From an uncultured SAR86 cluster bacterium (GTDB taxonomy: Bacteria > Pseudomonadota > Gammaproteobacteria > Magnimaribacterales > D2472), in assembly GCA_902563835.1 (NCBI GenBank), contig CACEZB010000006.1, positions 1,976 to 65,975 on the forward strand: a stretch of 64,000 nt of DNA. The letters run 5' to 3'. The position numbers and the translations under genes are program-made. The notes under the pieces are model-generated. The model had not been told where the DNA came from and made no database searches. It was given only the letters and a program-made list of their open reading frames with translations. Position 1 is the stretch's first letter; each line of letters opens with the position of its first letter. Positions 1 to 64,000 of this stretch are shown piece by piece.

Positions 1-204
1 TGCAAAATACTCAGCTGCGTGAGGTTCAGTAAAAAATACTATAGTTTTTGCATTAAATTTTTCAGAATTGTTCTTAATTTTTTTTAAAATCGCCTGATGT
101 CCTATATGGAGTCCATCAAAATTTCCAATTGTTCCGCATAGTTTTATATTTGGATATCGAGATTTAAATAATTCTAAATTGTGCTGCCCTCTTATTAAAT
201 ACAT
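1..204 (-). CDS. ribF: Riboflavin kinase / FMN adenylyltransferase, N-terminal part only (gene runs off the window start)
   Basis: Hand translation of the minus strand from ATG (202-204) gives MYLIRGQHNLELFKSRYPNIKLCGTIGNFDGLHIGHQAILKKI... This carries the GNFDGxHxGH signature and aligns with the E. coli RibF N-terminus. The frame is open to the window edge. It is not in the ORF track because it is truncated. Confidence 0.85.
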   Translation of the reverse strand, partial: MYLIRGQHNLELFKSRYPNIKLCGTIGNFDGLHIGHQAILKKIKNNSEKFNAKTIVFFTEPHAAEYFA

Positions 205-205
205 T

Positions 206-1774
206 TTAATTCAACAATGTCCTTAAAGACTTTCCATTTATAATCCGAGCAATAAAAAAATAAATAAATATAGAAGCTAATATTTCAATTGAAAGATAAA
301 AAAGTCGTTCAATTTGGTTGAATTCAATAAAATTTGTTTTTGTAGTATAAAAATTTAAAAAAACTATTAAGAATGCACTTGATATTAATATCATAAAGTT
401 AAATCTATTAAACATGTTTGTAATCTTAATAAAGCCTTGTTTATATAAAATAGTTTCAAGAATCAAAACACTTATTAGTGCTGCAATAGAACTACCGATT
501 GCTAAACCAATATGCCCAAACCCAAGAACAAATGCTAATAAATAATTAAAAAATGCATTTAGAACAAGTGATATAAATGCAACATACATTGGTGTTTTTG
601 TATCTTTTCTTGCAAAAAAAGCAGGAGTCAAAACTTTCATTAACATAAAAAATGGCAATCCAATAGAAAAAGCCATTAAGCTATAAGATGATTTGAAAAC
701 ATCTAATTCTGTGAACTCTCCTCTATAAAAAATAGTACTAATTAAATCTTCAGCACAAAAAAATAATCCTATTAAGGAAGGCACTCCTATGAATAGAACA
801 AATTTTTGTCCTTTTTTAATATTTTCAATGAATACATTTTTTTCTTTTTCTAAATCAATATTTGATAGTGTAGGAAGCAAAATTGTGCCTATTGCAATTG
901 CAAAAATGCCCATTGGAAATTGTATTAATCTGTCTGAAACATATAACCAAGTCGGACTTCCTGTTTCAAGCAATGAAGCAAAAATAGTATCTATTAACAA
1001 ATTAATTTGTATTATGCCTCCTGCTAAAATTGCCGGTAATATCAATTTAAAAAATTTTCTTAACCCTGGGTTTTTTATATCTAATTTTGGTACTGGAAGT
1101 CTATTTATACTTAGTAATGGAGATATCTGTATTAATAATTGAAGTATCCCTGCCAAAAGTACTCCCCAAGCCAGAACGTATATTGGCATATCGTACATAG
1201 GAGCAATAAAAATTGCTGAAACTATTAAACATAAATTAAATATAACTGGTGTAAATGCAGGTACTGAAAATTTTTGGTGTGTATTTTGAATTCCTCCTGC
1301 AAACGCTACCAATGATATTAATGCTAAATATGGAAACATTATTCTTAAAACATCAATTGATATGTTTTGTTTTATAGGGTCAAAATAAAAACCAGGAGCA
1401 AAAATTAAAATAAAAACTGGAGCAAAAATTAAAACTAAAATTGTAAATACAAATAAAAAAATTAATAAGGTGCCTGCTATAGCATTTAAAAAATCTCTTG
1501 TTTGGTCTAAATTATTAGATTTCTGATAATCTGTATAAATAGGTATAAATGCTTGATTGAATGCTCCTTCTGCAAAAAATCTTCTAAATAAATTGGGAAT
1601 CTTTAGAACTACTACAAAAATATCATGAAATACTGATGCTCCCATTAAATTTGTAGTTGCAATATCTCTTATGAGACCAAAAACTCTAGATAGTCCAGTA
1701 CCAGATATAACTTTTTTTAAACTACTAAAAAAAGTTAAAGAATTTTCTTGATTTTCTTTGCTGATGTTATTCAA
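206..1774 (-). CDS. murJ: Lipid II flippase MurJ (MviN family)
   Basis: 522-aa polytopic membrane ORF. The N-terminal ...[21 protein letters not shown]... matches the conserved MurJ N-terminus. The start is TTG (1772-1774), with no upstream in-frame ATG. murJ-ribF adjacency is as in Pseudomonas. Confidence 0.9.
1395..1442. repeat. In-frame 24-nt tandem duplication inside murJ
   Basis: A 16-nt exact core ggagcaaaaattaaaa occurs at 1395 and 1419. The two 24-nt units match at 21/24 positions. They encode the duplicated peptide LIFAPVFI / LIFAPGFY in a TM segment. Confidence 0.7.
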
Positions 1775-2153
1775 AATTTAAAGATGCTGAATTTATACAA
1801 TATCTCAAACCAGTTGGTTGAGGGCCATCATTAAAAACATGTCCAAGATGTGCATCACATTTTGCGCATTTTACCTCTGTCCTATTCATACTAAATGAAT
1901 TATCTTCAAATTCATTTATAGACTCCATATTAAGAGGAATAAAGAAACTAGGCCACCCGCACCCTGCATCAAATTTTGTTTTAGATTCAAATAAATTTTC
2001 ACCGCAACAAATACACTTATATATACCATCTTTATTAAAATCCCAATATTTACCTGTAAATGGCTTTTCAGTCCCAGATTGCCTTGTTACTCTATAACTT
2101 TCCTGGTTGAGTAATTCTTTCCATTCTTCATCTTTTTTAACTATCTTTGACAT
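1767..2153 (-). CDS. msrB: Peptide-methionine (R)-S-oxide reductase
   Basis: 128 aa with two CxxC zinc motifs ([21 protein letters not shown]) and the GLRYCINS catalytic motif typical of MsrB. Confidence 0.93.
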
Positions 2154-2203
2154 AAGGTAATTGTAAATAAAAAGAGTAGGTATAGGTAGCTATAATAAAA
2201 CTA

Positions 2204-2923
2204 TTAATGAGATTTATCAGGGTTGATTAAACTTTTAATCCAATTTAAAAAAGTATTCTCTTTTAAAGAGTATCTATCAAGCATATCAAAATCATAAGCT
2301 AATTTTTTTGGATCTTTGAAGAAATCTTTTCTGGTATTGAACTCTTTTTCATCAAGTTTTTTTACTAATTTAGCAGGATTTCCTGCATACACTGAATTGT
2401 CTGGAACATCCTTTGTGACTACTGCACCTGCCCCAATGATACTGTTATTGCCAATAGTCACGCCTTTACAAATTATTGCGCTATCACCAATCCATACATT
2501 ATCTTTGAAAATTACTGGTTTTGTTTTGCCTACTGGTTTGGCTCTATCGTATATGCCGTGCCAATCTGCATCTGAGATATAAGCACCATGAGCTATCATG
2601 CATGCATCTCCAATTTGAATTTTTTCAGCTGCCATAATTCTAACGCCTGGTGTAATTAAACAATATTTCCCAATGATAATTTTTCCTTCATTGTCACCGA
2701 TATTCCATGAAGTGAATTCTATGTTCGCGTCAGATGCGCCTATTAATGTTGGATAATCATCTATTGAAACATTCTTACCAAATACTTTAATAAAACGTGG
2801 TTTGAAATAAGCCCCTCCTTTTCCTAAAAACTTAAATTGGGGTTTTAGAAAATGTCGAACATAAATATTTATACATTTGGTAGCAAATTTTTTAAGCCAA
2901 TATGGGCGGTTATCTTTTCTAAT
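2204..2923 (-). CDS. Hexapeptide-repeat (left-handed beta-helix) O-acetyltransferase, WcaF/LacA-like; probable ATT start
   Basis: The track ORF (2204-2635) begins in the middle of the LbH domain (IGDACMIAHGAYI..., VWIGDSAIICKGVTIGNNSIIGAGAVV). The same frame stays open upstream to a stop at 2948-2950 and encodes further family-typical sequence (...FKFLGKGGAYFKPRFIKVFGKNVSIDDYPTLIG...IIIGKYCLITPGVRI). It has no in-frame ATG, GTG, TTG or CTG. AAGGAG (2930-2935) precedes ATTATTATT. Confidence 0.7.
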   Translation of the reverse strand: MRKDNRPYWLKKFATKCINIYVRHFLKPQFKFLGKGGAYFKPRFIKVFGKNVSIDDYPTLIGASDANIEFTSWNIGDNEGKIIIGKYCLITPGVRIMAAEKIQIGDACMIAHGAYISDADWHGIYDRAKPVGKTKPVIFKDNVWIGDSAIICKGVTIGNNSIIGAGAVVTKDVPDNSVYAGNPAKLVKKLDEKEFNTRKDFFKDPKKLAYDFDMLDRYSLKENTFLNWIKSLINPDKSH

Positions 2924-2982
2924 AATAATCTCCTTTTTTGTAATTTTTTATGTGATAAAGTAGCAAAAAATAATAAATTAAA

Positions 2983-4335
2983 TTGATTAATAAATACATT
3001 ATAGAGTTTAAACAGCTAATAAAAATAGGCGTCCCTATTTTTGGCTCCCAAATGTCATATATGCTTATGGGGGCAACTGATGTAGTTGTTGCTGGAAGGG
3101 CTAGCGCAAATGATCTGGCTGGCCTGGCTTTAGGCACAGCTTTTGGCAATGCTATTTGGTTTTTTATTTCAGGTGTTATTTTTTCAGTAACGCCAATAAT
3201 TGCTCAATTATATGGAGCTAAAAAATTTATAGAGATAGGAAAAAAATTAAGAGAGATACTCTGGATAGCTTTATTTCTAAGTATTTTTATTGTCTTAATA
3301 TTTACAAATCTAGATTTAATATTAGACCAACTTCCAACTAAAAAAGGTATTACAAAAATATCAGGAGACTATCTTAAAGCAGTTTCAATAGGAACTGCCT
3401 TCTTTACTATTTATACATGCTTAAGGTGTTACAGCGAAGGAATGACATTAACAAAACCAATATTTGTCATTGCCTTCTGTGGAATGCTATTAAATATTCC
3501 ATTAGACATAATTTTTGTATATGGATTATTTGGAGCACCCAAGCTTGGTGGAGTTGGTTGTGGAATAGCAACATCCATAATTGGTTTTTTAATGATGATT
3601 ACACTAATTATCTACATCAATATTTCTAAAAATTATAAACAAACCAAGCCATTTTCAGAATTCACTCCATTCTCAATGGAAACAACTAAAGAAGTTTTTA
3701 AACTAGGCTTGCCAATCGGTATTGGAATATTTTTTGAACTAAGTATGTTTTCTGGAGCAGCAATAATTCTAAGTGTTTTTGGAGAAATAGTAGTAGCAGG
3801 ACATACGGTTGCAATTAATATTGCAAGTTTATTTTTTATGGTACCTCTATCAATTGGGTTAGCTGCAGCAACTAGGGTTGGAAACCTTATAGGCGAAAAA
3901 AATCCAAATCAAGCTAAATTCGCCTCATTCTCTGCAATATATTTGTGTTCTTTTACAGCATTGATAAATAGCATAATAATTTTATTATTTGGTTCATTTA
4001 TCGTTGGCTTATATACAACAGAGGTTCCGGTTAAAGAACTTGCCATAACTCTAATTTTATTTGCAGCTATATTCCAACTACCTGATGGAGTTCAAATGGG
4101 TGCATTGGGCAGTCTAAGAGGATATAAAGATACATTTACACCAATGATATTATTATTTATATCTTTTTGGATTTTTGCTATGCCAATAGGATATTTTCTA
4201 ACAAATTATGGTTTTAATAATCCTCTTGAAGCAAAAGGAATGTGGTATGGCATGATTGTAGGATTAACTATATTTGCTTTCTTAGCGATAGTAAGGCTTA
4301 GATGGATTATTAACAAAAATTTATTAACTAATTAA
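2983..4335 (+). CDS. norM: MATE family multidrug efflux pump (NorM-like)
   Basis: 450 aa with 12 predicted TM segments. The N-terminal ...[42 protein letters not shown] is typical of NorM/MdtK. The start is TTG (2983-2985); a stop lies 2 codons upstream. Confidence 0.85.
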
Positions 4336-5203
4336 TCTTGAGGACTTCTGCAACTTTGTTTCCGATTTCAACTAAGTTATCTGCCACATGCACACCGCAC
4401 TCTTTTAATTTAGAAATTTTATCTGCAGCAGTTCCTTTTCCTCCAGCAATAATTGCTCCTGCATGACCCATTCTTTTTCCAGCAGGTGCAGTTTGACCAG
4501 CTATGTATGAAATTACTGGTTTAGATATATTATTTTTAATATATTCTGCAGCAGCTTCTTCTGCTGTACCACCAATCTCTCCAACCATTACTATTGCTTC
4601 TGTTTGAGTATCTTCTTCAAATAATTTAAGCATATCTATAAAAGATGATCCTGGAATTGGATCTCCGCCAATACCAACACAACTACTCTGCCCGAACCCT
4701 AAATCTGTTGTTTGTTTAACAGCTTCATAGGTGAGTGTTCCTGATCTTGAAATGATACCAATAGAACCAGGTAAATGAATATTGCCAGGCATAATACCTA
4801 GCTTTGCTTCCCCTGGAGTTATAACACCTGGACAGTTAGGGCCTATCAATCTAGCCCCAATATTATCTAGATATTTTTTTACATCAAGCATATCTAAAGT
4901 TGGTACCCCCTCTGTAATGCAAATTATTAACTTAATGCCTGCTTCTGCAGCCTCCAATATCGAATCTTTGCAGAATTTTGCAGGTACAAAAATAATAGAA
5001 GCATTTGGCTCGACTTTATCTACTGCCTCTTTAACAGAATTGAAAACTGGTTTCCCTAGGTGCTCTCGACCTCCTTTTCCTGGAGTAACACCTCCAACAA
5101 TATTAGTTCCATACTCTATTGACTGTTCTGAATGAAGAGTTCCTTGAGATCCTGTAAAACCCTGGACAATTAATCTAGTTTCTTTATTTACTAATATACT
5201 CAT
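4328..5203 (-). CDS. sucD: Succinyl-CoA ligase (ADP-forming) alpha subunit
   Basis: 291 aa. CoA-binding N-terminus [19 protein letters not shown] motif and phosphohistidine loop MGHAGAII. 4-nt overlap with sucC. Confidence 0.97.
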
Positions 5204-6360
5204 TTTGCTAACTCAACCGCTTTCTTTGCCGCATCAGACAAATTATTTATACTTTCAATTTTTATATTAGCTTTAGATAGAATTTTAGCTCCGATATCAG
5301 CATTATTTCCCTCAAGCCTAACCACTACTGGAACTTTTATATCAACTTCTTTAATAGCAGCAATAATACCTTTAGCTATTACATCACACCTTACAATTCC
5401 TCCAAATATATTAACCAAAACAACTTTTACATTTGGGTCTTTTAGAATGATTTTAAATGCTTTTGCAACACGATCTTGAGTGGCAGTGCCTCCAACATCT
5501 AAAAAATTTGCAGGATTGCCACCAAAAAACTTTATTGTGTCCATAGTACCCATTGCTAAACCTGCGCCATTTACCATACAACCGATATTCCCATCTAGTG
5601 AAACATAACTTAAGTCATTTTTTGCTGCCTCTGCTTCTCTTGGATCTTCTTGAGTTTCATCATGCATTTCTAGTAATTCTGGTTGTCTAAATAATGCATT
5701 AGTATCTATATTTACTTTTGCATCTAAACAATGAAGGTCGCCATTAGAATTAATAACTAATGGGTTTATTTCTAATAAACTTAGATCTTTTTCAACAAAT
5801 AATCTTAATAAATTGTCTATCATGGGAATGAATTGATTTGTTTGTTCATCATTGAGTTTCAAAACATTTGCTATATTCTTGGCATGCTCCGGTAAAGATT
5901 GATCTTTAAATTCAACACCTTGATAGATAATTTTTTCTGGCGTATTTCTAGCAACTTCTTCAATATTTACACCACCTTCACTTGATCCTATAAAAACAAT
6001 TTTTTGTGAATCTCGATCAATAACTGCACTTAAATATAATTCTTTTAAAATGTTGGTGCACTCTTCAATTAATATTGAATTAACTAATTGTCCATCTTTG
6101 TCTGTCTGATAAGTAACTAATTTTTGGCCAAGCCATTTTTTTGCAAATACTTCAGCCTGGTCTGGTGAATCTATTAACTCTACTCCTCCTGCTTTACCTC
6201 TTCCTCCAGCATGAACTTGAGCTTTAACTACCCATTTTGTTCCACCAATCTTATTGCATGCATCTATTGCGTTTTTCGCATCAAATATGACCTCTCCCTT
6301 TGAAACAGGTAAATTATATTCAGCAAATAATAATTTGCCTTGATATTCATGCAGATTCAT
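5200..6360 (-). CDS. sucC: Succinyl-CoA ligase beta subunit
   Basis: 386 aa. [16 protein letters not shown]-terminus with an ATP-grasp fold. Follows lpdA and sucAB. Confidence 0.97.
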
Positions 6361-7775
6361 TGTTTTTTATTTCCTATATGAATCGCTTGATTGTTTGAAG
6401 CTAATGCAGCTTCGTGTAAGGCCTCAGAAACAGTGGGATGACTAAACATTGTTAAAGATATATCCTCTGCGCTTGCTCCAAATTCCATTGCAATTAATGC
6501 TTGTTGAACAATGTCAGCTGCTGCTGGTCCAAAAACATGAACCCCAAGAATGGCATCAGTTTTTTTATCAGAAAGTAACTTTACAAAACCTATGGATTCA
6601 GAAACAGCTAGAGCCCTTCCATTAGCTGCAAATGGAAATTTACCGATATTATAATCAATTCCGCTTTCCTTTAATTCATTTTCATTTTTCCCAACCCAAG
6701 CAATTTCAGGATGAGTATATATGACTGAAGGTACAAGATCATAGTTTACCTCGGTATGTTTCTCGGCAATTCTTTCTGCAACCATAATACCTTCTTCACT
6801 TCCTTTATGCGCAAGCATAGGACCTCTAACAACATCACCAACTGCCCAAATATTTGATACAGAAGTTTGACAATATTCATCAACTTCAATTAAACCATTT
6901 TTTATTGATACTCCAAGATCGTCGTTTAAAATATTGTCTACATTTGATGAGCGACCAACTGCCACAATCAATTTATCAAATTCCATCTCGATTTCATTAT
7001 CTTCTTTAACATAGGATAACTTTATAGAATTCTTCATATTTTTCGTGCTGATTACCTTTGATCCTAGCTGAATATCTAATCCTTGTTTTTTAAATTCTTT
7101 TAAAGACTCTTTAGAAATATCAGAGTCAGACATCGGAAGAAAATCATCAAGAGCTTCTAGAACAGTTACATTAGAGCCTAGTCTTGACCAAACACTTCCA
7201 AGCTCCAAACCGATAATTCCAGCGCCAACAACACCTAATTTTTTTGGTACTTTCTTAAAAGATAATGCGCCTGTACTATCAACTATATGCTTACTATATG
7301 GAGCAGCATTTATTTCAATTGGCTTCGATCCTGTTGCAACAATGATATTTTTAGCATCAATATTTTCTTTTGAGCCATCTGGTTTTGTTATTTCAATAAC
7401 ATTCTTTGAAATTACTTTTCCCCTCCCAGTTATTGATTCAACTTTATTTGCTTTAAAAAGTCCTGATATACCTCCAGTTAACTGAGATACAATTTCATCC
7501 TTTCTAGACATCATCGCATCTAAATCAAGTTTAAGTTTATCAATCTGAACACCATGAACGCTTAAATTCTTTTTTGCTTGGTAATATTTATGAGATGAAT
7601 CTAAAAGAGCTTTTGAGGGAATGCACCCTACATTTAAACATGTTCCACCAAGGTTTGGCTTTCCATTATCATCAATAGACTCTTCAATACATAATGTTTT
7701 AAAACCAAGTTGTGAGGCTCTAATTGCAGCAACATAGCCGGCTGGCCCACTTCCTATAACAACTACATCAAACAT
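6357..7775 (-). CDS. lpdA: Dihydrolipoyl dehydrogenase (E3)
   Basis: 472 aa. GSGPAGY FAD motif, redox-active [13 protein letters not shown], and C-terminal HPTVSEAL interface motif. Confidence 0.96.
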
Positions 7776-7790
7776 TTTTTTTCCTAAATA

Positions 7791-8993
7791 TTATAAGTTT
7801 AGTAATAATCTCTCAGGTGATTCAAGCTGTTCTTTTATAGAAACTAAAAAAGTAACCGCTTCTTTTCCATCTAGTAATCTATGATCATAACTCATTGCTA
7901 AATACATCATTGGTCTAATAACAATCTCTCCATCTATTGCTACTGGTCTTTCTTGAATAGCATGCATTCCAAGAATTGCCGTCTGAGGAGCATTCAGGAT
8001 TGGTGTAGAAAGCAATGAACCAAAAATACCTCCATTTGAAATAGTAAAAGTACCTCCTTGCATTTCTTCAATCGATAGTTTTCCATTTCTAGCTTTTTCA
8101 GAATAACTTAAAATAGATTTCTCAATTTCTGGTAGGGATTTTGTATCTGCATCTTTGATGATAGGTACTACCAAGCCCCTTTCAGTAGATACTGCTACCC
8201 CTATATCTTGGAATCCATGATAAACAACATCATTGCCATCAATTGAAGCATTTACAACTGGAAATTTCTTAAGTGCTTGAACAACAGCTATTACAAAGAA
8301 ACCCATAAAACCAAGTTTGACTCCATGCTCTTTTTCAAATTCTGCACCATATTTTGACCTTAATTCTTTAATAGGCAGCATATCTACCTCATTGAATGTA
8401 GTTAACATTGCTGTTTCTTGTTTAACAGATACTAATCTTTTAGCAATAGTAGATCTTAATCGAGACATAGGTACTCTTTTCTCTGGCCTGTCATCTCTTG
8501 AGGTAGCATTTTCTGATAAAACGCTAGCGCTCTCTTTAGACTCTAAATGATTTACAACATCAGCTTTTGTGATTCTATTACCTTTCCCTGAAGATTTTAT
8601 GTTGCTAGCATCTATCCCTTTTTCAGAAATAATTTTTTTAGCAGCCGGTCCTGAATTCTTAGTTTTATCATTAACAATCTCATCTTTTTTATTTTTTGTT
8701 TTTTTTGTAGCAGGTTTATCAATCACTTTTTCTTTAACAGGTTCTGCAGCACCTTCTGATTCTTTAAATTCTCCAATAACCTCTGAACTAGATACTATAT
8801 CTCCTTCAGATTTTATAATTTTTGTTATCACTCCATCTGATTGCGCTAAAACTTCAAGAACAACTTTATCAGTCTCTATTTCTACAATAACCTCATCCTG
8901 ATTTACAGTTTCGCCTTCTTTTTTTAACCAATTAGCAATAGTTCCGTCAGCAACAGACTCTGGAAATGTAGGAGATTTGATTTCAATACTCAT
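7791..8993 (-). CDS. sucB: 2-oxoglutarate dehydrogenase E2, dihydrolipoyllysine succinyltransferase
   Basis: 400 aa. N-terminal lipoyl domain ([12 protein letters not shown]), E3-binding region and catalytic [12 protein letters not shown] motif. Confidence 0.96.
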
Positions 8994-11794
8994 TTACTAA
9001 TTGCCTCATTGATTAAATCTTCTTGTTGTTGTAAGTGTAATTTCATGAGTCCGACCGCTGGCGCTGCTGCAGGTTCACGACTAACCAAATTTACCTCATT
9101 TTTTTTACCTAATCTATCTAAAACTCTTTGAATTCTATGTCTGTGACTAAACCATGCTCCTTGATTCTGTGGTTCTTCTTGACACCATACATATTCATGT
9201 ACATTTTGATACTTTGTCAGGATTTCTTCAAGGTCATCATATGGAAAGGGATACAGCTGCTCAATCCTAACTATTCCAATATCTTGTCGATTTTCATCAT
9301 TTCTTTTTTTTACAAGATCGTAAAATACCTTTCCAGAACACATTATCAATTTATTTACTTTATCTTTGTCTTTAATATCATCGTCAATTACACAAGAAAA
9401 GCTGCCATCTGTTAGTTCGTCTAAAGAAGAGGTTGCCATTGGGTTTCTCAATAAACTTTTTGGAGAGATAACTATTAATGGAGTTCTCATTTTTCTTATA
9501 ACTTGCCTTCTTAAAAGGTGAAATATTTGCTTTGGAGAACTTGGAACACAAACCTGAATATTTTCTGAAGCGCATAATTGCAGAAATCTTTCTATTCTTG
9601 CACTACTGTGTTCAGGGCCTTGTCCTTCATATCCATGGGGCAATAACATTACTAGTCCAGATAACCTTTCCCATTTATGTTGAGCAGAAACTATAAATTG
9701 GTCAATAACCACCTGAGCGCCATTAGCAAAATCTCCGAATTGAGCTTCCCATATTGCCAAACCAGATGGCCAAGTAGCAGAATACCCATATTCAAAACCC
9801 AATACTGCTTCTTCAGACAAAAGTGAGTCATATATATCGAATCTTGTATTATTCTTCTCAGCAATTTCTGATAGAGGAATAAAGCCCATCCCAGTTTCAC
9901 TATCAAATACACATGCGTGTCTATGAGAAAATGTTCCTCTCCTTACATCTTGGCCAGTGATTCTTATTGGATATCCTTCACTTAATAAAGTGGCGTAGGC
10001 CATGTTTTCAGCAAAACCCCAGTTTAGCCTTACCTCTCCATTATTCATTTTTAATCTTTCTTCAAAAATCTTAGATGCTTGGCTGCCTAAATTAAAAGAA
10101 TTAGGAATTTTACATATATCTTTAGTAAGTTTATTAAATTTTTTCCTATTAAATGTTGTATCTACTTTTGGCCACCATAGAACATCCATGTAGGGCTCCC
10201 AATCAAACCATAAGGAATCATTTGGTTTTTTTGCTAAATTTTTAGCAACACTTTTTCCACCTTCAAGAGATTTTCTATATTCTTTTTTAATTATTTTTAT
10301 CTTTTCTTCAGACAAAAGTCCTTCATCTTTCAAGGAATTTTCATATTGGCTTACAACAGATGGATGTTTAGAGATTTTCTTATACATTAACGGTTGAGTT
10401 GCAGAAGGATCATCTGCCTCGTTATGCCCTCTTCTTCTATAACAAAAAAGATCGATTACGATATCTTTTTTGAATTTATTTCTATATTTGCATGCAATCT
10501 TTGCAGCATTTATAACCATCTCAGGATCGTCTCCATTAACATGGATAATAGGAGCCTGTATCACCTTTGCTACATCAGATGAATAGTCGGTGGACCTAGA
10601 ATCGTTAATATTACTTGTAGTAAAACCTATTTGATTATTAACAATAATATGAATTGTTCCACCTACATTAAAACCTCTGGTTTGAGACATCTGAAGAGAT
10701 TCCATAACAACGCCTTGACCAGAGAAAGAGGCATCTCCATGAAGCAATACTGGAACAACTTGTGATCTATCTATGTCATTTATTCTATCTTGTCGAGCCC
10801 TAACAGATCCTAGAACAACTGGATCAACAATTTCTAAATGTGATGGATTATTAAATAATGAAACATGTACTTCACCACCAGGTGTATCAAAATTAGATGA
10901 AAATCCTAAATGATATTTCACATCGCCTGTGTTGGCTCCATCTAATTCAAGGTCTTCATTGAAAGCTGAAAATAATTCAGATGGAAGCTTACCTAGAACA
11001 TTTACTAAAAGATTTAGCCTTCCCCTATGAGCCATACCAAAACATAATTGGTTAGCGCCTAATGAACCACAATTTTGAATTACACTTTCTACTAATGGAA
11101 CAAGAGCTTCAGCACCATCTATTCCAAATCGTTTCATACCAGGGTATTTAGCAGAAAGATATTTTGCCAGACCCTCTGCAGAATTCAGTCTTTCATATAT
11201 ATTAATTTTTTCATCTTCTCCAAATGAATAGTCTTTTAACCTTGACTCAAACTTTCTTTGAAACCATCTCCTTTCTTCAGAATCAAAAATATGATTACAT
11301 TCAATTGCAATATTTCCACAATAACTTGCTTCTAATTGTCTAATAATTTCTCTTAAAGTTAGTTTATTTGAATCAGTAAAAGTATCTGTATAAAACTCTT
11401 CATCAAGATCGCTTGTTGATAAGCCATGAAATTCAATACTAAGATCTTCGACAGTCTTATGCTCCATCATCCCGAGAGGATCTAGATTTGCTTTAAGATG
11501 ACCTCTATTTCTATAAGACTTAATTAATCTAATAACTTTACCCTGCCGCTCATCTATTGATGTTTTATGTTCAGTGTTACCTCTAGAAATATTTTTAAAT
11601 TCTCTAATTATTTCTTGATGAGATATTTCACCATTAGAATTAGGGTGTTTTGGTAAATTAGTAAAAAAATCTAGCCACTCTTCTGAAAGGTCTTCAGGAT
11701 TATTTATAAATGTTTCGTAAAGGGTTTCTAAGTAGGCAGCATGTCCCGCTGAAATATGTGAGCTCTTCCAAAGCTCTTTCATAGATAAACTCAT
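8990..11794 (-). CDS. sucA: 2-oxoglutarate dehydrogenase E1 component
   Basis: 934 aa. Conserved SucA blocks ([35 protein letters not shown]). Positioned between sdhB and sucB. Confidence 0.97.
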
Positions 11795-11808
11795 TTTATG
11801 TTTATTTT

Positions 11809-12549
11809 CTAAGCTCCGTCAGAAACAATTATATCCTTTTTATTTTTATGTAACATTGATTTTATTTCACCAATTGCTTTGTTAGGGTTAAGGCCTTTTG
11901 GGCATACATTTACACAATTCATAATCCCATGACACCTATAAACACTAAATGGATCAGAAAGAGATTCTAACCTTTCTTGGGTTTTTAAATCTCGTGAATC
12001 TGCAAGAAATCTATATGCTTGAAGTAGTGCTGCTGGACCTACAAACTTATCAGGATTCCACCAAAATGAAGGGCAGCTTGTTGAGCAACAAGCACATAAA
12101 ATACATTCATATAATCCATCTAATTTATCTCTATCTTCTGGAGATTGAAGTCTTTCTTGCTCAGGTGCTGTTGTCTCATTCTGTAAAAATGGTTTAATTT
12201 TTTCATATTGCGAATAAAACTCAGTCATATCGACAACTAAATCTCTTATTACAGGCAACCCAGGTAACGGTCTAAGTTCTATTTTATTTCTTTTAATAAC
12301 TTCTGAAATTGGCGTGATGCATGCAAGCCCATTTTTACCATTAATATTCATTCCATCTGATCCGCATACACCTTCCCTGCAAGATCTTCTATATGATATT
12401 GATTGGTCTTCTTCTTTTAAAAGATTAAGTAAGTCTAAAACCATAATATCTCTTTCAGGCTTGTCGATGATATATTTTTTCATATAAGGAAATTTATCCT
12501 CTTCAGGGTTATATCTGTAAAGACTTATTTCTAATTTATTTCTAAACAT
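11809..12549 (-). CDS. sdhB: Succinate dehydrogenase iron-sulfur subunit
   Basis: 246 aa. 2Fe-2S motif CREGVCGSDGMNING and 4Fe/3Fe motifs CILCACCSTSCP and CHGIMNCVNVCP. Confidence 0.97.
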   Translation of the reverse strand: MFRNKLEISLYRYNPEEDKFPYMKKYIIDKPERDIMVLDLLNLLKEEDQSISYRRSCREGVCGSDGMNINGKNGLACITPISEVIKRNKIELRPLPGLPVIRDLVVDMTEFYSQYEKIKPFLQNETTAPEQERLQSPEDRDKLDGLYECILCACCSTSCPSFWWNPDKFVGPAALLQAYRFLADSRDLKTQERLESLSDPFSVYRCHGIMNCVNVCPKGLNPNKAIGEIKSMLHKNKKDIIVSDGA

Positions 12550-14318
12550 TAATATGTCCTTACTATAGGAGGGAAGGCCTCTACTTTTGATGGATTAAAA
12601 TTTACTTCTCTTTTACTAACTAATTTAGATTTAGGATCAAACATTGTATGGCATAACCAGTTTTCATCATCTCTATCAGGATAGTCATCTCTTGCATGCG
12701 CTCCCCTGCTTTCATTTCTTTCATATGCAGATATTGCGGTTGCCTCTGCTACATCAAATAAATTTTGTAATTCAATTGCTTCCACTCTGCTAGTATTAAA
12801 TGCATCGCTTTTATCAATTAAATGAAGATTATCAACTTTTACCTTTAAATCTTTTAGTTGATCAAGCCCTTGCTTCATAAATTCCCCTCGCCTAAAAACA
12901 CCAAAATAATTTTGCATACATTCTTGAAGTTCTTTTTTGACATCAGCTGTATCAAAGCCTGAATTTGATTCATTTAATTTATTTAGTCTCTCTAATGATG
13001 AATCTATATCGCCTTTAGTTGCTGAAGCAACACCACCACCTGATTTTAATTCTTCCTGTATATGCTTACCGGTAGCTCTCCCAAATACCACGAGATCAAG
13101 CAGGGAATTTCCTCCTAATCTATTTGCACCATGAACCGAAACACATGCCGCTTCACCAACAGAAAATAATCCAGGTATCAAATGATCCTCATTATTTATT
13201 CTTGTATATGCCTGTCCCGATATATTGGTTGGAGTACCTCCCATCATATAGTGACAAGTCGGAACTACAGGTATTGGTTCATAGATAGGGTCTACATGTG
13301 CAAAAGTTCTGGATAATTCACAAATCCCTGGTAATTTAGAATTTAAAACATCAGCGCCTAAATGATCTAATTTTAAGAAAATATGATCATTTTTTTCACC
13401 ACAACCTCTTCCTTCAAGTATCTCAAGCACCATAGATCTAGCCACCACATCTCTTCCAGCAAGATCTTTTACATTTGGTGCATATCTTTCCATAAATCTT
13501 TCACCATCTTTATTTATTAGGTAACCTCCTTCCCCCCTGCAACCTTCAGTAACGAGAGAGCCAGCCCCATAAATGCCAGTAGGATGAAATTGCCACATTT
13601 CCATATCTTGAGCAGGATAGCCAGCCCTTAAAGCCATTGCTAAACCATCTCCTGTATTTATTAATGCGTTAGTGGTTGAGGCATAAATACGTCCAGCCCC
13701 GCCTGTAGCAAGAACTGTTGCTTGAGCTTTTAGATATGCCACTTCTCCATTTTCAATTGAGAAGGCTATAACTCCAGTAACTTCATCTTTTGAATTTTTA
13801 ACTAAATCAACTGCAAACCATTCATTTAAAAAATTTGCTCCTTCTTTTACATTATTTTGATAAAGTGTATGCAACAAAGCATGTCCTGTTCTATCAGCTG
13901 CAGCACATGTTCTAGAGGCTTGGCCTCCTTTTCCAAAATCTTTTGATTGACCTCCAAAAGGTCTTTGATAAATTCTACCATTTTCAAATCTAGAGAAAGG
14001 TAACCCCATATGTTCAAGCTCAAAAACAGCCTTTGGACCTTCTGAACATAGATACTCTATAGCATCTTGGTCTCCTATAAAATCAGCGCCCTTTACAGTG
14101 TCATACATATGCCACCTCCAATCATCATTTGGATCAGCACTTGCAATAGCACATGTTATCCCTCCTTGAGCAGAAACAGTATGAGACCTTGTTGGGAAAA
14201 CTTTTGAAACAACAGCAGTCTTTAGGCCTGACTTTGCTAATTCAAGGGATGCGCGCATGCCTGAGCCACCCCCACCAATTATCAATGCGTCATATTCAAT
14301 AGTATTTATATTATTCAT
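12549..14318 (-). CDS. sdhA: Succinate dehydrogenase flavoprotein subunit
   Basis: 589 aa. GGGGSGMRA dinucleotide fold, [10 protein letters not shown] (covalent FAD histidine region), and HPTG and HGANRLG motifs. Confidence 0.97.
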
Positions 14319-14356
14319 TATTATTAATAATAATTATAATTATATATCATTATAAC

Positions 14357-14716
14357 TTATAACCATATTATATATAAAATAACCATTAAATAAAAAATAC
14401 CTAACGTTACAAAAAAGATAAAATATAGATTTCTTAGTAACCCTGCTCTTTTTGCTAATGATTTATTTAAAAAACCTAAGGTTCGTTCTGTTAAATAATC
14501 TGTACCAACAGTCCATAAGCCAACATATGAATGCGCAACTATCATTAAAAAAACAATTGTTGTGGAAACTTTAAATTTATAAGAAAAAAAGAAATTTGAT
14601 AAAATAGAAAAGTTTATTTCATCACTAATAATAAAAAAACTAACAATATAAATAAAATATGCAAAGATAAATAAAGCACTATATCTTTGTATATTCCATA
14701 GTATTGAGCCTTTCAT
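14357..14716 (-). CDS. sdhD: Succinate dehydrogenase membrane anchor subunit
   Basis: The track ORF (to 14863) overlaps sdhC by 150 nt. The internal ATG at 14714-14716 forms an ATGA overlap with the sdhC stop. It gives a 119-aa, 3-TM protein (MKGSILWNIQRYSALF...AHSYVGLWTVGTDY), which is the normal SdhD size. Confidence 0.85.
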   Translation of the reverse strand: MKGSILWNIQRYSALFIFAYFIYIVSFFIISDEINFSILSNFFFSYKFKVSTTIVFLMIVAHSYVGLWTVGTDYLTERTLGFLNKSLAKRAGLLRNLYFIFFVTLGIFYLMVILYIIWL

Positions 14717-15093
14717 ATAAATAAATACCCTAAATAGCCTATAGAAGTTAATACCCAAATAGAAATAACAATAATTGATGAATAATGGGCGTCCTTCAAT
14801 GATTCTCCAACATGAAATAGATCCATAATAAGATGTCTTACACCAGTTAAGATGTGATACCAAAAAATTGACACACTAATAAAGACAGAAACTGAAAAAA
14901 AAGACACTATGGTTAGATTTTCAATAAGTGCATTAAAACGCCATTCATATTTTAGCGAACTAATAATTACTAAAAATAATGGTAATGTTATAAAAAAAAC
15001 ATACATTCCAGATAATCTATGAGTAATGGATAAAAAAGCTGGCAGCGGCAAGCTGATTTTAGTCAAATCAAGATATACTGGCCTTTCTTGCAT
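14713..15093 (-). CDS. sdhC: Succinate dehydrogenase cytochrome b556 subunit
   Basis: 126 aa. RPVYLDL...SITHRLSG heme-ligand motif, 3 TM segments, first gene of sdhCDAB. Confidence 0.92.
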   Translation of the reverse strand: MQERPVYLDLTKISLPLPAFLSITHRLSGMYVFFITLPLFLVIISSLKYEWRFNALIENLTIVSFFSVSVFISVSIFWYHILTGVRHLIMDLFHVGESLKDAHYSSIIVISIWVLTSIGYLGYLFI

Positions 15094-15190
15094 TGTGTGC
15101 TTTAGTTATAAATATCAATAATTTATTGTTACTGATTTCAATTATACAGCAGATTCTATATATAGATTAGTCAATAATATCTATTAAATA

Positions 15191-16576
15191 TTATTTCTTT
15201 GTCTTCTTGTTATGTTTAATTAGGCGTTGTCTTTTTTTAATCTGCCTATCTGTCAATTTATTTTTATTGCCCTCATAGGGGTTATCAGCTTTTCTAAAAA
15301 GTAATTTTAATTGGATGCTTTCAAGTCCTAATTTTGATCTAAAAGAATTTTCTAGATATTTTTTATAATTGTTAGGAATTTTCTTATCTTGATTAGCATG
15401 GATAATTAAAGTTGTTGGGCAAGTTCCTCCAAAATGAACATGTTTGAATTTAAGTTGTCTTCCTTTGAGTGCTGGCGGAGAGCTTAATGATATAAATTTT
15501 TTTAATAATCTATTAAGCATTGAGGTTGTAAATTTTTGTTGAGAAGTATCAATTAATTCATTAGTTAATTGGAAAAGCTTCTTAAACCCTTTCTTTTTAA
15601 TTGCTGATATCTCAACTTTTACAAGATTTGATATAAATTCAGATTGCATTTTTTTTGATTTATATAGCTTCTCTAAATTATTTTTTGAAATTAGATCAAT
15701 CTTATTTAGAGCGAATAAAACTGGCTTACCGTTTTCAATAATCATATTTAATATTTTTAAATCCTGGTCAACAAGACCTTCTTGCGCATCGCACATAAAA
15801 ATTACAATGTCGCTTTGCTCGATCGCATGCATAGCTCTAACATAAGAAAAATATTCAATCTTGTGATTATATTTATAACCCTTCCTAATTCCGGCCGTAT
15901 CAATAAATATAAATTGTTGCTTATTAAATTCAAAGGGTATGCTTATAGCATCAATAGTTGTTCCAGCTATTTCGCTTACTATTAATCTATCTTCATTAAT
16001 AAATTTATTTATAAAAGTTGATTTACCGGCGTTTGGTCTTCCAAGAATAGCCACTTTTTTCCCATCTTGAATATCCATATAATTATTTGGAACTTTTTCT
16101 TCAAGATAAGATTTGAGTATATTTAAATTCTTAGAATGCTCAGCACTAATTTCAATAAAATTATCAATCCCATTTTTTAAAAGATCTTCTTTAATTAAAG
16201 AATCAGATTTTTTATCAATTTTGTTAAGAACAGGTAAAAACTCTTTATTTAATTTTCTTAATTTATAAACAATCTCAATATCTTCTTTATTTAGTTCTTC
16301 GGAGCTATCAAATAATAAAATTATTAAAGAGGATTCTTCAACAGCTATCCAGGCCTGATTAGAAATTGCTTGTTTAATCTTCTCTTTCTCATTTCCAATC
16401 CCGCCTGTATCTATTATTAAAGTTTTCTTATTCTTTAAATTTATAAATCCATGATTTCTGTCTTTAGTTAGGCCAGCATAATCAGAGACAATTGCATCTC
16501 TTGATTTTGTTAATTTATTAAATAAGGAAGATTTACCTACGTTCGGACGCCCTATTATTGCTATTGAAGTAAACAT
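15191..16576 (-). CDS. der: Ribosome-associated GTPase Der (EngA)
   Basis: 461 aa with two tandem GTPase domains (GRPNVGKSSLFN...DTGG; GRPNAGKSTFIN...DTAG...NKID), a KH-like C-terminus and a basic tail. Confidence 0.95.
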   Translation of the reverse strand: MFTSIAIIGRPNVGKSSLFNKLTKSRDAIVSDYAGLTKDRNHGFINLKNKKTLIIDTGGIGNEKEKIKQAISNQAWIAVEESSLIILLFDSSEELNKEDIEIVYKLRKLNKEFLPVLNKIDKKSDSLIKEDLLKNGIDNFIEISAEHSKNLNILKSYLEEKVPNNYMDIQDGKKVAILGRPNAGKSTFINKFINEDRLIVSEIAGTTIDAISIPFEFNKQQFIFIDTAGIRKGYKYNHKIEYFSYVRAMHAIEQSDIVIFMCDAQEGLVDQDLKILNMIIENGKPVLFALNKIDLISKNNLEKLYKSKKMQSEFISNLVKVEISAIKKKGFKKLFQLTNELIDTSQQKFTTSMLNRLLKKFISLSSPPALKGRQLKFKHVHFGGTCPTTLIIHANQDKKIPNNYKKYLENSFRSKLGLESIQLKLLFRKADNPYEGNKNKLTDRQIKKRQRLIKHNKKTKK

Positions 16577-16590
16577 TTTTATAACTCATT

Positions 16591-17751
16591 TTATATGTTT
16601 AAAGCGAATAAATTAAATTCTTCATCAATAGCATAAAAGCTATTACTTCTACTGATTAGGGTTTTAATAGGCTGTTTTGAAATTTTTTCTCTTGCTATGG
16701 TTATTCCATTTAATGGATCAAGAACATGTATATACCCTTCAAAATCTCCAAAGATTAAATTACCTTTAAAACTTATTGCATTTGAAATATCTCTATTTAA
16801 ATAATCTTCAAGAGCCCATGAGTCTTCAAGGGTTTTTGATGTAAAAGATTTAACACCTGAATTTGATTCTATAACAATTATCATTCCACGAGTAATTACT
16901 GGTGGAAAAAATGATGAAATATCATGTGACCAAATTGATCTTTTTTGAGATATATCAAAGATATTGAGTTTCCCTTGGTAATTAGTTGTATAGATGAGTC
17001 CCCCTGCTATTAAAGGACTAGAATCAGCATCTATAAGATTTTCTAACTCAGATGATCCACTAACATATGAAATAGCTCCATCCCAAATTGGGAAGCCAGA
17101 GTCTAATTCAAACACTCCAAGCCTTCCATTATCAAATGAAACGTAAACTTTATTATCAAAAATTACTGGGCTACTGCTTCCTCTAATAGTAAGAGTAGGT
17201 AATTTTGACCTATAAGACCATAAAATTTCACCAGTTTTACTATCTAAACTTAATAGCTCTCCAGACCCACTTTTCACAACAACCGCTTTTGCATCAATTG
17301 CTACGCTGCTTAGAATTTCACTCTTAACATTTGTAGACCATAACTCAGACCCATCATTAATATTTAAAGCTATAACATTCCCTTTTATATCTGAAATAAC
17401 AACTATTCCAAATCCAGCTGCTGTGCCTGATGCCAGTGCATCTAATTCTATTTCCCAATTTTTAGATCCGCTCATTACATCCATGGAAGTAACCGTCCCC
17501 TCTGCGTCTGAAAAGTATAAATTTCCTGAACTAAATGCAGGTACAAAATTACCTAAGTCATTATTTCCACTAAATGAATGTTTCCAAGATATTGAAATAT
17601 TTTTTTGTTCTGAGAAAGAAATCAATTCTCTTGGTTCATCAGGATCAATCTCATCACTTTTCCAAAACCTTAGCCCATCAGAAGATGCGCAAGAGCTTAT
17701 AAGAAAGCCAAGTTGTAATAATATAAAGAGTTGGATTGATTTTATTTTCAA
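16591..17751 (-). CDS. bamB: Outer membrane protein assembly factor BamB
   Basis: 386 aa. Lipoprotein signal with lipobox FLISSC and repeated PQQ-like beta-propeller blades. der-bamB-yfgM-hisS order is conserved in gammaproteobacteria. Confidence 0.85.
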   Translation of the reverse strand: MKIKSIQLFILLQLGFLISSCASSDGLRFWKSDEIDPDEPRELISFSEQKNISISWKHSFSGNNDLGNFVPAFSSGNLYFSDAEGTVTSMDVMSGSKNWEIELDALASGTAAGFGIVVISDIKGNVIALNINDGSELWSTNVKSEILSSVAIDAKAVVVKSGSGELLSLDSKTGEILWSYRSKLPTLTIRGSSSPVIFDNKVYVSFDNGRLGVFELDSGFPIWDGAISYVSGSSELENLIDADSSPLIAGGLIYTTNYQGKLNIFDISQKRSIWSHDISSFFPPVITRGMIIVIESNSGVKSFTSKTLEDSWALEDYLNRDISNAISFKGNLIFGDFEGYIHVLDPLNGITIAREKISKQPIKTLISRSNSFYAIDEEFNLFALNI

Positions 17752-17753
17752 TT

Positions 17754-18398
17754 TTAGATACCCAGGTTTGCTATTTTCATAGAAATAATTGATTTAGAAG
17801 CTTCATCAGAATACTTATCTGATGCTAATTCATATTGAGCTAAAGCTAATTCATTCTTATTTTTCTTAACTAATATATCTCCCGTTAATTCATGAATATA
17901 TGCATTAGTAGATGAAGATGAATATTTTTCAATCAAGTTAAGAGCCTTATCATATTCTTGATTTGATATATGAATTCTTGCAGCATTTACTCTTGCTAAT
18001 TTATTAAAGATTTTATTACCATTAAAACCATCGGTTATTGAAATTAAATCATAATAATTTTTTAATGCGCTTGAGAAGTTTTTATTATTAGCATCTAAAC
18101 TTGCCTTTTTTAATAACGCAACTTGGGTATAACCAGTTTTACCATAATCTGTTAACAAGTTTTGAACAAGATCATTTATTTTTTCTATATCTTGATTTTC
18201 TAGTTCTATCTCAAGAAGTAAATTTTTATAAATTTTTGCTGCATTCTCATGATTTTGTTTTGAAATCTGGTTTGATATAACAATATATGTGGCTGCTACT
18301 AATATTAAGGATAATATAAAAATTATTGACTTCTTGTATTTGTCCAAAAATTTTAGCAGAGGTACAAATCTCATATTATTTTCATAAACATTATTCAT
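17754..18398 (-). CDS. yfgM: YfgM-like membrane-anchored TPR protein (ancillary SecYEG subunit family)
   Basis: 214 aa with a single N-terminal TM and a TPR-like helical C-terminal region. Conserved position between hisS and bamB. Confidence 0.65.
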   Translation of the reverse strand: MNNVYENNMRFVPLLKFLDKYKKSIIFILSLILVAATYIVISNQISKQNHENAAKIYKNLLLEIELENQDIEKINDLVQNLLTDYGKTGYTQVALLKKASLDANNKNFSSALKNYYDLISITDGFNGNKIFNKLARVNAARIHISNQEYDKALNLIEKYSSSSTNAYIHELTGDILVKKNKNELALAQYELASDKYSDEASKSIISMKIANLGI

Positions 18399-18416
18399 AT
18401 AGATTCCTGTTTCCTG

Positions 18417-19685
18417 TTATACAATTGATTTTATAAAATCATGCAATTCATCAAGCTTCATGTTGGATTGTTCAGAATTTTCATCTAATAATGACTTAAC
18501 AATAACTGTATCTGATTTTAACTCCTCTTCTCCAACTATTAGAGCATATGAGGCATTATCCTTATTTGCCCTTCTTAATTTAGATTTTAAGCTACCTTCA
18601 GATAGCTGAATATCTAGATTAAGCTTTTTATTCACAGATCTTAAATCGTGCGCTATTTTATATGCTTTTTGCTCAATTTTGCTAGATAAAATTATAAAAG
18701 ATACTAAAGTTTTATTAATTTCATTTGTATTGGTTATACTTGCCAATCTCTCTATACCGATTGCCATTCCAATTGCTGGAAGATTTTTACCACCCAATTG
18801 AGAACAAAGATTATCATACCTTCCACCTCCTAAGTATGCATCCTGGGCTCCAAGTTCTGGGGAAATAGCCTCAAAGACAAAACCTGTGTAATAATCCAAT
18901 CCTCTAACCAATTTATGATCAATTTCAATATTACAATCATTTGAAAATGTATCTCTTATTAAATCTAATAAATCTAAAGACTCTTGGGGAAGATGGTCAG
19001 ATATTTTTGGTGCTTCCTTTAGAATATTTTGTGTTTCAGAATTTTTAGAATCTAGAATTCGTAATGGGTTTCTATCCAATCTTTCTAGATCTTTTTTATC
19101 TAGTTTTGATGAGAAAGGTTTTAGATAACTCACAAGCTCCTTACAAAATAAATTTTTATATTCATTATTTCCTAGATGATTAATTTTAATTACTGAATTT
19201 TGAATTTCTAATTGTTTATTGATTGAACAGATTAAAGAAATCATTTCTAATTCAGCTAGACCTTCTTCATATCCCAAAATTTCAATTCCAGCTTGATAAA
19301 ATTGTCTATATCTTCCTTTTTGTGGCCTTTCATATCTCCACATTGGTCCTAGATACCATAATCTATGAGCATCTCCATCAATCTTTTTTTCAATTATTGA
19401 TCTAATAACACCTGCTGTACCTTCAGGCCTAAGTACAATTCTTTTGTCATTTTTATCCAAGAACGAATATAGTTCCTTGTTTACAATATCAGAGCTATCG
19501 CCCACAGATCTTTTAAATAGATTTTCATCCTCTAATGCTGGGGTTCTTATTTCTGATAAACAATAACTTTCAAAAATATTTCTAAGAACTTTCTCTACAA
19601 AGAAAATTCTATTAGACACTTCGCTTTTGTCTGTCTTCTTGCCAACCAAATCCATCATGCCTGTTAATGAATGAATTTTTTCCAA
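18417..19685 (-). CDS. hisS: Histidine--tRNA ligase
   Basis: 422 aa. Class II motifs (LRPEGTAGVIR, YRYERPQKGRYRQFYQ, GGGRYD, GMAIGIERL). Confidence 0.96.
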   Translation of the reverse strand: MEKIHSLTGMMDLVGKKTDKSEVSNRIFFVEKVLRNIFESYCLSEIRTPALEDENLFKRSVGDSSDIVNKELYSFLDKNDKRIVLRPEGTAGVIRSIIEKKIDGDAHRLWYLGPMWRYERPQKGRYRQFYQAGIEILGYEEGLAELEMISLICSINKQLEIQNSVIKINHLGNNEYKNLFCKELVSYLKPFSSKLDKKDLERLDRNPLRILDSKNSETQNILKEAPKISDHLPQESLDLLDLIRDTFSNDCNIEIDHKLVRGLDYYTGFVFEAISPELGAQDAYLGGGRYDNLCSQLGGKNLPAIGMAIGIERLASITNTNEINKTLVSFIILSSKIEQKAYKIAHDLRSVNKKLNLDIQLSEGSLKSKLRRANKDNASYALIVGEEELKSDTVIVKSLLDENSEQSNMKLDELHDFIKSIV

Positions 19686-19686
19686 T

Positions 19687-20796
19687 TTAACTCCTTAATA
19701 TAATTTTTTCAGATTCGTTTTTATTTTTAAGTATCTTTTCTCTGACTTGTTCTTCTAGCTCATCTACAAGATTGTCGTTTGAAATTTTTTTATTAGGAGA
19801 GCCATCAACATATAAAAGATTGCTTGGAGTAGCTCCTGTTAATCCAATGTCTGCAGCCTTGCTCTCTCCTGGTCCATTCACATAACATCCAATAATTGCT
19901 ACTTCTATATCTTCAGAAACATCTTCAAGTCTCTGCTCAAGCTCATTGACTACTTTGATAACATTAAAATTTTGTCTTGAACAGCTTGGACAAGCAACAA
20001 TCTTGACCCCCCTACTTCTTATATTTAAACTTTTTAGGATATCCCATCCAATTTTAATTTCATCAACAGGGTCTGATGCCAAAGATATTCTAATTGTGTC
20101 ACCAATTCCTTCTGAAAGTAGCATTCCAACACCAATAGATGATTTAACTGTACCAGCCCTAAAACTTCCTGCTTCAGTAATTCCTAGATGTAGAGGCTGA
20201 TCAATCAGATTTGATATTTTGCGATATGCATCAACTGTCATCTCTATATTTGAAGCTTTAAGACTCATCTTGTAGTTATCAAAATTAAACTTATCTAATA
20301 TTTCTACATGCCTTAAAGCTGATTCTACTAAAGCATCTGCATTAGGTTCTCCATACTTTTTTTGTAAATCTTTTTCTAAAGATCCTGCATTTACTCCAAC
20401 CCTTATTGGAACATTATTATCAATAGCTGCACTAATTACTTCCTTAACTCTATCTTCTTTACCAATATTTCCTGGATTTATTCTTAAACAATCTGCAGTA
20501 TCAGCAACCTCTAGAGCTATTTTGTAATCAAAATGTATATCAGCTACTAGTGGAATCTTGGATAATTTTTTAATTTCTTTAAATGCTTTAGCTTCATCAA
20601 ATCCTGGAACCGAAACCCTCACTATATCTGCACCGGCATCCTCTAAGTCTTTTATTTGATTGACTGTCGAAACAACATCGCAGGTGTTCGTATTTGTCAT
20701 TGATTGAATTGATATTGGATTATCTCCTCCAACAAGAACCCCGCCGACATTAACAACTTTTGTTTTTTTTCTTTTAATCCAACTTGTCATAATCAA
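19687..20796 (-). CDS. ispG: 4-hydroxy-3-methylbut-2-en-1-yl diphosphate synthase
   Basis: 369 aa. Conserved IspG blocks ([35 protein letters not shown]). Confidence 0.96.
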
Positions 20797-20854
20797 AAAT
20801 TATTCTCTTTGATATTAAGTCTATTAGCATTAAATATAAAATCAATATGATCTT

Positions 20855-21238
20855 TTATATATAACTGAAAAATAGGCTGATTAAGGCTAAAGAAGAGAAA
20901 ATTATAATAATATAAAATAAATATGTGTTTTCATTAATTGTTTTATTAATCTTTGTCTCTATTTTTTTCTTTATTTGTGAATTAACTTTATCTCGACTAT
21001 ATATATTTGGGAATGTTGGTTTTATTTTTAAAAAATCAGAATATTTTTTAAAATATGCTCTAGCAAATGATTCGCTTGGAAAAGCTGCATAATCGCCTGT
21101 TTCTATTGCTTTAATATATATAATATTTATATACGTAGAACTATTAATCTCTTCAATACTAAGGCCTAATTTTTCTCTTGTTTGAGAGAACTTTCTTCCA
21201 ACCTTTGCTGAGCTTGCTGACTTCAGATATTTGCTCAT
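20855..21238 (-). CDS. rodZ: RodZ-like HTH membrane protein, truncated form (HTH plus C-terminal TM only)
   Basis: 127 aa. XRE-type HTH region (FSQTREKLGLSIEEINSSTYINIIYIKAIETGDY) and a single TM at the extreme C-terminus. It occupies the rodZ slot between rlmN and ispG. Confidence 0.55.
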   Translation of the reverse strand: MSKYLKSASSAKVGRKFSQTREKLGLSIEEINSSTYINIIYIKAIETGDYAAFPSESFARAYFKKYSDFLKIKPTFPNIYSRDKVNSQIKKKIETKINKTINENTYLFYIIIIFSSLALISLFFSYI

Positions 21239-22317
21239 ACTATTGTCTCATGTGAAATTAATTTTTTACCTTTTATTGATTTCCTTAAATTTCCAACTAA
21301 TTGGCCACAAGCACCATCAACATCATCTCCTCTTGTCATCCTAAGAGTAGCAATATAACCCTTTTTCATAAGAAAATCTTTAAAATCGCTAATCTTATCA
21401 TTTGACGGTCTTTTATATTCACACCCATCAAATTTATTAAAAGGTATTAAATTAATCTTACAAGAAATGTTAGTTAAAAGTTTTGATAACTGCTTAGCAT
21501 GTGCAATAGAATCATTTACGCCATCAATTAATATATATTCAATGGTTATATTTCTCTTATTATCATAATTCAATAAATAATTCTTACATGAATTCATAAG
21601 GGAATTTATTGGGTATTTCTTATTTATTGGAACAATTTCATCTCTTAAACTGTTATCGGCTGAATGTAATGATATTGCTAATGAAACATCAACAGAATCT
21701 GCTAGTTTATCTATTTGTGGAACTATTCCTGAAGTACTAATTGTTACTCTCTTGCGAGATAATCCATAAGCTAATTGATGTTTCATTATTTTTGCTGACT
21801 CAACAACTGCATCAAAATTTAGCAAAGGTTCTCCCATACCCATAAAAACAACATTTGTTATAAGGTTTTTATTTTTTTTATGGAAATTGGCTAACCATAA
21901 TTGACCTATAATTTCATCGCTAGTTAAATCTTTTTCAAATCCTTGGGCGCCGGTTGCACAAAATGTGCATTGCAGTGCGCAGCCAGCTTGAGAAGACACA
22001 CATAAAGTTCTTCTATTCTTTTCTGGTATTTCTACCATTTCAATCATTGATCCAGATTCTAATTCTATTAGGTACTTTACAGTCCCCTCATTCGATTGAT
22101 ATTTTTTATGAATTAATGGAGGTTTTAAACATGCAACAGAACTAAGTTTTTTCCTAAGATCTTTATTAAAATCTGTCATTAATCCAAAATCTAGTATGCC
22201 CTTTTGGTGAACCCATTTTAATAATTGTTTGGCTCTAAATTTTGATTCATTTATTTCGGAAAAAAAAAGTTCAAGTGATTCTAATGAATATCCTAAAATA
22301 TTTTTTTTTATATGCAA
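21235..22317 (-). CDS. rlmN: 23S rRNA/tRNA adenine-C2 methyltransferase, radical SAM
   Basis: 360 aa. Radical-SAM motif CVSSQAGCALQCTFCATG plus the MGMGEPL motif and the C-terminal catalytic Cys (DGACGQL). TTG start at 22315-22317. Confidence 0.94.
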   Translation of the reverse strand: MHIKKNILGYSLESLELFFSEINESKFRAKQLLKWVHQKGILDFGLMTDFNKDLRKKLSSVACLKPPLIHKKYQSNEGTVKYLIELESGSMIEMVEIPEKNRRTLCVSSQAGCALQCTFCATGAQGFEKDLTSDEIIGQLWLANFHKKNKNLITNVVFMGMGEPLLNFDAVVESAKIMKHQLAYGLSRKRVTISTSGIVPQIDKLADSVDVSLAISLHSADNSLRDEIVPINKKYPINSLMNSCKNYLLNYDNKRNITIEYILIDGVNDSIAHAKQLSKLLTNISCKINLIPFNKFDGCEYKRPSNDKISDFKDFLMKKGYIATLRMTRGDDVDGACGQLVGNLRKSIKGKKLISHETIV

Positions 22318-22318
22318 T

Positions 22319-22744
22319 TTACTTATTTAATATCTCTTCTTCTGAAAAAAAATATTCGATCTCCCTTTTAGCGCTAACTGCTGAATCAGACCCATGGACA
22401 GCATTAGCATCAATACTATTAGCAAAGTCTGCTCTTATGGTTCCAGGTAAAGCTTCTTGAGGGTTTGTATTTCCCATAAGTTCTCTATTTTTTTGAATTG
22501 CATTTTCTCCTTCTAAAACTTGAACAAATACTGGGCCTGATGTCATAAATTTCTTTAAATCTTCAAAAAAAGGTTTGCCATCATGCTCTGCATAAAATCC
22601 TGAAGCCATTTCATCTGATAAATGAAGTAATTTACCTGCAACAAGATAAAGGCCATTCTCCTCAAAACGAGAAATAATTTGTCCTATTACATTCTTACCC
22701 ACAGCATCTGGTTTAATAATTGATAAGGTTTTTTCTATAGTCAT
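22319..22744 (-). CDS. ndk: Nucleoside diphosphate kinase
   Basis: 141 aa. [10 protein letters not shown] and NAVHGSDS (active-site His) motifs. Confidence 0.97.
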
Positions 22745-22782
22745 ACAATTGCCTTAAAATTTAATTCGCTATTATATTAAAG

Positions 22783-22986
22783 TTATTGATATTCTTCTAT
22801 CCAATGGCTTTGAATTGCTTCAAGTATTTTCTCATTCGATTTATTTGGATCGCCAATAAATCCTTTAAGATCGCAAACTTTTTTATGTAAATCAGGAAAA
22901 CTGATCCATTGTGGATCTATTTCAGGATATTTTTCGTTTAACTCAATAGCTATATCAAAAACATCAAGCCAATCAATTTCATGCAT
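22783..22986 (-). CDS. iscX: Fe-S assembly protein IscX
   Basis: 67 aa. Aligns along its length with E. coli IscX/YfhJ (...YPEIDP...DLHKKVCDL..F.GDPNKSNEKILEAI...W). Confidence 0.9.
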   Translation of the reverse strand: MHEIDWLDVFDIAIELNEKYPEIDPQWISFPDLHKKVCDLKGFIGDPNKSNEKILEAIQSHWIEEYQ

Positions 22987-23327
22987 TAGTGATCCTCTGA
23001 AACCATGTTTATATTGTATTTTGGTAACTCTATCTCTATTTCTTCATCAATTGGTGGGACTGCTTGGCAGCTTAATCTTGATGTTTGTTCCAGACCCCAA
23101 GCTTTATCTAGCAAATCTTCTTCAATATCACTTGCCTCATCTAAGGTTTCAAAACCTTTTCTTACAATACAATGACACGTAGTGCATGCAGCTGACATTT
23201 CACAAGCATGTTCAATTTTTATTTTGTTTCTAAGTGCAGCCTCACAAATAGTTTCATCTGGTAATGACTCTATTTCAGCCCCATTAGGGCAAATTTCCTC
23301 ATGAGGCCATATTTTAATTTTAGCCAT
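22986..23327 (-). CDS. fdx: ISC-system [2Fe-2S] ferredoxin
   Basis: 113 aa. EHACEMSAACTTCHCIV and SRLSCQA cluster-ligand motifs, as in E. coli Fdx. Confidence 0.95.
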   Translation of the reverse strand: MAKIKIWPHEEICPNGAEIESLPDETICEAALRNKIKIEHACEMSAACTTCHCIVRKGFETLDEASDIEEDLLDKAWGLEQTSRLSCQAVPPIDEEIEIELPKYNINMVSEDH

Positions 23328-23330
23328 AAT

Positions 23331-23672
23331 TTAAATAGTGAAACTTTCGCCACATCCACACACAGCTTTGGCATTAGGATTTATAAACTTAATTCCTTTG
23401 TTAAGGCCATCATCAACGTAATCAATTAAGCTACCTTTTAAAAAATCAAAACTTTTTGAGTCTACAAATATCTTACAACCATCCTTTTCAAATGTTAGAT
23501 AATCATCAAATATTTCATCGACAAATTCAAAAGTATATTCATAACCAGAGCACCCCGCCTCTTTTATGCCTACTTTTACTCCCTCACCCTTGCCTCTTTC
23601 ACTAAGCATCTGATGAAAATGACTTATAGCACTTTCAGAAAAGTTTAGTTCAGATGTGTCAAAAGTTTGCAT
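23331..23672 (-). CDS. iscA: Iron-sulfur cluster assembly protein IscA
   Basis: 113 aa. A-type carrier motifs GCSGY and C-terminal CGCGESF. Confidence 0.93.
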   Translation of the reverse strand: MQTFDTSELNFSESAISHFHQMLSERGKGEGVKVGIKEAGCSGYEYTFEFVDEIFDDYLTFEKDGCKIFVDSKSFDFLKGSLIDYVDDGLNKGIKFINPNAKAVCGCGESFTI

Positions 23673-23679
23673 AATTTAA

Positions 23680-24084
23680 TTACTGTTTAGCTTCATAATC
23701 CTCAATTGCTTGCTTAATAGAATCTTCAGCAAGAACCGAACAATGTATCTTAATTGGAGGTAATTCAAGAGCTTCAACAATTTCTATATTTTTTATTGCC
23801 TTGGCTTCTTCAAGTGTTTTACCAATTAACATTTCCACTAATTCGCTGGATGATGCAATTGCTGAGCCACAACCATAAGTTTTAAACTTAACATCTTTTA
23901 TTACATGGGTATTACCTTTTGGTTCACATTTAATTTGAAGCTTCATAACATCTCCACATGCGGGCGCCCCAACCATTCCAGTTCCAACATTTTCATCTTT
24001 TGGATCAAAGCGTCCAACTTTAAATGCCTCTGGATTATTTAAGGTATTTTCGAACTTATCTACTACTTTTTTGCTATATGCCAT
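23680..24084 (-). CDS. iscU: Fe-S cluster scaffold IscU
   Basis: Start moved to ATG 24082-24084 (MAYSKKVVDKFENTLN...). AGGAG lies 7 nt upstream, overlapping the iscS stop. Motifs GAPACGD, YGCGSAIASS and LPPIKIHCS. Confidence 0.95.
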   Translation of the reverse strand: MAYSKKVVDKFENTLNNPEAFKVGRFDPKDENVGTGMVGAPACGDVMKLQIKCEPKGNTHVIKDVKFKTYGCGSAIASSSELVEMLIGKTLEEAKAIKNIEIVEALELPPIKIHCSVLAEDSIKQAIEDYEAKQ

Positions 24085-24094
24085 AATTAATCTC

Positions 24095-25315
24095 CTAATG
24101 CATATTCCATTCAACTTTATCAAGATCTATACCATCTAGGTGCATTTCCCATAATGGCGATAGTTCCCTTAACCTATGAACAACATTGCCTAAAATATCT
24201 AAAGTATTTGTTACATCATCATCACTAGTAAATCTACCAAAAGAGAATCTAATAGAGCTATGTGCTAATTCATCTTTTCTTCCTAAAGCTCTTAAAACAT
24301 ATGACGGTTCCAAGCTTGCAGATGTGCATGCAGAACCTGAAGATACCGCTATATCTTTTAAGCCCATTATTAATGACTCTCCTTCAACAAAATTAAAGCT
24401 AACATTTAAAATGTTAGGTACTTTATTTTTTAAATCTCCATTTATATAAACGTGATCTATTTCTTTTACTTTTTCTAAAAACTTTTCATGGATTTTAGAT
24501 ATCTTTAAGCTATCTTTTTTCATTTCTTCTTTTGCTATTCTGAATGCCTCTCCCATTCCAACTATCTGATGAGTTGCTAATGTTCCTGATCTCATGCCTC
24601 TTTCATGTCCGCCACCATGAATTAATGCTTCTAATCTTACTCTTGGTTTTCTTCTTACATATAAGGCTCCAATACCCTTTGGTCCATATGTTTTATGAGC
24701 AGAAAAAGACATCAAATCAATTGACATTTTATCTAAATCAATTTCTACCTTACCGGTACTTTGTGCAGCATCAACATGAAAAAAGGAACCATTTTTTCTA
24801 GTTATTTCTCCAATCTTTGCGATATCATTAACTGTTCCAAGCTCATTATTTACATGCATTATAGAAACAAGAACTGTCGTATCTTTAATTGCATCCTGTA
24901 CAGCAGATGCACTAATAATACCTTTTTCATCTGGGTCTAAATATGTAACTTCAAAACCTTCTCTTTCTAATTGTCTACAAGGATCAAGTACAGCCTTATG
25001 TTCAATTTTTGAAGTAATTATATGATTTCCTTTTGACTTATAGAATCTTGCGACACCTTTTATGGCTAGATTGTCTGCTTCAGTTGCTCCAGAGGTCCAG
25101 ACAATTTCTCTTGGGTCACAATTAACAAGATTTGCAACATGAGATCTAGCCTCCTCCACTGCTTCATCGGCCTTCCAGCCAAAGCGATGAGATCTAGATG
25201 CTGGATTACCAAACTCCCCATCAGGAGTTAAAAATTCCATCATTTTAGATGCAACTGTTGGGTCAACGGGTGTTGTTGATGCGTAATCTAAATAAATTGT
25301 AGATTGTGTGCTCAT
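24095..25315 (-). CDS. iscS: Cysteine desulfurase IscS
   Basis: 406 aa. PLP lysine motif [12 protein letters not shown] and catalytic loop SSGSACTS. Confidence 0.97.
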
Positions 25316-25750
25316 CTAATTTATCTCTTTAACCCTAATATATGGGCTATTATCATTTTCTACAAGACTATCAATCGTTATTTTATCTAAGTAATTTTCA
25401 ACGATTCCATTAAGCTCATTCCATAAATCATGAGTACTGCATTTTTTGCCATTATGACAAGAAGAGGAGCCATTGCATTTTCTAGCATCTAGAACCTCAT
25501 CTACAGCATGCATGATCTCTTTAACAGTAATAGACGTAGGATCTTTATCATATAAATACCCTCCATTTCTTCCTCTTATGCTTTTTACAATACCAGCTAT
25601 ACGTAGTTTCCTAAAAATCTGTTCTAAATAGTTCAGTTCTATATTCTGATTTTCAGAGATATCACTTAATGAAACAGGTCCGTTAGACTGTAAAAAACTT
25701 AGTTCTATAAGAGCGCTTACAGCATATCTGCTTTTTGTTGTTAATCTCAC
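25316..25750 (-). CDS. iscR: Rrf2-family Fe-S cluster regulator IscR
   Basis: 144 aa. [17 protein letters not shown] aligns from residue 1 with E. coli IscR. Wing-helix SIRGRNGGY and a cluster-ligand Cys region ([16 protein letters not shown]). GTG start at 25748-25750. Confidence 0.93.
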
Positions 25751-25756
25751 GGGGAG

Positions 25757-25788
25757 ATTATAAATACCTGACTAATTTAGTCAAGTTT
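25757..25788 (-). promoter_or_regulatory. iscR promoter (-35 TTGACT, 16-nt spacer, -10 TATAAT) overlapped by an IscR type-1 operator
   Basis: The minus strand reads CTTGACTAAATTAGTCAGGTATTTATAATCTCCCCGTG. The plus strand 25764-25788, ATACCTGACTAATTTAGTCAAGTTT, matches the remembered type-1 consensus ATASYYGACTRWWWYAGTCRRSTAT at 24/25 positions. Palindrome core TGACTAATTTAGTCA spans 25769-25783. Confidence 0.6.
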
Positions 25789-26497
25789 TGATATTCATTC
25801 CTAATCTATCTGCAACCTGATGATATGATTCCACAACATCACCCAGCCCCTGCCTAAATCTATCCTTATCCATTTTTTTCATTGTTTCAGAATCCCAAAG
25901 CCTGCAACCATCAGGAGTAAATTCATCAGCTAAAAGAATTTTGCCATTATGAACACCATATTCAACTTTAAAATCAACCAAAATTAAACCTGAGTCTAAG
26001 AATAACTTAGAAAGTATCTCGTTTACCTTATATGTCAGTTTTTTCATCTCCAGTATCTGTTCATGAGTAGCCCATCCAAATGAGATAATGTGCTCATCAT
26101 TTATTAGTGGGTCTCCTAAATCATCATCCTTAAGGAAGAATTCAAATAGAGGATTCTCTAGAATTAAGCCATCTTCAGTTCCCAATCTTTTGCATATTGA
26201 TCCAGATGCCCTATTCCTAATAACACATTCAATTGGAAACATATCTAGTCTATAAACTAACGAATCACTATTATCAATGACTTCAACAAGATGGGTTTCA
26301 ATTCCATTTTGTTTAAGATGATCCATGATAAAAGCATTAAATTGATTGTTAACAACCCCTTTGCCTAAAAGAGCTTCTTTCTTTTTTCCATCAAAAGCCG
26401 AAGTGTCATCGCTGAAATGCATTATTAAATGCTCTTGATTTTCAGTTGTAAACATTGATTTTGCTTTTCCTTTAGTTATTTCTTTTATTTTTTTCAT
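25781..26497 (-). CDS. purC: Phosphoribosylaminoimidazole-succinocarboxamide (SAICAR) synthase
   Basis: 238 aa with typical PurC blocks (GKAK...FSDDTSAFDG, ECVIRNRASGS, LADEFTPDGCRLWD). Confidence 0.95.
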   Translation of the reverse strand: MKKIKEITKGKAKSMFTTENQEHLIMHFSDDTSAFDGKKKEALLGKGVVNNQFNAFIMDHLKQNGIETHLVEVIDNSDSLVYRLDMFPIECVIRNRASGSICKRLGTEDGLILENPLFEFFLKDDDLGDPLINDEHIISFGWATHEQILEMKKLTYKVNEILSKLFLDSGLILVDFKVEYGVHNGKILLADEFTPDGCRLWDSETMKKMDKDRFRQGLGDVVESYHQVADRLGMNIKT

Positions 26498-27468
26498 TAG
26501 CTTAAAGACTCATTAATTTTTGATAGTAATTGTTCAGAATCCTCAATATTACCATTTTTTGATACTGCTCTGACATATGTTTTATTGTTTTCTTCAGTAA
26601 TTATTACTTCAAATTCAGACTCTTCACTAAAAACAATGTCTTGAGAATTATCATTACTAGAGTTTCTTCCTCCAAACAAGCCAAATAAGCCTCTTTCTTC
26701 TTCTTGAGCATAGCTAACAAAAAATACCCCATTATTCCTGTCTCTATCATTAGTAACTATATTTGCTTCTGTTAGTGCTTTACTAACTGAGGACCATGCA
26801 CGATCAAAATTTAAATCAAGTGAAATAACTGTTTTTCCATCTTCGCTAAAAATATTAGCCTTCTTCATTTCATTTAAATTTTGTGCAGCCAATGAAGTTC
26901 CTGAAAAATTATTTATTGATTCAGCAAAGTATTCCACTATCTTTCCCATTTCATTCTGAATTAGCTCTGGGTTACTTTGAATGGTTCCATTATTTTTATC
27001 AATTTGATATAAAAATATCTCTGTAGAAGCCTCTTTAATTCCATGTTCGATCTTCATCATAAGTTTTGTTTCTTGATCGAAATCTATATCTATTTCTCCT
27101 GTATTAGGGTTAGCGCTAATAACTTGATAGATGGAGGTATCCCAATAGTTTTTTGAAATTGGCCATGAAGTTGAAGGAAGTGTTTCAATATAAATCCACA
27201 TTAACTCTCCTAATCTTCTAAGTTGCACTGAGCTATTTCCAGAGGAAGCAAAAATCTGTCTTGGTTTTGGTACTTCAGTATTGCTATCAATACCTTCTGC
27301 ATCTATTACAGGGTAATGATTTTCAATATTTAAGTCATCCAATGAGCCAGGCAAAGCCATACCTTCTTCTATTTGCTCTTCAAGGAATTCATATTTGGTC
27401 TCAGGACCACCAATAAGGGAACATGAAGAAAGTATAAAAAGTACAAGAAAATATTTAAAAATAATCAT
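26497..27468 (-). CDS. bamC: Outer membrane assembly lipoprotein BamC (NlpB)-like
   Basis: 323 aa. Lipoprotein signal with lipobox ILSSC. Conserved dapA-bamC-purC position. Sequence conservation is too weak for me to judge by eye. Confidence 0.6.
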   Translation of the reverse strand: MIIFKYFLVLFILSSCSLIGGPETKYEFLEEQIEEGMALPGSLDDLNIENHYPVIDAEGIDSNTEVPKPRQIFASSGNSSVQLRRLGELMWIYIETLPSTSWPISKNYWDTSIYQVISANPNTGEIDIDFDQETKLMMKIEHGIKEASTEIFLYQIDKNNGTIQSNPELIQNEMGKIVEYFAESINNFSGTSLAAQNLNEMKKANIFSEDGKTVISLDLNFDRAWSSVSKALTEANIVTNDRDRNNGVFFVSYAQEEERGLFGLFGGRNSSNDNSQDIVFSEESEFEVIITEENNKTYVRAVSKNGNIEDSEQLLSKINESLS

Positions 27469-28355
27469 AGTAATTCTAATTTTAACATTTCTGAAATGAT
27501 AATTTCTTGATATTTTCTATCAAGTTCAACTAAAGGAAGTCTGAGAGCGTTTTGAACTAACCCCATTTTATACATCATCCATTTAACTGGTATTGGATTA
27601 GATTGTATAAACAATAAATCATATAAATTCTTTAATTTATCATTAATTTCTTCAGCTTTCTCAACTTCATTTTTTTGGAAAAAAGAGCATATGTCTGAAA
27701 TATATTTTGGCACTACATTTGCAGCAACTGATATTACTCCATGACCCCCAACACTTAGCATGTTAAGAAACGAAGGGTCATCTCCTGAATAAATCTTAAA
27801 ATTATCATTTGATAATGAAATTTTGATTAGGTCTTTTATCCTATCTTTATCACAGACTGCTTCCTTAATACCAACAATATTCTTATGCTCTGATAGAATT
27901 TCTGATGTACTTGGAAGCAAGTCACATGCTGTTCTTGATGGTACATTATATAAAATCTGAGGTATATCTACAGAATCTGCTATTTTTGTGTAATGTTCTA
28001 TTAACCCCTTTTGACTAGGCTTGTTATAGTATGGAGTAACTATTAAAGCATAATTTGCGCCAATAATTTTTGCTTCTTTAGTTAAATCTAATGCTTCTGA
28101 GGTTGAGTTTGCACCAGTACCGGCAATTACAGGTAGTCTTCCGTCAACATAATTAATGGTGTGCCTTATAACTTCAATATGTTCTTCAAAATTTACTGTT
28201 GCTGACTCGCCTGTTGTTCCGACTGAAACAATTCCATTGGTGCCTTGTTGAATATGCCAATCAATAATTTTATTTAATGCATCAAAATCTATTTCACCAC
28301 CTAGCTTCATCGGCGTCACTAAAGCAACTAAACTTCCATTTAAAACTTGCATCAT
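27465..28355 (-). CDS. dapA: 4-hydroxy-tetrahydrodipicolinate synthase
   Basis: 296 aa. GTTGESAT motif, YNVPSRT motif and active-site Lys context (IVGIKEA). Confidence 0.96.
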   Translation of the reverse strand: MMQVLNGSLVALVTPMKLGGEIDFDALNKIIDWHIQQGTNGIVSVGTTGESATVNFEEHIEVIRHTINYVDGRLPVIAGTGANSTSEALDLTKEAKIIGANYALIVTPYYNKPSQKGLIEHYTKIADSVDIPQILYNVPSRTACDLLPSTSEILSEHKNIVGIKEAVCDKDRIKDLIKISLSNDNFKIYSGDDPSFLNMLSVGGHGVISVAANVVPKYISDICSFFQKNEVEKAEEINDKLKNLYDLLFIQSNPIPVKWMMYKMGLVQNALRLPLVELDRKYQEIIISEMLKLELL

Positions 28356-28417
28356 TTATAAATTAAGTAAAAATAAGACTATACACTATTTTAAAAAACT
28401 AATTATAAGGAATAATT

Positions 28418-28885
28418 ATGGGAAAAAAACTTGAAGGAAAAAAATGCCCAAAATTTAATGGGATTTGTACTAATAATAAAAATTTTTCTAATAAAGACTT
28501 TATTGGAAAAAAATTAGTGATTTATTTTTACCCCAAAGATAGCACACCAGGATGTACCACTCAGGGACAAGATTTTAGAGATAATTTTAAAACTTTTAAA
28601 AAATTTAATACTGAAATATTGGGTGTATCAAGAGATAGCATAAAATCTCATGAAAATTTTAAATTAAAGCAATCATTCCCATTTGAACTCTTATCAGATC
28701 CTGATGAAGAAATGTGTAAGGCATTTGACGTTATGAAAATGAAATCAATGTATGGAAGACAGTATATGGGCGTCGATCGATCGACTTTTTTAATTGATGA
28801 AAAAGGTAAAATAGTGAAAGAATGGAGATCAGTTAAAGTAAAGGGTCATGTTGAAGAAGTTCTTTCCTTAGCCCGAGAAATTTAA
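28418..28885 (+). CDS. bcp: Thiol peroxidase Bcp (peroxiredoxin Q family)
   Basis: 155 aa. FYPKDSTPGCTTQ peroxidatic-Cys motif. Sits next to dapA, as in Pseudomonas. Confidence 0.92.
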   Translation: MGKKLEGKKCPKFNGICTNNKNFSNKDFIGKKLVIYFYPKDSTPGCTTQGQDFRDNFKTFKKFNTEILGVSRDSIKSHENFKLKQSFPFELLSDPDEEMCKAFDVMKMKSMYGRQYMGVDRSTFLIDEKGKIVKEWRSVKVKGHVEEVLSLAREI

Positions 28886-29841
28886 TAAATTGCGATATTT
28901 AAATCAGCTTTATTTGTAATACTTCCTCTAATCATCCCACCAGTATTAAAAGGAGTTGATACATTTGCTTCTTTATCTATTGCAATTAAACCTCCTGTTG
29001 CTCCAACTAATTTTAATTCCTCTATTATATTTGTAGCAGATTCATCTAATGATTGGTTTAGGTATTCCATTCTAGCGCATACTTCTTTGGCAACCTGAAA
29101 CTTTATAAAGAATTCTCCATGTCCAGTTGATGAAACTCCACAAATGCCATTTTGCGCCCAGGTCCCTGATCCAATAATAGGAGAATCTCCAACCCTTCCA
29201 GGCATTTTATTTGTCATTCCTCCTGTAGAGGTTGCTGCAGAAATATTGCCATACTTGTCCAGCGCTACGGCTCCTACTGTCCCTATTTTATCTTCAACAA
29301 TATTATTTTTAGCAAGCTTACTTTTAGCTTTTTTTAATCTTTTAAGATTCTTATCAGAATGAAAATAGCTTGGGTCGACAATAGTCTCACCAACCATTTC
29401 TGCAAATGATTCTGCGCCATCACCAACCAAAAAAACATGTTTAGTTTCTTCAGAAATCTTTCTTGCAAGCTTGATAGGATTTTTAATTTTTTTTACTGAT
29501 GCAACAGCCCCAGCAGATCTATCTTTACCAAACATTATTGAGGCATCCATTTCTTGTGTTTCGTCTGAAGTATATACAGAACCCTTACCAGCATTAAATA
29601 AAGGAGAATCTTCGAATTCTGACACAGCAAACTCAACAACATCAAGGCTCGAACCTCCATCCTCTAGAATTTTATATGCAGAAATTAAAGTTTTAGAAAC
29701 CTTTGTTTCAATTATTTTTTGCTGTTCAGGGCTTAAGCCTGACATAACGCCAGCACCACCATGGACAACTATCCCATAATTTTCACTACTCATTATAAAA
29801 ACAGAATAAAGTAATATGACAAAATAAAATCTAAATTTCAT
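28882..29841 (-). CDS. iaaA: Isoaspartyl peptidase / L-asparaginase (Ntn-hydrolase), secreted
   Basis: 319 aa. N-terminal signal peptide, VVHGGAG motif, autoprocessing/nucleophile site GTVGAVALD and GHGEFF motif. Confidence 0.82.
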   Translation of the reverse strand: MKFRFYFVILLYSVFIMSSENYGIVVHGGAGVMSGLSPEQQKIIETKVSKTLISAYKILEDGGSSLDVVEFAVSEFEDSPLFNAGKGSVYTSDETQEMDASIMFGKDRSAGAVASVKKIKNPIKLARKISEETKHVFLVGDGAESFAEMVGETIVDPSYFHSDKNLKRLKKAKSKLAKNNIVEDKIGTVGAVALDKYGNISAATSTGGMTNKMPGRVGDSPIIGSGTWAQNGICGVSSTGHGEFFIKFQVAKEVCARMEYLNQSLDESATNIIEELKLVGATGGLIAIDKEANVSTPFNTGGMIRGSITNKADLNIAIY

Positions 29842-30901
29842 TAGAAGATGAAGCCCGTGGCCAAGAATTCCATACAGCCTTTATAAAGGTTGCTAAAGGT
29901 ATTGAGAAAAATACGCCCCAAAATCCGAACATAGTTCCAAATAAAAATACCGCAAGAATAATTATTAAGGGATGCAGCTTAACCGCTTCTGAAAAAATTA
30001 TAGGTACCAATAGATTTCCATCAATAAATTGAAGCAGTAAATAAAGGCCTACTAATAAATAAAATTGTGTTCCTAGTCCAAATTGAAGCAATCCAATAAT
30101 TACAATTGGAATAGTAACAGTAAAAGCTCCAACATATGGTATTAATACTGACAAACCAACTAAAACTGATAATAAAGCAGTATATTTTAAGCCAAAGGAA
30201 GAAAATAATATCCCTGCTAATATACCAACAATAAAAATTTCTAATACTTTGCCACGAACGTAATTGCTTAATTGAATATCCATCTCAGTCCATACTTTAG
30301 AAAGCATAGCCCTGTCTCCTGGTATTATTTTTAAACAGCCATTAATAATATTCTTCCTATCAAATAAGAAGAAAAAAACAAGAATTGGAAATAAAATAAT
30401 ATATAAGAGCACTTCGATAGTGCTCTGAATACCTGCAATAGACGATTTAACTAAATTTTGAGTTATTGATGATAATTCAGATGATACAGCTTGAAAGAAA
30501 ACAGAAATCTGATCAGAATCAACCAATTCTGGAAAGGCGGCTGGCATTGTTGATAAAAAGTTTAAAAAGTCATTAAAGAGACGTGGTATATCTAATATAA
30601 AAGATTGAAGTTGAACATAAATTAAAGGTATTAACCATGTAAGCATTGCTGCTCCAATAATAATAAAAACTGAGAATGAAAGAATTAATGCCAAAGATTC
30701 AGAAACATTATAAGTTTCAATTTTTTTTTGAAGACCTGCTAACAAGTACGCAACTACGATGCTAATAATAAATGGAGTTAATACTGAGGCAAAGAAACTA
30801 AAAATCACTAAAGTAAAAATAATTGCCAATAAAAATATTACAGTTTCTTCACTGCTAAAAATTCGTTGAAATAAATTATTTAAATGTTTTATCATTATCA
30901 A
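29831..30901 (-). CDS. perM: AI-2E family (PerM/YhhT-like) membrane transporter
   Basis: 356 aa with about 8 TM segments. Family-typical C-terminal region (FLFGTMFGFWGVFFSIPLA). Divergent neighbour of bepA, matching the E. coli perM-bepA pair. Confidence 0.65.
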   Translation of the reverse strand: MIMIKHLNNLFQRIFSSEETVIFLLAIIFTLVIFSFFASVLTPFIISIVVAYLLAGLQKKIETYNVSESLALILSFSVFIIIGAAMLTWLIPLIYVQLQSFILDIPRLFNDFLNFLSTMPAAFPELVDSDQISVFFQAVSSELSSITQNLVKSSIAGIQSTIEVLLYIILFPILVFFFLFDRKNIINGCLKIIPGDRAMLSKVWTEMDIQLSNYVRGKVLEIFIVGILAGILFSSFGLKYTALLSVLVGLSVLIPYVGAFTVTIPIVIIGLLQFGLGTQFYLLVGLYLLLQFIDGNLLVPIIFSEAVKLHPLIIILAVFLFGTMFGFWGVFFSIPLATFIKAVWNSWPRASSSNEI

Positions 30902-31035
30902 GTTACATTATATATAAGATTTGTTGAAAAGATGCAGAATTAAAGCTGTGGCTGTTTAAGAATAAGTTAAATAATAATAAACTTTTCTTTTATTTTACTG
31001 TTCTAAGTTAAAATCAAGATTAATTATTTGAATAA

Positions 31036-32469
31036 ATGAAAATTTATATTTTTGCTAGTTTAATTGTTTTGGCAATAAATTTATTGTCTGATGAAGAGTT
31101 ATCAAGTGAGATAGTTTTACCTGAACTGGGTGACAGGGTTTCAGGAGCGGTATCTTCCGCTCAAGAAAGAGCAATCGGTGAAATGTTTCTTAAACAAATA
31201 TATTTTCAGGCTCCTTTGATATCAGACCCTCTTTTATTTGAGTACACCGAGCATCTTATCTACAGACTTTCAGAGTTTAGCCAGGTCAAAGATAGATATT
31301 TTACAATTTTATTGATTGATGATGATTCGCTCAATGCATTTGCAGCTCCTGGAGGCATTATTGGTGTAAATGGAGGATTATTCCTTCATGCAGACAATGA
31401 AGGGCAATTTTCATCTGTATTGGCTCATGAGTTAGCGCATTTAAGTCAAAGGCATTTTGCAAGAAATGTGCTCAAGTCACAAGATAGCAATTTAGCATCT
31501 GCGCTTGTTATGGTTTCTTCTATAGCTGTAGCTCTAATAAGCAATAATCCAAATGCGATTGCGGTAGGGCCGGCTATCCTGCAATCACAAAATTTAAGAT
31601 ACAGCCGTTTATTTGAAAAAGAAGCAGATAGAGTGGGTTTTATTAATCTAGTAAATGCTGGATATGATCCAAAATCTATGGGAGAAATGTTTGAGAATAT
31701 GAATGCTATCAGAAGGCTGTCAGGCGATTTACCTCCTGAATTTCTATTAACTCACCCATTGTCATCATCTAGGATTAGTGATGCATTTAATGCTGCTGAA
31801 AATATAACTTCAGAGGGAAGAAAAAAGGACTCGCTTGAATTTTCATTAATGAAAAGTAGATTGGAAGTATATTATGAAACAATCCCTTTAAATGCATTAA
31901 GACTATATAAATCTAAAGTAGATGAGAACCCTTCAGATGGAAATCTTTATGGTCTAGCTCTTGCGCATAACAAAAATAATAATTTTAAAGAAAGTATAGA
32001 ATTATTAGACACATTAATAAAAAAATATCCAAAAAATCTTGTTCTTAATAACACCAAAGTTGATACTTTGATTGCTTTTGAAAAATATAAAGAAGCCTTG
32101 GTTTTAGTAAATAAATTTCTAGAAATTTCGCCAAAAAATTATCCTCTTTCAATTTCTAAATCAAAATTACTTCTATTAACAAAACAATATTTTCAGTCTG
32201 AAGAAATAATTAGAGATCAGCTCTTAAGGAAGAACAGTGATCCAGAGCTATGGTTTCTTTTGTCTGAAATCCAAAGAAGTAGTAAAAATATTATTGGTTA
32301 TCATCAAAGCAAAGCTGAATATTTTCTTTTGCTTGGTCAAGACGAGCAAGCCCTTAATCAATTAGAATTTGCATTGCAGCTTACACAAAATAATTTTCAA
32401 GCTTCAGATAGGATAATGACCAAAATTGTTGAAATTAAAAAAACTTTAGATAGTTCTAGAGGTCTTTGA
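31036..32469 (+). CDS. bepA: Periplasmic M48 metalloprotease/chaperone BepA (YfgC) with TPR domain
   Basis: 477 aa. Signal peptide, zinc motif VLAHELAHLSQRH, downstream EKEADRVG and a C-terminal TPR-like region. Confidence 0.87.
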   Translation: MKIYIFASLIVLAINLLSDEELSSEIVLPELGDRVSGAVSSAQERAIGEMFLKQIYFQAPLISDPLLFEYTEHLIYRLSEFSQVKDRYFTILLIDDDSLNAFAAPGGIIGVNGGLFLHADNEGQFSSVLAHELAHLSQRHFARNVLKSQDSNLASALVMVSSIAVALISNNPNAIAVGPAILQSQNLRYSRLFEKEADRVGFINLVNAGYDPKSMGEMFENMNAIRRLSGDLPPEFLLTHPLSSSRISDAFNAAENITSEGRKKDSLEFSLMKSRLEVYYETIPLNALRLYKSKVDENPSDGNLYGLALAHNKNNNFKESIELLDTLIKKYPKNLVLNNTKVDTLIAFEKYKEALVLVNKFLEISPKNYPLSISKSKLLLLTKQYFQSEEIIRDQLLRKNSDPELWFLLSEIQRSSKNIIGYHQSKAEYFLLLGQDEQALNQLEFALQLTQNNFQASDRIMTKIVEIKKTLDSSRGL

Positions 32470-33712
32470 TCTTATTATCTCTTGAGATTCTTATGCCAAT
32501 AAATGATAGATAGCCGGCAATAGGTAGTGCTATTAAGGGAACAGCATTTGCAGCAATACTAGTAAATTTACTAAGTGCAATAAATCCGCTTCCAGTCAGA
32601 TCTCCAAACCTTGAAATAAAAGTATCAATAAATACAGTAGATTTATACCTATCATTTTTCTGTAAAGCACTGAAAATAGTTTCTCTTGTTGGTTTATTAA
32701 TACCATATTCGAAAATTCTTAAAATAACAGTAACTATTCCAACCGAAATAATTGAAGGCATCAAACCATATGCTAGATAAGCCAAAAAGAATAACAAGCC
32801 ATACATTAGCATAATATTCTTAATGCCGAATTTCTTAATAATAATATTTGTTAAGAATAATTGGACTATGAGGGTTAATGGTGAAGTAACTTGTTCAACC
32901 GTTGCAAAAAATCTTAATCTTTGTGCTGAGTCTTGTGACCAGTTTTCAACAATATTGATAGCTGTAATCCATTGAATTGTCATTAGTCCTGTCCATAGCC
33001 ATACATAAATAGCTATATTTCTTATTTCACTTCTTTTTAAAGAGTTTTTGATGCCATCAAAACTCCCTCCTCCAACATTATTAAGTTCCAATTGATTAGA
33101 ATGTTTTGATTTCGAAGTAATGAAAATTGCAAGCAGCATAGCTAAAAATAACAATATTGCAGAGGACATGCTAAAAAATTCAAGACCAAAATCATTAAAA
33201 GAATTTGAAAATCTTTTTGAAATTTCGGAACCAAAAAGCGCTCCTAATGATCCGCCAGCCATAATAATTCCATAAAAACCCCTAGTTCTTGAGTCTCTAT
33301 ACAAATTAATTATTACCACCCAAAAAATCGAAACTACAAAAAAAGAGTAAATATTACACCAAACATAAAACACTCTACCTAGCCATATCGAATCTCCTAA
33401 ATCAAAAACTCGCCATGATAGAAGAAAAAAAATCAGATTAAGTATTAAAAATGAGTAACAAAAAAGGATTATCTTTTTTAAATCTGACTTAGATGCTATC
33501 CATGAATATAAAGGATTAACCAAAAACATTATGAGGGCTCCAGCAGCTAGAAGATATGGTAATTCTTCAACGTTGGCAACAGCCATCTCATTCCTAACAG
33601 GCCTTAGGATATACCAAGATGAAAGTACTAAAAAAAATAAAAAAGATGCTGCCAAGGATTCTATGGAAAAAGATTTAGTAACCTTTGTTATCGAATCTTT
33701 TATTAAATTCAT
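32456..33712 (-). CDS. TLC/NTT-like (ATP:ADP antiporter family, COG3202-type) MFS-fold transporter; substrate unknown
   Basis: 418 aa with about 11-12 TM segments. N-terminal YILRPVRNEMAV and the block RVFYVWCNIYSFFVVSIFWVVIINLY....TRGFYGIIMAGGSLGALFG resemble the conserved TLC-family pattern. This assignment is by eye only. Confidence 0.5.
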   Translation of the reverse strand: MNLIKDSITKVTKSFSIESLAASFLFFLVLSSWYILRPVRNEMAVANVEELPYLLAAGALIMFLVNPLYSWIASKSDLKKIILFCYSFLILNLIFFLLSWRVFDLGDSIWLGRVFYVWCNIYSFFVVSIFWVVIINLYRDSRTRGFYGIIMAGGSLGALFGSEISKRFSNSFNDFGLEFFSMSSAILLFLAMLLAIFITSKSKHSNQLELNNVGGGSFDGIKNSLKRSEIRNIAIYVWLWTGLMTIQWITAINIVENWSQDSAQRLRFFATVEQVTSPLTLIVQLFLTNIIIKKFGIKNIMLMYGLLFFLAYLAYGLMPSIISVGIVTVILRIFEYGINKPTRETIFSALQKNDRYKSTVFIDTFISRFGDLTGSGFIALSKFTSIAANAVPLIALPIAGYLSFIGIRISRDNKIKDL

Positions 33713-33731
33713 ACAAAGAATATCCTGAAAG

Positions 33732-33807
33732 TGGTGGGTCGCACAGGATTCGAACCTGTGACCAATTGGTTAAAAGCCAACTGCTCTACCAGCTGAGCTA
33801 GCGACCC
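33732..33807 (-). tRNA. tRNA-Lys (anticodon UUU), CCA encoded
   Basis: The minus strand reads GGGTCGC-TA-GCTC-AGCTGGTA-GAGC-A-GTTGG-CTTTTAA-CCAAT-TGGTC-ACAGG-TTCGAAT-CCTGT-GCGACCC-ACCA. This folds into a perfect 76-nt cloverleaf with anticodon TTT. It lies immediately downstream of cpoB, as lysT does in E. coli. Confidence 0.95.
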
Positions 33808-33834
33808 ATGATAATACATAGTAAAAAATGGAGA

Positions 33835-34485
33835 TTATTCCATATTTTTCAATAACTGCAAGGCTAAGGAAGAAGCGGTATTATTTGGATACTCTCTTAC
33901 AACAAAATTATATTTATCCTTAGCCTTATTAATATCATTTGTTTTTAAATAAATATCGCCAATTTTTTTATGGGCAAGAGGCACTCTATAGTGGTTTGGA
34001 TAAAGGCTGATTAGTTCCATAAAGAAATCTTTTGATTGATCTAATTCATTATTCATTAAACTAATTTCTCCAAGCCAAAAATATGACAATGGTTTTTTTT
34101 CTTCATCGTTAAAGCTATCAACAAAATAATTAAATAATACAAATGCCTTTTCTAAGTCTTGATTTTCTAACGCATCGATAGCTGCTTTATATACTTGGTC
34201 AATGCTTTTAGGATCTTCTATTCCTTTGAACCTTACATCAGTATTTGTTGCTAAATCTTCAATATTTTCAGAGCTCTCTTCATCAGAATTTATAGATTCA
34301 TTTATAAGTTTTTCAATTAAATAGTCCTGGGATTCGACTTTATTTCTTAATTCAGCTATCTCTAATTCTAGTTCTTGAATTTTAAGAAATAAGATGTCTG
34401 TTTTGACATCTTCGTTATCATTTGCAATTAAAGAATTATGAAAAAATATGAATAAAAATATAAATAAACAAAACTTATTATTCAT
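33835..34485 (-). CDS. cpoB: Cell division coordinator CpoB (YbgF)
   Basis: 216 aa. Signal peptide, coiled-coil segment (LKIQELELEIAELRNKVES) and C-terminal TPR repeats. Last gene of the tol-pal cluster. Confidence 0.8.
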   Translation of the reverse strand: MNNKFCLFIFLFIFFHNSLIANDNEDVKTDILFLKIQELELEIAELRNKVESQDYLIEKLINESINSDEESSENIEDLATNTDVRFKGIEDPKSIDQVYKAAIDALENQDLEKAFVLFNYFVDSFNDEEKKPLSYFWLGEISLMNNELDQSKDFFMELISLYPNHYRVPLAHKKIGDIYLKTNDINKAKDKYNFVVREYPNNTASSLALQLLKNME

Positions 34486-34488
34486 TTA

Positions 34489-34983
34489 TTAGTTTATTTC
34501 TACCCTTCTATTTTTTGCATAACTGGATTCATCCTGACCCAATACAGCTGGTTTTTCTTCACCATAACTCTTAACTGTTATTCTACTCTTGTTAATTCCA
34601 TTTAAAACAAGATAGTCACTAACTGTTTCTGCTCTTCTTTGACCTAAAGCTAAGTTATATTCTCTTGTCCCTCTTTCATCGGCGTGACCAGATAGTGTAA
34701 TTGAAATCGAATCATTTTCATCTAGCGCATTAACTGCACTTTTAAGAATTTGTATTGATTTGCTAGTTAGATTAGATTTATCAAATTCAAAGTAAATTGT
34801 TGCATTTGCAAAAACAGCCCTGCTATCATAATTAATAAAGCTTTCACTAGCTGCCGATGAGGTTGCTTTAACTGTTTTTACCTTACCTGATGAAACTTGT
34901 TCTTGAGTAACATTCATAGTCGAACAAGAAGATAAGAAAATTACTAAAATTAAAAAATTAAATTTATTCTTTAAAAAATACAT
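34489..34983 (-). CDS. pal: Peptidoglycan-associated lipoprotein Pal
   Basis: 164 aa. Lipobox FLSSC and an OmpA-like domain (YFEFDKSNL...GHADERGTREYNLALGQRRAETV...). Confidence 0.94.
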   Translation of the reverse strand: MYFLKNKFNFLILVIFLSSCSTMNVTQEQVSSGKVKTVKATSSAASESFINYDSRAVFANATIYFEFDKSNLTSKSIQILKSAVNALDENDSISITLSGHADERGTREYNLALGQRRAETVSDYLVLNGINKSRITVKSYGEEKPAVLGQDESSYAKNRRVEIN

Positions 34984-34999
34984 ATCCGCTCCTATTAAA

Positions 35000-36259
35000 T
35001 TATCTTAAAAATCCTGACCAGACAGGCTCTCTTACCGCACCTTCTTTTGCAGGTAACCTAAATTTTGCTCCGCTTAAAGTTACTCCAGAAAGTAATCCCA
35101 TGCCATTATCTTTAATAGCATAAACTATAACATTTCCATTAGGTGAAATGCTAGGCGATTCATCCATTTGAGATTCTGTGAGCGGTCTTACAAAATTTTC
35201 ATCAAAGTATTTTAGAGCAATCTGAAACTTAGTATTTTCTCTATGCACAAAAATAATGCCTTGGTTATTAGGCAAATATGAGCCCTTGGCATTGTAATTA
35301 CCTTCAAAAGTTAATCTTTTTGGCCTAGCATTGAACCTTCTCAAATTTATCTCATATAACTGTGGTGCTCCAGATCTACCAGATGTAAACATTATTTTTG
35401 AACCCTTTGGAGACCATGTTGATTCAGTATCAATCCCATAATGATTAGTTAGTCTAGTTAAATTCTTATTTTTTAAATTCAAAATATATATTTCTGCATT
35501 GCCATCTTGATACATCGTTATAGATAAAAATTTACCATCTGGAGACCATGATGGCGCGCTTATTTGAAATTTATTTTCAATTACGACCTCTCTTTCTCCT
35601 GTTGCAATATCTTGAATAAAAACCTTAGCTATACCAGTTTCAAAAGAAACATATGCGACCTTCTTTGAATCTGGCGACCAAGCTGGTGAAATAATTGGTT
35701 CCGGGCTTTCAAGTAATACTTGTTCGTTTTTTCCATCTGCATCAGCAATAACAAGATTAAAGTTCTTATTTTCAGTTACATATAAAATTTTTGTTGATGC
35801 GATTCCTTTTATACCAGTTATTTCTTCATATATACCATCACTTATATAATGTGCTAATTGTCTATCCTTATTTGGAATCCCAAACACAGTTGAAGTCCTA
35901 ATCTTAGACCCCTTCTTGATATCATAAACTTGGTATTCTACTGAAGTATTAAATTTATCACTATTGGATATACTTCCAAGAATTAAATAATCAATATCTA
36001 AAATCCTAAAATCATTAAAAATAATTTCTACTTCTTCCTGCGGTTGAGATAATAATTTTTTGTTATTGAAAACTTTGAATTCGCCTGTTCTTTTAAGATT
36101 ATTTGTTACTATTTGATTAATTGTATTTGATATTGAAGTATCACCATTAAATGGTATTACTGCAACTTTATATGGATCTTCTGTCCCCTGGGTAATCTCT
36201 AATACCAGCTCTGATAATAAAATATTTGAAAAAATTAATAATATTAGTATCTTTTTCAT
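35000..36259 (-). CDS. tolB: Tol-Pal system beta-propeller protein TolB
   Basis: 419 aa. Signal peptide and repeated PxWSPDG propeller motifs (PAWSPDSKK, PSWSPDGKF, STWSPKGSK). Confidence 0.95.
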   Translation of the reverse strand: MKKILILLIFSNILLSELVLEITQGTEDPYKVAVIPFNGDTSISNTINQIVTNNLKRTGEFKVFNNKKLLSQPQEEVEIIFNDFRILDIDYLILGSISNSDKFNTSVEYQVYDIKKGSKIRTSTVFGIPNKDRQLAHYISDGIYEEITGIKGIASTKILYVTENKNFNLVIADADGKNEQVLLESPEPIISPAWSPDSKKVAYVSFETGIAKVFIQDIATGEREVVIENKFQISAPSWSPDGKFLSITMYQDGNAEIYILNLKNKNLTRLTNHYGIDTESTWSPKGSKIMFTSGRSGAPQLYEINLRRFNARPKRLTFEGNYNAKGSYLPNNQGIIFVHRENTKFQIALKYFDENFVRPLTESQMDESPSISPNGNVIVYAIKDNGMGLLSGVTLSGAKFRLPAKEGAVREPVWSGFLR

Positions 36260-36882
36260 GATGGATTAAATGTTATTACTATATTTCTAAAGTTAGATTG
36301 ATAAATATTTGTTGGAATTCTATTAAAAAAATTAAATGTTTCAATTCTTTCTACTGCCATTAATGCAGAATTATCAAACCTTATATTTCCACTACTTTTA
36401 ATTAAATTTGAATTTACGACCCTTCCATTTTTATTTATTGTCAGTCTTATATCGCATATAAGACCATTTTGGATATTCATAGGTTTCCGCCATGCTGATT
36501 GCAGTGATTGAATAATTAGTGAACTAAATAGCTCCACTTGATTTTGCTCTGAAGTTTGACTATTTAAAATTTCCTCTTCTAATAACTCTTCTACGCTTAT
36601 CGAGGTTATTAGAGAATCGAATGATATGGTATTCTTGACCTCTACATTTTGAAATTTATTCTCTTCAACTTCGCTTGCTTTAATAACTTTTTTCTGAGGT
36701 GGGGATGATTGTATTTTTTTCTGAACTTCTTCTTGAAAAATTAAATTAACATTTATTGGCTTGCTTAATACAGACCTTTGATTACTTTCGTAATAAAAAA
36801 ACCCAAGTGAATACAAAATTATGGAAGCATGAATCATAAAAGATACAAATGAGGCTTCAAGATAAACTTTATTAACTTTCAT
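36256..36882 (-). CDS. tolA: TolA, minimal form
   Basis: About 208 aa counted from ATG 36880-36882; the track uses TTG at 36897. It has an N-terminal TM, a short linker and a TonB_C/TolA-III-like C-terminal domain. It sits between tolR and tolB. Confidence 0.7.
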   Translation of the reverse strand: MKVNKVYLEASFVSFMIHASIILYSLGFFYYESNQRSVLSKPINVNLIFQEEVQKKIQSSPPQKKVIKASEVEENKFQNVEVKNTISFDSLITSISVEELLEEEILNSQTSEQNQVELFSSLIIQSLQSAWRKPMNIQNGLICDIRLTINKNGRVVNSNLIKSSGNIRFDNSALMAVERIETFNFFNRIPTNIYQSNFRNIVITFNPS

Positions 36883-37294
36883 AACCGGAAGTAACAATAC
36901 CTATCTTAGTAATCCCTACACTTTGAACTGAAGCCATTGCTTTTGCTACATAATCAAATGAAACATCTTTGTCACTCTGAAAAACAACTTCGATTTCAGG
37001 ATTAGCATCGAAGATTACCCTAGACTTTCTTTTTAATTCTTCAAGATCTATAGAAAGTGACTCATCGCCAACATTGATAAAATAATTTCCTGTTTTATCA
37101 ATAGAAATTACAAGTGGCTCATTTTGAACACTCATTTTTGTAGTATCAGTTTGAGGTAAATTAACTTCAATCCCCTGAATTAATAATGGGGATAAGACCA
37201 TAAATATAATTAGCAAGACAAGCATGACATCTATGTATGGCACAACATTGATCTCAGCTTTTAAATTCTTTTTTTTAGCTAGTCTATAGATCAT
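36872..37294 (-). CDS. tolR: Tol-Pal system protein TolR (ExbD family)
   Basis: 140 aa. INVVPYIDVMLVLLIIFMV motif with the conserved Asp in the TM segment. Confidence 0.92.
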   Translation of the reverse strand: MIYRLAKKKNLKAEINVVPYIDVMLVLLIIFMVLSPLLIQGIEVNLPQTDTTKMSVQNEPLVISIDKTGNYFINVGDESLSIDLEELKRKSRVIFDANPEIEVVFQSDKDVSFDYVAKAMASVQSVGITKIGIVTSGYES

Positions 37295-37962
37295 TATTTT
37301 TTTATAGACTCTTTGTAAAAAATGCTAGCAAGCTCCTCTGCGAATATTAATGTACTTTGACTGATTGTTTCCGATTCAGAAGTAAATTTATTAAACGCAA
37401 CTACTGCAGGTATTGCTGCAAATAATCCCATTCCAGTAGCAATTAGCGCTTCAGATATCCCAGGAGCGACTGCATTTATAGTTGCTTGTGTAGCATCAGA
37501 AAGACCTTGGAATGAAGTCATGATTCCCCATACTGTTCCAAGCAAACCAACATACGGGCTTACAGATCCTACATTAGCTAAGAAAGGTAGATGTTTATTC
37601 ATTTCTTCTTCATCAGAGGCTATTGAAACTCTCATTGACCTATTGATGCTTTCCAGATCAAATTCTGAAATGTCTTTGTCAGAGTCTATGTTTTTAAATT
37701 CTTCAAATGAATGTTTAAATAAATTCATTGCTCCATATAAAGATTCGCTTTTTGAAATTTCTTTATAAAGATTATTTAAATCCTTTCCACTCCAGAATTT
37801 TTTAAGAAACTCATTATTTATATTTTTTATTCTTCTAAAAAAATTATATCGTTCTACAATTACTATCCAAGAAAGAACAGAAGCAATAAATAAAAGAAAC
37901 ATCACAATTTTTACAACCATTCCTGCTTCTAAAAAGAGGTTTAATACTGAAATATCGTCCAT
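37294..37962 (-). CDS. tolQ: Tol-Pal system protein TolQ (MotA/ExbB family)
   Basis: 222 aa with 3 TM segments. Conserved LANVGSVSPYVGLLGTVWGIM and PGISEALIATGMGLFAAIPAV blocks. Confidence 0.94.
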   Translation of the reverse strand: MDDISVLNLFLEAGMVVKIVMFLLFIASVLSWIVIVERYNFFRRIKNINNEFLKKFWSGKDLNNLYKEISKSESLYGAMNLFKHSFEEFKNIDSDKDISEFDLESINRSMRVSIASDEEEMNKHLPFLANVGSVSPYVGLLGTVWGIMTSFQGLSDATQATINAVAPGISEALIATGMGLFAAIPAVVAFNKFTSESETISQSTLIFAEELASIFYKESIKK

Positions 37963-37971
37963 AAATTTTTC

Positions 37972-38382
37972 CTATTTAAAAATTAATAATAAATCATCCG
38001 GAAACTTTTGTGGTTTTTTTGTTATCAAATTTATAAAACAAACCTCAACCAAACCTTTTGCGCACTCATTATTATTATTTAAATTTTTTACTGACTGAGA
38101 GAATATCATTCTTGCATCAGATTTTTTTTCTACTGTAGATTGGACAATTATTTCATCTCCTAGTTCAGCGGGAGCAAGATATTCTATATTTACCTCTTTA
38201 ACAATAAATGCAGTATTTGATTTAATAAATTTCTTTTGAAAGAGATTATTATTAGACAAAAAGTTAGATCTAGCTCTTTCAAAAAATTTTAAATAATTTG
38301 CATAATAAACAAAGCCTTGAAAATCAGTATCTTCTACATATATTGTAAATTTTAAATCTTCACACTTGATAGTTTTGCTCAT
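37972..38382 (-). CDS. ybgC: Tol-Pal-associated acyl-CoA thioesterase YbgC (4HBT family)
   Basis: YVEDTDFQGFVYYANYLKFFERAR is the hot-dog thioesterase catalytic motif. The start is probably ATG 38380-38382 (MSKTIKCEDLKF...) rather than the track start at 38412. Either start overlaps the upstream ORF. Confidence 0.88.
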   Translation of the reverse strand: MSKTIKCEDLKFTIYVEDTDFQGFVYYANYLKFFERARSNFLSNNNLFQKKFIKSNTAFIVKEVNIEYLAPAELGDEIIVQSTVEKKSDARMIFSQSVKNLNNNNECAKGLVEVCFINLITKKPQKFPDDLLLIFK

Positions 38383-38785
38383 GCAGTTCGATATCCTCTT
38401 GAAATAATTCAAGTATTATTTGAATAAAATCTGGCCATAATAAGTCAACCGTTACTAAATTATTTTTAATTTCTTTATTAATAGAATTAGCAAGAACTCT
38501 AACTTTTATAGGTCTATTATTAAATTTATATACAAGAGCAGGTTTTAATCCCTGCCCAGAAGATGATGCAAGAACTTGATCCCACCAGTCTGGTCTTGGT
38601 TCTGCTCCAGCGCCATAGGCTTTGCACTCAATACACCAAGTTCCAAGCATTAAATCTGGTAATTCTTTCGTTCTCGTTTGTTCTAAAATTCTCTTAACAG
38701 GATTTTGAAGGTTAAGATCTTCGATAAGTGCATTTGCAATCTGCCTTTCAAAAGCTGCGCCCTTATTTCTAGAGTTAATAGACAA
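38360..38785 (-). CDS. Small PD-(D/E)xK nuclease-fold protein, Hjc-like (candidate Holliday-junction resolvase)
   Basis: 141 aa. NKGAAFERQIANAL (E13), LPDLML (D44) and CIECK (E53, K55) reproduce the order and approximate spacing of the archaeal Hjc catalytic residues. It sits in the yebC / ybgC slot normally held by ruvCAB. Its 3' end overlaps ybgC. Confidence 0.5.
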   Translation of the reverse strand: MSINSRNKGAAFERQIANALIEDLNLQNPVKRILEQTRTKELPDLMLGTWCIECKAYGAGAEPRPDWWDQVLASSSGQGLKPALVYKFNNRPIKVRVLANSINKEIKNNLVTVDLLWPDFIQIILELFQEDIELHEQNYQV

Positions 38786-38787
38786 AA

Positions 38788-39525
38788 TTAATCTTTTACC
38801 TCAAAATTTTGTGGGAATTCAGCATTTGTATGAACTTCTTGAACATCATCAAGGTCATCCATAAATTCCATAATATTTAAAACTTTTTCTGACATTTCTT
38901 GGTCAAGATTTACTAAAGTTTCAGCCCTTAAAGTTAACTGTGCATTTATATAAGCAACTTCATTATTTTTAAAAAAATCTATAATATTATTAAAATCATT
39001 TGCTTCTGTAGTCACTTCAAAAAAATCATCTTCTTGTGTGAAATCTATTGCACCAGATTCAATAACTAATTCCATTAATTTTTCTTCAGAAAAGCCTTTA
39101 TCAATATGAATAATTCCAAGTTTTTTAAATAAATAAGCTACGGAACCATCTGTTCCAAGATTTCCACCAAATTTAGAAAATGCATGCCTTACATCTGAAA
39201 CTGTTCTATTTCTATTATCGGTCATTGTTTCAACTAAAATTGCTACTCCTCCAGGACCATATCCTTCAAAAATTATTTCTTCTAATGAGCCTGTTTCTCC
39301 TGTACCAGAACCTTTTTCAATTGCACGTTTAATTGTGTCTTTTGGCATATTAGCTGAATTAGCTTTTTCTAAAGCTAATCTTAGCCTTGGATTGTCATTT
39401 GGATCAGGGCCATCTTTGGCTGCAACTGTAATTTCTCTAATTACTTTAGTCCAAACCTTACCTCTTGAAGCATCTTGTCTTGCTTTTCTATGTTTTATGT
39501 TTGCCCATTTTGAATGACCAGCCAT
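38788..39525 (-). CDS. yebC: YebC/PmpR family protein
   Basis: 245 aa with the MAGHSKWANIKHRKARQDASRGKVWTK N-terminal hallmark. Confidence 0.95.
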   Translation of the reverse strand: MAGHSKWANIKHRKARQDASRGKVWTKVIREITVAAKDGPDPNDNPRLRLALEKANSANMPKDTIKRAIEKGSGTGETGSLEEIIFEGYGPGGVAILVETMTDNRNRTVSDVRHAFSKFGGNLGTDGSVAYLFKKLGIIHIDKGFSEEKLMELVIESGAIDFTQEDDFFEVTTEANDFNNIIDFFKNNEVAYINAQLTLRAETLVNLDQEMSEKVLNIMEFMDDLDDVQEVHTNAEFPQNFEVKD

Positions 39526-39528
39526 AAA

Positions 39529-41295
39529 TTATTCTTCCTTGTGAGTACTGATGATTTTTAATTCTTCAAGCTGTTCTTTTTCTACTTTACTTGGAGCATC
39601 TGTAAGTAAACATGCTGCACTTTGTGTTTTAGGAAAGGCTATTACATCCCTTATATTTGTTGTATTTGTTACTAACATTACTATCCTATCTAAACCAAAT
39701 GCGATACCTCCATGAGGGGGACATCCTGAAGAAAGGGCTTTTAATAAAAAGCCAAATTTTTTATCAGCTTCTTCTTTAGAAATATTTAAAATACTAAATA
39801 TACTTTGCTGCATATCTTTATCAAAAATCCTAAGCGAACCTCCTCCGATCTCATATCCATTCAGAACAACGTCATAAGCATGAGCAATAGATTTTTTTGG
39901 ATCTTCTAATAATTCTTTTTTAGAACATTGAGGTAAAGTAAATGGATGATGGAGTGGAGTTAAGTCTCCTTCAGCATTTTCCTCAAACATTGGAAAATTA
40001 ACAATCCAACAAGGAGCCCATTTTGAACTATAAAGATTAAGATCTTCTCCTAACTTCTTTATTAAACTGCTCATTGATAAATTGACTACTGATTGAGGTC
40101 CAGCGCCAAAGAAAATTAGATCATCAGTTTTAACTTTTAAAACATCTACAATATTTGAGATTGTCTCACTTTTTAGAAACTTGAGAATAGGCGACTGAAT
40201 ACCATTCTCTAAATCTTTAACATCATTTATTTTTATGTACGCCAGGCCTTTAGCTCCAAGTTTTGAAACAAATTTTGTGTAATCATCGATCTGTCCTCTT
40301 GATAAGGAGTTTCCATTTGGAACCCTCATTGCAACTACTCTAGAATTTTGGTCTTTAGCAGGCTCAGCAAATACTTTAAATTCTTCATCTTTTACTAAAT
40401 CAGATATTTCAGTAAGTTTAAGAGGTATTCTTAAATCAGGCTTATCACAACCATACTCTTCCATAGCATCATGCCAATTCAATACTTCAAATTTATCTAA
40501 GCTTTCATCTGTGAATTCTCTGATAATACTTCTTATCATTTTTTCACTTATCTGCATAATCTCTTTTTGCTCTACAAAAGATGCTTCGATATCTATTTGA
40601 GTAAACTCAGGTTGCCTGTCTGCTCTTAAGTCTTCATCTCTAAAACACCTAGCAATTTGATAATACTTGTTCAAACCTCCAATCATTAGTAATTGTTTAA
40701 ATAATTGGGGAGATTGAGGTAAAGCATAAAAACTTCCCGGCTGAACTCTGCTTGGAAGAATGTAGTCTCTTGCACCCTCAGGAGTCGCCTTGGTTAGTAT
40801 AGGTGTCTCAATTTCATGGAAATCATTCTTATCTAGATAATTTCTTATGAGAGAAGTAATCTTTGATCTGGTAATTATTCTTTCATTCATCTCTGGCCTT
40901 CTAAGGTCAAGCACTCTATTTTTTAATCTTACATCTTCATTAACTTCTTGGTATTCATCAATTGGAAATACTGGTGTGTTCGCCTTGCTAAGAATATCTA
41001 TATTTTTTACTTCTATTTCAATTTCGCCCGTATGCATATTTTTATTAATAGTTCCTTCCAACCTATTTCGTACAACGCCATTAATCTGAACTACATATTC
41101 ATTTCTTATTGATTCAGCTAATTTAAAAGATTCCTTGTTATCTGGATTGACGACTGCCTGACATATTCCTTTGATATCTCTTACATCTAAAAAGATAACT
41201 CCACCATGATCTCTTCTTCTGTGCACCCAACCACAGATCGTTACTTCTTCCTTTAGATTTGAAGATGTTATTTCACCACAATAATGAGACTTCAT
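39529..41295 (-). CDS. aspS: Aspartate--tRNA ligase
   Basis: 588 aa. OB-fold N-terminus (CGWVHRRRDHGGVIFLDVRD), class II motifs (FRDEDLRADRQPEFTQID, GGGSLRI, GIAFGLDR) and the bacterial insertion domain. Confidence 0.97.
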   Translation of the reverse strand: MKSHYCGEITSSNLKEEVTICGWVHRRRDHGGVIFLDVRDIKGICQAVVNPDNKESFKLAESIRNEYVVQINGVVRNRLEGTINKNMHTGEIEIEVKNIDILSKANTPVFPIDEYQEVNEDVRLKNRVLDLRRPEMNERIITRSKITSLIRNYLDKNDFHEIETPILTKATPEGARDYILPSRVQPGSFYALPQSPQLFKQLLMIGGLNKYYQIARCFRDEDLRADRQPEFTQIDIEASFVEQKEIMQISEKMIRSIIREFTDESLDKFEVLNWHDAMEEYGCDKPDLRIPLKLTEISDLVKDEEFKVFAEPAKDQNSRVVAMRVPNGNSLSRGQIDDYTKFVSKLGAKGLAYIKINDVKDLENGIQSPILKFLKSETISNIVDVLKVKTDDLIFFGAGPQSVVNLSMSSLIKKLGEDLNLYSSKWAPCWIVNFPMFEENAEGDLTPLHHPFTLPQCSKKELLEDPKKSIAHAYDVVLNGYEIGGGSLRIFDKDMQQSIFSILNISKEEADKKFGFLLKALSSGCPPHGGIAFGLDRIVMLVTNTTNIRDVIAFPKTQSAACLLTDAPSKVEKEQLEELKIISTHKEE

Positions 41296-41308
41296 GTTAA
41301 TTACCTAT

Positions 41309-41599
41309 TTAATCTTTAATTTTATCTTGTTTAGGACCTTTCTTGGGGTTTGATTGTGAAGTTTTTGTTGATTTATCATTATTTGATGACTCATTTGAGG
41401 AAATATTCTTCTTTTTTCCTGTTTTAAAGTCTGTTTCATACCAGCCACCTCCTTTTAATCTAAAAGATGGAGCTGATATAAGTTTTTTGAGGCTTTTTTT
41501 ATTACATTTAGGACAGACTAACTTTGGCTTGTCACTAATCTTTTGTATTACTTCAAGCTTATAATCACAATTTGAACATTTGTAGTCATAAATAGGCAT
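41309..41599 (-). CDS. FmdB-family zinc-ribbon protein
   Basis: 96 aa. MPIYDYKCSNCDYKLE...CPKCN (CxxC...CxxC) N-terminal domain and a Lys/Ser/Asn-rich tail. Confidence 0.85.
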   Translation of the reverse strand: MPIYDYKCSNCDYKLEVIQKISDKPKLVCPKCNKKSLKKLISAPSFRLKGGGWYETDFKTGKKKNISSNESSNNDKSTKTSQSNPKKGPKQDKIKD

Positions 41600-41630
41600 A
41601 AATCCCCAAAAAAAGATAAAATTATAAACT

Positions 41631-42911
41631 ATGTTATTTACAAAGCTACTAATACCAACTCTAAAAGATGCGCCTCAGGAAGCAGAGATTGTAAGTCATC
41701 AATTAATGCTAAGAGCTGGAATGATTAGAAAAGTAGCATCAGGAATATATACATGGCTCCCACTTGGTCTAAAAGTACTTAAAAAGATAGAAACTATAGT
41801 TAGAGAAGAAATGGATGCTTCAGGTGCTCAAGAAGTTTTTATGCCGATGGTCCAGCCAAGAGAATTATGGGAAGAAACTAATAGATGGGAAAAAATGGGG
41901 TCAGAATTATTAAGAATAAAAGATAGACATGAAAGAGACTTCTGCCTAGGTCCAACTCATGAAGAAGTTATTACAGATATCATCAGAGATAACGTAAAGA
42001 GCTATAAAGAATTACCTTTAAATATATATCAAATACAAACCAAATTTAGAGACGAGGTTCGACCTAGATATGGCATTATGCGAGGAAGAGAATTTTTAAT
42101 GAAAGATTCATATAGTTTCAATATTGATGAAGAATCATTACAAGAAACTTACTTACTGATGAGGGAAACGTATAAAAAAGTCCTAGAAAGAATTGGTCTT
42201 GAGTACAAGATATCTTCAGCGGATTCAGGCTCAATAGGTGGTGACAGTTCAGAAGAATTTCATGTTTTAGCAGAAAATGGTGAAGATACAATTGCAATAA
42301 GTGATTCTTCAGAGTTTGCTATTAATACTGAACTTTTATTAAAAGACGGTGAAGATATAAGCTCACTTGAGGGCAAGCCATCTCCAGATGGAAAAGGAAC
42401 AATTCAAATTAAAAAAGGAATTGAAGTTGGTCATATTTTTAAATTAGGAAAATTATATGCTGAATCAATGAAAGCAAATGTCCTCAACTCTGATGGGGAA
42501 GCGTCTACTTTATATATGGGTTGTTATGGTATTGGTGTATCTAGACTGGTTGCAGCAGCGATTGAACAAAATTTTGATGATAAGGGGATAATATGGCCTC
42601 ACAGCATAGCTCCATTTGATATAAATATTATTTCAATCGGACATGATAAAAATAAGGAGATAGCCTCTGCATCAATAGATCTTTATGAAGAATTAATTAA
42701 AATGGGTTACTCAGTTTTGCTAGATGATAGAAAAGATGGGTATGGAACAAAAATAAAAGATTCTGAGTTAATAGGCATACCTTTAAACATTATAGTAGGT
42801 AAAAATTATCTAGAAAATGAAGAGGTTGAATTAAAAGGCAGGGATGGAAAAAGTTCTACAAACCCAATTACTGATATAAAAACTATTTTAGATTTCTTTA
42901 AAGATAAATAA
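41631..42911 (+). CDS. proS: Proline--tRNA ligase, bacterial type, lacking the INS editing domain
   Basis: 426 aa. N-terminus and class II motifs are present (SHQLMLRAGMIRK, FRDEVRPRYGIMRGREFLMKDSYSF, GCYGIGVSRL) plus a C-terminal anticodon-binding domain. Only about 40 aa separate motifs 2 and 3, where E. coli ProRS (572 aa) has an INS domain of about 180 aa. Confidence 0.9.
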   Translation: MLFTKLLIPTLKDAPQEAEIVSHQLMLRAGMIRKVASGIYTWLPLGLKVLKKIETIVREEMDASGAQEVFMPMVQPRELWEETNRWEKMGSELLRIKDRHERDFCLGPTHEEVITDIIRDNVKSYKELPLNIYQIQTKFRDEVRPRYGIMRGREFLMKDSYSFNIDEESLQETYLLMRETYKKVLERIGLEYKISSADSGSIGGDSSEEFHVLAENGEDTIAISDSSEFAINTELLLKDGEDISSLEGKPSPDGKGTIQIKKGIEVGHIFKLGKLYAESMKANVLNSDGEASTLYMGCYGIGVSRLVAAAIEQNFDDKGIIWPHSIAPFDINIISIGHDKNKEIASASIDLYEELIKMGYSVLLDDRKDGYGTKIKDSELIGIPLNIIVGKNYLENEEVELKGRDGKSSTNPITDIKTILDFFKDK

Positions 42912-42984
42912 ATGAAATAAAAGTCGCTTTTTTTAAGGAAGGCGACCAGTCTTCCCAACTTCTATGGGAGAAGTTAAAATCTCC

Positions 42985-44166
42985 TCAAATTACTCTTTTA
43001 ATAATTGTAGCGTTAGCAGTTCCACCACCTTCACATATTGCCTGCAAAGCATACTTGCCTTCTCTTCTTTCTAATTCATGAAGCATTGTGGTCATAAGTT
43101 TTGCACCAGTTGCTCCAAGCGGATGTCCTAAGGCCATAGCACCACCATTCACATTTAATTTTGTTCTATCTGCTTTAAGATCTGCAGCCCAAGCTAATGG
43201 CACTGGGGCAAATGCTTCATTTACTTCATATAAATCCATATCATCAATAGATAAATTTGCAGTTTCTAGAGCTTTAAATGATGCTGGAATTGGTCCAGTG
43301 AGCATGAAAACTGGATCATCTCCTACAACCGAAATTGATACTATTTCAGCCCTCGGATTTTTTTGAATTTTCTTTAATCCTGCATCATTGCATATTACAA
43401 CTGCTGCAGCCCCATCTGTAATTTGACTTGCATTACCAGCTGTAATAACTCCACCTTCAGTAACTGGATTCAATCCAGCTAATTTATCTAAACTTGCATC
43501 AAATCTTATACCTTCATCTTGCATAACTAAATCATTCAATCCTTCAGCATTTTTTCCTTCAACTGGTAATATTTCTCTATCAAAATATTTTGACTCAGTT
43601 GCATACGCAGCTTTTTCATGACTCTCTAAGGCAAACTTATCTAGATCTTCACGGGATAAGTTCCACTTGTCAGCTACAAGCTCTGCACCTGTAAATTGTG
43701 AGAAGAAAACTCCTGGATATCTTTCTTTCATACCTTCAGAATCAAATGGAAGACCATGACCTGCATCATATCCATCTTTTACTGCCGCTCCTATTGGAAC
43801 CATTGACATTACTTCAACTCCTCCACCAATAACAATATCTTGTGTTCCAGACATAACAGCCTGGATTGCAAAATGAATTGCTTGCTGTGATGAGCCACAT
43901 TGTCTATCTACTGAAGTTCCAGGGACTGATTCTGGAAAAGATGATGAAAGAACTGCATTCCTTGCAATATTTCCTGATTGAGCACCAACTTGATCTACGC
44001 AACCAAAGACAACGTCATCTACAAGAGAAGGATCCATATCTAATCTTGTTACAAGCTCATCTAAAACTTTAGCTCCTAAGTCTGCTGGATGCCATAGACT
44101 CAATCTACCATCTCTTTTCCCACCAGCAGTTCTAACTGCCTCTACGATATATGCTTTCTCTGCCAT
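42985..44166 (-). CDS. Thiolase family acetyl-CoA C-acyl/acetyltransferase
   Basis: 393 aa. Active-site Cys context SVDRQCGSSQQA plus NEAFA, GHPLGATGA and C-terminal CEGGG motifs. Confidence 0.9.
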   Translation of the reverse strand: MAEKAYIVEAVRTAGGKRDGRLSLWHPADLGAKVLDELVTRLDMDPSLVDDVVFGCVDQVGAQSGNIARNAVLSSSFPESVPGTSVDRQCGSSQQAIHFAIQAVMSGTQDIVIGGGVEVMSMVPIGAAVKDGYDAGHGLPFDSEGMKERYPGVFFSQFTGAELVADKWNLSREDLDKFALESHEKAAYATESKYFDREILPVEGKNAEGLNDLVMQDEGIRFDASLDKLAGLNPVTEGGVITAGNASQITDGAAAVVICNDAGLKKIQKNPRAEIVSISVVGDDPVFMLTGPIPASFKALETANLSIDDMDLYEVNEAFAPVPLAWAADLKADRTKLNVNGGAMALGHPLGATGAKLMTTMLHELERREGKYALQAICEGGGTANATIIKRVI

Positions 44167-44200
44167 AAAAAAATCCCTACTAATATGAATTAATAGGGAT
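44167..44200 (-). terminator. Hairpin plus T7 tract downstream of recA (putative intrinsic terminator)
   Basis: The minus strand reads ATCCCTA-TTAATTCATATTAG-TAGGGAT-TTTTTTT: a 7-bp stem (44173-44179 / 44194-44200) followed by a run of seven T. It starts 17 nt after the recA stop. The T run abuts the thiolase ATG. Confidence 0.5.
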
Positions 44201-44216
44201 TATTGTATCAAAAAAA

Positions 44217-45224
44217 TTATTTAGATTTACTAGTTATATATGAAGATCTTATTTCTTTCATAAGTTTTTCCCTAATTTTTGCATTTTCTTTAAGGAAAAG
44301 ACTGGCCTTGACCTTGCCCTGGCCAATACTTTCTCCATCAAGCTTATAAAAAGCACCTGATTTCTCAATCAACCCAAGCTTATGACCGAAATCTAACATC
44401 TCACCTTCTTGATTGATTCCTAACCCATACATAATCTGGAATTCTGCTTGTTTAAATGGCGGAGATACTTTATTTTTTACAACCTTAACTCTGGTTTCAT
44501 TACCCATAACCTCATCACCTTCTTTTACAGCACCAATTCTTCTGATATCTAATCGCACAGATGAATAAAATTTAAGTGCATTTCCACCAGTTGTTGTCTC
44601 TGGACTTCCAAACATTACACCTATTTTCATTCTAATTTGATTAATAAATACAACCGTTGCACCAGACCTTTGAATATTTCCTGTGATCTTTCTAAGCGCT
44701 TGTGACATCAGTCTTGCTTGAAGTCCAACATGATGATCTCCCATTTCACCCTCAATTTCAGCTCTAGGAACAAGTGCTGCAACAGAATCTATAATCACAA
44801 GGTCTACACTATTCGATTTTACAAGCATATCTGCAACTTCAAGGGCCTGCTCCCCTGTATCAGGTTGAGATAACAATAATTCATCTACATTTACACCTAA
44901 TTTTTCTGCATATTGAGGATCAAGTGCATGCTCTGCATCAATAAATGCACAAGTACCGCCTTCTTTTTGGCATTGAGCAATAATTTGAAGGGTTAATGTT
45001 GTTTTACCAGATGATTCTGGTCCATATATTTCTGTAACTCTTCCTTTTGGTATACCTCCTATACCCAAAGCAATATCAAGACCTAAAGAACCTGTTGAAA
45101 TGGAAGGAATATCAAGATTTTCTCTATCCCCCATTCTCATAACAGTTCCCTTACCGAAATGATTGTCTATATCATTTAAAGTATCTTTTAATGATTTTTT
45201 AGTCGTATCTTTTGATTTAGTCAT
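44217..45224 (-). CDS. recA: Recombinase RecA
   Basis: 335 aa. Walker [11 protein letters not shown], Walker [13 protein letters not shown], and L1/L2 regions ([33 protein letters not shown]). AGGAG SD at 45231-45235. Confidence 0.98.
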
Positions 45225-45235
45225 AAGAATCTCCT

Positions 45236-45255
45236 TACTGTATATATATACAGTA
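45236..45255. promoter_or_regulatory. LexA operator (SOS box) in front of recA
   Basis: TACTGTATATATATACAGTA is a perfect 20-nt palindrome identical to the gammaproteobacterial consensus TACTG(TA)5CAGTA. It lies directly upstream of the recA Shine-Dalgarno. Confidence 0.9.
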
Positions 45256-45336
45256 TAAACTATATTTTTAAATATTTAAATAGTTTTATGTAAATTTAAA
45301 ATTTAGTAAGCTAAAATTCAAACTTCTCGACTAATT

Positions 45337-45654
45337 ATGACATACGTAGTAACAGAATCTTGCATTAAATGTAAATATACCGATTGCGTTGAAGTATGCC
45401 CAGTAGATTGTTTTTATGAGGGTCCTGAGTTTTTAGTAATAGATCCTGATGAATGTATAGATTGCGGCTTATGTGTACCAGAGTGTCCTATTGAAGCAAT
45501 TTATCCAGATGATGAATTGCCTAAGGATCAAATTGAATTTATAGAAATTAACCTAAAACTTTCTGAGGTTTATGAAAATATTACTGAGTCTAAAGAACCC
45601 CTGCCTGAGGCTGAAAAATATAAAAATATTAAAAATAAGAAAGAATTCTTATAA
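45337..45654 (+). CDS. fdxA: 7Fe ferredoxin (3Fe-4S/4Fe-4S, Azotobacter FdxA type)
   Basis: 105 aa. [29 protein letters not shown] and [12 protein letters not shown] cluster motifs. Confidence 0.93.
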
Positions 45655-46341
45655 AAAATAATTAATGCCGGTAGCAAAAATTAGTCCACCAAAAAAAACC
45701 AATATCAATTTTCCAAACTTTTCATAAGCCTTATTGATTAATCTTGGCATTAAAATTAATGCACCCAACATACCAATACCAAAAGGTAGTAAAACCTCAA
45801 AATTTAAGCTTGAAACACTTCCAATTATTAAGGGGTATGCTCCTACTGATAATAAAAATGCGCTACCTGAGATTCCTGGAAAAAGTAAAAAACTGCATGC
45901 AATAAAACCAAATAAGACTATCAATGGAAGGATAGGCTCTTGATACCCATGAATATGAAAACTACTTAAATGTAAACCAATTATAATTGCTAAAAAGAAA
46001 TTGATATAAAAACTTTTACCTTTATCAATATCCTCTTTCATATATGTGCTTATTACTAAAAATGTTCCATACCCAATCATCAATAAAGCAATAAAAAGAT
46101 TGAATGAGTTCGTGAAGTTTTTATATAAAAAATCTATTAATGAAGAGAATGCAAATACACTTAGTATCATTCCAAATAAAAGAGGTAGTATTAAATCTAA
46201 GTTCTTAAATCTTCTTAGAAAATCAATTAATTTTTCATAAACACCAAACATCAATGCAACTGTTGCGCCTGATATTCCTGGCAATAATTCAGACAATCCA
46301 ATAAATATACCTGCTATAAAATATCTAATTTTTTCTTTCAT
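45649..46341 (-). CDS. DUF368 family polytopic membrane protein (family recently linked to undecaprenyl-phosphate recycling)
   Basis: 230 aa. The two-fold repeated signature [17 protein letters not shown] / [17 protein letters not shown] is typical of DUF368. Confidence 0.75.
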
Positions 46342-47018
46342 ACATCATTACCATCTTCTGATTTTCCTGCAAGCATAGGAACAAATGATACTTCCTCATA
46401 TTGTTTTTCTTCAACTTCATTATTTTTCAGTTTTGTTATTACATTTAACCTCTGGTCAGATCCTCCAACAGGTATTACTAATTTTGCATTATTTTTTAAA
46501 ATTGAGATTAAATCTTGAGGATATTCTCGTGGAGCAGCAGCACAGATTATTCCATCATATTGAAGTTTCTTATCCCAGTCTTGATACCCATCACCATACT
46601 TAAATAAAACATTATGTATTTTCAAATTTGATAAATTCTCTCTTGATTTTTCCACTAAGGGCTTAATTCTTTCTATTGCATCAACTTTTTCACTAAAAAA
46701 AGATAGTACAGCAGATTGATACCCGCACCCTGACCCAAGATCTAAAACTTTATCAAATACTTTACCTCTTGTTTTGGTATGAGAAATTAATAACTCAGTC
46801 ATTCTTGCAACTATATATGGTTGAGAAATAGTTTGCTTGTACCCTATCGTTAAAGGTCTATTTTCATATGCTCTTGACCATAATGCTTCATCAAGAAAAG
46901 TATGTCTTGGAATTTGTGAGATAGCATCCAAAACTCTAAAATCTTTTATTCCTAATTCTAGAAGAGTTTCAATCATCTCTTCACGAACCCGTCTGAAAGT
47001 AAAGCCTGAGTTACTCAT
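46338..47018 (-). CDS. pcm: Protein-L-isoaspartate O-methyltransferase
   Basis: 226 aa. QTISQPYIVARM and SAM-binding VLDLGSGCGYQSAVL motifs. surE-pcm pair. Confidence 0.95.
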   Translation of the reverse strand: MSNSGFTFRRVREEMIETLLELGIKDFRVLDAISQIPRHTFLDEALWSRAYENRPLTIGYKQTISQPYIVARMTELLISHTKTRGKVFDKVLDLGSGCGYQSAVLSFFSEKVDAIERIKPLVEKSRENLSNLKIHNVLFKYGDGYQDWDKKLQYDGIICAAAPREYPQDLISILKNNAKLVIPVGGSDQRLNVITKLKNNEVEEKQYEEVSFVPMLAGKSEDGNDV

Positions 47019-47766
47019 TTATTAAATCTGATAAATCATTAATGAATTCTTTTGAATTGAGGCTGTAATCTAAAACTGATACTGATACATACCCATCTTT
47101 GATAGCCTCTGCATCGGTTATAAAATTATCTTTAATAGGCTCGCCTGAATAAGCATATCTATATTTTAATATATTTTCATTTTCTGAGGTATTTTCCAAT
47201 TTTATTGGTCTTGCTGGTACATCTCTCTTTGACATCCCGGTTGCTCTAATGCCCTTAAATTCATTTGAAGCAATATCTGGAAAATTTATATTTATAACTT
47301 TGCCTTTAAAAGTGTCATGAAAAGTAACTATTTTATTTATTATTTCAATTGATTTATCACTAATAAAATCAATGTCTTTTGCATCATAAGATGCAACTGA
47401 AATTGCTATTGGAGGATATTTTAGATTCCTTCCACCAACAGCAGCTCCAACAGTACCTGAATATATAACATCGTTACCAATATTAGCTCCATGGTTGATC
47501 CCAGAAATAACTATATCGAATTCAAAATCAACAATACTTAATAAGCCCAAATAAGAACAATCTGCTGGAGTTCCATCAACTGCATATATTCTTTCATCTA
47601 TCTTTATAACCTCTATTTCTTTAAGGTAGGAGATAGCTGCGCTCATCCCACTACAATTATTCTTTGGTGCAACTATCCAAACTTCATGATCTTTAGATAA
47701 TTTTTGATATAAGTTCTTAAGATTCTCAGCATCGTAACCATCATCATTTGTTAATAGTATCTTCAT
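47011..47766 (-). CDS. surE: 5'/3'-nucleotidase SurE
   Basis: 251 aa. MKILLTNDDGYDA N-terminal metal-binding motif, plus GINHGANIG and YSGTVGAA. Confidence 0.95.
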   Translation of the reverse strand: MKILLTNDDGYDAENLKNLYQKLSKDHEVWIVAPKNNCSGMSAAISYLKEIEVIKIDERIYAVDGTPADCSYLGLLSIVDFEFDIVISGINHGANIGNDVIYSGTVGAAVGGRNLKYPPIAISVASYDAKDIDFISDKSIEIINKIVTFHDTFKGKVININFPDIASNEFKGIRATGMSKRDVPARPIKLENTSENENILKYRYAYSGEPIKDNFITDAEAIKDGYVSVSVLDYSLNSKEFINDLSDLINE

Positions 47767-48908
47767 AATTTCTCTCTAAGATTAACAAGACTTTGTACAA
47801 CTATTGCTTTATTTTCACCGATAATACCTATTTTTTCTGAAGTTGTTGCTTTCAAGCCGATTCTTGAGACTGGGATCATTAAAAGACTTGATAATTTTTG
47901 TAAAATCTCTTCTCTATGAGGATTAATTTTAGGTTCTTCGCAAATTACGGTAGTATCAATGTTATAAATTTCTAAATTAAGTTCATTTATTTTATCTAAA
48001 CAATATTTAATAATTTTTGAACTATTTAAATTCCTATTATTCTCATCATTGTCTGGAAAAAACTTCCCAATATCACCCAAGGCTGCAGCACCCAAAATTG
48101 AATCTGCAATTGAATGAAGTAAAACATCTCCATCAGAATGAGCGACAATTTTATAATCACACTTGATTTTATAGCCGCCTAAAATAATTCCATCTCCTGC
48201 CTCATATTTGTGTAAATCAAACCCTGTTCCACTTCGTGTGAGAAATTTACTCAAAAGTTCTACATCTTCGGGTTCAGTAATCTTAATATTGGACCTAGAT
48301 CCCATAACTTTTGATAAAGTTAGGTCTGAATATTCAATTGCAAAAGATTCATCAGGACAATTGATATTTTCATCAATACATTTTTTAAGTGAAATTTTTA
48401 GCTCATTAAAGTTAGATATTTGAGGGGTTTGAACTAGATAAAATTTACTTTTATCTTTTGTTGTTTCTTTAGAATCTATTTCTTTAATTGAATCATAAAC
48501 AGGGGTGTATAAAAAAGAGCAGCTTGTATTTGAGTTAGTAATATCCTTGTATAAATTAGTAATATCATCTTCTGTAATATTTGGTCGTGCCGCATCATGT
48601 GTAATAACGTATTCATATTCCTTTTCAGCAGCATGTAAAGCATTATTAATCGATTCCTGTCTTGTAGCACCTCCAATAACATATTTAATGTTTTTAGAGT
48701 TATAAAAATCCTGACTCTTAATCAAATTATCATCCTTAGATATAGCTATAATAATTTCTGATACATAACTTGAATCAATAAAAGGCTTAAGAGCTCTTTC
48801 AATAACAGAGCGTCCATTAATCTGAGCATATTGTTTTGGTGTGTTACAACGAAATCTTTCACCCACTCCAGCCGCAGCAATAATTGTCAATAAGCTATTC
48901 TTCTTCAT
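47763..48908 (-). CDS. ispDF: Bifunctional IspD/IspF (MEP cytidylyltransferase fused to MEcPP synthase)
   Basis: The N-terminal half has IIAAAGVGERF...THDAARP (IspD). The C-terminal half has GTGFDLHKY...AHSDGDVLLHSIADSILGAAALGDIGKFFP (IspF). It is one uninterrupted frame. The likely start is ATG 48906-48908 (MKKNSLLTII...); the track start at 48944 adds 12 aa. Confidence 0.92.
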   Translation of the reverse strand: MKKNSLLTIIAAAGVGERFRCNTPKQYAQINGRSVIERALKPFIDSSYVSEIIIAISKDDNLIKSQDFYNSKNIKYVIGGATRQESINNALHAAEKEYEYVITHDAARPNITEDDITNLYKDITNSNTSCSFLYTPVYDSIKEIDSKETTKDKSKFYLVQTPQISNFNELKISLKKCIDENINCPDESFAIEYSDLTLSKVMGSRSNIKITEPEDVELLSKFLTRSGTGFDLHKYEAGDGIILGGYKIKCDYKIVAHSDGDVLLHSIADSILGAAALGDIGKFFPDNDENNRNLNSSKIIKYCLDKINELNLEIYNIDTTVICEEPKINPHREEILQKLSSLLMIPVSRIGLKATTSEKIGIIGENKAIVVQSLVNLREKL

Positions 48909-49197
48909 CTTTTTCTTCTTCTTTAAAAGATATAAATTCCTCATCAGGATAAGTTAAATTAAGTTTCTCTCTAGCAAAATTTTCAACATGATCATTTGAG
49001 TTTTGAGCATTTTTAATCTCAAACTCAAGAATTTCATTTTGTTTTCTTAAGCTATCATTATTCTCTTTTTGAATTTCGTTTTCTTTTACTAGCTCATTTC
49101 TTTTAGAATAATTATTCTCTCCAAAAAAAATACTATTAAGTAAAAGAAATATTATTAAAGCTAAAAAGATTAATAATACGAAATAAAGTCTTTTCAT
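48895..49197 (-). CDS. ftsB: Cell division protein FtsB
   Basis: 100 aa with an N-terminal TM, coiled coil/leucine zipper and the FAREKLNL motif. eno-ftsB-ispD order is conserved. Confidence 0.85.
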   Translation of the reverse strand: MKRLYFVLLIFLALIIFLLLNSIFFGENNYSKRNELVKENEIQKENNDSLRKQNEILEFEIKNAQNSNDHVENFAREKLNLTYPDEEFISFKEEEKDEEE

Positions 49198-50468
49198 TTA
49201 AGCAAAATATCACTACTTTCTTTCTCTATCCAAAGTAATCTATTATATTTTGCAATTCTATCTGACCTGCAAGGTGCGCCAGCCTTTATTTGCTTAACTC
49301 CTAGACCTACTGCTAAATCAGAAATTGTTATATCTTCTGTCTCTCCAGATCTATGGGAGATTATTGGTTCATAGTTATTTTTTTTTGCAAAATGTATTGT
49401 CTCTATAGTCTCTGATAGCGATCCAATTTGATTTAATTTAATTAAAATTGAATTCGCAATACTTTCTTGAACTCCTTCTTTTAATATTTTTTTATTGGTA
49501 ACAAATAAATCATCGCCTACAAGTTGGCATTTATCACCTAGTTGAGATGTTAATAATTTCCATCCATTTTTATCGTTTTCATCCATTCCATCTTCTATTG
49601 AAGTTATAGGGTATTTTTCAACAAGACTTTCAAGATAATTTACAAGTTCTGCTGAAGTAAGCTTTTGATTTTCACCTTTCATAAAATAATCACTACCATC
49701 AAAAAACTCACTTGCGGCACAATCAAGTGCAATATTGATATCTTTTTTGAACTCTAAATTTGAATTCTTAATAGCTTCAATTATTAATTTTATTGCTTCT
49801 TCATTAGATTTAAGATTTGGTGCAAATCCCCCCTCGTCCCCAACTGCTATTGAATGATTATTCGATGAAAGTATTTTCTTTAAATTATGATATATCTCTA
49901 CTGACCATTGCATAACCTCTTCAAAAGTTTTAGCTCCACTTGGAATAATCATAAACTCTTGGATATCTATATTGTTATTTGAGTGTTCTCCGCCGTTTAA
50001 AATATTAAACATTGGCATAGGCATCACAAGATTTGTTGAATCACCAGTTATATTTTTATATATATTAGAAAAATGTTTATACAAAGGTATTCTTTGCATC
50101 ATAGAAGCGGCTTTTGCAGTTGCAAGAGAAACTGCCAAAATAGCATTTGCACCAACGGCAGATTTGTCTAGTGTGCCATCAAATTCTATCAGCATTTTAT
50201 CAATCTCATTTTGATCGCTTGGATCTTTACCAATTACAAGCGAAGATAATTTTTTATTAACATTTGAAACAGCATTTAAAACACCTTTCCCATGATAAGC
50301 TTTATTTCCATCTCTTAGCTCAAGCGCCTCTTTAGATCCAGTTGATGCTCCGCTTGGAACCATAGCAATAGCTGAAGTACCATCATCAAGATTAACCTTA
50401 CAAGAAATAGTTGGTACGCCTCTAGAATCAAAAACTTGAATAGCTTTAACTTCTGATATTTTTGACAT
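49194..50468 (-). CDS. eno: Enolase
   Basis: 424 aa. SRGVPT, VGDEGGFAP, VGDDLFVTN, IKLNQIGSLSET and SHRSGETED motifs. Confidence 0.98.
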   Translation of the reverse strand: MSKISEVKAIQVFDSRGVPTISCKVNLDDGTSAIAMVPSGASTGSKEALELRDGNKAYHGKGVLNAVSNVNKKLSSLVIGKDPSDQNEIDKMLIEFDGTLDKSAVGANAILAVSLATAKAASMMQRIPLYKHFSNIYKNITGDSTNLVMPMPMFNILNGGEHSNNNIDIQEFMIIPSGAKTFEEVMQWSVEIYHNLKKILSSNNHSIAVGDEGGFAPNLKSNEEAIKLIIEAIKNSNLEFKKDINIALDCAASEFFDGSDYFMKGENQKLTSAELVNYLESLVEKYPITSIEDGMDENDKNGWKLLTSQLGDKCQLVGDDLFVTNKKILKEGVQESIANSILIKLNQIGSLSETIETIHFAKKNNYEPIISHRSGETEDITISDLAVGLGVKQIKAGAPCRSDRIAKYNRLLWIEKESSDILLK

Positions 50469-50470
50469 AA

Positions 50471-51301
50471 TTAACTTATCTCTAAATCATTCTGATCTTT
50501 AACAAAATCATCCAAATCTTTAATTTGGGTAAGAAATTCTTCTAAAACTGAAAGTGGTAAAGCGCATGGCCCATCACATTTTGCTTGATTAGGATCTGGA
50601 TGAGCCTCAAGAAATAATCCTGCTATAGATTGAGACATTCCAGCTTTGGCAAGGCTTAAAAGATATTCTCTTCTTCCGCCTGTAGCACTTCCGAGACCTC
50701 CAGGCAATTGAAGTGAATGAGTTACATCAAATATAACAGGCTTTAATAATCCTTTTAATATTTGAAAGTTTAAAGTATCAACAACGAGATTGTTGTAACC
50801 AAAAGAATTTCCTCTCTCACATAAAGTTATGTTTTCATTTCCAGCAGCACTGCATTTTTCAACAATATTAGACATCTCAGGAGCAGATAAAAATTGAGGT
50901 TTTTTAAACTGTATTATTGATTTAGTTTTAGCAGCTGCATTTACTAAATCAGTTTGTCTTGCCAAAAAAGCTGGAATCTGAATAATTTCACATATCTCGC
51001 TTACTGTTTCTGCTTGTTGAGGTTCATGAATATCAGTTACAACCGGTATATCAAATGTTGTTGATACCTCTTGAAGAATTTTAAGCCCTTCATCCATTCC
51101 TGGACCTCTAAATGAATTAATTGAACTTCTATTTGCTTTATCAAAAGAACCTTTGAATATGTAATTAATACGTTTGCTTTGAGTTATTTCTTTAAATGTT
51201 TCAGCAATCTTCATTGCTAAATCTCTCGATTCAAGAACATTCATACCGCCCATTAGAACCATGGGCTCTGAGTTATCTATTTTAAAATCTCTTAATTTCA
51301 T
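50471..51301 (-). CDS. kdsA: 3-deoxy-8-phosphooctulonate (KDO8P) synthase
   Basis: 276 aa. [31 protein letters not shown] and FDVTHSLQ motifs. Confidence 0.96.
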
Positions 51302-51306
51302 ATTAT

Positions 51307-52935
<1,629 letters not shown>

Positions 52936-52970
52936 TTAAATTAATCATGATGGGATATTAGAATAACAGA

Positions 52971-54032
52971 TTAATTTGCTCTTTTATATACTTTTTTGAC
53001 CCTTGACTTAATTCCAGTCATTAAATAATAAGAAATCAGATCATTTGATTTGGCTATATTTGATATCGGTAAATCTTTTGAAAAAAACTCACACCAATCA
53101 CCTAAAACACAGTCATCAATATTTGTTACATCTATTGTAGTTAAATCCATGCTAACTCTTCCAAAAACTTTTGCCTTTTGTTCGTTAATCATTACATCTG
53201 TTCCATCTTTTATATTTAGAGGCAATCCATCTGCATAACCAAGATACACCGTAGCGATTAGCATGTCATTTTTAGCTATAGCTCTTCCATCGTAACCAAC
53301 TTTATCATTTTTTTTTATCTTTCTTATATTTACAATTGGCGATCTAAGAGTCATCGCAGTTTCAATTTTACTATCTTTAAAATATCCACCGTACATGCCA
53401 ATTCCACATCTTACCCAATCATATGATTGGTCTGGAAAATTCATAATACAACCAGTATTTGCAATACTTTTATCTACATCTTCATGCATCTTTCTAGATA
53501 AATCTGCAAATAGCTTAAATTGATTCTGGTTTGAAATAGCATTTTTTTCATTTGACGCAGCTAAATGAGTCATAAGAGTAAATTTTTTATTAGAAAGAAA
53601 CTCATTATAAATTTTCATAAAATCATTTATTTCAAATCCAAGTCTATTCATGCCTGTATTGATTTTGAGCCATAAATTATTAAAAATATTATTTTCTTTA
53701 ACTATTTGAAATTGGTCTTGGTTATGAACAACAATATCAAGATTGAGATCCATTGCCTCAAGAAATTCATCATTAGAGTAAATTCCCTGCATTAATAAAA
53801 TTTTTTTATCAGATAAACTTCTTATTTTTCTAGCCTCATCTATCCTTACAACACCATATCCATCTGCAAGATCTTTAGTATCCCCTACAACCTCTTCAAT
53901 GTTATGGCCATAGGCATCAGACTTTATTATTGCCATAAATTTAGATTTATTCTTAAGCTTATCCTTTATATATGAAATATTCTTTCTAAGAATATTTCCA
54001 TCAATAATTAACTCTGAGTTGATGGCTGTCAT
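52971..54032 (-). CDS. alr: Alanine racemase
   Basis: 353 aa. PLP-lysine motif MAIIKSDAYGHN and the C-terminal VSMDLT block. alr follows dnaB, as in Pseudomonas and E. coli. Confidence 0.92.
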   Translation of the reverse strand: MTAINSELIIDGNILRKNISYIKDKLKNKSKFMAIIKSDAYGHNIEEVVGDTKDLADGYGVVRIDEARKIRSLSDKKILLMQGIYSNDEFLEAMDLNLDIVVHNQDQFQIVKENNIFNNLWLKINTGMNRLGFEINDFMKIYNEFLSNKKFTLMTHLAASNEKNAISNQNQFKLFADLSRKMHEDVDKSIANTGCIMNFPDQSYDWVRCGIGMYGGYFKDSKIETAMTLRSPIVNIRKIKKNDKVGYDGRAIAKNDMLIATVYLGYADGLPLNIKDGTDVMINEQKAKVFGRVSMDLTTIDVTNIDDCVLGDWCEFFSKDLPISNIAKSNDLISYYLMTGIKSRVKKVYKRAN

Positions 54033-55399
54033 TCAATAGATTCGTAAAAACTATCAGATGAGAAATTCTCAAATCTTGTAAACTCTTTTAAGAAAGTTAA
54101 GTTTATAGTTCCAGTAGGGCCATTTCTTTGTTTTGCTATTTTAATTTCTGCTTTGTTACCCTCATCAGAGTCTTCATTATATTCAGCATCCCTGTAGATA
54201 AATAAAATTACATCAGCATCCTGCTCAATCGCACCAGAATCTCTTAAATCAGCCATTATCGGTCTTTTATTTGGTCTTTGTTCTACGGCCCTATTAAGTT
54301 GCGAAAGCGCTATAACAGGAACACTCAATTCTTTTGCTAATGATTTTAATGATCTAGAGATTTCAGAAATCTGATTTACTCTACTCTCTGTGGACATAGG
54401 AAGTTGCATTAACTGAAGATAATCAACAACAATAAGAGATAAGCCATGATGTTCAATTCTAGCTAACCTCCTTGCTTTAGCTCTTAGCTCCATGGGGGTT
54501 AATAATGAACTATCATCAATCCATAATGGTAAATTTTTAAGTTTATCACTTTGTTCTATTAGTACTTGTAATTCTTTATCATCAAGCATTCCTGATCTAA
54601 CTTTTTGCTGGTCTATTTTACTTATACCAGATAGCATTCTTGTTGTTAATGATTCAGCAGACATCTCAAGACTGAAAATTAGGACGCCTCCTAATGATTC
54701 TTTATCAAAAAGTACGTTTTCAGCTAAATTCATAGCTAAAGACGATTTACCCATGGCTGGTCTGCCAGCAACAACTATTAAATCACCATTATGCATACCT
54801 TGAAGTTTGCTATCCAAATCTTTAAAACCTGTTGTTACGCCTGTTAATCCTCCTGATTTAGTTGATAGTTCATGAAGTCTATCTAAAGCAGAAGGCACAA
54901 GTTTACGCATTGGTTGAATGCTTTGATTGTCTTGATTTGCTTCATCATTTAAAGCAAAAATCATGCTTTCAGCCTTATCTAATATGGAGGTACCTTTTAG
55001 ACCCTGTGGGTTTGAAATTAATTCAGAGATATCAGAATTAGCTTTCATTAATTTTCTAGTTATTGACCTTTGTCTTATTATTTCAGCATAAGCATCAAGA
55101 TTAGCAGCTGAAGGTGTTGAGGTTGCTAATTCAATTAGATAGTCTTTCCCGCCAACTTTGTTAAGTGAATTCTTATTATCAAGCTTTTCAGATACAGTTA
55201 ATGGATCAAGGGGTTTATTTTCCTCAATCAGTTCTGACATGGACTGGAAAATTATTTGATGATCTTTTCCATCAAAATCATTTTCTTTAATAACTTGAAT
55301 TACATTATCAAATCTATGGGTTTCTAACATTAGTCCGCCAAGGACTGCTCTTTCAGCCTCTCTGGCTTGTTCATTTTGATTAATATTTATATCTGACAT
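54029..55399 (-). CDS. dnaB: Replicative DNA helicase DnaB
   Basis: 456 aa. AERAVLGGLM N-terminal motif, Walker A GRPAMGKSSLAMN, VVDYLQLM and QLNRAVEQR. No intein. Confidence 0.97.
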   Translation of the reverse strand: MSDININQNEQAREAERAVLGGLMLETHRFDNVIQVIKENDFDGKDHQIIFQSMSELIEENKPLDPLTVSEKLDNKNSLNKVGGKDYLIELATSTPSAANLDAYAEIIRQRSITRKLMKANSDISELISNPQGLKGTSILDKAESMIFALNDEANQDNQSIQPMRKLVPSALDRLHELSTKSGGLTGVTTGFKDLDSKLQGMHNGDLIVVAGRPAMGKSSLAMNLAENVLFDKESLGGVLIFSLEMSAESLTTRMLSGISKIDQQKVRSGMLDDKELQVLIEQSDKLKNLPLWIDDSSLLTPMELRAKARRLARIEHHGLSLIVVDYLQLMQLPMSTESRVNQISEISRSLKSLAKELSVPVIALSQLNRAVEQRPNKRPIMADLRDSGAIEQDADVILFIYRDAEYNEDSDEGNKAEIKIAKQRNGPTGTINLTFLKEFTRFENFSSDSFYESIE

Positions 55400-55437
55400 T
55401 GGAATATGATTTTTACATCATATTTCAAAATATACAA

Positions 55438-55884
55438 CTACTCTGGCAATACTTTTACTAAAACTTCGATGCTTACTTCAGGGTGAACACTTATCATAAT
55501 ATTATGATCACCTGTTTCTTTGATAGGACCATCAGGAAGTTGAACTTCACTCTTATCAATTTCGATTCGATTATTACTAAAAGCTTCAGAGATTTCTCTA
55601 GTTCCAACAGAACCATATAAAGCACCTTCTTCAGTAACAGGAACTTTAATTTCACATTCTGAGCCCTCTATATCTTTTGCTCTAGCTTGAGCTTTTGTAA
55701 GAATGTCTTTTGATGCTGCTGCTAATTCATCTTTTTTAGCTTCAACTTCCTCAATGTTTTTATCGCTAGCAAATGCTGCCTTTTTTTTTGGTATAAGAAA
55801 ATTCCTAGCATAGCCTGAATTTACTTCAACAATATCCCCTATTTCTCCTAACCTTTGAATTTTATCCAATAATATAATTTTCAT
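55438..55884 (-). CDS. rplI: 50S ribosomal protein L9
   Basis: 148 aa with the MKIILLDKIQRLGEIGDIVEVNSGYARNFLIPKKKA hallmark N-terminus. Confidence 0.97.
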   Translation of the reverse strand: MKIILLDKIQRLGEIGDIVEVNSGYARNFLIPKKKAAFASDKNIEEVEAKKDELAAASKDILTKAQARAKDIEGSECEIKVPVTEEGALYGSVGTREISEAFSNNRIEIDKSEVQLPDGPIKETGDHNIMISVHPEVSIEVLVKVLPE

Positions 55885-55888
55885 AATA

Positions 55889-56083
55889 TTAATTATGCAT
55901 ATCGGTATATGGTATTAAAGCTAAAAATCTTGCTATTTTAATATACCTAGTTAATTTTCTTTGATTGTGAGCTGAAACCCCAGTAACTCTTGCTGGAATA
56001 ATTTTACCTGTTTCAGTAATAAACTGTTTTAAGACATTTACATTCTTATAATCAAACTTTTTTGGTAAATTGTATTTACTCAT
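55889..56083 (-). CDS. rpsR: 30S ribosomal protein S18
   Basis: ...[51 protein letters not shown] aligns with E. coli S18. The preferred start is ATG 56081-56083, with GAGGA 5 nt upstream. It overlaps the rpsF 3' end by 8 nt. Confidence 0.93.
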
Positions 56084-56570
56084 GCTTATCCTCATCATCT
56101 TCAGGTTTAGCTTCTTCTGATTCCGCTATCTCTTCTACTTCTTCTTGAGAGTCAACTTCTTCAGATTCAGCATTACTATTTGATTCAGCCACTTCTTGTT
56201 CTTCTTTAACTTTTTTGCTATTAATTTCTTCATCTTCAATTTTTATATTCTTAGAATCAATTAATAATTGAGAGTCCTCTCCTGAGTGCTCTTTAACAGC
56301 AATAAAAAGATGCCTAATAATAGATTCATCATATTTAATCTTATTTTCTATTTCGATTAACTGAATTGGGTCGCCCTCAATATTAAATAATAAATAATGT
56401 CCTTTATTATGATTATTTATTGAATATGCTAACTGCCTTCTCCCCACATCTTCATACTTAACAATATTGAATGAATTACTGTTAAGTAGTTTTTCAAAAT
56501 CTTTTGTGAAGGTTGTAACCTTAGACGATAGGTTTGGATTTAATATAATTACAGCTTCGTATTTCTTCAT
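56076..56570 (-). CDS. rpsF: 30S ribosomal protein S6 with long acidic C-terminal extension
   Basis: 164 aa. [14 protein letters not shown]...[24 protein letters not shown] is canonical S6. The last 55 or so residues are Glu/Asp/Ser-rich. Confidence 0.95.
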
Positions 56571-56648
56571 AATTTTCCTTATGGTTAAAGATTTTTACTA
56601 ATTGTAAAAACCAAGGAAACCGCATTCTAATTGAATTACTTCTTATTA

Positions 56649-57875
56649 TCAATACTCACTTTTTACAATACGTAAAATTTTAGAGAAAATACCCTGATTC
56701 TGTTCAGTAAGCATTTCATGATTCATCTGTTTAAATCCATGTTCAATTAAACCAATTGAAGTTGAATATATTGGATTTTGTAGAATTGATTCCATACCTT
56801 GAAATTTTGAAGGTATTCCCAATCTAACTGATGTCTGAAATACAGATTCCGCCAATTCTACTACCCCTTCCATTTTTGAAGTACCACCTGTAAAGACTAT
56901 TCCAGCAGAAATTTTGTCCTCAAAACCATTTCTTTTAATCTCAGCTTTAATTAAATCGAATAATTCTGAATATCGAGGCTGGATGATATCAGCTAATGCG
57001 CTTCTAGATAGTTCTCTTGGGGGCCTGCCGCCAACTCCAAGAACCTCAACAGTTTCATCGTCCTTTGTGAACTCAGTGACTGCACATCCATGTTTTTGTT
57101 TAATATCCTCTGCTTGAGGGGTTGGAGTTCTTAAGGCTTGTGCTATATCACTTGTTACTTGATCGCCTGCAATTGGTATTACTCCAGTAAAAACTATAGA
57201 GCCCGAATTAAATATTGCTATATCTGTTGTACCTCCACCGATATCAACCAAACAAACACCTAAATCTTTTTCATCTTCAGACAATATAGAATGAGAACTT
57301 GCAAGTTGCTCTAAAACAAAACCATTTACACCAAGGCCGCAATTTTTTATACATTTTTCAATATTTTTAATTGCGCTACTTGCGCATGTAACAAGATGGA
57401 CTTTTGCCTCTAATCTTACACCGGACATCCCCAGTGGATCTAAGCTTACTTCCTGATCATCTATAACAAATGATTGAGGTAAAACATGCAAGACTCTTTG
57501 ATCAGAAGGTATTGATACCGCTTGAGCAGATTCTATAACTCTATCAATATCAAAAGATGAAACTTCATTATCTTTGATTCCAACGGCTCCTTGTGAATTT
57601 AAACTTTTAATATGATTGCCTGCAATGCCAACAAAAACTGATTTTATTTTATCTTCGATCATTGACTGGGCTTGCTCAACTGCTTTGCTGATAGCATCTG
57701 TAGTAGCGTCTATATTTACTACAACTCCCTTTTTTAATCCACTAGATGGGTATGCTCCTAATGCAACTATTTCTAACTTTCTTTCCTCATTATATTTACC
57801 AACAATACAGACAACCTTTGATGTTCCTATATCAAGACCAACAATCATATTAGAATTTTTACCATTATTTGCCAT
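56649..57875 (-). CDS. ftsA: Cell division protein FtsA
   Basis: 408 aa, actin-like ATPase. VGLDIGTSKV, DIGGGTTDIA and GIVFTGGTS motifs, plus a C-terminal amphipathic helix (GIFSKILRIVKSEY). Confidence 0.96.
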   Translation of the reverse strand: MANNGKNSNMIVGLDIGTSKVVCIVGKYNEERKLEIVALGAYPSSGLKKGVVVNIDATTDAISKAVEQAQSMIEDKIKSVFVGIAGNHIKSLNSQGAVGIKDNEVSSFDIDRVIESAQAVSIPSDQRVLHVLPQSFVIDDQEVSLDPLGMSGVRLEAKVHLVTCASSAIKNIEKCIKNCGLGVNGFVLEQLASSHSILSEDEKDLGVCLVDIGGGTTDIAIFNSGSIVFTGVIPIAGDQVTSDIAQALRTPTPQAEDIKQKHGCAVTEFTKDDETVEVLGVGGRPPRELSRSALADIIQPRYSELFDLIKAEIKRNGFEDKISAGIVFTGGTSKMEGVVELAESVFQTSVRLGIPSKFQGMESILQNPIYSTSIGLIEHGFKQMNHEMLTEQNQGIFSKILRIVKSEY

Positions 57876-58515
57876 ATTTTAAAGCAACTCCATCTTTATA
57901 TCTTACATCTATGATACTAGGTATTCTTGAAATCTCGAACAAATAATTAACAGTATCTTTAAAATTATTTAGTCTTTTTTCAGATAAATCTTTACCAAAT
58001 CTAATTAAGGCCTTATTAGATGTAACGTCCCATCCATTAACATAACTATAATCTATGCTTTCAATTTTAAATTGTATTGATGAATTAGATTCAATAACTT
58101 TAATTAATTTAAGGATTTCTTTAACATCATCTATTGGCCCCTGTACCATTATTAAATCTTTTTTTGATCCATCAAAACTAAACTTATTTAATTCTTTGTC
58201 ATAAAAAAACTCTTTATTAAGGATAAAAATAGGCAATCTATTTCTAATACTTATAAATACTTCTTTCTTAAATGGTTTGTATCTAAGCGAATAGTCTTTA
58301 ATCCAATCCTGGCTGCTAATTAAATGTTCTATTTCTCTAGTTGATTTAGAAAACTGAAGTTGATTAACAAATTCTTTTTGAGACTTATATTCAAAACCTG
58401 ATTCAAAATTTACATTTATTTCATAATTTTTTGCTATACATAAAGTTGTAAAGAAAATAAAAGAAGTTAAAAATATATTTCTAAACATTAGAAGAAATAA
58501 TCTTTGTAACAACAT
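57865..58515 (-). CDS. ftsQ: Cell division protein FtsQ
   Basis: 216 aa with an N-terminal TM followed by a POTRA-like region. Called mainly from its position between ddl and ftsA; the sequence is poorly conserved. Confidence 0.7.
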   Translation of the reverse strand: MLLQRLFLLMFRNIFLTSFIFFTTLCIAKNYEINVNFESGFEYKSQKEFVNQLQFSKSTREIEHLISSQDWIKDYSLRYKPFKKEVFISIRNRLPIFILNKEFFYDKELNKFSFDGSKKDLIMVQGPIDDVKEILKLIKVIESNSSIQFKIESIDYSYVNGWDVTSNKALIRFGKDLSEKRLNNFKDTVNYLFEISRIPSIIDVRYKDGVALKYGK

Positions 58516-59401
58516 CTGAATAAGAAAGTCCTACAAAGCTACCTGACTTAGGAACACAGCTATGACTGGTCATCCCTGGAACAGTATTTATTTCAAGTAC
58601 ATATAAATTACCATCATCATCTCCAAGAATATCAACCCTAGCCCATCCACTGCAATTCAATGCTTTATATGCTTTTAGTGAAATCTTATTCATTAAATCT
58701 AGTTCTTTATCAGATAGTTTTGCTTCTGCAAGAATAGTTTCATTAGAAATATATTTTGCATCATAATCATAAAAATCATTCTTTGTTTGAATTTCAATTG
58801 GTGGAAAACACTCATTATTAATAATTGTTAAAGTGTATTCTTTACCTTTAATCTCTTCTTCAAATATAAACTCTCTCGATTTATTAATACAGGACATTCT
58901 TGCGCTAATAAATTCATCATTATTTGAAATTTTATAAATATCAATACTAGAACCATCTTCAGAAGGTTTCATAAATAAGTTTTTCTTGTAACCGAATTCT
59001 TTCTCAAATTCAGTGAAAGGATTAAAGTCTTCATTATCCAAAGAACTAGATATGACTGCTTTTGGTGAACTTACATCATTTTGAAATAAGATATTTTTAC
59101 ATTTAACCTTATTCCAAGTATTTTTACATCCAACCGCATTGGAGCCAGTATACTTAATTCCTAAAGAATCTAAACTCTCTTGAAGGTCTCCTCCCTCCCC
59201 TTCAAAACCATGTAATGCAATGAAAACTAAGTCATAATTTTTTAAAATACTTAAATCATTAAGATCTTGAAAATCCATTATGGATGTTTGAAATCCTAAT
59301 TCAATTAAAGCACTTCCAACACCATTCCCACTTTGCAAAGAAATCTCTCTTTCTGGAGATGAGCCACCACATATAACGGCAATTTTTTTTATATCATCCA
59401 T
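58481..59401 (-). CDS. ddl: D-alanine--D-alanine ligase
   Basis: 306 aa. VICGGSSPEREISLQSG N-terminus, ALHGFEGEGG, and ATP-grasp C-terminus (LEINTVPGMTSHS). Confidence 0.95.
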   Translation of the reverse strand: MDDIKKIAVICGGSSPEREISLQSGNGVGSALIELGFQTSIMDFQDLNDLSILKNYDLVFIALHGFEGEGGDLQESLDSLGIKYTGSNAVGCKNTWNKVKCKNILFQNDVSSPKAVISSSLDNEDFNPFTEFEKEFGYKKNLFMKPSEDGSSIDIYKISNNDEFISARMSCINKSREFIFEEEIKGKEYTLTIINNECFPPIEIQTKNDFYDYDAKYISNETILAEAKLSDKELDLMNKISLKAYKALNCSGWARVDILGDDDGNLYVLEINTVPGMTSHSCVPKSGSFVGLSYSDVVTKIISSNV

Positions 59402-60783
59402 TTATCTTTTATAGATTCGCATACTTTTGAAATACTGCCAGCACCTTGAGTAACTAATATATCAAAAGAATCTTTCTTTTCATTAACTAATTTAATTACA
59501 TCATCATGAGCTTTGATATACGTAACATCTTTATGTCCTAATTGCTTTATAGTCTCTGCAATCGTTCTTGAATGTATACCCTTAATAGGTTTCTCACTTG
59601 CGGAATAAATATCCAATAATATTAAAGAATCTGTTTGGTTTAATACTTTTACAAAATCATCGAACAATTGAGCTGTTCTTGTAAATCTGTGTGGTTGAAA
59701 AATCATACAAACCTTTTTATTTGGATATTCTTCTTTATAAGCTTGTATATTTGAAATTATTTCAAGCGGATGATGGCCATAATCGTCTATAAGAATCTTT
59801 CTTTTAGAATCAATTTCTAAATTATGTTTTTCATACCTTCTTCCAACCCCTGAAAAGTCTGCAATTCCCTTTTTTATTGCGCCAAGCGGCACTCCCTCTT
59901 CTAACGAAATAGCTATAGATGCTGAAGCATTAAATACATTATGTTTACCAGGTATATTTAATCTGAATTTATGGGTTTTATTATTTTTGTTATTCCAAAT
60001 TTCAAAGTTTTGAGTTCCCTTCGACGCTTTAATATTAATAATTTGATAATCGCAATTTTTTGATTCGCCAAAAGTAATTTGTTTTCTAGAAATTCTTTTA
60101 GAGATTTTCTTTATATTTTTATCATCTCCATTAATAACCATATAACCATAAAAAGGAATATTTTCTAAAAACATTACAAATGAATCTAATAAATTTTCAA
60201 AAACATTGTTGTAATGTGCTAAATGATCATCATCTATATTAGTTAACACAGCTACATCTGGCTGAAGGTGGATAAATGACCCGTCACTCTCATCTGCTTC
60301 TGCAACAAGATAATTGCCATCGCCTAAATCAGAATTTTCATCAGTACTTAAAACTTTTCCTCCAACCACATATGTAGGACTTAAATTTGCAACACTTAAT
60401 ATTTTTGCAATCATGCTAGTAGTAGTTGTTTTTCCATGACTTCCAGCAACTGCAATACTTTCATACCCAATCATGATACTACCTAACATTTCTGCTCTTG
60501 GAATGATTGTTATTGATTCTTTTTTGGCTTTAATAATTTCAGGGTTCTTTTTATCAATTGCTGAAGACATAACCAATAAATCAGCTCCTAATATATTTTC
60601 TTTAGAATGACCTATATAAACCTTGGCTCCATCCTTCCTAAGCTTTTTAAGCTCACTTGAATCAGATATATCTGAACCAGATATCTTGTATCCTTTTTGT
60701 AATAATACCCTTGCGATACCTATCATTCCTGCACCACCAATGCCAACAAAATGAATATTTTTTGCTTTTTTAAAGAGTTTCAT
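59389..60783 (-). CDS. murC: UDP-N-acetylmuramate--L-alanine ligase
   Basis: 464 aa. HFVGIGGAGM, GSHGKTTTTSM and DDYGHHP motifs. Confidence 0.96.
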   Translation of the reverse strand: MKLFKKAKNIHFVGIGGAGMIGIARVLLQKGYKISGSDISDSSELKKLRKDGAKVYIGHSKENILGADLLVMSSAIDKKNPEIIKAKKESITIIPRAEMLGSIMIGYESIAVAGSHGKTTTTSMIAKILSVANLSPTYVVGGKVLSTDENSDLGDGNYLVAEADESDGSFIHLQPDVAVLTNIDDDHLAHYNNVFENLLDSFVMFLENIPFYGYMVINGDDKNIKKISKRISRKQITFGESKNCDYQIINIKASKGTQNFEIWNNKNNKTHKFRLNIPGKHNVFNASASIAISLEEGVPLGAIKKGIADFSGVGRRYEKHNLEIDSKRKILIDDYGHHPLEIISNIQAYKEEYPNKKVCMIFQPHRFTRTAQLFDDFVKVLNQTDSLILLDIYSASEKPIKGIHSRTIAETIKQLGHKDVTYIKAHDDVIKLVNEKKDSFDILVTQGAGSISKVCESIKDKWMI

Positions 60784-61903
60784 TTTTATTCAGATAAGTC
60801 TCTAAATGTTTAACTATTTTTTTAGATGATTCTATATGACTAGTGTTTCGTAAATACATCCACTTAAGATATGTTTTATTTTCAATAATGCTTTTTATTT
60901 TTTCTTTTAATTTGTTTATATGATCTTTTTGTTCATGCATAATACCTTTTCCTTCTCTTTCAATACTTTTTGCATTCTCAACTTGATGATTATCCACTGA
61001 AGTTGGTAGAGGAATAATTACAAGACCTCGTCTAAGAGTGGTGACTTCAGACAAGCTTAAGGCACCACCTCTTGATATAACAAAGTCAGACCACAATATT
61101 TGCTCAACAGGATTTTGATAAAATTCAGATACTTCTGCATCGATACCTTCTTTTAAATATATATTCCTTACTTCTTGTAAATTATTTTTACCGCATTGAT
61201 GCTTTATTTTTATATTATTTGAAAAATCCTTAAAAATTTTTGGTACATACTTATTTATGTATTCTGATCCTTGACTACCACCTGTGATATAAATTTTATA
61301 CTGATTTTTTTCATCAATTGACTTTTTGATGTTATCTAACTCCTCTGGACCGCTAGGAAAATAAATCTCTTCGCGTTGATCAATAAATGATTCCCTTACA
61401 GGATTGCCTGTAAAAATTGATTTACCCAAATAACCACGGGGAATGTGACCAGAATCATACATATCAATATATGGAAAAGCATGGAAAGTAATTTTAGATA
61501 TTCTTGATAACAGTTTATTGGCAGATCCAATTACAACATTTTGCTCATGTGTAAAAATTGGTTTTCTTGTTATCCAGCATGCAATCCCAACGGGAACGGT
61601 GATGAAGCCACCAAATCCTATCATTGCATTTATTTTTTCTTTCTTAATAATCTGAATTGCTCTAAAAACATTAATAAAAGCTTGAAATAGAACTTGTAAT
61701 TTTTTGATTAAATTGGAGCCACGAAAACCTTCCATTGATAATTCATACAGCTTTGAATCTAGATCATGATATGCATTTTTTTCAATTTCAGAGCCTGTAC
61801 CAATAAAAATAACCTCATGATTGTTTTTAGTTAGCTCTTTACCAATTACTGATGCAGGAAAAACATGGCCTCCTGTTTTTGCAGCTACGAGTAAGAATTT
61901 CAT
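60770..61903 (-). CDS. murG: UDP-GlcNAc:lipid I N-acetylglucosaminyltransferase
   Basis: 377 aa. AAKTGGHVFPA G-loop, GGFITVP, and the C-terminal ISRGGALSLSE / DNHQVENA motifs. Confidence 0.95.
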   Translation of the reverse strand: MKFLLVAAKTGGHVFPASVIGKELTKNNHEVIFIGTGSEIEKNAYHDLDSKLYELSMEGFRGSNLIKKLQVLFQAFINVFRAIQIIKKEKINAMIGFGGFITVPVGIACWITRKPIFTHEQNVVIGSANKLLSRISKITFHAFPYIDMYDSGHIPRGYLGKSIFTGNPVRESFIDQREEIYFPSGPEELDNIKKSIDEKNQYKIYITGGSQGSEYINKYVPKIFKDFSNNIKIKHQCGKNNLQEVRNIYLKEGIDAEVSEFYQNPVEQILWSDFVISRGGALSLSEVTTLRRGLVIIPLPTSVDNHQVENAKSIEREGKGIMHEQKDHINKLKEKIKSIIENKTYLKWMYLRNTSHIESSKKIVKHLETYLNKNETL

Positions 61904-61906
61904 AAT

Positions 61907-63016
61907 TTAAAGTATTTTATTTTCATTATTTATTCTAAGAACAATACCTACTAAAGATAACATTATAATAATACTAGTACCTCCATAGCTTATAAAAGGA
62001 AGGGTTAGACCTTTAGTGGGAAGTAATCCTATATTTACTCCAATATTAAGCAGAGTTTGTATTGAAATCAAAAGAAAAATGCCGAAAACAGTATATCCTT
62101 GGAATAATCTTCCTTTTTTAAAAGATTCAAATGCTACTGACATTAACCCAATAAGCATAATTACAAATAATATTATTAAGAATATGCCTCCTATAATACC
62201 GAGCTCTTCAACGAGAATAGCAAAAATAAAATCTGTATGAGCTTCGGGTAAGAAAAAGCTTTTTTGAAAGCTATTTCCAAGTCCTACTCCTAACCACCCC
62301 CCCTGACCAATACTAATTAAAGAATTTGATAACTGCCATCCTGCCTTTTGTACAACATCTACTGCAAAAGGATCTGTAAATGCCAGCACTCTAGCCAATC
62401 TCATTGGCGAAGTAGTTATGGCCAAGTACCCTAATAAAGCAATTAATAAAATTAATAAAGTTAATTGAGAGAATGATATACCAGCATAAAAAAGTATTCC
62501 TACAACCAACATACAAACTATAGCAGTTGATCCAAGGTCTGGTTGCCCCATGATTAAGATAGAAATGATAAACAATAGAATTAATGGTTTTAGAAAACTT
62601 CTAAGAGAATTAATTTCTGACATTCTCCTTACTGAATACCCAGAGATATAAAGAATTAAACTAAATTTACATATTTCTGTTGGTTGAACATTAATTGGAC
62701 CAATCCTAATCCATCTAATACTTCCATTAACGCTTGTTCCAATATCTGGTATAAAAAGAATAATTAATAAAAGGATGCTTAGTAACATAAAAATCCAATC
62801 AGTCTTATATAAAAAATCTGATGGTAAAACTAAAAAAATTAGCATTGCAATTAAACCCATGGACACAAATAATGTTTGTCTTTGAGCAAAATGAAATGGG
62901 TTAGATGTCATGCCATCAGCTATGTAAATACTTGAAGATGTAACCATTACTAGGCCAAGAATTAATAAAACTGACAATGGCAAGATAATTAAAATGTCAT
63001 TCTTGCCGATCTTCAT
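61907..63016 (-). CDS. ftsW: SEDS-family peptidoglycan glycosyltransferase FtsW
   Basis: 369 aa with about 10 TM segments. SEDS motifs (QPTEICKF, LPEAHTDFIFA, GLLPTKGLTLPFISYGGTS). Confidence 0.93.
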   Translation of the reverse strand: MKIGKNDILIILPLSVLLILGLVMVTSSSIYIADGMTSNPFHFAQRQTLFVSMGLIAMLIFLVLPSDFLYKTDWIFMLLSILLLIILFIPDIGTSVNGSIRWIRIGPINVQPTEICKFSLILYISGYSVRRMSEINSLRSFLKPLILLFIISILIMGQPDLGSTAIVCMLVVGILFYAGISFSQLTLLILLIALLGYLAITTSPMRLARVLAFTDPFAVDVVQKAGWQLSNSLISIGQGGWLGVGLGNSFQKSFFLPEAHTDFIFAILVEELGIIGGIFLIILFVIMLIGLMSVAFESFKKGRLFQGYTVFGIFLLISIQTLLNIGVNIGLLPTKGLTLPFISYGGTSIIIMLSLVGIVLRINNENKIL

Positions 63017-64000
63017 CTAAATTAAATGTTTTTTTACCAGAGAGTTAAAATGCTCTCCTCTTTGAATATAATCTTTAAAATCATTTCCGCTGGGGTAGCC
63101 TGGTGAAAAGAGAATATTTTTATAACTTTTATTTCCTTTGATATTATTAAATACGTCTTCTAGAGATATATGAATAGTCTTTCTAGGATGATTTATGCAA
63201 TGATCTAATTCTTGAGCATGCTTTCCAAAAATCAAAACCTCTTTCGGGCCTTCTATCGAGACCTTTCTATACTCTTCTTTTTCAGGGTTTCCGCAAACTA
63301 TTAAGATGTAATCTTGATTTTTAAATAGATCATCTACTTTATTTAAAGCATATGACAATGAATGAAAGTTAGTAGATTTTGAATCATTAATTATATTGTT
63401 TGAAATAAGTTCAAATCTATATGGAAGATTGTCTAATTTCATTTTTTTTGCTTTGGTTTTTGTAATCCATTCAAATAATTCATATGGATCCATCTCATTT
63501 GAGATATTTTCTTTAGCAAGCAATATCTTTTCTTTAGCTTTTTTATATGCCTCTAGATTTCCATGATAGTCCAAATGGTCAACATCAATATTCAATAAAA
63601 TGCCAAAATCTAAATCATTTATTCTCATCTTGTCTAATTGATAGCTAGATAACTCAATTATTGAAAATCTTTTTTTATTATTGATATGGTCAAGCACGGG
63701 ATTGCCAATATTTCCAATTAGATTAGCAGAATCATAATTCTGAAAAAGTTGGTATAAATGATAGGCTGTGGTGCTTTTTCTATTTGTTCCTGTTATTCCT
63801 ATTTTTATTGATCGATCTTCTTTAAAAAAAAGATCTATATCTGTCAAAGTGTTCTTGTTTGATTTGATAATTTCTTCAAAATCATTTCTAGGTATACCAG
63901 GACTGCATAAAATCTGATCAAAATCTTTCAAATTATAATCTTTATTATATTCAATAATATTTTTATCAAATATTTTAAATTCTAAATTTTTCTTTTGAAG
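63017..64000 (-). CDS. murD: UDP-N-acetylmuramoylalanine--D-glutamate ligase, C-terminal ~327 codons (5' end beyond window)
   Basis: GITGTNRKSTT P-loop and ...SPGIP... motifs. The track ORF starts at an internal TTG (63931). Hand translation shows the frame stays open to position 64000 (LQKKNLEFKIFDKNIIEYNKDYNLKDFDQIL...). Confidence 0.9.
   Translation of the reverse strand, partial: LQKKNLEFKIFDKNIIEYNKDYNLKDFDQILCSPGIPRNDFEEIIKSNKNTLTDIDLFFKEDRSIKIGITGTNRKSTTAYHLYQLFQNYDSANLIGNIGNPVLDHINNKKRFSIIELSSYQLDKMRINDLDFGILLNIDVDHLDYHGNLEAYKKAKEKILLAKENISNEMDPYELFEWITKTKAKKMKLDNLPYRFELISNNIINDSKSTNFHSLSYALNKVDDLFKNQDYILIVCGNPEKEEYRKVSIEGPKEVLIFGKHAQELDHCINHPRKTIHISLEDVFNNIKGNKSYKNILFSPGYPSGNDFKDYIQRGEHFNSLVKKHLI

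Follow-up and report, generated by a model that had tools for sequence, protein, structure and literature searches.

The near-universal core of bacterial recombination is considered to include RuvAB together with a resolvase, either RuvC or RecU. SAR86 bacteria make up several percent of the surface-ocean bacterioplankton and are among the most abundant bacterial groups there. The window analysed here, a 64,000-nucleotide stretch of DNA from an uncultured SAR86 cluster bacterium, has one small ORF in the slot where ruvC-ruvA-ruvB is expected. What does this ORF encode, and does its product process Holliday junctions in place of RuvABC? A preliminary description of the locus proposed a possible displacement of RuvC by an archaeal- or phage-type resolvase.

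Results

One nuclease gene occupies the ruvCAB slot

The locus contains the following features (evidence in brackets):

33732-33807: tRNA-Lys(ttt), beyond the cpoB end of the block
33835..37962, minus strand: tolQ-tolR-tolA-tolB-pal-cpoB, downstream part of the conserved block (Pfam)
37972..38412, minus strand: ybgC-like 4HBT thioesterase gene, first of the tol-pal cluster, overlapping the 3' end of the nuclease gene (Pfam 4HBT_2)
38360..38785, minus strand: 141-aa PD-(D/E)xK nuclease gene (ORF, PF24608, PHROG 244, Hjc-like AF2 fold, yebC-like divergence)
38788..39525, minus strand: yebC (TACO1/YebC family), directly upstream of the nuclease gene (Pfam; 50% identity to E. coli YebC)
39529..41295, minus strand: aspS, upstream boundary of the aspS-yebC-[slot]-ybgC-tol block (Pfam and synteny)
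44217..45224, minus strand: recA, intact (Pfam RecA, 473 bits), near the nuclease locus in SAR86 contigs too

The nuclease ORF (426 nt, TTG start) begins 2 nt past the yebC stop (38788). The ybgC-like ORF overlaps it by 23 nt when read from ATG 38382, the start chosen by gene callers, and by 53 nt when read from TTG 38412; in loci L002-L006 the ybgC-like gene is called as 136 aa with the 23-nt overlap. The preliminary description had given the same single ORF and spacing, and the same flanking order of aspS, yebC, ybgC, tolQRAB, pal, cpoB and tRNA-Lys. GC content is uniform at ~0.30 around the locus with no island signature, and a promoter scan found 30 candidates there versus 39.7 expected from shuffled sequence, which is not above expectation. 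The product of the nearby recA forms the joint molecules on which a resolvase has to act.

The order aspS-yebC-nuclease gene is present in 5/5 SAR86 GTDB species loci and in all SAR86 metagenomic contigs examined (49-100% protein identity), and these loci run on into ybgC/tolQ wherever the contig extends. In ~70 outgroup Gammaproteobacteria the order is aspS-yebC-ruvC-ruvA-ruvB-(ybgC)-tolQ, yebC being the usual upstream neighbour of ruvC. A tblastn search with E. coli RuvC found ruvC in the ~70 outgroup loci and nothing in the window or the SAR86 loci. The preliminary description had asked whether relatives with the ORF at this junction systematically lack ruvC, and every SAR86 locus examined has the nuclease gene in the slot.

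Among SAR86 lineages, pN is 0.30 for the nuclease gene, compared with 0.27 for yebC, 0.39 for ybgC and 0.36 for tolQ. Saturation of synonymous sites among these lineages (nuclease pS ~0.76) precludes an estimate of dN/dS proper, and pN and pS are reported relative to the neighbouring genes in its place. The nuclease gene has been inherited vertically for a long time under constraint and is a precise positional replacement of ruvC-ruvA-ruvB. The SAR86 copies are monophyletic in a neighbour-joining tree with a bootstrap of 0.51, or 0.74 with the nearest relative included, which lends moderate support to what may have been a single acquisition by the SAR86 ancestor.

Two trivial origins were considered. 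A chance ORF is ruled out, because the PF24608 score exceeds the gathering threshold, there are hundreds of homologues in the databases searched, and the gene is under core-like non-synonymous constraint. A recent insertion or island is ruled out by the native composition and by the identical slot in copies 49-56% identical in protein sequence, in agreement with the earlier view that the gene is embedded in the operon.

SAR86 lacks RuvABC and encodes RecG

The absence of RuvABC across SAR86 is taken from the literature. The closed genome of the isolate HIMB1674 lacks the markers RuvA_N, RuvA_C, RuvB_C and RuvC, and so, systematically, do 732 environmental SAR86 genomes (PMC11582366 Table S1), contrary to the scenario of an intact ruvCAB operon elsewhere in the genome that had been put forward as a possible refutation. 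SAR86 retains YqgF/RuvX (PF03652), RecF, RecR and Mfd, and has lost numerous repair genes, including RadA, RecN, MutS and MutL; its repair network is therefore rewired (PMC11582366).

The preliminary description left open whether RuvAB or RecG remains as a branch-migration motor. The RuvAB markers are gone, and a clade of RecG was traced to SAR86. It consists of 694-aa proteins with intact motifs on SAR86-signature contigs, and NCBI lists one exact sequence of the clade under the name RecG [SAR86 cluster bacterium]. The RecG loci and the yebC loci have no flanking genes in common, and no link within the same MAG was found. The absence of RuvABC and the presence of RecG are established for SAR86 in general, the window representing ~5% of its genome. 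Loss of RuvAB is rare; in a survey of 117 species it was missing from only two RecA-positive genomes, and Aquifex has RecG and lacks RuvAB (PMC1193525).

The product belongs to a phage nuclease family with a conserved active site

The product carries the motifs NKGAAFER (E13), LPDL (D44) and IECK (E53, K55), as described before; the codons of K55 (38623-38621) and E53 (38629-38627) were read directly from the sequence. The following parts of the gene are of functional interest:

38747..38770, minus strand: N-terminal helix motif R6-x-K8-G9-x3-E13-R14 (conservation, alignment with 4tkd/1gef Hjc, model helix 5-23)
38690..38692, minus strand: R32 codon, aligned with P. furiosus (Pfu) Hjc R25 (1gef), which is essential by mutagenesis (PMC10956419)
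38654..38656, minus strand: D44 codon, the PD-motif Asp predicted to bind metal, where strand beta2 starts (aligned with Hjc D33/D42)
38621..38629, minus strand: E53-C54-K55, the (D/E)xK motif in strand beta3 (model strand 50-57; aligned with the Hjc ExK motif)
38360..38401, minus strand: acidic C-terminal tail, residues ~129-141, EDIELHEQNYQV (gap counts, SAR86 alignment, model helix 129-138)

The protein matches PF24608 (PDDEXK_15, "phage putative PDDEXK endonuclease") over residues 4-109 with 36.7 bits, against a gathering threshold of 27. PF24608 is also matched by 49/49 aligned diverse relatives and is precomputed on all database matches. PHROG 244, labelled 'RusA-like', matches at 1.4e-12. 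No match to the protein was found in NCBIfam, to PF02075 (RuvC, RNase H-like resolvase) or, even at E<=10, to PF01870 (archaeal Hjc), which is matched weakly in only 2/49 relatives (best E 0.0016). A direct sequence search against PDB chains returned nothing meaningful (albumin, E ~1). The best matches of the family profile to PDB sequences are Hjc (4tkd, E 0.29; 1gef, E 0.64), below significance when taken alone.

The four proposed catalytic residues are invariant or nearly so. In an alignment of ~105 representative homologues, down to ~30% identity, E13 is conserved in 101/105, D44 in 105/105, E53 in 104/106 and K55 in 106/106. All four are invariant in alignment A1 and intact in 8/8 SAR86 lineages aligned. 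R6 (100/105), K8 (99/105), G9 (102/105), R14 (88/105) and R32 (102/105) are conserved among the same homologues. Seven residues of Pfu Hjc are essential by mutagenesis, namely E9, R10, R25, D33, E46, K48 and K81 (PMC10956419); in a statistically weak alignment they correspond to the conserved E13, R14, R32, D44, E53, K55 and K87. The residues E12/D42/E55/K57, previously assigned to the Pyrococcus enzyme, follow the numbering of S. solfataricus Hjc, and those of P. furiosus are E9/D33/E46/K48 (PMC10956419). The N-terminal helix motif combines the first catalytic Glu with a putative DNA-binding Arg, E13 and R14 aligning with Pfu Hjc E9 and R10.

PF24608 is mainly phage-borne, including in marine phages. 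According to an INPHARED search and contig look-ups, distant phage homologues adjoin Sak/YqaJ recombinases, SSB, primase-helicase and terminase genes, that is, recombination and replication modules. The ancestry of the SAR86 nuclease is phage-type, outside the archaeal Hjc family itself. The acidic C-terminal tail is kept across the SAR86 copies and is missing in most phage homologues, as judged from alignment gap counts; a contact with a host partner is a speculative role for it.

The predicted fold resembles that of Hjc

The AlphaFold (AF2) model of the nuclease (pLDDT 91.8, pTM 0.86) has an alpha-beta-beta-beta-alpha-beta PD-(D/E)xK core (H5-23, E45-47, E50-57, H65-76, E81-88) and shares the three-dimensional fold of Hjc. 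In a Foldseek search of the PDB, archaeal Hjc enzymes account for all of the top 16 matches (2wcw, 2wiw, 2eo0 and 1gef among them), with probabilities of 0.98-1.00, moderate TM scores of 0.43-0.60 and a best E value of 1.4e-4. This confirms the nuclease fold expected from the motifs. Other fold neighbours in the PDB are Cas4 SSO0001 and a restriction endonuclease, and some of the viral structures matched carry the names Holliday junction resolvase, Hjc and RecU. The top PDB fold matches do not include RecU, the PDB search did not retrieve T7 endonuclease I, and no RusA structure is among the 50 best PDB matches. The RusA homology implied by the PHROG 244 label is ruled out by the fold mismatch and by the E/D/ExK active site; the label is a functional guess.

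As for the displacement of RuvC suggested in the preliminary description, the slot, the fold and the PF24608 phage ancestry bear it out, membership of the archaeal Hjc family does not, and a resolving activity is what these features suggest.

Discussion

It is likely that a domesticated phage resolvase has replaced RuvABC in SAR86 and probably works with RecG. The gene would encode a small PD-(D/E)xK endonuclease, Mg2+-dependent and Hjc-like in fold. It would descend from PF24608, a family that marine phages have in their recombination and replication modules, and was presumably acquired once, by the ancestor of SAR86 (order Magnimaribacterales). It would share a transcript with yebC and ybgC-tol-pal, and its translation is probably coupled to theirs. 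By analogy with Hjc, RecU and T7 endonuclease I, the protein may bind as a homodimer to four-way junctions made by RecA and introduce paired nicks, with E13, D44 and E53 predicted to bind metal, K55 to be catalytic, and R14, R32 and K87 to touch DNA. There would be no dedicated RuvAB motor, and branch migration, where needed, could come from RecG. Nuclease activity, dimerisation, junction specificity and a RecG partnership are predictions. There are precedents: the prophage resolvase RusA suppresses the defects of ruvA, ruvB and ruvC mutants of E. coli, for which it depends on RecG, and E. coli ruvC can be complemented by the Hjc of Methanobacterium (PMC10956419).

The strongest alternative keeps the fold and an active, structure-selective nuclease but gives the protein a job other than resolving Holliday junctions. 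It might trim replication forks that have stalled or reversed, or else flaps, D-loops and other branched intermediates of repair, with junctions removed by YqgF/RuvX, RecG-driven reversal or topoisomerase-mediated dissolution. PD-(D/E)xK folds serve many functions, including restriction, repair, Cas4 and RNA processing. A junction-cleaving activity of YqgF/RuvX has been reported in some bacteria, and YqgF/RuvX could be the SAR86 resolvase instead of the PF24608 nuclease. The retention of YqgF/RuvX, RecF, RecR and Mfd in a rewired repair network fits this alternative, as does the typical promiscuity of phage junction nucleases on branched DNA (PMC3864405). However, the nearest solved structures are dedicated junction resolvases, every residue essential in Hjc has a conserved counterpart, and the gene lies exactly in the ruvCAB slot, so this alternative is considered unlikely. 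It overlaps with replacement of RuvABC by a phage resolvase, as one enzyme could do both.

It is improbable that the protein is a domesticated phage nuclease unrelated to recombination, serving in anti-phage defence or restriction, in foreign-DNA exclusion or in a toxin-like role, with its position after yebC being incidental. The mainly phage-borne family and the classic restriction-enzyme fold are compatible with such a role, and one relative has a weak Mrr_cat match (E 0.09). Yet the PADLOC-DB defence models gave no match (0 families at E<=1) to the SAR86 protein or to two of its phage homologues. The gene has a native base composition and sits tightly between yebC and ybgC, and no methylase, immunity or sensor gene accompanies it. 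Unlike patchy defence islands, it is fixed at one locus in every SAR86 lineage examined, with core-gene-like constraint. Least probable is that the PD-(D/E)xK site processes RNA, or acts with YebC in translation or ribosome processes, so that linkage to yebC and not the loss of ruvC explains the position; some PD-(D/E)xK proteins are RNases, the gap to yebC is 2 nt and the C-terminal half has Ribosomal_L25p-like matches (E 0.19; E 0.48), but these are far under threshold, the phage homologues adjoin DNA recombination and replication genes and not yebC, and the nearest structures by fold are enzymes that act on DNA junctions.

That SAR86 has lost RuvABC was already on record, but only in a supplementary table where the genes count as completeness markers that are missing (PMC11582366), and the ruv genes are unsuitable as such markers for this order. 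Literature searches found no paper on SAR86 with RuvC, Holliday junction or ruvA/ruvB/recG, none discussing what fills the RuvABC gap, and no biochemical or genetic test of any PF24608 member. If the SAR86 nuclease is a resolvase, a functionally uncharacterised Pfam family common to many marine phages gains a function, and SAR86 offers a clean natural case in which a single phage protein of 141 aa has displaced a three-gene machine in situ and non-orthologously. With a cultured isolate available, it would also be a tractable system for studying the minimal junction-processing machinery of a free-living cell and its effect on how streamlined ocean bacteria recombine and how their genomes evolve. 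A broader and more tentative proposal, given somewhat less than an even chance, is that PF24608 is an unrecognised Holliday-junction resolvase family widespread in marine phages, that the SAR86 order, having also shed RadA, RecN and MutSL, carries out homologous recombination by a minimal, RuvAB-free pathway from RecA through RecG to the phage resolvase, and that the SAR86 tail is an adaptation to a host partner (RecG, SSB or clamp).

Comparison with known systems

The closest structural counterpart is archaeal Hjc (PF01870; 1gef, 1hh1/4tkd, 2wcw, 2eo0), the best structural match in the PDB, which has a similar size (~120-140 aa), the same core, the E...(P)D...ExK arrangement, the KGxxxER helix and counterparts of 7/7 Pfu-essential residues. 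In contrast to Hjc, the SAR86 protein has no PF01870 match, reaches TM scores of only 0.43-0.60 and is bacterial and phage-borne, not archaeal. It has a signature of its own (R32-x-L-x-Q36, Y57, W67-W68-x-Q70 and P82) in addition to the acidic tail, and no PCNA-type partner is known for it.

RecU of Firmicutes and Mollicutes is likewise a PD-(D/E)xK resolvase that replaced RuvC non-orthologously in a large bacterial clade (PMC1193525). However, RecU is larger, has a stalk region, rarely adjoins ruvAB and works with a retained RuvAB, whereas in SAR86 RuvAB has been lost too. T7 endonuclease I, lambda Rap and bIL67 RuvC resemble the PF24608 proteins in belonging to phage recombination and replication modules near late genes and in acting alone on branched DNA, but they come from different families. 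T7 endonuclease I is also a PD-(D/E)xK enzyme, with a domain-swapped composite active site that sets it apart.

The closest functional parallel is RusA with RecG, in E. coli rus suppressors and in Aquifex aeolicus, where a small, motor-independent resolvase of phage origin stands in for RuvABC and RecG is kept. The fold and active site of RusA (D70/D72/K76/D91) are wholly different. Unlike the RusA case, that of SAR86 is natural, is fixed across an abundant order and lies in the vacated ruvCAB slot, not on a prophage. Should the RecA-RecG-phage resolvase pathway proposed above hold, SAR86 would parallel the rus suppressor strains made in the laboratory, but as a naturally occurring group that is abundant worldwide.

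Genomic setting of the nuclease gene

The yebC-ybgC interval, occupied by ruvC-ruvA-ruvB in other Gammaproteobacteria, holds a single ORF in the SAR86 window. The preliminary description of this arrangement is accurate. Pfam assigns the neighbors to aspS, yebC, a 4HBT thioesterase (ybgC), tolQ, tolR, tolA, tolB, pal and cpoB, and ARAGORN places tRNA-Lys at the end of the series. The ORF starts 2 nt past the yebC stop codon, and its overlap with ybgC is 23 nt or 53 nt according to the ybgC start chosen.

38360-38785, minus strand: nuclease ORF, TTG start, 141 aa
33732-33807: tRNA-Lys (ARAGORN)

The GC content is ~0.30 across the locus, without an island signature. Within the end of yebC, 12 nt before the TTG, there is a GAGGT sequence. 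Given this position and the lack of space for a separate promoter or terminator, the nuclease gene is likely read within a yebC-ybgC-tol-pal transcription unit; a promoter/terminator pattern scan around the locus revealed nothing further. A terminator-like hairpin (7 pairs, 5 G-C) with a T-rich run is present on the coding strand inside the nuclease ORF (38536-38557, minus strand), upstream of ybgC-tol-pal. The region contains 8 terminator-like sites, compared to 3.0±1.8 expected from shuffles, and the hairpin is probably due to chance.

The exact protein is encoded on 174 contigs, including an ENA contig of 1,194,471 bp whose gene order is identical. In another contig of the same species (L001, ENA ERZ28548065 chicken_3, 354 kb) many genes are split, including aspS, proS, tolB and surE. 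These genes are intact in loci L002-L006, and the splits look like long-read assembly frameshift errors, not pseudogenes.

Family, fold and active site

The protein matches PF24608 (PDDEXK_15, "phage putative PDDEXK endonuclease") with 36.7 bits against a curated threshold of 27, and PHROG 244 with an E of 1.4e-12. NCBIfam and a direct PDB sequence search returned no match. Among 1.84 billion cluster representatives, searched exhaustively, 244 clusters matched at E<=0.001, and conservation was counted in 105 aligned full-length representatives, mostly 30-45% identical to the query. The four residues proposed as catalytic, E13, D44, E53 and K55, are conserved throughout these homologs. Strong conservation in the same alignment extends to R6, K8, G9, R14, R32, L34, Q36, Y57, W67, W68, Q70 and P82, and the alignment of relatives used for modeling has the same invariant residue set.

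The AlphaFold2 model built on that alignment (pLDDT 91.8, pTM 0.86) has a canonical nuclease core. Helix 1 (5-23) carries E13, D44 marks the beginning of strand 2 (45-47), and strand 3 (50-57) contributes E53 and K55. A Foldseek search of the PDB placed the protein among nuclease folds, as the preliminary description had anticipated. The top 16 matches are all archaeal Hjc Holliday-junction resolvases, including those of A. fulgidus (2wcw/2wiw), S. tokodaii (2eo0) and P. furiosus (1gef), with a best E of 1.4e-4, probabilities of 0.98-1.00 and TM scores of 0.43-0.60; the next true nuclease is Cas4 SSO0001 (E 0.03). Viral structure matches reach a TM of 0.82, under names that include Holliday junction resolvase, Hjc-DNA complex and RecU. 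Seven residues are essential in P. furiosus Hjc (PMC10956419), and all seven pair with conserved nuclease residues in the 1gef alignment.

Nuclease residues paired with essential residues of P. furiosus (Pfu) Hjc
Nuclease; Pfu Hjc; conservation among representatives
E13; E9; 101/105
R14; R10; strong
R32; R25; strong
D44; D33; 105/105
E53; E46; 104/106
K55; K48; 106/106
K87; K81; conserved

The best matches of the PF24608 profile to PDB sequences are Hjc 4tkd (E 0.29) and 1gef (E 0.64), which fall short of significance by themselves but point the same way as the fold search. The Pfam Hjc model matched 2 of 49 relatives, weakly (best E 0.0016). Thus, the likeness to Hjc that had been drawn from the E...D...ExK arrangement stands for the predicted fold and active site, but does not extend to the sequence family: by sequence criteria the protein belongs to PF24608, not Hjc.

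The family carries the labels "RusA-like Holliday junction resolvase" (PHROG 244) or "Holliday junction resolvase" in PHROG and JGI annotations (P0280, P0282 and P0297). The fold of the labeled family is Hjc-like and unrelated to RusA, and no experimental basis was found for the PHROG 244 or JGI labels. An acidic C-terminal tail (38360-38401, residues ~129-141; consensus roughly E-D-I-E-x-H-E/D) is common to the SAR86 copies; it is modeled as a helix and is missing from most phage homologs. The tail may be a host-partner contact gained after domestication.

Conservation of the locus and phage ancestry

One genome per GTDB species was scanned with the YebC of the window, and all 80 loci were analyzed by tblastn. 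The closest YebC relative is from "SAR86 cluster bacterium AG-313-N18" (74% identity), followed by more SAR86 genomes. The preliminary description proposed testing whether relatives with the ORF at this junction lack ruvC, and none of the SAR86-type loci contains it. Five SAR86-type loci (L014, L016, L020, L025 and L081; GC 0.33-0.35) have the order aspS-yebC-[PF24608 gene], running on to ybgC and/or tolQ where the contig is long enough, versus aspS-yebC-ruvC-ruvA-ruvB-(ybgC)-tolQ in ~70 other Gammaproteobacteria, including Pseudomonadales, Pseudohongiellaceae, Marinobacter, Cellvibrio, Coxiellaceae and Shewanella. The slot is unchanged even in metagenomic SAR86 contigs whose nuclease has diverged to 69% and 56% identity.

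Eight SAR86 lineages were compared, and all keep the catalytic residues. Mean non-synonymous divergence of the nuclease gene among them (0.30) is level with yebC (0.27) and lower than ybgC (0.39) and tolQ (0.36), with saturation at synonymous sites (~0.7-0.8). Neighbor joining groups the SAR86 copies in a single clade that falls among phage-type sequences (bootstrap 0.51; 0.74 with the nearest relative included). The shared slot, intact site, yebC-like constraint and single clade indicate that the nuclease gene is an old, vertically inherited SAR86 core gene in the ruvCAB position of its relatives. In a Methylococcaceae MAG (L048:8070-9926, GC 0.34) ybgC-tolQ comes straight after yebC, without ruvCAB or a PF24608 gene between them; this is another low-GC lineage where ruvCAB left the slot.

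Homologs outside SAR86 (<=48% identity) are found on ~20-55 kb contigs and in cultured marine phages, namely Roseobacter phages CRP-406, -701, -811, -821 and -822 and Phage C72C1. Their neighbors are a Sak annealase, a second PD-(D/E)xK gene and a small terminase at one locus, SSB and a primase/helicase at another, and an integrase, YqaJ exonuclease, Sak and primase-helicase at a third. Junction-resolving and debranching nucleases of tailed phages usually sit beside recombination and replication genes. Pairing with a different PD-(D/E)xK gene is frequent in phages, as is a position beside Sak/YqaJ recombinase genes. The second nuclease is PDDEXK_14 in L010:10001-10817, and in CRP-406 (L011:6004-7644) a "PD-(D/E)XK nuclease-like" protein is encoded two genes downstream.

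Loss of RuvABC and retention of RecA and RecG

No ruvA, ruvB, ruvC or recG was found in the window or the in-clade loci, which cover a few percent of the genome. The genome of HIMB1674, the first SAR86 isolate, was closed by Ramfelt et al. (2024), and 27 of the 28 markers that it lacks are systematically missing from 732 environmental SAR86 genomes as well (PMC11582366). Table S1 of that study lists RuvA_N (PF01330), RuvA_C (PF07499), RuvB_C (PF05491), RuvC (PF02075), RadA, RecN, MutS domain I and the MutL C-terminal domain as absent, and YqgF/RuvX (PF03652), RecF, RecR and the Mfd TRCF domain as present (PMC11582366). According to the literature, then, RuvABC is absent across SAR86 generally, which bears on the concern that ruvCAB might lie elsewhere in the genome. 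The text and supplements make no mention of a replacement nuclease (PMC11582366).

RecA is encoded in the window.

44217-45224: recA, intact, 473 bits

Within 44217-46341, the gap between recA and a DUF3470 ferredoxin gene on the other strand is 112 bp; recA is followed by a thiolase gene, and a VCA0040-like gene separates the ferredoxin gene from pcm-surE. The Pseudomonas order is recX-recA-cinA...mutS-fdxA-rpoS-nlpD-pcm-surE, so that mutS, recX, rpoS and nlpD would be expected here. A second clean loss of repair and regulatory genes seems to have occurred in this region. L009 keeps cinA between fdx and recA. The missing mutS matches the absence of MutS and MutL in Table S1 (PMC11582366).

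Since RecG is outside that marker set, it was sought directly. Scanning metagenome contigs for the motif-II peptide DEQHRFGVHQR in SAR86-type codons gave 72 loci, ~26 of which belong to a single RecG clade of 694-aa proteins that are 57-99% identical to one another and retain every helicase motif. Tetranucleotide correlation to known SAR86 DNA is 0.87-0.94 for the longer loci and lower for shorter ones, compared to 0.80-0.93 among SAR86 loci and 0.41-0.79 for outgroups. NCBI names an exact sequence of this clade "ATP-dependent DNA helicase RecG [SAR86 cluster bacterium]". The presence of recG is thus established for SAR86 generally. Other low-GC (0.24-0.30) RecG groups among L094-L165, 33-38% identical to E. 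coli RecG, include loci from samples of non-marine origin, among them the human gut. Stop codons interrupt the recG frame of L132 near motif II, reflecting either an assembly error or a pseudogene.

Proposed function and comparison to known systems

The nuclease would be a homodimeric, metal-dependent junction-resolving enzyme that acts on RecA-made joint molecules and reversed forks without RuvAB, with RecG presumably providing branch migration. Close experimental precedents exist: Methanobacterium Hjc restores repair in E. coli lacking RuvC (PMC10956419), and Aquifex aeolicus lacks RuvAB but has RecG (PMC1193525) and an active RusA (PMC10956419). A wider role on branched DNA, with junctions handled by YqgF/RuvX or RecG, overlaps with junction resolution and is the less probable of the two. 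A defense, restriction or toxin role is unlikely, since the gene has no partner, is fixed at one core locus and, like two phage homologs, has no PADLOC defense-system match. An RNA- or YebC-linked role, for which there were sub-threshold hints only, is the most improbable.

As a junction-resolving enzyme, the nuclease is proposed to work like Hjc, RecU and RusA. It belongs to PF24608 and to the PD-(D/E)xK superfamily. It differs from Hjc in sequence despite the Hjc-like fold, and its fold is neither that of RusA nor that of RuvC. Non-orthologous replacement of RuvC is already known from RecU, and loss of RuvAB with retention of RecG and a phage-type resolvase is already known from Aquifex. What is new here is the family, as PF24608 has no characterized member, the clean in situ swap of three genes for one, and the ecological scale, with an entire order involved that accounts for several percent of surface-ocean bacteria.
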